Positions 1 through 26,705 of a DNA stretch of 26,705 nt are shown in pieces. The notes under the pieces were generated by a model that was given only the letters and a program-made list of their open reading frames with translations, did no database searches and was not told the origin of the DNA. The stretch comes from Oscillospiraceae bacterium (GTDB taxonomy: Bacteria; Bacillota; Clostridia; Oscillospirales; Oscillospiraceae), in assembly GCA_017480395.1 (NCBI GenBank), contig JAFVAS010000311.1, positions 1 to 26,705 on the forward strand, written 5' to 3'. Each line of letters starts with the position of its first letter. Position 1 is the stretch's first letter. The translations under genes were made by a program, and so were the position numbers.

Positions 1-154
1 CCGCAGCGAGATACAGGGCTGCCGGTGCGCCCAGGCCTCCGGCGCCGATGATCAGCACCTTGGAGTTGAGCAGCTTCTTCTGCCCCTTGACGCCGACCTC
101 CTTGAGGATGATGTGCCGGGAGTAGCGCTCCAGCTGTTCGTTGGTGAAGGCCAT
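1..154 (-). CDS. ThiF/MoeB/HesA-family (E1-like) sulfur-carrier adenylyltransferase, N-terminal part only (runs off the left edge)
   Basis: Manual translation from ATG at 154: [51 protein letters not shown]. It has the RYSRH..L and GAGGLG motifs of ThiF/MoeB. The ATG directly abuts the TGA of the ThiS-like gene. Confidence 0.93.
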
Positions 155-361
155 TCAGCAGCCACCTCCCATGAAGTAGAGGAACTCCACCTCGTCGCCC
201 TCCTGGAGGATCCGGGTGGTGCGCTCCGCCGTGGCCAGGAATTCATCGTTGATGGTGACGGTGACATAGATGGGGGTCTCCACGTTCTCCGCCTCGATGA
301 GCTGCTCCACGGTGAGTCCCTCGGGATATTCCTTTTTGACGCCTGCAACTGTGATGATCAT
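155..361 (-). CDS. thiS: ThiS/MoaD-family ubiquitin-like sulfur carrier protein (68 aa) ending ...EFLYFMGGGC
   Basis: Size and pattern (I.V.G...N.E.......L..GD.VE....MGGG) match ThiS-like carriers. RBS GAGAGGAG upstream; adjacent to a ThiF-like gene. Confidence 0.9.
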   Translation of the reverse strand: MIITVAGVKKEYPEGLTVEQLIEAENVETPIYVTVTINDEFLATAERTTRILQEGDEVEFLYFMGGGC

Positions 362-381
362 AATTTGTTCTCCTCTCTTGT

Positions 382-627
382 TCAGTCGCCCACCTTGCGG
401 ACGATCAGGTCATAGGTTCCGTCTTCGTTGTGGATGAGCTTCAGGATCTGATGCCCCTCCTCCTTGATGCTGCGCGGTACGTTCTGGACGGGCTCGCCAT
501 CGTTCATATGGATGGACAGGATGTCACCCTCCTCCAGCTCCTCCAGGGCCACCTTCGCCTTGACAAAGGTGACGGGACACACCACGTCGGTGATGTCCAC
601 GGTGTCGGTGATGTTGTAATCAGCCAT
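382..627 (-). CDS. TusA/SirA-family sulfurtransferase (81 aa)
   Basis: MADYNITDTVDITDVVCPVTFVKAKVALEELEEGDILSIHMNDGEPVQNVP has the D....CP motif and TusA fold pattern. Start re-called to ATG 627 (GAGGAGG RBS), overlapping the upstream stop by 8 nt. Confidence 0.9.
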   Translation of the reverse strand: MADYNITDTVDITDVVCPVTFVKAKVALEELEEGDILSIHMNDGEPVQNVPRSIKEEGHQILKLIHNEDGTYDLIVRKVGD

Positions 628-1480
628 GATATGCCTCCTCGATTTTTGCGGTAAAGTCCTCCCAGCCCAGGCGCTCCAGCGTCTTGGCAAAGCGCTCGCC
701 GGGGTTGGCGTGTTCTGCGAAGTAGTCGATGGCGGTGTCCGCCACCCGCCACAGGGTCTCCTCGTCCTCGATCAGGGGGAGCAGCTCGGTGCCCTTCTGG
801 ATGGAGTTGCCGAAGGTGCCGCCGAAGGAGACCAGGAAGCCGCTCTTCCCATGCCACGCCCCGGTGGGACAGGCGGTGACGCAGCGGCCGCAGTGGTTGC
901 ACTGATCGGCGTTCAGCCGGATCTCGCCGTCCTCGATGGTGATGGCCCCCTGGCGGCAGGCCTTCTCGCACACGCCGCAGAGGATGCACTCCTCCTTCAC
1001 CCAGCTCACCGCCATGCCGCCCTTGACGCCCAGGTCGTTCTCCTCGGCCTTGAGGCAGTTGTTCTGGCACCCGGTGACGCCGAATTTGAACTTGTGGGGA
1101 AGCTGGCGGCCAAAGTAGCGCCGGTCCAGCTCGGTGGCGATGTCCAGGGCGTCGATACAGCCGCTGGGACAGCACTTTCCGCCCTGGCAGGCGGTCACCG
1201 TGCGCACCCTGGGGCCGCAGACTCCGGGCTGGACGCCGCCCTCGGCCAACTCCGCCTTCACCGCCTCGATGTCCTCCAGCTGAATGAAGGGGATCTCCAC
1301 TCCCTGCCGGGAGGTGAGGTGAACGTAGTCATGCCCGTATTTCTTCGCCACGGCGGCGATGGTTTGCAGCTGCTCCACCGTCACCGTGCCTCCCACCACC
1401 CGAAGGCGCAGGGAGAAGGTGTTCTTCTGCTTCTGGCGCATAAAACCGCCGGCCTTCAGCGTTGCGTAATCAACAGCCAT
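620..1480 (-). CDS. Small sulfite/nitrite reductase-family protein (siroheme-[4Fe-4S] half-domain plus 2x[4Fe-4S] ferredoxin insert), 286 aa
   Basis: LTSRQG, TACQGGKCCPSGC and KFKFGVTGCQNNC (siroheme/FeS ligand pattern); ferredoxin motifs CILCGVCEKAC and CNHCGRCVTAC. AGGAGG RBS. Confidence 0.88.
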   Translation of the reverse strand: MAVDYATLKAGGFMRQKQKNTFSLRLRVVGGTVTVEQLQTIAAVAKKYGHDYVHLTSRQGVEIPFIQLEDIEAVKAELAEGGVQPGVCGPRVRTVTACQGGKCCPSGCIDALDIATELDRRYFGRQLPHKFKFGVTGCQNNCLKAEENDLGVKGGMAVSWVKEECILCGVCEKACRQGAITIEDGEIRLNADQCNHCGRCVTACPTGAWHGKSGFLVSFGGTFGNSIQKGTELLPLIEDEETLWRVADTAIDYFAEHANPGERFAKTLERLGWEDFTAKIEEAYHG

Positions 1481-1498
1481 ATGTACCCTCCTGTAACA

Positions 1499-3097
1499 TT
1501 AATAGAATGTGTAATTGACCGTATTTTCATAGAGGAGCCGATCCTTCTCCGGGCCGCCCTGGCGCAGGTCGAGAATCAGCTCTCCCCGCAGGCTCTCCCG
1601 CAGCATCCGCTCCGTCTCCGGGTCGAGATAGGTGCCGGAGACCACGGTAATCAGGCCCGCCCGCTGGAGCAGATCGGCGGCAAAGATCATCTGCTCACCG
1701 GCCACCCGGAGGCGCATGGTGTGCATCCCCTGGGACAGCAGCTCCAGCTCGATCTCTCCGGCCTTCCGGTCGTCGTCGGCCAGGATGAAGAACGGGGTCT
1801 GGCCCATGTACTTGGCCCGCACCTCCGGGCTGATCTCCGTCTCGCTCCGGGCGTGGGTGTCAACGACGGTCTCGATGACGCCGCAGGCGCTGGTGGCATT
1901 GGTCACCCGGTCGATGAGGATCAGCTCTCCCATCGTCCGGTGGTTGGAGAAGGTGTCCACCACAATGGGGGTGGACAGCTCGATGGAGCACAGGGCGATC
2001 TCGTTCTTTCGGAGGCTGGAGGCGTTCCGGTGCTCCCCGGTGTTCACGTCCACGATGTAGCGGATGCCGGTGACCTTGCCGGGGATGAGCCGAGTGCCCA
2101 CCTTGACGAACACCGAGTGGGTGTTGATCAGGGCGTCGTCGTCCATCCAGAGCAGGGTTGCCTCAAACCGGCTGGCGGTGTGCAGCGCGGCCCCCCGGGA
2201 GAGCACGCTGCCCCGGGAGACGTCCACCTCCCGATCCAGCTCCACGGTGACCGGCTGGCCCTGTCCGGCGGACTCCACAGGTCTGTCCCCCACCAGAATG
2301 CCCTTGATGGCCGCCTGGGTGCCGCTGGGGAGGATGGTGACCGTCTCCCCCACGGAGATCTCGCCCGACTCGATCTGGCCCTGGAAGCCCCGGAAGGTAT
2401 GATCCGGGCGGCATACCCGCTGAACGGGGAGGTAAAAGCCCTCCTCATGGCTGACGGTGTCCACCTCCACCGTCTCCAGATAGGGCAGCAGCGCCCCGCC
2501 GTCGTACCAGTCCATGATCCGGGAGGGCTGGGTGACATTCTCCCCCGCCGTGGCGGAGAGGGGGATGATTTTGACGTTTTGCAGCCCCAGCTCATTTCTC
2601 AGCTCTCCGATCTGGGACTTGATCTGCTCAAAGGGCTCCCGGGCATAGCCCACCAGGTCCATCTTATTCACGGCGAACACGAAGTACCGAATGCCCATCA
2701 GGGCGCAGATGCGGGCGTGGCGCCGGGTCTGCACCAGCACACCCTTGGAGGCGTCCACCAGGATGATGGCCAGGTCGGCAAAGCTGGCACCCACCGCCAT
2801 ATTCCGGGTGTACTCCTCATGGCCGGGGGTGTCCGCCACAATGAAGCTGCGCCGGTCGGTGGTGAAGTAGCGATAGGCCACGTCGATGGTGATGCCCTGC
2901 TCCCGCTCCGCCATCAGGCCGTCCAGCAGCAGGGAGTAGTCGATCTGGCCCCCCCGGGAGCCAACCCGGCTGTCCAGCTCCAGCGCCTGCTCCTGATCGG
3001 TGTAGAGCAGCTTGGTGTCATACAGGATATGCCCGATGAGGGTGGACTTTCCGTCGTCCACACTGCCGCAGGTGATAAATTTCAACAGTCCGTTCAT
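1499..3097 (-). CDS. cysN: Sulfate adenylyltransferase subunit 1 (GTPase) with a degenerate C-terminal APS-kinase-like remnant
   Basis: GSVDDGKSTLIG, AEREQGITIDVAYRYF, DTPGHEEY, NKMD. Overlaps the cysD stop as TGATG. Confidence 0.96.
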   Translation of the reverse strand: MNGLLKFITCGSVDDGKSTLIGHILYDTKLLYTDQEQALELDSRVGSRGGQIDYSLLLDGLMAEREQGITIDVAYRYFTTDRRSFIVADTPGHEEYTRNMAVGASFADLAIILVDASKGVLVQTRRHARICALMGIRYFVFAVNKMDLVGYAREPFEQIKSQIGELRNELGLQNVKIIPLSATAGENVTQPSRIMDWYDGGALLPYLETVEVDTVSHEEGFYLPVQRVCRPDHTFRGFQGQIESGEISVGETVTILPSGTQAAIKGILVGDRPVESAGQGQPVTVELDREVDVSRGSVLSRGAALHTASRFEATLLWMDDDALINTHSVFVKVGTRLIPGKVTGIRYIVDVNTGEHRNASSLRKNEIALCSIELSTPIVVDTFSNHRTMGELILIDRVTNATSACGVIETVVDTHARSETEISPEVRAKYMGQTPFFILADDDRKAGEIELELLSQGMHTMRLRVAGEQMIFAADLLQRAGLITVVSGTYLDPETERMLRESLRGELILDLRQGGPEKDRLLYENTVNYTFY

Positions 3098-3999
3098 CAG
3101 AAATACCCCTCCCGCTTGCGCTTCTCCATACTCGCCTCGCCGCCGTCCTGGTCGATGACCCGGCTGTTGCGCTCGCTGGTGACGGCGCTCAGGGTCTCCT
3201 CAATGATGGCGTCCAGGGTGTCCGCCGTGGACAGCACGCCCCCGGTCAGGGGGTAGCAGCCCAGGGTGCGGAAGCGCACGCTCTTATATTCCGGCGTCTC
3301 CCCGGGCAGAAGGGGCAGCCGATCGTCGTCCACCATGATGATGTTTCCGTCCCGATAGACCACCGGGCGCTCGGCGGCGAAGTAGAGGGGAACGATCTCG
3401 ATCTGCTCCCGCCGGATGTACTCCCAGATGTCCTTTTCCGTCCAGTTGGAGATGGGGAAGACCCGGATGCTCTCCCCCCGCTTGATGCGGGTGTTGTAGA
3501 GCTTCCACATCTCCGGGCGCTGGTTTTTGGGGTCCCAGGCCTGCTCGGCGTTGCGGAAGGAGAAGATGCGCTCCTTGGCCCGGGACTTCTCCTCGTCCCG
3601 GCGGCCGCCGCCAAAGGCGGCGGTGAAGCCGTACTGGGTCAGGGCCTGCTTGAGGGCCTGGGTCTTCATGATGTCCGTGTAGACGGAGCCGTGGTCAAAG
3701 GGGTTGATGCCCTGGGCCCGGCCCTCCTCGTTGGTGTAGACCAACAGGTCAAGGCCGTACTTCTCCGCCGTCCGATCCCGGAACTCGATCATCTCCCGGA
3801 ACTTCCAGCCCGTGTCGATGTGCAGAAACGGGAAGGGCGGCTTTTCCGGGTAGAACGCCTTGCGGGCCAGGTGAAGCATCACGGAGCTGTCCTTGCCGAT
3901 GGAGTAGAGCATCACCGGCTTTTCGCACTCCGCCGCCACCTCCCGGATGATGTAGATGGCCTCCGCCTCCAGCTTGTCAAGATGCGATAATTCCTGCAT
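3097..3999 (-). CDS. cysD: Sulfate adenylyltransferase subunit 2
   Basis: [51 protein letters not shown]. Confidence 0.97.
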
Positions 4000-4011
4000 G
4001 ATATCCTCTCC

Positions 4012-4326
4012 CTAGTACTTATTTGCGCTGCGCCGGTCCACGGTGATGGTGACCGGCGGCTCTCCGGGCCGGGTGATGACCCAATGGGTCAGATCCCCTG
4101 CGCTGCGAACCTGCATCAGGCCGCCCCGCCCTCCGATATCAGCCCCGAGATAGTAGTAGATGGCGCCGTGGGCGCACTCCTTCAGGCAGGAGGCGCAGCC
4201 CCAGCACTCCTCGGGGCGCTTCAGATAGGCTCTGCCCTGGGCATCAGCGCGGATCAGGTTGCCGGGACACACCTCCCGGCAGAGTCCGCAGCCGACACAG
4301 GCTTCGCGGTCAATCCGTATGCTCAT
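4012..4326 (-). CDS. aprB: Adenylylsulfate reductase beta subunit (2x[4Fe-4S] ferredoxin), 104 aa
   Basis: CVGCGLCREVCPG and CWGCASCLKEC. Start re-called to ATG 4326 (AAGGAGG RBS), overlapping the end of aprA. Confidence 0.88.
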   Translation of the reverse strand: MSIRIDREACVGCGLCREVCPGNLIRADAQGRAYLKRPEECWGCASCLKECAHGAIYYYLGADIGGRGGLMQVRSAGDLTHWVITRPGEPPVTITVDRRSANKY

Positions 4327-5998
4327 AGGCACCCTCCTTTACCAGCTCCCGGCGAAATACCCGGATCTGTCCATCGACCAGCCGGGAGTTGACGTAGCGC
4401 TCCTCCTCGGCCCGGGGGGCGGGATAGTCCGTGTGGATGGCAAAGCCGGGCCATCGGGTCTCCCTCCGCTCCAGCAGATGGGCGATCAGGGTCTGACACA
4501 CCGTCAGCCGGTCGGTCAGCTCGTAGATGTGGACAAGCTCGTCCATGTCCTCCGCCCGCAGCGTTTCGGCCAGCGCGGCCAGCGACGCGATCTGCGATCG
4601 GGCCAGGGACAGCTGGTTGGCGTTGTAGCGGTAGCCGGTGCGGATGCCCCCGGCGTACTCGTCCATCACCTTCTGCATGGCCTCCTCCAGGGCGAACACG
4701 TCAAAGGCTTCGCCGGATTTCGCCGCAAGGCGGGACTGGTATTCCTCCAGCACCGGCTGGGCCAGCGCACGGAAATCGGCCTGTGAACCGTCGGACTGTT
4801 CGCCGAGATCGTCCAGCACCGCCTCGGCGGCGATGGCCCCCTCGGCCAGAGCGCCGGTGACGAACTTCTTGGGCGCGCCGCCGGAGACGTCCCCCGCGGC
4901 GTACAGGCCGGGAACCGTGGTGCGGCGGCGGGTATCCACCCAGAAGCCGCTGGCGGTGTGACCGCCGACGATGTAGGGCTCGGTGCCCTCCACCTCCACG
5001 TTCTGCCGGGAGGGCAGGCTGCCGCTCTCGATCCACTTCAGGGTCTGGGCGGGGGCCATGTTGAGGTAGGCCTTGAGGAGATCCTCCTCCTGCTGGGCCG
5101 AGATGCCCTCGGTGCGCAGGTAGCAGGGGCCGCGGCCCTCCCTGGCCTCATTGGACGCGCCATAGGCCCGGCCGGAGGTGGACAGGCCGTAGCGCTGCTC
5201 AAACACCTCTCCAAGGGCGTTGACCTCCCTGGCCCCGGCCCCCAGGGCGATGGTGCCGGTGGGGGCAATGGTATCCTTGCAGCGCTGGGCCACAAAGCGC
5301 ATCTCGAAGCTGGTCATCTCCGCCCCGGCCCGGATGCCCATGGCATAGCCCGCCCCGGTGTTGAAGGGCGGATACCACATTTTATGCCGGGAGAAGCCCG
5401 GATTGTTGGGGCGGTACAGCCCGGCGGCACCGCCGGTGGCGATGAGCACCGCCCGGGCGGAGATGGCATAGGCCTGCTCCTCTAACACAGAAAAGCCCGC
5501 CGCCCCCACGACCCGTCCGGCGTCCAGCAGAAGCTGCGTCATATTCAAATGGTTCAGAACGCGAACATTCCCATACCGACGCACCTGTGCTGCCAGTATG
5601 GGTTTGATGTTCTCCCCATTGATCTTGATATTCTGTTTCCCCCGGGAGACATAGCGCCCCCGCTCGTCCTTCTGAATGACCAGGCCCATCTGCTCCAGGT
5701 CGGCGGTGGCCTCGTTGAACCGCTCCGCCATAGTGCGCACCAGGTCGTCCCGGATGATCCCCTCGGCGTCCCAGCGGACAAACTCCAGGTAATCCTGAAC
5801 CGTCTGCCCCTCGGTGATGTAGGCATTCAGGGCGTTCACTCCGGCTGCCAGGCAGCCGGAGCGCTTGATATTGGCCTTTTCGGCAATGAGAATTTGAAGC
5901 TCCGGCGATCGCCGGGCGGCGGTGATGGCGGCATAACAGCCCGCCGTGCCGCCGCCGATGATCAGCAGATCGCAGGTCAGATATTGTTGTTTCATCAT
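4310..5998 (-). CDS. aprA: Adenylylsulfate reductase alpha subunit (FAD flavoprotein)
   Basis: GGGTAG FAD motif, RSGCLAAGVNALN, WYPPFNTG, MTSFEMRF, R.ETRWPG. Paired with aprB inside a cys cluster. Confidence 0.92.
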   Translation of the reverse strand: MMKQQYLTCDLLIIGGGTAGCYAAITAARRSPELQILIAEKANIKRSGCLAAGVNALNAYITEGQTVQDYLEFVRWDAEGIIRDDLVRTMAERFNEATADLEQMGLVIQKDERGRYVSRGKQNIKINGENIKPILAAQVRRYGNVRVLNHLNMTQLLLDAGRVVGAAGFSVLEEQAYAISARAVLIATGGAAGLYRPNNPGFSRHKMWYPPFNTGAGYAMGIRAGAEMTSFEMRFVAQRCKDTIAPTGTIALGAGAREVNALGEVFEQRYGLSTSGRAYGASNEAREGRGPCYLRTEGISAQQEEDLLKAYLNMAPAQTLKWIESGSLPSRQNVEVEGTEPYIVGGHTASGFWVDTRRRTTVPGLYAAGDVSGGAPKKFVTGALAEGAIAAEAVLDDLGEQSDGSQADFRALAQPVLEEYQSRLAAKSGEAFDVFALEEAMQKVMDEYAGGIRTGYRYNANQLSLARSQIASLAALAETLRAEDMDELVHIYELTDRLTVCQTLIAHLLERRETRWPGFAIHTDYPAPRAEEERYVNSRLVDGQIRVFRRELVKEGAYEHTD

Positions 5999-6001
5999 AG
6001 G

Positions 6002-7075
6002 TCAGATCACGACGCTTTCCCGCTTGAGGGACTGGTTGTACTCCATGGTCACCCGGTCTCCGTCCACCACAAAGAGCCGGTAGATGAAGACGTCCACCAC
6101 CTCGCCGACCTCAACAAAGGGATCGTTGATGCTCCGGATGGCGGAGATCAGATTGTCATGGAGCCGCACCCGAATCTCCAGGTTGCTGCCCCGGAAGATG
6201 ATGTCCTCCACCACGCCCTCTTCCGCGGAGCGGGAGAACTGGACACTCTCTCCTTTCTTGAAAATGCTGATGAACTCAGGCCGGAGAATGGCCACGGTGT
6301 CCGGGCCGCCCCGGGCAAAATACTGGAACTGGTCGTAATTCTTCACCGGGATGGAGTTGCCGATGAACTGCACCACAAAGGGGGTGGCGGGGTTGGCGTA
6401 GAGCTCCTGGGGGGTGCCCGCCTGCTCCACCCGGCCCTGGTTGGTGACGATGATGTCGTCCGCCACCTCGATGGCCTCATCCTGGTCGTGGGTGACGAAG
6501 ATGCTGGTGATGCCGATCTGGGTGATCATCTCCCGCAGCCAGGTGCGCAGCTCCAGCCGGACCTTGGCGTCGATGGCGGCAAAGGGCTCATCCAGCAGCA
6601 GAATCTGGGGGTTGGGGGCCAGCGCCCGGGCGAAGGCCACCCGCTGCCGCTGACCGCCGGAGAGCTGGCTCGGATAGCGCTTCTCCAGCCCCTCGCAGTT
6701 GATGAGCTTCAGCAGCTCGGCCACCCGCTCCTTGATCTCATTCTCCGGGGTCTTCTTGACCCGCAGGCCGAAGGCGATGTTGTCATAAACCGTCATGTAG
6801 CGGAACAGGGCGTAGCTCTGAAACACGAAGCCGATGCCGCGCTCGCTGCCGGGGATGTTGTTGACCACCTTGCCGTCGATCAGGATCTCCCCGGAGTCGG
6901 GGTGCTCCAGCCCGGCGATCATCCGGAGGATGGTGGTCTTTCCGCTGCCGGAGGGGCCCAGCAGCGCCACCAGGCGGCCCTTGGGGATCTGAATGTTGAT
7001 GTCCTTGGACGCTTGAAAGCTGCCATAATGCTTGTTGATGCCGCGCAGCTCAACGTAATTTGCGTTGTCACTCAT
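6002..7075 (-). CDS. cysA: Sulfate/thiosulfate ABC transporter ATP-binding subunit
   Basis: Walker A GPSGSGKT, LSGGQRQRVA signature, LLLDEPF Walker B, TOBE-like tail; context. Confidence 0.94.
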   Translation of the reverse strand: MSDNANYVELRGINKHYGSFQASKDINIQIPKGRLVALLGPSGSGKTTILRMIAGLEHPDSGEILIDGKVVNNIPGSERGIGFVFQSYALFRYMTVYDNIAFGLRVKKTPENEIKERVAELLKLINCEGLEKRYPSQLSGGQRQRVAFARALAPNPQILLLDEPFAAIDAKVRLELRTWLREMITQIGITSIFVTHDQDEAIEVADDIIVTNQGRVEQAGTPQELYANPATPFVVQFIGNSIPVKNYDQFQYFARGGPDTVAILRPEFISIFKKGESVQFSRSAEEGVVEDIIFRGSNLEIRVRLHDNLISAIRSINDPFVEVGEVVDVFIYRLFVVDGDRVTMEYNQSLKRESVVI

Positions 7076-7093
7076 GGAGATACCTCCCTTGAA

Positions 7094-7924
7094 TCAGTAA
7101 TGGATTTCCGCTTCCTTGTTGCCCCGGCGCTCCAGCCAGACCCGCAGGGCCAGCACGATAATCGCCAGAATCACCAGGATGGAGGAGGCGGCGAAGGCCC
7201 CCGTGAAGTCATAGCCCTGATAGAGCAATTCAATGTAGAGGGGCAGGGTGTTGGTCTTGCCCCGCAGATGGCCGGACAGAACGGAGACCGCTCCAAACTC
7301 GCCCATGGCCCGGGCGGTGCAGAGGACAATGCCGTAGAGCAGGGCCCATTTGATGTGGGGCAGGGTCACCTTGCGGAAGATGGTGAAGGTGCCCGCGCCC
7401 ATGAGGGCGGCGGCCTCCTCCTCGTCGGTGCCCTGGGCCGTCAGCACCGGGATCAGCTCCCGGGAGATAAAGGGGAAGGTCACGAAGATCGTGGCCAGGA
7501 CGATGCCCGGCACGGCGAAGATGATCTGAATGCCCCAGCCGTCCAGAATGGGATACAGAAAGCTCTGACGGCCGAAGGTCAGCACATAGATCAGGCCGGC
7601 GATGATGGGGGACACCGTCACAGGCAGGTCAATGAAGGTCGAGATGACCTTCTTGCCCTTGAAGGCGAATTTGGTCAGGCACCAGGCCGCAGCAATGCCG
7701 AAGATGGTGTTGACCACCACCGCCCAGATCGTCGCCCGGATGGTGAGCAGCGCCGCCTTGATGGCGTAGGGGTCGGTGATAGAGGCGATGTAGCCGCCGA
7801 TGCCGTCCCGCAGAGCGGTGATGACAATATAGAACAGGGGCAGCAGCAGGAACACCGCCAGGAAAATGACGACAAGGATGATCAGCACCCACTTAAGGGG
7901 GCCGCTGTTTTTACGCAATTCCAT
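7094..7924 (-). CDS. cysW: Sulfate ABC transporter permease CysW
   Basis: IDLP..VSP.IAGL, EEAA..MGA, RAMGEFGAVSVLSG, TLPL. AAGGAGG RBS. Confidence 0.94.
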   Translation of the reverse strand: MELRKNSGPLKWVLIILVVIFLAVFLLLPLFYIVITALRDGIGGYIASITDPYAIKAALLTIRATIWAVVVNTIFGIAAAWCLTKFAFKGKKVISTFIDLPVTVSPIIAGLIYVLTFGRQSFLYPILDGWGIQIIFAVPGIVLATIFVTFPFISRELIPVLTAQGTDEEEAAALMGAGTFTIFRKVTLPHIKWALLYGIVLCTARAMGEFGAVSVLSGHLRGKTNTLPLYIELLYQGYDFTGAFAASSILVILAIIVLALRVWLERRGNKEAEIHY

Positions 7925-7937
7925 AATCGGTTCCTCC

Positions 7938-8774
7938 TTATGCCAGGCCGGAGACCCGCCGGGAGACCACGCTCTGCAAAATGGCGTTCACCGACAGGAT
8001 GATGAAGGCGATGGCCAGCATGACCAGAGCGATGGAGGTGGCCGCAGCGTAGTCGAATTCCTGCAGCTCCGACATGATGAGCAGCGGGGCGATCTCCGTC
8101 TCATAGGGGGTGTTGCCGGCGATGAACACCACGCTGCCGTACTCGCCGATGCTGCGGGCAAAGGCCAGGGTGAAGCCGGAGATCAGGGCGGGGAGGATCT
8201 CCGGGAAGATCACCTTCCGGAAGGTGGTCTTTCGGTCGGCACCCAGGATCAGGGCCGCCTCCTCGTACTGGATGTCGATCTTCTCCAGCACCGGCTGGAC
8301 GGCCCGCACCACAAAGGGGATGCCGATAAAGATCAGGGCGATGGTGATGCCCAGCCGGGTGTAGGCAATGCGGATGCCGAAGACATTGTAGAAGAACTTT
8401 CCCACCCAGCCGTTGGTGGTGGTCAGATGGGTCAGGGAGATGCCCGCCACCGCCGTGGGCAGGGCAAAGGGCAGCTCAATGATGCCGTCGATGAATTTCT
8501 TGCCGGGAAAGTCATACCGCACCAGAACCCAGGCCATGATGAGGCCCATGACGGCGTTGATGAGGGCCGCAACCAGGGCCGTGGAGATGCTCACCCAATA
8601 GGCCGAGAGGATGCGGGGCCGGGTGATGGTATACCAGAACTCGGAGAAGGAGAGCTGGGCCGTGAACACCACCAGGGAGCACAGGGGGATCAGCACCACC
8701 AGGCTCAGAATGGAGATGGTCACGCCGAAGCTGAGTCCGAAGCCCGGTATGATGCTCTTGCGTGTTTTCTTCAT
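7938..8774 (-). CDS. cysT: Sulfate ABC transporter permease CysT (CysU)
   Basis: ELPFALPTAVAGISL, PFVVRAVQPVL, EEAALILGA, RSIGEYGSVVFIAGN. Confidence 0.94.
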   Translation of the reverse strand: MKKTRKSIIPGFGLSFGVTISILSLVVLIPLCSLVVFTAQLSFSEFWYTITRPRILSAYWVSISTALVAALINAVMGLIMAWVLVRYDFPGKKFIDGIIELPFALPTAVAGISLTHLTTTNGWVGKFFYNVFGIRIAYTRLGITIALIFIGIPFVVRAVQPVLEKIDIQYEEAALILGADRKTTFRKVIFPEILPALISGFTLAFARSIGEYGSVVFIAGNTPYETEIAPLLIMSELQEFDYAAATSIALVMLAIAFIILSVNAILQSVVSRRVSGLA

Positions 8775-8796
8775 CGGATCAAACCCTTTCGCTGTT

Positions 8797-8827
8797 TTGC
8801 CGGAGGGGGGACAGCCCCCTCCGGCAA
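8797..8827. repeat. 13-bp perfect inverted repeat between sbp and cysT (REP-like / mRNA-stabilising hairpin)
   Basis: TTGCCGGAGGGGG-gacag-CCCCCTCCGGCAA. There is no U-tract on the operon (minus) strand. Confidence 0.75.
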
Positions 8828-8834
8828 GGGCGGA

Positions 8835-9908
8835 TTACTGCTCGTAGATGGAGTCGAAATTGACACCGTCCGCGAAGTGGATCGCCCGGGCCTGCGCCCA
8901 GCCGCCAAAGTGGTTGATGTCCGTCAGCACCACGTTGTCGTTGATCCATTTGCCGTCCGCCGGAATTTCGGTGATGGTGTTGCCCTCTCCGGAGGACACA
9001 TACTGGTCGTAGATCTCCCGGGTGCTGGGCCGGTAGAAGTTCTCCGCCTCAATGACCTGGGCCTCATCGGAGTAGAGGAAGTTCAGATACTCGGTGGCGG
9101 CGTCCACGGTGCCGTGCTTTTTGGCCACCTCGTCCACCACCGCCACGGTGGGCTGGCACAGGATGGAGACGGAGGGAACCACGATCTCATAGTCGCCGGG
9201 GTACTCCTTCAGGGAGAGGAACGCCTCGTTCTCCCAGGCCAGCAGCACGTCGCCCTGGCCGTTCTCCACAATGGAGGTGGTGGCACCCCGGGCGCCGGAG
9301 TCCAGCACCACCACGTTGCCGTACAGGGTGCGGATGGACTCCAGGATCTCGTCATCGTTCTGGCCCTGGAGCTCGAAGAAGTACCAGGCCGCCAGGTAGT
9401 TCCACATGGCGCCGCCGGAGGTCTTGGGGTTGGGGGTGATGATGCCCACGTCGTCCCGGATCAGGTCATCCCAGTCGTAGATGCCCTTGGGGTTGCCGGC
9501 GCGAACCAGGAAGACGATGGTGGAGGTGTAGGGGGAGCTGTCCAGGGGGAACTCGGCGGTGAAGCCGTCGTCGATCAGGCCGGCATCCGCCACAACCTTG
9601 ACGTCGCCCTCCAGAGCCAGGGTGACCACATCGGCCTCCAGGCCGTTGGACACCTCCAGGGCCTGCTTGCCGGAGCCGCCGTGGGACTGGGTGACCTCGA
9701 TCTTCTGGCCGGTCAGCTCCTCGTAGTGGGGCTCAAAGATCTCGTTGTATGCGGCGTAGAGCTCACGGGTGGGGTCGTAGGAGACGTTGGTCAGCTCGAT
9801 GGTGCCGCCGGAGCTTCCGCTGGAGGAGGCACCGCAGCCCGTCAGCGCCGTCAGGATCAGCGCGGTGGATAGGATCAGCGCACCGAGGCGCTTGCCATTG
9901 AATTTCAT
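8835..9908 (-). CDS. sbp: Sulfate ABC transporter substrate-binding lipoprotein (Sbp/CysP family)
   Basis: Signal peptide with lipobox LTG-C; NVSYDPTRELY, QSHGGSGKQA, TPNPKTSGGA, WENEA. Confidence 0.95.
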   Translation of the reverse strand: MKFNGKRLGALILSTALILTALTGCGASSSGSSGGTIELTNVSYDPTRELYAAYNEIFEPHYEELTGQKIEVTQSHGGSGKQALEVSNGLEADVVTLALEGDVKVVADAGLIDDGFTAEFPLDSSPYTSTIVFLVRAGNPKGIYDWDDLIRDDVGIITPNPKTSGGAMWNYLAAWYFFELQGQNDDEILESIRTLYGNVVVLDSGARGATTSIVENGQGDVLLAWENEAFLSLKEYPGDYEIVVPSVSILCQPTVAVVDEVAKKHGTVDAATEYLNFLYSDEAQVIEAENFYRPSTREIYDQYVSSGEGNTITEIPADGKWINDNVVLTDINHFGGWAQARAIHFADGVNFDSIYEQ

Positions 9909-9968
9909 GATAAAAGAACCTTCTTTCTGGTTTCCGCCCGTTCGGGGGGGTAATTGAGTTTATGGGGC

Positions 9969-9998
9969 AAAAAAATGGCAGGACGTGATCATCCCGCC
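9969..9998 (-). terminator. Intrinsic terminator in the sbp leader (attenuator)
   Basis: Minus strand GGCGGGAUG-AUCA-CGUCCUGCC (9 bp, 2 GU pairs), then A and UUUUUUU. It lies 60 nt upstream of the sbp ATG and 28 nt after the leader ORF stop. Confidence 0.8.
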
Positions 9999-10026
9999 TT
10001 CTGGTGTAGCATATTGAGACCTGCGC

Positions 10027-10131
10027 TCAGCAGTACAGAGACATTCGGACGCAACATCGGGGCATACACATTCGGCTGGACTTGGTATGGGAACAACAAC
10101 ACATCTTATGACAGATACACATTGTCTTCAT
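10027..10131 (-). CDS. Cys/Met-rich leader peptide (34 aa): MKTMCICHKMCCCSHTKSSRMCMPRCCVRMSLYC
   Basis: Manually translated; below the size shown in the ORF track. RBS GGAAAGGAAG just upstream of the ATG. 9 Cys and 6 Met codons. Sits between the promoter and the terminator of the sulfate operon. Confidence 0.8.
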   Translation of the reverse strand: MKTMCICHKMCCCSHTKSSRMCMPRCCVRMSLYC

Positions 10132-10149
10132 AGCGCGCTTCCTTTCCCT

Positions 10150-10177
10150 ATTTTCCCTATCGGGTTTGTGGGTTTAT
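10150..10177 (-). promoter_or_regulatory. Possible Rrf2/CymR-type operator overlapping the predicted transcription start
   Basis: ATAAACCCACAAACCCGATAGGGAAAAT has an imperfect CCC...GGG dyad and resembles my recollection of the CymR consensus (C..A....ATMGG spacing). Confidence 0.35.
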
Positions 10178-10183
10178 GCTGAG

Positions 10184-10212
10184 AGTATACCATACCTTCT
10201 ACCAAAACGCAA
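10184..10212 (-). promoter_or_regulatory. Sigma-A promoter of the sulfate operon leader
   Basis: TTGCGT (10212-10207), 17-nt spacer, TATACT (10189-10184), with extended -10 TG. Confidence 0.78.
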
Positions 10213-10379
10213 TCCCCCAGCCATTCCCCTTTTCCATAGCTGGCTATTTGGAAAAGAGATAACGGGCGAAATATTCTCCGCTCATTTGCGTTCCAGCCCC
10301 TTTGCGCCCCGCTCCCATCTGCGCCGAGGGGCCAACAACCATTCCTATGCGGCAAGCCACCGCGTGACAGCGGCAGTGA

Positions 10380-10425
10380 AACGAAAAACGGTCGGGGATG
10401 CGCGCAAGCCACGCTTCCCCGACCG
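10380..10425 (-). terminator. Intrinsic terminator of the PaxB-like gene
   Basis: 10-bp stem CGGTCGGGGA/TCCCCGACCG (10389-10425) followed on the minus strand by TTTTTCGTTT. Confidence 0.7.
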
Positions 10426-10493
10426 CTCGGCCGATGATTCCACGATTGCTCCCCGTCGGAGCGGGATACCACGCGCCAATGGGGCCGTCCCGC

Positions 10494-11105
10494 TCACTCC
10501 GCCTTGGGGAATTTCGGCAGAAGGATAATATAGAGGATATCAAACACGCTGCACACCAGCCCCATCAGCACGATATACGGGTTGAAGCCCCAGACAACGC
10601 CCTGCAGGACGGTGGGGGCCAGGGTGCCGATCCATTTGGCCACCGCAATGGTCATGGACTGCCCCCGGGTAGAGTTTCTCCGAAACAGCATGACCACAAA
10701 CAGGATGGACATGGCCGCATTCTGGGCGAATGCGGAGTACTGCGCCGCCGGAAGCGGGTCAAAGGCCAGGAAGAACGCCAGTTGGATGACGGCGCAGGCG
10801 GCAAAGGAGAGGATGGAAAAGGGGACAAAATACTTCTTTGCGCGCTCCGGGAACTCCCGCCTGCCGAACTCGAAGTAGGTGTAGACGATCACCGCGTCCA
10901 GGCACATCCACGCCAGATTGACAAAGGCCTGAACCGAGACGTCAAAGAGCAGATCATGAATGGTGTAGATCGTCTCCCAGGCGATATTCAGGCCCAGGGC
11001 ATACAGCGGCATGGCATAGGTCTTGGCCCTGAAGCCCTGCCGGATGCAGTCGATATACACGACAGACCATGCGATTCCACTGAGCAGAAGTAAAAACAGT
11101 TCCAT
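10494..11105 (-). CDS. Integral membrane protein of the PaxB/Pyr4 (transmembrane terpene cyclase-like) family, 203 aa
   Basis: About 7 hydrophobic helices; motifs W..Y...R...KTYAMP..AL.LNIAWE, RGQS..IA..KWIGT, FDILY. Start re-called to ATG 11105 (AAGGAGG RBS). Confidence 0.72.
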   Translation of the reverse strand: MELFLLLLSGIAWSVVYIDCIRQGFRAKTYAMPLYALGLNIAWETIYTIHDLLFDVSVQAFVNLAWMCLDAVIVYTYFEFGRREFPERAKKYFVPFSILSFAACAVIQLAFFLAFDPLPAAQYSAFAQNAAMSILFVVMLFRRNSTRGQSMTIAVAKWIGTLAPTVLQGVVWGFNPYIVLMGLVCSVFDILYIILLPKFPKAE

Positions 11106-11117
11106 ATGCGAGCCTCC

Positions 11118-11170
11118 TTGACATGTGTCAGCGTTATAGGTATAATAGTCAAAAAGCTGACAGGTGTCAA
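11118..11170. promoter_or_regulatory. Overlapping divergent sigma-A promoters with two inverted 14-bp operator palindromes
   Basis: Plus strand: TTGACA(11118)-N17-TATAAT(11141). Minus strand: TTGACA(11170)-N17-TATTAT(11147). Boxes TTGACATGTGTCAG (11118-11131) and CTGACAGGTGTCAA (11157-11170). Confidence 0.8.
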
Positions 11171-11234
11171 TACCTCTGGCACAAGTGGTACAGATGGCCG
11201 TTTCTGTCAGGGTTTGCATGGGAGGGAGCACGCA

Positions 11235-11798
11235 ATGTATCAGGGGACAAATCCTTCTGCGCTCCGGTCCAGGGAGTGGATCACCCAGGCGCTGCTGGCG
11301 CTTTTGGAGGAGGAGAGGTACGCCCGGATCACGGTGAAGGATATCTGCCAGCGGGCGCAGCTGTCGAGGCAGACCTTCTACCAGATCTTCGCGTCAAAGG
11401 ACGAGGTGCTGGAATACCGATTTGGGGCGCTTTTCGCCCAGTTCCGGGCGAAGTGCGGCAATTTCAGCGGCATCTCCCTCCGGGCGCTTGCCTGCGGTTT
11501 CTTTGCCTTTTTTGCGGAACACCAGGACTTCGCCCGGGTCCTGATCGCCAATCATATGTCCTATCTGTTTGAGCGGGAATTTGAGCGGTATCTGCCGGAG
11601 ATCGACCTGTTCCGGCAGATCAACGAGACGGAGGCACACCCGGACTATTCTGTGTGCTATGTGGCGGGCGCTCTGTCTCAAATGCTGATCCACTGGTACG
11701 AAAAGGACATGGATCTCCCGGTGGAGCAGATGGGCGCTTTGACGGAGGACATCATCAGCGGGCGGATTTTCGCAGCGGGCGGCAATCGAACCGGATAA
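11235..11798 (+). CDS. TetR/AcrR family transcriptional regulator (187 aa)
   Basis: HTH: ITVKDICQRAQLSRQTFYQIFASKDEVL. Start re-called to ATG 11235 (GGAGGGAG RBS). Confidence 0.92.
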   Translation: MYQGTNPSALRSREWITQALLALLEEERYARITVKDICQRAQLSRQTFYQIFASKDEVLEYRFGALFAQFRAKCGNFSGISLRALACGFFAFFAEHQDFARVLIANHMSYLFEREFERYLPEIDLFRQINETEAHPDYSVCYVAGALSQMLIHWYEKDMDLPVEQMGALTEDIISGRIFAAGGNRTG

Positions 11799-11802
11799 CA
11801 AG

Positions 11803-11842
11803 GCCCCGGAGGGGCTGGCGATCAACCAGTCCCCTCCGGGGC
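11803..11842. repeat. Long inverted repeat between convergent tetR and cls (REP-like; may terminate cls)
   Basis: GCCCCGGAGGGG-CTGG-cgatcaa-CCAG-t-CCCCTCCGGGGC. Confidence 0.7.
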
Positions 11843-11848
11843 GTGGGA

Positions 11849-11879
11849 AGCCCGGGCGACGCGCCCCGGGCTGTTTTTT
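11849..11879 (+). terminator. Intrinsic terminator of tetR
   Basis: AGCCCGGG...CCCGGGCT stem followed by GTTTTTT. Confidence 0.7.
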
Positions 11880-11892
11880 CCTGTCATCTGTC

Positions 11893-13458
11893 TCACAGCA
11901 GCGGCGCAAGCAGCCGCAGGATCAGCTGCCGCATGCGCAGGAATCTGCCCCGCCCGGTGCGGTAATGCTCCGTGACCTCCTGGCACTCCGCCAGCGTCTC
12001 CTCAAAGTCCCGCTTCGTGTCCAACACCGCCGGGCAGTCATAATAGAGGCAGCCGTTCTCAAAGTGATGGTACAGGCTGCGGAAGTCCAGATTGATGGTG
12101 CCGCAGGTGGCCACCCGGTCATCGGAGACGCTCATTTTACAATGGCAGAAGCCGGGGGTATACTCATAAATGCGCACGCCGTTTCGCACCAGGCCGCCGT
12201 AGAAGGAGCGCGTCATGCTGTATACCAGCTTCTTGTCCGGGATTCCGGGGGTGATGACGCGCACATCCACCCCCCGCTTGGCCGCCAGGGACAGGGCGTG
12301 GGTCATTTCATCCGTGAGGATGAGATAGGGCGTGATGAACCAGACGTAGTCCCGGGCGCTCTCCGCCACGCTGATATAGACCTCCTCGCCCACCTGCTCC
12401 TCATCCATGGGGCTGTCGGCATAGGGTTGGACGAAGCCGGTTCCCTCCGCGTGGTAGTCCGGCTCGGGGAGGAAGCGGTCAAAGTCGGCGTCATCCGCGT
12501 CGTCCCCCCGCACCGCGTTCCACATCTCCAGGAATGTGACCGTCAGGCTTCTGACCGCGTCGCCGGTGAGCTTGATGCCGGTGTCCTTCCAGTGCCCATA
12601 GGGGCTGGTCAGGTTGAAATACTCGTTGGCCAGATTGTAGCCCCCGGTGAAGCCCACCTTCCCGTCCACCACGGTGATCTTCCGGTGATCCCGGTTGTTC
12701 AGAAAGACCTTGAGCCCCGGCGCGAAGGGATTGAACACCCGGCACTGAATCCCCCTGGCGTTCAGCCGCCCCACGAAGTCCGTGTTGATGAAGCCAATGC
12801 TTCCCATGTCGTCATAGAACACCCGGACGTCCACCCCCGCCCGGGCCCGCTCCTCCAGGATCTCCTGGATCCCGTGCCAGGATTCCCCGTCCTCAATGGC
12901 GTGGTACTCCATAAAGATGAACCGCTCCGCCCGGCGCAGGGCCTCCTTCTGGGCCTCCAGGCCCTTGGCCGCATCGTCATAGTATTCAATGTCCGTGTTC
13001 TGATAGACGGGGTAGCCGGCCCTCTCCCGCACATATCGGGCGAGATTGCCGAGGTGGCCGTCCCTCTCCCGCAGGGCCTGCAACGCATCGGCGTTCTCCG
13101 GCAGCTTGGGCAGCAGGAGCCGGTCGATCTCCTCATAGCGCCTGCGCATTTTGTGGGTGGAGCCGCTGAGCCCGATCAGCAGATACAGCGTCACACCCAG
13201 CACCGGCATCATCATGATCAGACTGATCCACGGCGTCTTCATGGCCGAGGTGGTGTTCTGGGCATAAATCCCCAGGACAAGCAGGGCCGCCAAAACCCGG
13301 GTGCCGATGGCGATCCACTCAGCGTGGTTGTTCAGCCGGACGGCGATCAGCAGGATCACCGCCACCTGCAGCACAATGGACACCGCCGTAAAGGCCAGAC
13401 GGCTCACCCCGTTTTTGACGCTGCTTTTCTGTTCCACCGTTTGTATACCTGTACTCAC
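11893..13458 (-). CDS. cls: Cardiolipin synthase (phospholipase D family)
   Basis: N-terminal TM helices; two HKD motifs HRKITVVD and HCKMSVSD; GGYNLANEY and GTINLDFRS. Start re-called to GTG 13458 (GGAGGAG RBS); the ORF track start is 13479. Confidence 0.93.
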   Translation of the reverse strand: MSTGIQTVEQKSSVKNGVSRLAFTAVSIVLQVAVILLIAVRLNNHAEWIAIGTRVLAALLVLGIYAQNTTSAMKTPWISLIMMMPVLGVTLYLLIGLSGSTHKMRRRYEEIDRLLLPKLPENADALQALRERDGHLGNLARYVRERAGYPVYQNTDIEYYDDAAKGLEAQKEALRRAERFIFMEYHAIEDGESWHGIQEILEERARAGVDVRVFYDDMGSIGFINTDFVGRLNARGIQCRVFNPFAPGLKVFLNNRDHRKITVVDGKVGFTGGYNLANEYFNLTSPYGHWKDTGIKLTGDAVRSLTVTFLEMWNAVRGDDADDADFDRFLPEPDYHAEGTGFVQPYADSPMDEEQVGEEVYISVAESARDYVWFITPYLILTDEMTHALSLAAKRGVDVRVITPGIPDKKLVYSMTRSFYGGLVRNGVRIYEYTPGFCHCKMSVSDDRVATCGTINLDFRSLYHHFENGCLYYDCPAVLDTKRDFEETLAECQEVTEHYRTGRGRFLRMRQLILRLLAPLL

Positions 13459-13496
13459 GGTCGTCTCCTCCCTTCCCATGTTGCCTCCCGGCGCCT

Positions 13497-14066
13497 TTAC
13501 GCCTGCTTTTCCGCCGTATAGGTCCCCGCCGGGGATGCAATCACTTTTTCACAGATCGCGGCCATCTCCTCCGGGCTCTCCTGCATCCCGGATCGGAACC
13601 ATTCCGTCAGCACGCTGAGAAAGGCCCCCTCGCTGGCCGCCCGGGTGTAGTGCTCCTCGGTGGAGCTGACCGGATAGACCGCCTCCAGTATGATCCCATC
13701 ACTCAGCCGCAGGTTTGCCTTCTGGTAGATTTCAAAATATTCCCTGTTCTCCCGGATCGTCTGAAAGAAACTGACGTACCACGCCCGCCGGTCCGTCAGG
13801 AAGCGCTCGCTGGTCAGGGATGTCCGCAGCTGCTCGAACAGGTGCTGGCAGAGATCCGCCACCAGAGCCTCCTTGGACTCATAGTTTCGGTAAAAGGCCA
13901 GCCGGGACACCCCCGCGCGCTTTGCGATCTCCGTAATGGTGATCCGCTCAAAGTTCTCCTGGTTCATGAGCTTGAACATGGCGGTGCGCAGGCACTCCCG
14001 GGTGACGCGGTTTGACTCCTCATTGGAAAGTCTCAGAATTTCCATGTTTTCCAGTTCTGTTTTCAT
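13497..14066 (-). CDS. TetR/AcrR family transcriptional regulator (189 aa)
   Basis: HTH: ITITEIAKRAGVSRLAFYRNYESKEAL. Confidence 0.92.
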   Translation of the reverse strand: MKTELENMEILRLSNEESNRVTRECLRTAMFKLMNQENFERITITEIAKRAGVSRLAFYRNYESKEALVADLCQHLFEQLRTSLTSERFLTDRRAWYVSFFQTIRENREYFEIYQKANLRLSDGIILEAVYPVSSTEEHYTRAASEGAFLSVLTEWFRSGMQESPEEMAAICEKVIASPAGTYTAEKQA

Positions 14067-14127
14067 AGTTCACCCCAACGCGACGTTACAAATTCCTCTC
14101 GATCTGTTAAGGCCGGAGGCAGATATC

Positions 14128-14201
14128 TTGACAGACGATACATTCACGTCGTACAATCGATATGACGTAACAAGTGTAACACTCAATCCCACGCTTGTCA
14201 A
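14128..14201. promoter_or_regulatory. Face-to-face sigma-A promoters for hdeD-like (+) and tetR-cls (-)
   Basis: Plus strand: TTGACA(14128)-N18-TACAAT(14152). Minus strand: TTGACA(14201)-N17-TACACT(14178) with extended TG. Confidence 0.65.
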
Positions 14202-14225
14202 CTAAAACATCTGGAGGCGAACCAT

Positions 14226-14777
14226 ATGAAATTTGCAAAGATTACAACCATCATCATCGGCGTGTTGATGATCATCTCCGGCCTCGTCTGCCTGTTCTCC
14301 CCGGGACTGACCTACCTGGGGCTGGCCTATGCCATCGGGATCGGCATGATCATGGACGCCGTGGGCCGGATCGTCACCTGGTGGAAATATCGGAAGGTCG
14401 GCCTGTTTGACGGGTGGATGCTGGTCGGGGCCATCCTCTCCCTGGTGTTTGGAATCATCCTGATCGGCGACGCCGCGCTCCAGGTCTCCGTGGGCGTGTT
14501 CATCGCATACATGGCCGCGATCTGGATTCTGATCCACGGCATCATCCATATTGTCCGGGCCGTCAAAATTCATCGGTTCCACAAGGATTGGGACACCGTC
14601 GTCATCGGAAAGCACTGGTGGGTGCTGCTGCTGTTCGGCATCGTGACCGTTCTGTTCGGCGTGCTGAGCGTGATGAATCCCGCCATTATTATGACGGCGG
14701 TGGGCACCTTCATCGGCCTGGGCATCATTGCCGCCGGTGCGAACATGGTCACCGTGGCCCTGTCGCTCCGGGTGTGA
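14226..14777 (+). CDS. HdeD/DUF308 family membrane protein (183 aa)
   Basis: Six hydrophobic helices with the repeated G...I..G...I pattern. GGAGG RBS. Confidence 0.82.
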   Translation: MKFAKITTIIIGVLMIISGLVCLFSPGLTYLGLAYAIGIGMIMDAVGRIVTWWKYRKVGLFDGWMLVGAILSLVFGIILIGDAALQVSVGVFIAYMAAIWILIHGIIHIVRAVKIHRFHKDWDTVVIGKHWWVLLLFGIVTVLFGVLSVMNPAIIMTAVGTFIGLGIIAAGANMVTVALSLRV

Positions 14778-14828
14778 CAGGCAGCCGTTCTAACTTCCAT
14801 TTACATTTAATTAAAGGAGGCATATATC

Positions 14829-16712
14829 ATGGCATTTGAGCAACTGGGAAAGACGCTGAAGCAGCTGGGCAAGAGCACAAAATCCGGCGCCGAGCGGGTG
14901 GTCGGGGTCTACTCCATCCAGACCAAGCTGAACGACGAGAAGAAAAAGCTGAACAAGCTGTTTCAGAAGGTCGGCAAGGCGTATTATGAGCAGGCGGCCG
15001 ACGCCCCCGACGCCGGCTTTGCCGAGGATTTTGCGGCCATCGCCGCATCCCTGCAAACCATTGACGCCCTGAACGATCAGCTTCGCCAGGTCAAGGCCGT
15101 GCGCGCCTGCCCGGAGTGCGGCCGGGCGGCCTCTGCGGGGGAGAATTTCTGCCCCGCCTGCGGCACGAAGCTGCCGGTGCCCGCCGTTGACGAGCCGGAG
15201 CCCGAGGCGGCCCAGGACAGGGCCCCCGCAGCCGAGCCGGCGGCCGCGGCGGAGCTGATCGCATCCACCACCTATGGCCAGGTGCAGGGTGTTGCGGAAA
15301 ACGGCTATGTGGCCTTTAAGGGCATCCCCTTTGCCAAGCCGCCCGTGGGTGCGCTGCGCTTCAAGCCGCCGGTAGACCCGGAGGGCTGGGAGGGCGTCCG
15401 CGTCTGCGACACCTACGGCCCCATTGAGCCCCGCCCGGTCTCCTCCGTCGGCGGCGTGGTGGGCGGCAGCTCAGACATCCCCTGCTCCGAGGACTGCCTG
15501 TATCTGAACGTCTATACCCCGGCGGTGGACGGCAAAAAACGCCCCGTGCTGTTCAACATCCACGGCGGCGCCTTCCAGACCGGCGACCACTCCCTGAACT
15601 CCGACCCGGCGGGAACCACCGCCATGGACTGCATTCTGGTCACCGCCAGCTACCGCCTGGGTGTGCTGGGCTTTTTGCAGCTCGACCGCTATCTGGGGGA
15701 GGAATACATCCAGTCCGGAAACAGCGGTATGCTGGACATCATCAAGGCGCTGGAATGGGTTCACGCCAATATCGAGCACTTCGGCGGCGACCCGGAGAAG
15801 GTCACGGTGGCGGGACAGTCCGCCGGGGCCAAGATGGCCAGCGCCCTGCTCTGCACCCCGAAGGCCAAGGGCCTGTTCAGCGCCGTCATGATGGACAGCG
15901 GTGCCACCAGCGCCATCCGGGACATCCACACGGCCCAGGAGATCGCCGAGCGGTTCGCCTCCGCCTATGGCCTGACCAAGGAAAACGCCCGGGAGAAGCT
16001 GCTGGATGCCCCCTGGGAGACGCTGATGGAGCACCAGGGCGTGCTGTTCGCCGGGCCGTCCCTCCAGAATCTCGGCCCCGTCTTTGACGGAATCAACTTC
16101 GAGGGCGAGGATGCGCTGGAGATCATCCGCTCCGGCAAGGCCAACTATGTCACCATGCTGGGCGGCTACAACCGGGACGAGTATTCCAGCCTCATGGCCT
16201 ACTATCCCATAAAGAGCGTGGACGACCTGGTGGGCTTCTTCGGCCGGAACACCCCCTATATCATGACCGTACTCGAAAAGTACCATATCGAGGGCGACAT
16301 GGATCGGCTGGTCGCCATCGTCTCCCGGTACTTCTACGGCTTCCCCTGCATCGACATGTTCGACGCCTTTGCCCAGGCGGATCAGGGCAACAAGATGTAC
16401 CTCTACCGCTTTGACTGGGACTGCGGCGGCAACGGCGCGGGCCACACCCTCTGCTCCGGCATCGCCACGGGCTGCACCGCGGTGATGGATCCGCGGGTCA
16501 CCAGCTATCCTGACTACGACGTGGTGTATCAGCAGACGGCGGCCATGTGGAACGCGTTCATCCAAACGCAGAATCCCAACGTCCCCGAGCTGCCGGAGTG
16601 GGAGCCCTATCAGAAGGACACCCGCCTGGCCATGTTTATCGACAAGGAGAGCCATGTGGGCGAGATCGAACACACCGACCCCAACATCTCCACCCAGACG
16701 CTGCGGCTCTGA
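14829..16712 (+). CDS. Type-B carboxylesterase with an N-terminal coiled-coil/zinc-ribbon fusion (627 aa)
   Basis: N-terminal CPECG...FCPACG; esterase motifs FKGIPFAKPPVGALRF, SEDCLYLNVYTP, HGGAF, GQSAG (Ser), NRDE (Glu), GAGH (His). AAAGGAGG RBS. Confidence 0.9.
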   Translation: MAFEQLGKTLKQLGKSTKSGAERVVGVYSIQTKLNDEKKKLNKLFQKVGKAYYEQAADAPDAGFAEDFAAIAASLQTIDALNDQLRQVKAVRACPECGRAASAGENFCPACGTKLPVPAVDEPEPEAAQDRAPAAEPAAAAELIASTTYGQVQGVAENGYVAFKGIPFAKPPVGALRFKPPVDPEGWEGVRVCDTYGPIEPRPVSSVGGVVGGSSDIPCSEDCLYLNVYTPAVDGKKRPVLFNIHGGAFQTGDHSLNSDPAGTTAMDCILVTASYRLGVLGFLQLDRYLGEEYIQSGNSGMLDIIKALEWVHANIEHFGGDPEKVTVAGQSAGAKMASALLCTPKAKGLFSAVMMDSGATSAIRDIHTAQEIAERFASAYGLTKENAREKLLDAPWETLMEHQGVLFAGPSLQNLGPVFDGINFEGEDALEIIRSGKANYVTMLGGYNRDEYSSLMAYYPIKSVDDLVGFFGRNTPYIMTVLEKYHIEGDMDRLVAIVSRYFYGFPCIDMFDAFAQADQGNKMYLYRFDWDCGGNGAGHTLCSGIATGCTAVMDPRVTSYPDYDVVYQQTAAMWNAFIQTQNPNVPELPEWEPYQKDTRLAMFIDKESHVGEIEHTDPNISTQTLRL

Positions 16713-16727
16713 TCGATACCATCAAAC

Positions 16728-16764
16728 CGTGCGCTTCAGGGCGAAAAACGCCCTGGAGCGCACG
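16728..16764. repeat. 16-bp intergenic stem-loop between the esterase and AEC transporter genes
   Basis: CGTGCGCTTCAGGGCG-AAAAA-CGCCCTGGAGCGCACG (one G-U pair). No strong U-tract. Confidence 0.65.
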
Positions 16765-16784
16765 TTCACTATGGAGGAATTTCC

Positions 16785-17699
16785 ATGTCCACTTCTTTGA
16801 TTTTACTGCAGCAGGTGCTGATCATGTTTCTGCTGGCCGCCGTGGGCTTTCTGGCCTTCCGCGCCGGGAAGATCACCAACGAGGGCGCGAAAACCATCGG
16901 AAATCTGCTGATCTATGTGTCCCTTCCGGCGGTCATTGTCAAGGGCTTTCTGGTGGAGCGCACCCCCCAGCGGCTCACCGGGCTGCTGGTCAGCATGCTG
17001 GTGTGCGCCGCCGTGCTGGGGCTGTGTGTGCTGATCTCGCGGCTTCTCTTTCGAAAGGACCCCATCGCCGCCTTTGGCTCCGCCTTCTCCAACCCCGGCT
17101 TTTTCGGCATCCCGCTGATCACCGCCGTGCTGGATGACAGCGCGGTCTTCTATGTGGCTCCGTTCATCGCGTTTCTGAACCTGCTCCAGTGGAGCTATGG
17201 GGTCTCCCTGCTCACCGGGGAGAAGGCCGGACTGAAGCCGAAATCCGTGTTCACCGCCCCCTTTATGATCGCCATTCTGGCGGGCCTGGTGCTGTTCTTC
17301 ACGCAGCTTCCGCTGCCCACGATCCTCACCAAGACCCTGGACGCCTGCGCCGGGCTGAACACGCCGCTGGCCATGTTCTCCGTGGGGATCTATCTGGCCC
17401 AGTGTCGGTTCGGTCACATGCTGAAAAACGGGAAGGTTTATGCGGTGTCTGCGGTGCGGCTGGTGCTGATCCCCCTCGCCGCCCTGCTGCTCATGACGGC
17501 GGTTCCCGGCATCCACCCGGACATCCGCCTGTCGGTTCTGATCGCTGTGGCCTGCCCGGTGGGCTCCAACCTGGCGGTGTACGCCCAGCTCCACGACAAG
17601 GACTACACCTACGCCGTGGAGACCGTGGCCGTGTCCACGCTGCTGAGCATCGTGTCCATTCCGCTGATCGTTCAGGCGGCAAGCCTTCTGTGGGGATAA
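16785..17699 (+). CDS. AEC (auxin efflux carrier / malate permease) family transporter
   Basis: YVSLPA, FSNPGFFG.PL, PL.MFSVG, ACPVGSN; about 10 TM helices. GGAGG RBS. Confidence 0.9.
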   Translation: MSTSLILLQQVLIMFLLAAVGFLAFRAGKITNEGAKTIGNLLIYVSLPAVIVKGFLVERTPQRLTGLLVSMLVCAAVLGLCVLISRLLFRKDPIAAFGSAFSNPGFFGIPLITAVLDDSAVFYVAPFIAFLNLLQWSYGVSLLTGEKAGLKPKSVFTAPFMIAILAGLVLFFTQLPLPTILTKTLDACAGLNTPLAMFSVGIYLAQCRFGHMLKNGKVYAVSAVRLVLIPLAALLLMTAVPGIHPDIRLSVLIAVACPVGSNLAVYAQLHDKDYTYAVETVAVSTLLSIVSIPLIVQAASLLWG

Positions 17700-17790
17700 C
17701 CAAAATACTGCGGCGGAGACGGTTCCGTCCGGTTTCCCCCTCTGTCGAAGACGATCTGTCCCCATCCTGCCACCCCACGGCAGACCAACA

Positions 17791-17827
17791 AAGCCCCTGA
17801 TCCCTGCAATGCAGGGATCAGGGGCTT
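17791..17827. terminator. 17-bp perfect inverted repeat between convergent genes, probable bidirectional terminator
   Basis: AAGCCCCTGATCCCTGC-aat-GCAGGGATCAGGGGCTT. The flanking U-tracts are short. Confidence 0.68.
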
Positions 17828-17880
17828 CGCTTCGTCAACATGGGATCGCCCGCAGCATCGTCCCGTGGCCTCGGCCAGCC

Positions 17881-19173
17881 TCAGGAGAGAATGCCGTACT
17901 GATAGGCCTCGGCGCGCAGCTGCTCCCGGAAGTCGGGATGGGCGATGGAAATCAGGGCCTCCGCCCGCTCCCGGATGGAGCGGCCCCGCAGCTCCGCCAC
18001 GCCGTACTCGGTGATGATGGTGTCGGCCAGATTGCGGGAGATGGAGACGGCGGCGCCGGGGGTGAGGATGCTCTTGATCTTGGAGATCCTTCCCCCCTTG
18101 GCGGTGGAGGTGAAGGCCACGATCCCCCGTCCGCCCCGGGAGTGCATCGCGCCATAGGCGTAGTCCGCCGCGCCGCCGGTGCCGGAGAACTGCACAGGGC
18201 CAATGGACTCGGAGCAGATCTGCCCGGTGATGTCGATCTCCATGGCGGTGTTGATGGAGATCATGTGGTCGTTCTGGGAGATGACAAAGGGGTCGTTGCC
18301 ATAATGGCAGGAGACCAGGCGGCAGTTGGGGTCGGTGGCCACCGTCTCATAGAGCTGCTCGTCCCCCAGGCAGAAGGTGGCGATGTGCTGGAAGCGGTTG
18401 AGGTTTTTCTTTCGACCGGTGACATTGCCGTTTTTGATGAGGTCGGCCATGGTGGAGGTAAACACCTCCGTGTGGATGCCCAGGTCGTTCTTGTCCCGCA
18501 GAAAGCCCCCCACCGCGTCGGGCAGGCCGCCGATGCCCAGCTGGATGCAGTCGCCGTCGTGGATCAGGTCGGCGATGTAACGACCGATCTTCTGGTCCAT
18601 CTCGGTGGGGACGCTGCGGGGAATGGTGAAGATGGGCTTGGGCGAGAGGAAGAAGCCCGTCACCCGGCTCAGAGGGATCTCCAGCCCGCCCTTCACCCGC
18701 TTGAAGTTGGGGTTGACCTCCAGGATCACCTTGTCCGCGCAGGCGAAGGCCTCCTTCTCAAACATCTTGCAGTAGGGGATCTGGAAGGAGGCGTCCTCCA
18801 TATCCGTCACCTGGGCGACGAAGACGTTGTTGGGCTTGTAGGATACCCGCTCCGCCATGTAGTTGTGCAGGTCCGAGGGGATGTAAGACGCGATGCCCAG
18901 GGCGTGGCCCTCCCGCATGTTCTTGGCGTAGAAGTGTCCCACCGTCAGCACATGGCCCTTCGTGGCCGGATCTCGCAGGTACTCATACTCGTTGTCCTTG
19001 CTCTTGACGACGGTGACGTCGTGGAGCTCCGGGACAATTTTGATCAGGTCAGTCAAAAAGGCCGTCGGCTCGGTGGCCACGCCGGAGACGGCGATGGTAT
19101 CCCCCGATTCGATGAGGGCCAGGCACTCGTCCAGGGTGCGTTTTTTCATTTCATAGACATCTTGATACCGCAT
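17881..19173 (-). CDS. Acetyl-CoA hydrolase/transferase family CoA-transferase (4-hydroxybutyrate CoA-transferase-like), 430 aa
   Basis: QLGIGGLPDAV, DLGIHTE (catalytic Glu), INTAMEIDITGQ, SGTGG..D, VITEYG.AELRG. Start re-called to ATG 19173 (GGAGG RBS). Confidence 0.92.
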   Translation of the reverse strand: MRYQDVYEMKKRTLDECLALIESGDTIAVSGVATEPTAFLTDLIKIVPELHDVTVVKSKDNEYEYLRDPATKGHVLTVGHFYAKNMREGHALGIASYIPSDLHNYMAERVSYKPNNVFVAQVTDMEDASFQIPYCKMFEKEAFACADKVILEVNPNFKRVKGGLEIPLSRVTGFFLSPKPIFTIPRSVPTEMDQKIGRYIADLIHDGDCIQLGIGGLPDAVGGFLRDKNDLGIHTEVFTSTMADLIKNGNVTGRKKNLNRFQHIATFCLGDEQLYETVATDPNCRLVSCHYGNDPFVISQNDHMISINTAMEIDITGQICSESIGPVQFSGTGGAADYAYGAMHSRGGRGIVAFTSTAKGGRISKIKSILTPGAAVSISRNLADTIITEYGVAELRGRSIRERAEALISIAHPDFREQLRAEAYQYGILS

Positions 19174-19207
19174 GGCGATTCCTCCGTGTGCATTTGACAT
19201 TATGAAT

Positions 19208-19236
19208 AGAATACCACGTTTCGTTCCAGGAGACAA
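19208..19236 (-). promoter_or_regulatory. Sigma-A promoter of the CoA-transferase gene
   Basis: TTGTCT-N17-TATTCT with extended TG. Confidence 0.55.
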
Positions 19237-19249
19237 ATGCCGATCACAC

Positions 19250-19278
19250 TTGATTTGTTATAGATAAAATGCTATAAT
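19250..19278 (+). promoter_or_regulatory. Sigma-A promoter of lysR
   Basis: TTGATT-N17-TATAAT with extended TG. Confidence 0.65.
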
Positions 19279-19301
19279 GAAGACAGATAGGAGGCATGAA
19301 A

Positions 19302-20198
19302 ATGACATCTCTGCAAATCACCTATTTTTTAAAAGTGTGCGAGTATATGAGCTTCTCCCGGGCGGCCCAGACCCTGTTCGTCTCCCAGCCCTCGGTCTCC
19401 CGCCAGATTCAGATGCTGGAGCAGGAGCTGGAGGTCAAGCTCTTCGACCGCTCCCGCCGCAACGCCATCCGGCTGACCACCGCCGGGGTGCTCTTTCGGG
19501 ACAGCTTTCTGCGCTCTCGGGAGTCCTTTGATCAGGCCATGGCCGCCGCCCGGGCCCGCCAGAGCGGCGACCTGCTGGAGCTCCGGGTGGGCGTCGGCTA
19601 CGGCTGGGACATGAGCCGCCAGATGCTGGCGTTCCGCCGCCAGATCGCGGAGCACTATCCCAGCGCCCAGCTGACCTTCGAGATGTACTCCTTTCAGGAG
19701 CTCCACGCCCGCCTCCAGCGGGGGAAGCTGGATGTGATGCTGTGCACCCAAACCTGCGTAAAATACTTTGAAAACATCGAGATTTACACCCTTGGCAACA
19801 TGGAGAGCACCATCTACGTCCGCCGGGGCCTGCTGCGCCCGGCGGGGGAGAAGCTGCAGCTCTCCGACTTTCACGACCAGGATCTGCTGGTGCTGCCCGA
19901 GGATGAGTCCCCCATGGCCGGAGAGTTCATTCTGCTCCAGTTCCAGAGCCACCGGGTGCGGCCCAATGTGGTCACGCTGCCCAATCGGGAGAGCATCTAT
20001 CAGGCGCTGCTGATGGGGGACGGGTTCACCGTCTTCGACGATTTCACCTCCTTCGCCGACGACCCCCGGCTGGAAAGCTGCCTGCTGGAGGATCACATCC
20101 CCCTCTGCGCCGTGTGGCGGAAGGGGGACAACAACCCGCTGCTGCGCCTGTTCGGAGAGGTCATGTCGGAGGCGATGGCCCTGGGCCGGGGCAAATGA
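19302..20198 (+). CDS. LysR family transcriptional regulator (298 aa)
   Basis: HTH: SFSRAAQTLFVSQPSVSRQIQMLEQELEVKLFDRS...LT.AG. Start re-called to the second ATG (19302) from RBS spacing. Confidence 0.93.
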   Translation: MTSLQITYFLKVCEYMSFSRAAQTLFVSQPSVSRQIQMLEQELEVKLFDRSRRNAIRLTTAGVLFRDSFLRSRESFDQAMAAARARQSGDLLELRVGVGYGWDMSRQMLAFRRQIAEHYPSAQLTFEMYSFQELHARLQRGKLDVMLCTQTCVKYFENIEIYTLGNMESTIYVRRGLLRPAGEKLQLSDFHDQDLLVLPEDESPMAGEFILLQFQSHRVRPNVVTLPNRESIYQALLMGDGFTVFDDFTSFADDPRLESCLLEDHIPLCAVWRKGDNNPLLRLFGEVMSEAMALGRGK

Positions 20199-20239
20199 AT
20201 TCTTTTTATCCTTTCGGTAAAAAATTTTTCTCGAATCCA

Positions 20240-20268
20240 TTGACTTTATACGCTATCTTTGATAACAT
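20240..20268 (+). promoter_or_regulatory. Sigma-A promoter of the crotonase-family gene
   Basis: TTGACT-N17-TAACAT with extended TG. Confidence 0.6.
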
Positions 20269-20319
20269 GGGCCTACGGCCACATTTGGCAAACTGCTTTA
20301 CAAATTGGAGGTAATCGAT

Positions 20320-21342
20320 ATGGCACCCTTAGCTGATTACGCGAAATTGCCCGAGCTGGAGGAGTACGGCGCATGGTTCAAGGACTTTGCCGACCTGTAC
20401 CGTGAGGACGGCATTCTGCAGGTCACCTGGAAGACCAAGGATCTGCCCATGCACCACTCCGGCATGTCCCACCGGGCCATCTCCCAGCTGGTCCGCATGC
20501 TGAGCATGGACTGGAAGAATGAGATCATCATCTTCACCCACCTGGGCGACAGCTGGATGATCGAGTCCGACCCCGAGGGCTGGGAGACCTACTCCGAGCT
20601 GCCCACCCAGCGCTTCCAGCACCAGTACTTTGACGACACCAACCTGATCAAGAACATGGTGTTCGATCTGGACGTCCCCACCATCGGCGCCGTCCCCGGC
20701 CCCGGCTTCCACTGGGATACCGCCTTCATGAGCGACATCACCATCGTCTCCGAGGACACCTGGATCGAGACCCCCCATGCCCACGGCGGCCTGGTGCCCG
20801 GTGACGGCATGGGCCTGATGATGCAGCACTATTTTGGCACCAAGCGCGGCAACTACTACATGATGACCACCCGCCAGGTCACCGGCCAGCAGCTGGTGGA
20901 CTGGGGTATGGCCTCTGAGGTTGTGGCCAAGGATCAGGTCATGCCCCGCGCCTGGGAGATCGCCCGGATGTGGAAGAAGATGTCCTACGAGAACCGCTGC
21001 ATCATGTCCAACCTGGCCAAGCGGCCGCTGAAGAACCTGCTGATGGACAGCCTGAAGCTGCACACCGTCTCCGAGCAGTACGCCTCTCTGCTCCGCGTCG
21101 CCGCCGGTGACCTGGGCGACGAGAACTCCGCCCAGCAGGACGAGAAGTACATCTCCCGCACCAACGCGTGGCGCTACACCTACCCCTACATGCAGCAGCC
21201 CATGACCCGGGAGACCTGGCAGACCTTCCGCACCGCGCCCATCGAGTGGTTCAAGAAGGTGGAGCGTGGCGAGGAGGTCAACCCCCACGGCCACAACGAG
21301 GACCCCGGCTACTACAAGCCCTATCGTCCCACCAAGGCTTAA
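20320..21342 (+). CDS. Crotonase-superfamily protein most similar to the 6-oxocamphor hydrolase / beta-diketone hydrolase subfamily (340 aa)
   Basis: REDGILQVT, DVPTIGAVPGP.FH, SDITI, TPH..GGLVPGDG, RGNYYMMT.....A...DWG..SEV, MPRAWEIAR. Start re-called to ATG 20320 (GGAGG RBS). Confidence 0.8.
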   Translation: MAPLADYAKLPELEEYGAWFKDFADLYREDGILQVTWKTKDLPMHHSGMSHRAISQLVRMLSMDWKNEIIIFTHLGDSWMIESDPEGWETYSELPTQRFQHQYFDDTNLIKNMVFDLDVPTIGAVPGPGFHWDTAFMSDITIVSEDTWIETPHAHGGLVPGDGMGLMMQHYFGTKRGNYYMMTTRQVTGQQLVDWGMASEVVAKDQVMPRAWEIARMWKKMSYENRCIMSNLAKRPLKNLLMDSLKLHTVSEQYASLLRVAAGDLGDENSAQQDEKYISRTNAWRYTYPYMQQPMTRETWQTFRTAPIEWFKKVERGEEVNPHGHNEDPGYYKPYRPTKA

Positions 21343-21384
21343 TCCACCGGCCGAGGGGCTTGCCCCCTCCCGGCTTCAAGAGAG

Positions 21385-21418
21385 AAAAGCCGCCGCAGCT
21401 CAGCTGCGGCGGCTTTTT
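21385..21418 (+). terminator. Intrinsic (bidirectional-type) terminator
   Basis: AAAAGCCGCCGCAGC-tca-GCTGCGGCGGCTTTTT. Confidence 0.88.
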
Positions 21419-21672
21419 CGCGTATCAGGCCCTATTCCAGCCCAGGAAATGCCCATGTCCTTCGGCGCAAAGGACGGCTCTGTCCCATCTCAATGGCGGT
21501 ACAGGGGGAGGCCATGTCGTCGGGGATAATTAGGTTGTCATAGGGGAAACCCCGCTGATCCAGCCGCGGGTCCGCCTCCGAACGGGCCGCGTCGGTGGCA
21601 AAGCCAATACGATCAACAGGAACCGGGAATGAGGCCTATTCCTAATCGGAAACGCCTTTTCTCCCCCGCGGG

Positions 21673-21701
21673 TTGCCTGATCGAACAATTGAGGATACAA
21701 T
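21673..21701 (+). promoter_or_regulatory. Sigma-A promoter of the DUF2500-like gene
   Basis: TTGCCT-N17-TACAAT. Confidence 0.55.
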
Positions 21702-21731
21702 AGTGTCACCACGGATATGTAGGAGGAAGAT

Positions 21732-22067
21732 ATGCTTGCAAATGTCATCGCCATTGTGCTCTGCCTGCTGCTGGGGGCCGGATTTGTCTTCTTTCGGTAT
21801 CGGGAATACCGCGCGGCAGCGCAGCAAACGCCGGATGAGACCATTCAGCGGCGTGGGGTTTTGGTCAAGCTCCGGCTGCGCTGGACCTTCGCGCTGCTGG
21901 GCCGGGCAAAGATGACCGCCTGGTTTCAGGCGGAGGACGGCTCCACCGCAGTCTATCAGGTGCCCACGCTGCAAATCTATCACAGCCTCAAAAAGGACGT
22001 GCCCGGGACGGTGACCTGCTGCCGGGATTACCTGCTCTCCTTTGAGCCGGACACGACCGAAGCATAA
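21732..22067 (+). CDS. Small single-pass membrane protein, DUF2500-like (111 aa)
   Basis: N-terminal TM helix, then a beta-rich domain (..WF..EDG....Y.V....Y..L.....GT.T..R.YLLSFE). AGGAGG RBS, own promoter and terminator. Confidence 0.65.
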   Translation: MLANVIAIVLCLLLGAGFVFFRYREYRAAAQQTPDETIQRRGVLVKLRLRWTFALLGRAKMTAWFQAEDGSTAVYQVPTLQIYHSLKKDVPGTVTCCRDYLLSFEPDTTEA

Positions 22068-22078
22068 GCAAAGCATAA

Positions 22079-22122
22079 GAAATCCCGTTCGATGGCTCGA
22101 ACGGGATTTCGTCTTGTTTTTT
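22079..22122. terminator. Intrinsic terminator between the convergent DUF2500-like and SDR genes
   Basis: 14-bp stem GAAATCCCGTTCGA-tggc-TCGAACGGGATTTC followed by GTCTTGTTTTTT. Confidence 0.8.
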
Positions 22123-22130
22123 CGACTGTT

Positions 22131-22928
22131 TCAGTAGAAGCCCTTATCCACCAGCAGCCATTGCCCGGTCACCGCGCTGGAGTCTTCGCTGGCAAAAAAC
22201 AGGATCGCCTTGGCCTGATCCTCCGCCGCAAGAAAGCCGATGCTCTGATCCACATGGCGGGAGCAGATGTGGGTGAACTCGGTGTCAAACCGGGGATCAT
22301 TGGGCAGGCCGTCCTCCCCCATCTCCTCCGGCTTCAGCTCGGTCATGCCGGTGGTGGTGGGGCCGGGGCAGATGGTGTTGCACCGAATCCCGGCGCCCAC
22401 ATACTGCATGGCGATGTTCTTGCTCAGGCTGACCACCGCGTGCTTGGAGGAGGAATAGGCCGCCCCGGAATTCCCGGAGATGCCCGCCACGGAGGAGATG
22501 TTTACGATGGAGCCCTCCCCCTGCTTCTCCATCTGCTTCAGCACCTCCCGGCAGCAGTAGAACACGCCGGTCTGGTTGATGGCCACGGTGCGGTCCCACA
22601 GCTCGTCGGAGGTGCGCAGCACCGAGGAGTTGTAATCCAGCACACCCGCGCTGTGGACGGACACATCGATGCGCCCGAAGGCCTGCACCACCTGCTCCAC
22701 CGCCGCCCTGACCTGGGCAGAGGAGGTCACGTTGCAGGGGATGGCGATGGCCTGGCACCCCATCGCCCGCAGCTCCTCCGCCACAGCGTCAAATTTCCCG
22801 TCGCCCTTGTCCAGATCCAGCAGGGCGATGCCCGCCGCGCCCTCCCGGGCGAACAGTCTGGCGCTGGCGGCGCCGATGCCGGAGTTGCCGCCGGAGATCA
22901 GCGCGTATTTCCCTTTCATGCGATCCAT
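22131..22928 (-). CDS. Classical SDR oxidoreductase, NAD(H)-type fingerprint (265 aa)
   Basis: SGGNSGIG, acidic end of beta-2 (LLDLD), catalytic YSSSK, GIRCNTICPG. GAGGAGG RBS. Confidence 0.93.
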   Translation of the reverse strand: MDRMKGKYALISGGNSGIGAASARLFAREGAAGIALLDLDKGDGKFDAVAEELRAMGCQAIAIPCNVTSSAQVRAAVEQVVQAFGRIDVSVHSAGVLDYNSSVLRTSDELWDRTVAINQTGVFYCCREVLKQMEKQGEGSIVNISSVAGISGNSGAAYSSSKHAVVSLSKNIAMQYVGAGIRCNTICPGPTTTGMTELKPEEMGEDGLPNDPRFDTEFTHICSRHVDQSIGFLAAEDQAKAILFFASEDSSAVTGQWLLVDKGFY

Positions 22929-22940
22929 AACGACACCTCC

Positions 22941-23696
22941 TCAAATGCAGCTGCCCTTGTCGATGACAAGGATCTGTCCGTTGATATATCTGGCCTCATC
23001 CGAGGCGAAGAAGGCGATGGCGTTGGCCATGTCCACCGGTTCGCTCATGCCGCAGGTCATGTCGGAGTGACGCCCCGCGATCTCCAGCATCTCCATGTCC
23101 ATCTCCTGTCCGGGGGCCAGCATCGGCGTATCCGTGGGGCCGGGGCAGACCGCGTTGCAGCGGATTCCCGTTCCGGCGTACTGCACACCGATGTTCTTGG
23201 TCAGGCCGATCACGGCGGCCTTGGCCGCAGAATAGGCCGCTCCGGCGATGGAATAGACTCCGCCGATGGAGGAGAGGTTGACGATGGAGCCGCTGCCCTG
23301 CTGGGTCATGACCTTCAGCACCGCTCGGCAAAACCGGAACTGGGCCGTCTCGTTGACGGCGACGACCTGATCCCACAGCTCATCCGTGGTGCGAACCGTG
23401 GCCATGCTGCGGTCTCCGATCCCGGCATTATTGACCAGAATGTCCACCCGGCCAAAGGTCTGCACCGCCTGGGCGACCACCTCATCCGGGAAGTCGGGGG
23501 CGGTCACGTCTCCCGCAACCACCAGCACCTCTCCCCCGGCGCCGCGCAGCTCGTCGGCCAGCTCCTCCAGCTTTTCCCGGCGGCGGGCGACGATGACCAC
23601 GGCGGCGCCCTGTTTGACGAACACCCGGGCCGTTTCACTCCCGATTCCGGAGCTGCACCCGGTGATGAGTGCGGTCTTTCCGCTTAAATCAATCAT
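22941..23696 (-). CDS. Classical SDR oxidoreductase, NADP(H)-type fingerprint (251 aa)
   Basis: TGCSSGIG, basic end of beta-2 (VARRR), NNAG, catalytic YSAAK, GIRCNAVCPG. Confidence 0.93.
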   Translation of the reverse strand: MIDLSGKTALITGCSSGIGSETARVFVKQGAAVVIVARRREKLEELADELRGAGGEVLVVAGDVTAPDFPDEVVAQAVQTFGRVDILVNNAGIGDRSMATVRTTDELWDQVVAVNETAQFRFCRAVLKVMTQQGSGSIVNLSSIGGVYSIAGAAYSAAKAAVIGLTKNIGVQYAGTGIRCNAVCPGPTDTPMLAPGQEMDMEMLEIAGRHSDMTCGMSEPVDMANAIAFFASDEARYINGQILVIDKGSCI

Positions 23697-23710
23697 ATGA
23701 TACCTGCCTT

Positions 23711-25222
23711 TCAGCCCAGAATGGCCTTCGCCGCGTTCTCGCCCGCAGCATAGCCGGAATAGGTGACATAGCTCATCTCGGAACCGAAGAATCCGTAGTT
23801 CCGGCCCATCCAGCCGCCGGACACGATGCCCGCCGCATACAGGTTGGGAATGGGCCTGCTGTCCTTTTTGATGACCTTCTGGTTGTGATCCACCCGCAGA
23901 CCACCGATGGGGGTGTCGATGCCCTGGTGACCCACCATGACGTACATGGGGAACTCGGTGAGGGGGAACAGATACTCCTTTTCCTTCAGGAACTCCTCGT
24001 CATAGCCCTGCTCACAGTACCGGTTATAGTCCTCGATGGTGGTGCGGATCGCCTCCTCGGTGCAGCCGATGGCCTGGGCCATCTCGGCATAGCTGCCGCA
24101 CTTGATGATGCGCCCGGCGGCGATCTCCTTCTCAATGTCCTCCTCGATGTGATCCAGCCACTTGGTGGGGTTGACCCGATCCAGGCTCTTGGCGTCGTCC
24201 TTGCCGTAGTCATCCTTGATATTGGTGTGGCCGGTGCCGTGGATCATCTCCAGGGGGTAGTAATTCTTCTTGTTCTCCAGCCAATAGCGCAGCAGAGAGG
24301 TATCCATGATGCCATAGCACATCTTGTCCGGCTGCCGGTTCAGGGAGACGGCCAGCGTCCAGCCCCACCAGCGGGTGATGATCATATCCTCGTCCACAAA
24401 GCGCTCGCCGTTCCTGTTGACCTTGATGGTGTGGGGGCGGCGCAGCAGCAGGGCGGTGCGGGGATTGCTGGGGTGATTGTGGGGGCCGATGTAGAGGTTG
24501 CCGATGGGGGTGGTGTCCGCACCCAGCTCCTCCGCCATGATGAGGCCGTCGCCGGTGTTGTGGGGCACATTCGCCATGATCCGAACGTTGCCCATGTCGC
24601 CGTCCTGGGCGTAGAACCGCTGGATCAGCTCCTGATTGGCGGAGATGGAGCCGGTGGCGATAATGACCCGCTGGGCGGTGATCTCCCACTCCTCGCCGTC
24701 CTTGTCCTCGGCCAGCACGCCGGTCACAGCCCCCGCGTCGTCGGTGATCAGGTGCTTGGCCCGGACATTGTTGACCAGCTCCACACCGGTCTCCTGGGCC
24801 TTGGCGATCAGATGGTTGACGATCTCGTTGCCGGTGGGCTTGGCGCACATGTGATAGGCGGGCAGGCCGGTGCTCCAGGGGGCGGCCTCGATGAACTCCA
24901 CCCCGGCATAGTCCTCCAGCCAGCCGATGACCTTTCCGGTGGTGGTGAGCCACTTGCGCACCAGCTTGCCGTCGGGCTCGCAGTTGGTCATGTCCATATG
25001 GTAGGTGAAGCACTCGTCGGCGGAGAGCATCTTCGCGCCGGTGCGCTTCTGCACCGGGCTGTCGCAGGAGAACACCCCCTGGGCCATACGGGTGCAGCCG
25101 CCCATTTTGGGCTGCTTATCAATCACCAGCACAGCCCTGACCCCCAGCTCCCTGGCGTGAACCGCCGCGCACAGCCCGGCGCCGGCGCCGCCGATGACGC
25201 ACAAATCAACCGTTTTTTTCAT
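23711..25222 (-). CDS. Cytoplasmic FAD-dependent oxidoreductase, FAD_binding_2 (fumarate reductase / ketosteroid dehydrogenase-like) family, 503 aa
   Basis: IGGAGAGL, GG.T....G, VIIATG, NTGDG..MA, N.NGERF.DE, GGLRVD, IPNLYAAG. No signal peptide. AAGGAGG RBS. Confidence 0.88.
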   Translation of the reverse strand: MKKTVDLCVIGGAGAGLCAAVHARELGVRAVLVIDKQPKMGGCTRMAQGVFSCDSPVQKRTGAKMLSADECFTYHMDMTNCEPDGKLVRKWLTTTGKVIGWLEDYAGVEFIEAAPWSTGLPAYHMCAKPTGNEIVNHLIAKAQETGVELVNNVRAKHLITDDAGAVTGVLAEDKDGEEWEITAQRVIIATGSISANQELIQRFYAQDGDMGNVRIMANVPHNTGDGLIMAEELGADTTPIGNLYIGPHNHPSNPRTALLLRRPHTIKVNRNGERFVDEDMIITRWWGWTLAVSLNRQPDKMCYGIMDTSLLRYWLENKKNYYPLEMIHGTGHTNIKDDYGKDDAKSLDRVNPTKWLDHIEEDIEKEIAAGRIIKCGSYAEMAQAIGCTEEAIRTTIEDYNRYCEQGYDEEFLKEKEYLFPLTEFPMYVMVGHQGIDTPIGGLRVDHNQKVIKKDSRPIPNLYAAGIVSGGWMGRNYGFFGSEMSYVTYSGYAAGENAAKAILG

Positions 25223-25249
25223 AGAATTACCTCCTTACGATGGATGATG

Positions 25250-25275
25250 CGGCAGGCGGACTGCTCCGCCCGCCG
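25250..25275 (-). repeat. Intergenic 11-bp stem-loop between the OYE and flavoprotein genes
   Basis: Minus strand CGGCGGGCGGA-gcag-TCCGCCTGCCG. No U-tract. Confidence 0.55.
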
Positions 25276-25307
25276 TAAATTGACCGCAGTTCACCCCGCG
25301 AGATCGA

Positions 25308-26705
25308 TCAGATCATTCTGGCGGTGGCATAGCCGCTGCGCATGCACTGCTGGACGCTGGCGACCTTGTTGCAGTCGCCGATGACGAAGCAGCGCTCGGC
25401 GGAGTTGTAGAAGCTGTAGGCCTCCTCGGTCTTGGCCTTCATGCCGCAGGCGATGACCACCGTGTCGGCGGGGACGGTGTGGGATGCGCCGTCCTGATCG
25501 GTGTAGGTCACGCCCTCGGCGGAGATGGAGACGACCCTGGAATTCAGGGAGAAGCTGAAATTGCCGGTGGCCTCATAGCGCTGGCGCAGCAGAATGGCGA
25601 AGTGGATGGGCACGCAGTCGGGGGCCAGACGGTCCTGCATCTCGATGACGTGGGCCTTGTGGCCGTTCTCCGCCAGGTGGATGGCGGTCTCCACGCCGAT
25701 CTCGCCGCCGCCGATGACCACGACGTTGTCGCCCATTCTGGTGTGATCGTGCAGGGCGTCGATGGCGGTGACCACATTGTCGGCCTCCACGCCAGGGAAG
25801 GCCGGAATGATGGGCTCGGCACCGATGGCGGGAACCACCACGTCAAAGTTGGCATTCTCGATCAGCTCCGGGGTGGCGGCGGTGTTCAGCACCACGTTGA
25901 TGCTGGGGTTCTTCTCCACCAGATGCACCATGCGATCCCGGAATTTTTTCAGTGTCCACTTGGTGTCGGGGATGCCGGCGTCGTTGAGCAGGCCGCCGAT
26001 GCTGGCATCCCTCTCATAGATCGTGACATAGTGGCCGCGCTGCGCCGCGTCCAGGGCAACCTTCATGCCGGCAGGGCCGCCGCCGATGACGGCCACCTTC
26101 TTGGGGGTCGTGGCCGGAGGCACCATGTGCACCAGGCGGTGCTGGATGCCAAACTCGGGGTTGACGGAGCAGACGCTGTTCCAGTCGTCAAACTTCGCCT
26201 GGTGGCACTTGTTACAGCGCAGGCAGGGGATGATCTCGTCCGCCCGACCGGTCTGGGCCTTGACGGGCCAATCCGGGTCGGCGATGAAGGCCCGGGCCGC
26301 GCCGATCAGGTCACACTCGCCGTTGGCGATCATCTCGTCCAGCACCTCGGGATCCTGGGCGCCGCCCATCAGCGTGACCTTGGTGCTGACGCCCAGGGCG
26401 CGGACGCCCTCGGTGATGCGCCGGGTGGCCTCCCGGTGGGGAATCTCCACGGGATTCAGATAGGTGGGCTGGGAGGAGTCGATGAAGGTACCGCGGATCT
26501 GGATGATGTCCACCAGGCCGTCATACTCCTTGGCCAGCTGGATGGTGTCCTCGATGGTGACGCCGGGGGTCAGCTCGGGCTCCTCGCCGGAGCAGCTGAA
26601 CTCCAGCAGGAAGTCCTTGCCGCAGCGATCCTTGATCTTGCGGGCGATCATCAGGGGGAACTGGGCCCGGCCGTGGACGTCGCCGCCAAAGGCGTCGGTG
26701 CGGCG
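25308..26705 (-). CDS. NADH:flavin oxidoreductase, OYE / 2,4-dienoyl-CoA reductase / BaiCD-BaiH-type; 5' part lies outside the window
   Basis: The frame stays open to the edge (RRTDAFGGDVHGRAQF = R.D.YGG...NR.RF motif). GAARAFIADPDWP; [4Fe-4S] motif CLRCNKC...C.VN; FAD motif VIGGGPAG; NAD motif VIGGGEIG. Confidence 0.92.
   Translation of the reverse strand, partial: RRTDAFGGDVHGRAQFPLMIARKIKDRCGKDFLLEFSCSGEEPELTPGVTIEDTIQLAKEYDGLVDIIQIRGTFIDSSQPTYLNPVEIPHREATRRITEGVRALGVSTKVTLMGGAQDPEVLDEMIANGECDLIGAARAFIADPDWPVKAQTGRADEIIPCLRCNKCHQAKFDDWNSVCSVNPEFGIQHRLVHMVPPATTPKKVAVIGGGPAGMKVALDAAQRGHYVTIYERDASIGGLLNDAGIPDTKWTLKKFRDRMVHLVEKNPSINVVLNTAATPELIENANFDVVVPAIGAEPIIPAFPGVEADNVVTAIDALHDHTRMGDNVVVIGGGEIGVETAIHLAENGHKAHVIEMQDRLAPDCVPIHFAILLRQRYEATGNFSFSLNSRVVSISAEGVTYTDQDGASHTVPADTVVIACGMKAKTEEAYSFYNSAERCFVIGDCNKVASVQQCMRSGYATARMI

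Follow-up and report, generated by a model that had tools for sequence, protein, structure and literature searches.

Positions 10131 to 9969 on the minus strand of the window, that is, of the complete 26,705-nucleotide stretch of Oscillospiraceae DNA analyzed here, probably constitute a ribosome-mediated leader-peptide transcription attenuator that senses charged tRNA-Cys and controls an operon for sulfate uptake and assimilation, with an upstream two-part helix, termed AT1, as its main antiterminator. The sequence features of this regulator class are all present, namely a short open reading frame led by a Shine-Dalgarno sequence, an enrichment of Cys codons and an intrinsic terminator, and so is, in silico, the geometry by which an early stall frees the antiterminator and a ribosome at the stop codon prevents it. 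The first gene of the presumed regulated operon is sbp (8835-9908, minus strand), encoding a sulfate-binding protein, which is followed in the 3' direction on the same strand by cysT (8774-7938), cysW (7924-7094) and cysA (7075-6002). All four pass the curated NCBIfam cut-offs (NF008022, 376 bits; TIGR02139, 372 bits; TIGR02140, 338 bits; TIGR00968, 356 bits).

The leader ORF (10131-10027, minus strand) comprises 34 codons and a UGA stop codon (10029-10027) and is preceded, 6 nt 5' of its ATG, by the Shine-Dalgarno region GGGAAAGGAAG (10148-10138). Nine of the 34 codons specify cysteine and six methionine, while cysteine makes up 1.3% of the residues encoded by long ORFs genome-wide. The Cys codons fall into an early set (codons 5, 7 and 11-13; 10119-10093) and a later set (codons 22, 26, 27 and 34), and rare codons prevail: seven of the nine are UGU, which accounts for 17% of Cys codons in long ORFs, and all three Arg codons are CGA, with a share of 4.6% in long ORFs. 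Since one tRNA-Cys(GCA) and one tRNA-Arg(ACG) are encoded in the incomplete assembly, UGU and CGA would both be read by wobble pairing. From the sequence we infer that the leader ORF is translated and that ribosomes stall on it. A search for RNA-seq runs covering the locus returned DNA runs alone. Other Cys-rich leader ORFs combining a Shine-Dalgarno sequence with a T-run were sought in the window's own genome, which is 80% complete, and none was convincing. Two direct repeats lie within the leader. One, AAUGUGUAU, occurs at codons 4-6 and 21-23 (10123-10115 and 10072-10064) and the other, CCGAAUGU-N-U-N-UG, at 10075-10063 and 10048-10036; internal duplication may have enlarged the leader.

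The terminator that the preliminary description had placed at 9998-9977 together with a run of seven U residues was called by our terminator scan. Its 5' arm GGCGGGAUG (9998-9990) and 3' arm (9985-9977) form a 9-bp stem with a 4-nt loop, the hairpin having a free energy of -14.2 kcal/mol, and are followed by an A and the U7 tract (9975-9969). The distance from the leader stop codon to the terminator is 28 bases, and sbp starts at 9908. Judged by sequence comparison, the terminator is real and conserved, compensatory changes included: in five homologues 92.5% of its columns are paired, against 37-57% in slid controls, two pairs are changed on both sides and the GCGGG core of the 5' arm is invariant.

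Relatives of Sbp were gathered from genome and metagenome collections. Sbp orthologues sharing 83-92% identity are preceded by homologous Cys-rich leaders at L002/L139, L134-L136, L138 (partial) and L140, and the leader at L137 is identical to that of the window. A Cys-rich ORF in the same frame is present in L002/L139, L134, L138 and L140, with four to eight Cys per 27-32 codons; the homologous leaders show early runs of Cys codons, have AAGGAG or GGAGG ahead of the ATG and, wherever the 5' end is intact, begin with MK. Invariant blocks are CGAATGT, CGATGT and the GCGGG...CCYGC of the terminator. A second family, the L003-type leaders, is unrelated in sequence and follows the same design at nine loci. 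Other searches yielded less: BLAST of the leader against 61 relatives matched the window itself alone, a sequence-only covariance model (R1) run on 150 genomes of the family gave weak chance matches, none with a Cys-rich ORF, and exact-pattern scans of genome contigs returned the contig of L002 and otherwise matches in Verrucomicrobiota, Actinobacteria and Alphaproteobacteria that were coding or fortuitous.

The antiterminator favored here shares the 5' arm with the terminator and consists of two helices on the minus strand. In the first, P1, the left arm GUCCAGCC (10081-10074), which nearly repeats the terminator 3' arm GUCCUGCC, pairs with 9998-9991; it begins 14 nt past the first base of the Cys13 codon. 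In the second, P2, the left arm GUGUAUGC (10069-10062), which encodes Met21-Cys22-Met23, pairs with GCUACAC (10010-10004), as found both by folding of the window sequence and by RNAalifold, and this helix is part of the minimum free energy structure from a 3' end at 9999 on. P1 is predicted to stack on P2 and thereby to close a hairpin of about 90 nt, the apical domain of which (10056-10011) contains codons 26-34, the UGA stop codon at the apex and a small CUGC/GCAG hairpin. The latter (10033-10030 with 10024-10021) had already been described correctly, with the UGA in its loop. An apical stop codon is likewise seen in L002 and the L003-type leaders. When the growing transcript is folded, the hairpin 10069-10004 (-15.3 kcal/mol) forms before the 5' arm of the terminator has been made, and in the nascent RNA this arm pairs with 10081-10074 with a probability of 0.80-1.00. 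The P1/P2 structure is predicted for each of the homologues, and the homologous P1 reaches 0.96-0.98 in L002/L139, 0.6-0.9 in L138 and 0.68 in L140. Furthermore, unguided RNAalifold on five nascent leaders predicted P1, P2 and the apical hairpin, five pairs of P2 being retained in four to five of the five sequences.

Position is a further argument for P1. In all seven leaders compared (window, L002, L134, L138, L140, L018 and L019) the minimum free energy partner of the 5' arm lies no more than 13 nt 5' of a conserved CGAAUG, which happens in 6-27% of shuffles per sequence, the leaders being related to one another so that kinship overstates their independence. In the alignment 62.5% of the P1 columns are paired (17 of 20 for the core four pairs), as opposed to 32-52% in slid controls, with L138 and L140 requiring register shifts. 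Compensatory double changes in P1 were not found in the five-homologue alignment, as is explained by its right side being the invariant GCGGG. The strength of sequestration as such is not distinctive: with neither candidate helix is the energy by which the 5' arm is sequestered higher than in upstream shuffles (37/300, 179/300, 60/300 and 120/300 reach it), and in 59-99.7% of shuffles some upstream segment can pair with the G-rich arm. In addition, the P1 left arm overlaps the conserved Ser/Thr-x-Arg-Met stretch of the peptide, so part of its conservation could reflect coding and not pairing. At full length, the terminator state (-31.8 kcal/mol) lies about 5 kcal/mol below AT1; the terminator is therefore thermodynamically favored and the switch would have to be kinetic. 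Taken as models, the helices 10081-10074/9998-9991 on 10069-10062/10010-10004 are better supported as the antiterminator than the one drawn in the preliminary description, which paired 10051-10036 with 10003-9990.

How ribosome position would act on these structures was modeled by masking 28 nt with the ribosome placed at each codon in turn. With stalls at codons 1-13 the partner of the 5' arm is 10083-10074, and sequestration amounts to 9.3-10.9 kcal/mol; a stall at codon 16 lowers it to 2.3 kcal/mol. A ribosome with Cys13 in its A site protects the RNA to about 10083, just short of P1. From Cys27 to the stop codon the value is 2.7-3.8 kcal/mol, provided that pairing across the ribosome is disallowed. 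The attenuation logic put forward earlier is hence borne out in silico insofar as early Cys stalls favor a competing structure and arrival at the stop codon favors termination, but the competing helix is a different one: stalls between Cys5 and Cys13 give 10083-10074 as partner and not 10051-10036. The expectation that stalling at Cys26-27 would not antiterminate agrees with the scan, in which a ribosome at these codons favors termination. The same spacing recurs in the L003-type leaders, where the antiterminator left arm begins 2-3 nt outside the footprint of a ribosome halted at the CC run and forms the base of a hairpin of about 100 nt with the leader stop codon in its apical loop.

Stalling, kinetic competition and the regulatory outcome are thus envisaged as follows. 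The segment 10069-10004 would fold first, comprising P2 and the apical domain that holds the end of the leader and its stop codon. Only if a ribosome is held upstream, at Cys codons 5, 7 or 11-13, could P1 close, in that the emerging 5' arm 9998-9991 would zip onto 10081-10074 at the base of the hairpin and block the terminator. With plentiful cysteine the ribosome would cross P1 and P2 and, in reaching the stop codon, melt the apical domain; the freed 5' arm would then pair locally with 9985-9977 and transcription would end at the U tract. A ribosome at the stop codon leaves P1 and P2 themselves uncovered, so the block rests on the assumption that they cannot close around it; it would come about because the apical domain is melted and the terminator, being local, folds faster.

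The helix of the preliminary description deserves separate consideration. Its 13 pairs exist as drawn (CGUCC/GGAUG, UGUCU/AGGCG and CUG/CAG, interrupted by bulges of GAA and A), its left arm CGUCC-GAA-UGUCU-CUG (10051-10036, minus strand) coincides with leader codons 27-32 and it takes up the entire 5' arm of the terminator. Within the left arm, 10048-10036 forms a direct repeat (13 nt, 85% identity) with 10075-10063 at the P1/P2 junction. By itself the helix has -9.6 kcal/mol, and the bimolecular duplex -11.0 kcal/mol. When it is enforced on a 91-nt RNA the fold has -16.3 kcal/mol, compared with -25.3 kcal/mol for the free fold, which includes the terminator. When the 128-nt upstream region was dinucleotide-shuffled 2000 times and tested against the unchanged 14-nt right arm, 74.5% of the shuffles yielded a duplex of equal or greater stability; the helix is therefore not beyond chance. 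In the unconstrained nascent ensemble the probability that the 5' arm pairs with this left arm is about zero, and folding of the growing transcript shows the left arm to be engaged in the apical hairpin before RNA polymerase has reached the 5' arm. For a ribosome positioned on Cys13 (RNA 10082-9985), the state that contains this helix has -16.5 kcal/mol, as compared to -26.6 kcal/mol for AT1. Across the five leaders 57% of its columns are paired, the 13 pairs of the window counted in, which is no better than slid controls (35-54%), and RNAalifold on the five nascent leaders returned nothing resembling it. Compared with the terminator the helix is thus much the weaker structure, and it lacks conservation; in these models it may at most serve this window alone as a back-up when the ribosome stalls at Cys22.

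Such a back-up is the substance of the best surviving alternative, a two-tier switch in which AT1 responds to early Cys stalls and the helix 10051-10036/10003-9990 to a stall at Cys22 within the Arg-Met-Cys core; we regard it as a rather unlikely elaboration. A ribosome stalled at Cys22 covers P1 and P2 and leaves 10051-10036 free, and in the mask scan A-site codons 21-23, and only these, make the 5' arm change its partner to 10050-10040 (5.6-8.2 kcal/mol of sequestration). That the left arm is a repeat copy of the P1/P2 junction fits the idea as well, and in L002, too, stalls at codons 20-24 bring in a second partner (8.4-9.1 kcal/mol), but that partner is a different, non-homologous segment. 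No comparable second helix is apparent in L134, L138 and L140 (mostly 1.7-4.8 kcal/mol in the split model), the helix itself is of chance quality, and starved ribosomes should seldom pass five earlier Cys codons.

In about 99 distinct regions upstream of sbp orthologues, CGAATG occurs 39 times on the sense strand and its reverse complement nine times. The window has two copies (10074-10069 and 10047-10042, minus strand), and the motif is found at L002, L003, L005, L018, L019, L033, L037, L046, L056, L062, L074, L134, L138, L140 and L149, the core being common to several distinct leader families; L005, L074 and L149 are CGAAUG leaders without an obvious intrinsic terminator. It is always read as CGA-AUG, that is Arg-Met, in a short ORF led by a Shine-Dalgarno sequence and usually stands beside Cys codons (RMC, RMYC, RMRCC). 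Many sbp leaders of Clostridia contain the in-frame core CGA-AUG-(CGA)-UGU-UGY, encoding Arg-Met-(Arg)-Cys-Cys with the rare, wobble-decoded codons CGA and UGU. It is conceivable, albeit doubtful, that this core is an undescribed sulfur-sensing stall module to which the window adds two nested antiterminators, AT1 and, for a stall at Cys22, the helix 10051-10036/10003-9990. If true, a stall module with two nested antiterminators would produce a graded response instead of an on/off one.

A switch that does not depend on ribosomes is decidedly improbable. It would have the CGA(A)UGU repeats (10074-10068, 10059-10054 and 10047-10041, minus strand) bind a protein or another factor, or else the terminator would be constitutive and leaky, the Cys-rich ORF being secondary in either case. 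The sense-strand excess of CGAAUG is in line with it, as is the maintenance of the motif as nucleotides, always with the rare CGA and even before a stop triplet (L046, L054), and AT1 would leave GAAU single-stranded within an internal loop. On the other hand, the motif lies in frame within a Cys-rich short ORF led by a Shine-Dalgarno sequence in every family, no known RNA family is matched and no candidate gene for a binding protein adjoins the leader. Least probable of all, and barely tenable, is the original model in which 10051-10036/10003-9990 is itself the antiterminator, free upon an early stall and masked by a ribosome at the stop codon (protecting about 10044-10017) or at codons 26-34: such masking would be a simpler block than the one required for AT1, and all 13 pairs cover the whole 5' arm, but against this stand the shuffles, the vanishing nascent probability, the engagement of the left arm in the apical hairpin, the early-stall state that is 10 kcal/mol worse than AT1, and alignment columns and RNAalifold predictions that offer it no place.

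The trp, his, leu and thr operons of E. coli are controlled by the classical leader-peptide attenuators. As in these, the window has a short, Shine-Dalgarno-led ORF enriched in codons for the amino acid end product, an intrinsic terminator located between this ORF and the first structural gene, an alternative helix that uses the 5' arm of this terminator and regulatory codons about 12-14 nt 5' of the left arm of the antiterminator. In contrast to them, the leader is predicted to sense cysteine, has Met codons interleaved and precedes genes for sulfate uptake and assimilation in a Clostridia-type genome. Furthermore, its antiterminator is the base of a hairpin of about 90 nt with the stop codon at the apex, and while in the E. 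coli systems the terminating ribosome masks "region 2", here it would melt the hairpin. A clear 1:2 anti-antiterminator was not found in the window leader.

In Firmicutes, sulfur genes are usually ascribed to S-box riboswitches, T-boxes or CymR-type repressors. S-box (SAM) riboswitches and T-boxes for Cys and Met are the usual leaders of such genes (PMC1262725) and sense SAM or uncharged tRNA directly, without a translated ORF. The element of the window resembles them in its location in the 5' leader of a sulfur operon and in its output, terminator versus antiterminator, and differs from them by its Cys-rich ORF and by the absence of a match to an Rfam model. Neither the window nor any of 14 related leaders matched an Rfam family at the gathering threshold, and with E values up to 10 no relevant match appeared in region 9500-10600; scans of the window together with 34 related sbp loci gave no family and no S-box or T-box model match.

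Cysteine-dependent leader peptides have precedents outside the Clostridia. In mycobacteria they were first predicted in an earlier study (PMC1262725), and polycysteine leaderless sORFs are described as attenuators of a "Cys ribulon" (10.1101/834739). According to these accounts of actinobacterial leader ORFs, stalling at Cys codons raises downstream expression by unmasking a ribosome-binding site, a translational mechanism without a terminator (10.1101/834739; PMC1262725). The window leader shares with the mycobacterial sORFs the Cys-rich upstream ORF before a cysteine or sulfur operon and differs from the leaderless ones by its Shine-Dalgarno sequence, 5' UTR and conserved intrinsic terminator. 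The uORFC-8-2 motif is a predicted ribosome-mediated attenuator 5' of cysS in Rhodobacterales, and like the window leader it has tandem Cys codons in an upstream ORF, behind which lie a terminator stem and a U run (PMC8632094). Unlike the window leader, it belongs to Alphaproteobacteria and to a gene for cysteinyl-tRNA synthetase, has its two Cys codons at positions 14-15 and forms a two-stem structure (PMC8632094); the two have no sequence relation. In Firmicutes, leader peptides were described as a new observation in a survey from 2010 (PMC2965389). Our literature search, which is not proof of absence, found no Cys leader attenuator for sulfate uptake in Clostridia, and the window leader is likely a Cys attenuator of known type that is newly seen in this class.

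If this holds true, a translated, terminator-based cysteine attenuator would be a further layer of control over sulfate assimilation in gut and rumen Clostridia; related leaders precede many sbp orthologues, and none is in Rfam. As to method, a single hand-drawn helix is not evidence, since the G-rich arm of the terminator pairs in almost any upstream sequence. The working antiterminator is picked out by its position relative to the sensing codons and by conservation across homologues.

Upstream of the leader, a putative promoter can be discerned from sequence at 10212-10184 (minus strand), with TTGCGT (10212-10207) as -35 element, a 17-nt spacer, a TG at 10192-10191 and TATACT (10189-10184) as -10 element. 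The -10 element is of the extended type (TG-n-TATACT), and this promoter arrangement aligns in L002, L134 and L140. A consensus promoter scan made no call at 10184-10212, the -35 element having three of six matches. The putative promoter implies a 5' UTR of about 46 nt before the leader ATG. That the terminator merely ends the upstream gene at 10494-11231 was ruled out, as it lies 500 nt 3' of that gene and past both the putative promoter and the leader. About 24 nt 5' of the putative -35 element there is a palindrome, ATAGCCAGCTAT (10247-10236, minus strand), and similar palindromes (ATAACAGGCTAT, ATAACCAGGTAT and ATAACCAGTTAT) occupy the equivalent position in L002, L134 and L140; the palindrome may be the operator of a transcription factor working together with the attenuator.

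At L142 (230-470), the Sbp orthologue has 83% identity and is preceded by a related upstream ORF with two Cys and without a U-tract terminator, which resembles a degenerate form of the leader. Rumen and gut metagenome-assembled genomes labeled Planctomycetia or Thermoguttaceae (L028-L032, L072 and L093-L095) also encode Sbp proteins with 73-76% identity to that of the window, which suggests either that the transporter moved horizontally between phyla or that binning errors occurred; at L028, a short upstream ORF begins with MNCCM.

Follow-up and report, generated by a model that had tools for sequence, protein, structure and literature searches.

The classical leader-peptide transcription attenuators are the enterobacterial trpL, hisL and leuL. 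Terminator-based leader control requires a ribosome that keeps pace with the polymerase; to our knowledge, the ribosome does not keep pace with the polymerase in Bacillus subtilis. Translational attenuation of the erm and cat genes occurs in Firmicutes. Control of sulfur genes in this phylum is ascribed to S-box and T-box RNAs and to CymR.

Cys leader ORFs have been published for Actinobacteria and Rhodobacterales, and the high novelty claimed in a preliminary description of the locus studied here was therefore overstated. Cys leader peptides were predicted upstream of actinobacterial cys operons (Seliverstov et al. 2005, PMC1262725). The polycysteine leaderless short ORFs of Mycobacterium smegmatis (Ms5788A, "Cys ribulon") were shown experimentally to act by unmasking the ribosome-binding site (RBS) (Canestrari et al., 10.1101/834739). 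In Rhodobacterales, the Cys-Cys motif uORFC-8-2 with a terminator was predicted before cysS (PMC8632094). His leader peptides precede hisS/hisZ paralogues in Bacilli (Naville and Gautheret 2010, PMC2965389). Both 10.1101/834739 and PMC2965389 discuss erm/cat translational attenuation. Our full-text literature search returned no Cys leader family in Clostridia or in Firmicute sulfate-assimilation operons.

We analyzed a 26,705-nucleotide stretch of DNA from an Oscillospiraceae bacterium (the window), in which a Cys-rich leader ORF precedes a sulfate-assimilation operon. The control mechanism is already known, and the clostridial Cys leader family is a new member. Like the mycobacterial and actinobacterial Cys ORFs, the window's ORF has consecutive Cys codons before a cysteine-pathway operon. 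Pausing on Cys codons relieves repression in mycobacteria, and we propose that it does so in the window. However, the mycobacterial polycysteine ORFs are leaderless and work through an RBS-sequestering duplex, whereas the window's ORF is led by a Shine-Dalgarno (SD) sequence, would have a 5' UTR of about 46 nt, and is followed by an intrinsic terminator. The former ORFs occur in Actinobacteria and the latter in Clostridia, and their sequences are not homologous. Unlike the mycobacterial ORFs, the clostridial leaders have a conserved R-M-C or I-R-C context and a bias toward CGA and UGU codons.

The window shares with trpL, hisL, leuL and uORFC-8-2 a promoter, an SD-led ORF rich in codons for the end product, a terminator and a candidate alternative pairing. 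Its rare regulatory codons recall the rare CUA codons used in the leu leader. Among trpL-type features, we found in the window a translation start of its own, an excess of end-product codons, a terminator, and regulatory codons present in orthologues (R-M-C..R-C, shared with locus L003). However, the amino acid, the operon and the phylum differ from those of the trpL-type leaders and uORFC-8-2. The Cys codons of the window are spread along the whole ORF, whereas those systems have a single run, and the 1:2/2:3/3:4 pairing scheme of the trpL type is without statistical support here. The His leaders of Bacilli are a Firmicutes precedent for regular amino-acid leader peptides with terminators, but their amino acid, genes and class are different.

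A Cys-rich ORF lies between a putative promoter and the sulfate operon

The features of the locus are as follows.

10212-10184, minus strand: putative sigma-70-type promoter, read directly, with TTGCGT (10212-10207), a 17-nt spacer and an extended -10, TG-n-TATACT (10192-10184)
10176-10143, minus strand: operator-like motif TAAACC..CAAACC..ATAGGGAAAATAGGGAAA (also ATAGGGAAA) at the transcript start, just past the -10
10144-10138, minus strand: SD sequence AAGGAAG of the leader ORF, read directly, 6 nt 5' of the ATG
10131-10027, minus strand: leader ORF, 34 codons plus TGA, with a translation that matches the reported 34-residue peptide
10081-10074, minus strand: 5' strand of candidate antiterminator AT1, GUCC-A-GCC (codons 17-20), which pairs with the terminator 5' arm
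10069-10004, minus strand: predicted hairpin P1 from minimum-free-energy folds, in which Met-Cys codons 22-23 and Cys codons 26-27 pair with sequence just past the stop codon
10051-10036, minus strand: 5' strand of candidate antiterminator AT2 (codons 27-32), which pairs with 10003-9990 in the fold prediction
9998-9969, minus strand: intrinsic terminator from the terminator scan, with a 9-bp stem at 9998-9977 (6 G-C pairs), loop AUCA, an A, and U7 (9975-9969)
9908..1, minus strand: regulated operon sbp, cysT, cysW, cysA, aprA, aprB, cysD, cysN and a small sulfite reductase gene, assigned with Pfam

The preliminary description had placed a 34-codon ORF with nine Cys and six Met codons at 10131-10027, and its translation was exact. 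The Cys residues are at codons 5, 7, 11-13, 22, 26, 27 and 34, and the consecutive ones form a CCC run (codons 11-13) and a CC pair (codons 26-27). Direct reading, the terminator scan and Pfam agree with the described order of RBS, intrinsic terminator and sbp. The SD sequence has a 5-nt match to the anti-SD complement. The terminator has a free energy of -14.2 kcal/mol, starts 28 nt past the leader stop codon, ends 60 nt before sbp (start at 9908), and is the only one that the scan called downstream of the leader ORF. The promoter described at 10212-10184 is also present in the sequence, though its -35 is weak (3 of 6 bases match) and was missed by a consensus scan. Homologous leaders have TTGACA-17-TATACT or TATAAT at the equivalent position. 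The -10 ends 52 nt upstream of the ATG, with the SD present, and from this promoter, rather than from mapping, we infer a transcript start about 46 nt 5' of the ATG. The leader ORF sits between the promoter and sbp. The upstream gene (10494-11231, on the leader's strand) encodes a Pyr4-like membrane protein and, by eye, apparently has its own terminator. Therefore, the leader would be a separate transcription unit.

We shuffled the 297-nt leader 20,000 times with dinucleotides preserved. An ORF with at least nine Cys codons arose twice (p about 1e-4), and one with at least 15 Cys plus Met codons arose in 0 of the 20,000 shuffles. The window's genome has 63% G+C. Cys makes up about 1.2% of its codons, CGA 6.5% of its Arg codons and TGT 20% of its Cys codons; in the leader ORF, CGA encodes Arg in 3 of 3 cases and TGT encodes Cys in 7 of 9. 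When the AT-rich, SD-preceded short ORFs of the whole assembly were ranked by Cys density, the leader ORF was the sole clear match, and the same ranking yielded no convincing further Cys leader in this genome. A CGAATGTGT word on contig C137 was considered as a further Cys leader and rejected; it lies in the promoter spacer upstream of a transketolase gene.

The leader peptide had no match in Pfam or NCBIfam. Against Rfam, neither the window nor any of 18 related loci gave a match at the gathering score, and relaxing the cutoff to E values up to 10 brought up only noise on the leader. By this search, the window leader contains none of the described riboswitches and leader RNAs, S-box and T-box included. 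Of the sequencing runs listed, four DNA metagenome runs contain the stretch and a fifth, from the same study, contains none of it; the list includes no RNA run.

Related leaders fall into three types

A scan based on sbp retrieved 76 loci in species genomes and a further 24 in metagenomes. They come mostly from rumen or gut Oscillospiraceae, Acutalibacteraceae, Ruminococcus, Lachnospiraceae and unclassified Clostridia. SD-led, Cys-bearing short ORFs precede the orthologous sbp in about 20 of about 45 upstream-region clusters, and a Cys-Cys dipeptide is encoded by sense-strand ORFs of 10 clusters, compared with 2 clusters for the antisense strand; these loci are related and the counts are phylogenetically non-independent. 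The leaders are of three types.

Long Cys/Met-rich ORF followed by a terminator: window, L003, L020 and the L004 group
Short ORF ending in R-M-R-C-C: L006 group, L034 group and L039
ORF with the core S-A-G-G-x-I-R-C: L045, L051, L052, L055, L056, L061, L065, L086 and variants

The sbp loci of Pseudobutyrivibrio and Planctomycetes had no Cys-bearing leader ORF. Matches to the group-D core pattern outside sbp leaders (five genomes) were inside genes and were discarded; only those in sbp leaders were real.

The earlier expectation that regions upstream of sbp would hold conserved short ORFs enriched in Cys/Met codons was confirmed in part. Cys-bearing ORFs were found, but internal Met was enriched only in the terminator-type leaders (12 to 14%), compared with 6 to 8% for the R-M-R-C types; in the largest group, the I-R-C type, it was about 3%. 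Dual sensing of Cys and Met, as first proposed, is not established by these figures. Met in the leaders is nearly always encoded as CGA-AUG beside Cys codons. Its placement fits a context effect around the Cys codons and Met sensing equally. Met sensing is possible, as the TusA, ThiS-like and ThiF-like tail of the operon could feed homocysteine synthesis.

The window-type leader has only two recognizable homologues, L003 and L020. The metagenome scan found no closer homologue. When 400 genomes of the order were searched at the DNA level for this leader, only chance matches and one possible relic came up. The latter is a 39-nt stretch of L132 (reverse strand, near base 1500) with 85% identity to the central part of the window's leader (..CC-H-P-T-K-S-S-R.. 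frame). It is followed by a strong terminator but by no sbp gene. This stretch may be a decayed leader relic in another genome of the order.

The leaders have marks of translation

Several features indicate that selection acts on the leader peptides. Among the six conserved columns of the S-A-G-G-x-I-R-C core, the third codon position varies in all six, the first in one and the second in none. Among the D-R-Y-Y-Y-D-L-S-S-L-R-M-R-C leaders, the differences are synonymous changes at Tyr, Arg, Leu and Ser codons. The leader of the window can be aligned to that of L003 with two gaps within the ORF, of 9 and 3 nt; their stop codons align, and they have a common core, K-S-x-R-M-C-x-x-R-C-x-V.

The leaders also favor rare codons. 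CGA accounts for 36 of 70 Arg codons in 24 leaders (51%) versus 7 of 222 in the adjacent sbp genes (3%), and for 30 of the 36 Arg codons immediately 5' of Met or Cys; TGT accounts for 41 of 61 Cys codons in leaders (67%) versus 1 of 35 in the sbp genes (3%). Because these counts come from related loci, their p-value overstates the difference, yet at least 10 separate clusters contribute. In the window's assembly (G000), from which only 17 tRNAs were assembled, we found tRNA-Arg(ACG) and tRNA-Cys(GCA) and no tRNA-Arg(UCG). Because these are the tRNAs found, CGA and UGU would both be wobble-read, slow codons. Such codons are the expected choice for a hungry-codon sensor.

The leader ORF is therefore very probably translated, judging from these comparisons, as part of a real conserved Cys-responsive leader. 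The preliminary description had proposed a translated, Cys-codon-rich regulatory leader before a clostridial sulfate operon. This proposal is upheld by the orthologous Cys ORFs, the peptide-level selection, the in-frame indels, the rare-codon bias and the lack of a riboswitch or T-box. In the S-A-G-G-x-I-R-C core, purifying selection goes beyond what a hungry codon needs, which suggests a role for the nascent chain.

Terminators and predicted masking of ribosome-binding sites

Terminators were found in four clusters only, namely those with long Cys/Met-rich leaders (window, L003, L020 and the L004 group). In leaders without a terminator, the gap to sbp is 24 to 80 nt, except in L036 (124 nt) and L047 (154 nt), and folds of the free RNA predict that the sbp SD, which is usually GAGGU, is paired. 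For six I-R-C leaders, each from a different cluster (L045, L051, L052, L055, L061 and L065), the anti-SD partner is at +4 to +13 nt, counted from the first base of the conserved Cys codon, both where the leader ORF stops at that codon and where it continues. Therefore, the anti-SD would be inside the footprint of a ribosome waiting at the Cys codon. In the R-M-R-C leaders, the anti-SD partner is at -19 to -23. The L006 group, L047, L048, L057, L086 and L092 had no clear anti-SD geometry, and the group C leaders (L006, L007 and L075) had neither a terminator nor a clear anti-SD geometry.

The S-A-G-G-x-I-R-C leaders resemble erm/cat in that a paused ribosome would melt an anti-SD:SD helix a few nucleotides downstream. 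This erm-like design, which is also the one demonstrated for the mycobacterial polycysteine ORFs, requires no coupling to transcription. However, the erm/cat signal is an antibiotic, whereas that of the clostridial leaders would be tRNA-Cys charging. The window uses a terminator, located 60 nt before sbp, in place of RBS unmasking by a stalled ribosome.

Predicted folding of the window leader

AT1 and AT2 would compete for the terminator 5' arm, and this competition is seen when the RNA ends before the terminator 3' arm. AT2 appears in folds with the ribosome at codons 18-26. In equilibrium folding with ribosome masks, the probability of the terminator was at least 0.97 at any ribosome position. 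Because the terminator is dominant at equilibrium, only a kinetic switch model can work. A pairing analogous to predicted hairpin P1, AUGUGU/ACACAU, is found in L003.

We then calculated sequestration of the terminator 5' arm from folds of the RNA 3' of the ribosome only. In the window, the predicted value was 0.77 with the ribosome at Cys codons 5-13, 0.97 at Cys codon 22 and 0.51 at the stop codon. In L003, it fell from 0.8 at the early Cys codons to 0.00 at the stop codon, and in L020 from 0.9 to 0.03. Compared with shuffled leaders, sequestration was significant in L020 (p about 0.01) and marginal in L003 (p 0.07), and in the window it was not above that of the shuffled leaders (0.78 versus a mean of 0.80). 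The preliminary description had transcription reading into the operon when a ribosome stalls. An antiterminator helix for this step does exist in AT2, at -15.0 kcal/mol versus -14.2 kcal/mol for the terminator, but its arm sequestration does not exceed chance. We regard the window antiterminator, as modeled, as plausible.

Proposed mechanism and alternatives

We think it likely that the leader is a translated regulator through which the sulfate-assimilation operon senses how much charged tRNA-Cys is available. By its sequence, the window version most likely acts by transcription attenuation. We infer ribosome stalling, a choice between two helices, and coupling of ribosome and polymerase. In this mechanism, transcription would start about 46 nt 5' of the ATG, and a ribosome would load at the SD and read the leader. 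When Cys-tRNA is scarce, the ribosome would stall at the early UGU codons (5, 7, 11-13 and 22), which would be wobble-read and some of which follow a rare, wobble-read CGA. The distal third of the ORF could then pair with the terminator 5' arm, as AT1 or AT2. The resulting antitermination would let the polymerase transcribe sbp-cysTWA-aprAB-cysDN-sulfite reductase together with the TusA/ThiS/ThiF genes. With ample Cys, by contrast, the ribosome would reach the UGA and cover or unwind codons 28-34. With these codons covered, the 9998-9977 hairpin would form and transcription would stop.

The main control could instead be a DNA-binding sulfur regulator (CymR/Rrf2-like) at the promoter motif, with the terminator only dampening expression and the ORF having little or no regulatory role. 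The operator-like motif just past the -10 is kept as TAAACCTAC..ATAGGAAAT in most sbp leaders (TAAACC..ATAGG(G)AAA), and a similar motif is found at the metY promoter of L003's genome (L119:1260-1300). G000 has one occurrence of the motif and encodes one Rrf2-family regulator, and the fact that the window antiterminator is not above chance also favors such a regulator. The motif may be a CymR/Rrf2-type repressor site or a 5' stem-loop. It may resemble the published CymR box. A regulator as the main control leaves unexplained the Cys enrichment, the peptide-level conservation, the rare-codon bias, and the fixed distance from Cys codon to anti-SD in the relatives. Moreover, repressor and leader control can coexist, and from its sequence the motif probably adds repressor control to that of the leader. 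We therefore consider control chiefly by a DNA-binding regulator unlikely.

It is less probable still that an untranslated RNA element decides termination and that the ORF is incidental. Such an element could act as a riboswitch or be bound by a protein that recognizes the repeated GAAUGUGU / CGAUGUUG words. The CGAAUG and CGAUGU words do recur in otherwise dissimilar leaders, and Arg before Met or Cys is almost always CGA. However, Rfam had no match even at permissive thresholds, and every leader has a properly spaced SD and start codon. Third-position changes keep the peptide, including CGC/CGA/CGT and TGT/TGC at the R-C pair, and indels within the ORF are multiples of three. We find it highly improbable that the ORF codes for a small protein rich in Cys and Met with a function of its own, for example in binding metal or sulfur, and is coexpressed with the operon. 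Its CxC, CCC and CC patterns do resemble those of metal-binding peptides. But neither Pfam nor NCBIfam has a match, and the peptide is poorly conserved even relative to its nearest homologue, save for the R-M-C / R-C core. A terminator stands between the ORF and the operon, and the rarest codons are used, unlike in an expressed protein gene.

The translated Cys sensor could also be more specialized than a set of hungry codons, although we hold this extension to be doubtful. The conserved contexts around the sensor codons, Arg(CGA)-Met-Cys, Met-Arg(CGA)-Cys-Cys and Gly-Gly-x-Ile-Arg-Cys, may form a programmed arrest module. Here the nascent chain, together with a wobble-read CGA at or close to the P site, would slow acceptance of Cys-tRNA, and one or two Cys codons would suffice as the sensor. 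Placed before the sulfate operon and metY, the module would make these genes of gut and rumen Clostridia a sulfur amino-acid regulon run by the ribosome. If this is true, the terminator-type members, such as the window, would point to functional coupling of transcription and translation, or to programmed pausing, in Oscillospirales.

Leaders near metY, and significance of the family

In L006's genome, L118 (reverse strand) has a 25-codon ORF, seemingly without an SD, about 60 to 140 nt before the start of a metY-like gene. The ORF has six Cys codons and a G-R-M-C core, with R-M-C written as CGA-AUG-UGU. By its sequence, this kind of Cys leader would then serve a second sulfur gene, metY-like, in that genome. 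In L003's genome, the metY-like gene (L119:1320-1500) has an apparent N-terminal extension of about 55 residues, of low complexity and rich in Lys, Ala and Pro. It appears to precede the usual K-F-E-T-L-Q-L-H start; alternatively, the start codon was miscalled.

Ribosome-read Cys leaders would add a fourth layer of sulfur control in Clostridia that are dominant in the gut and rumen. A Cys leader would also explain how a sulfate operon of patchy distribution brings along a portable sensor. The family lends itself to comparing two outputs of one sensor, termination and RBS unmasking. With it, one could also test cleanly whether a hungry-codon sensor is tuned by peptide context and by rare wobble codons (CGA and UGU). 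Its terminator-type leaders would be a direct handle on transcription-translation coupling in uncultured Clostridia.

Operon tail, neighboring genes and distribution of the operon

From the ORF list and a direct reading of positions 1-690, the operon tail up to the window edge contains TusA-like, ThiS-like and ThiF-like ORFs. On the minus strand of this region are a TusA-like ORF with a CPxT motif, a 68-aa ThiS-like ORF ending in G-G-G-C, and the start of a ThiF/MoeB-like ORF. This tail hints at a protein-thiocarboxylate route of sulfur incorporation.

On the other side of the leader (10494-11798), no other terpenoid genes lie near the Pyr4-like gene. Its product is a transmembrane protein of the Pyr4-like terpene cyclase family (PF25129, E 2e-27), and the gene adjoins a divergent TetR regulator.

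The sulfate-assimilation operon is patchy: of 61 related genomes, 2 were found to have it. In MAGs of rumen Planctomycetes (L029-L033 and L073), the sbp proteins are 74 to 78% identical to that of the window. Judging from these sequences, transfer of the sulfate operon from phylum to phylum seems to take place in the gut or rumen.
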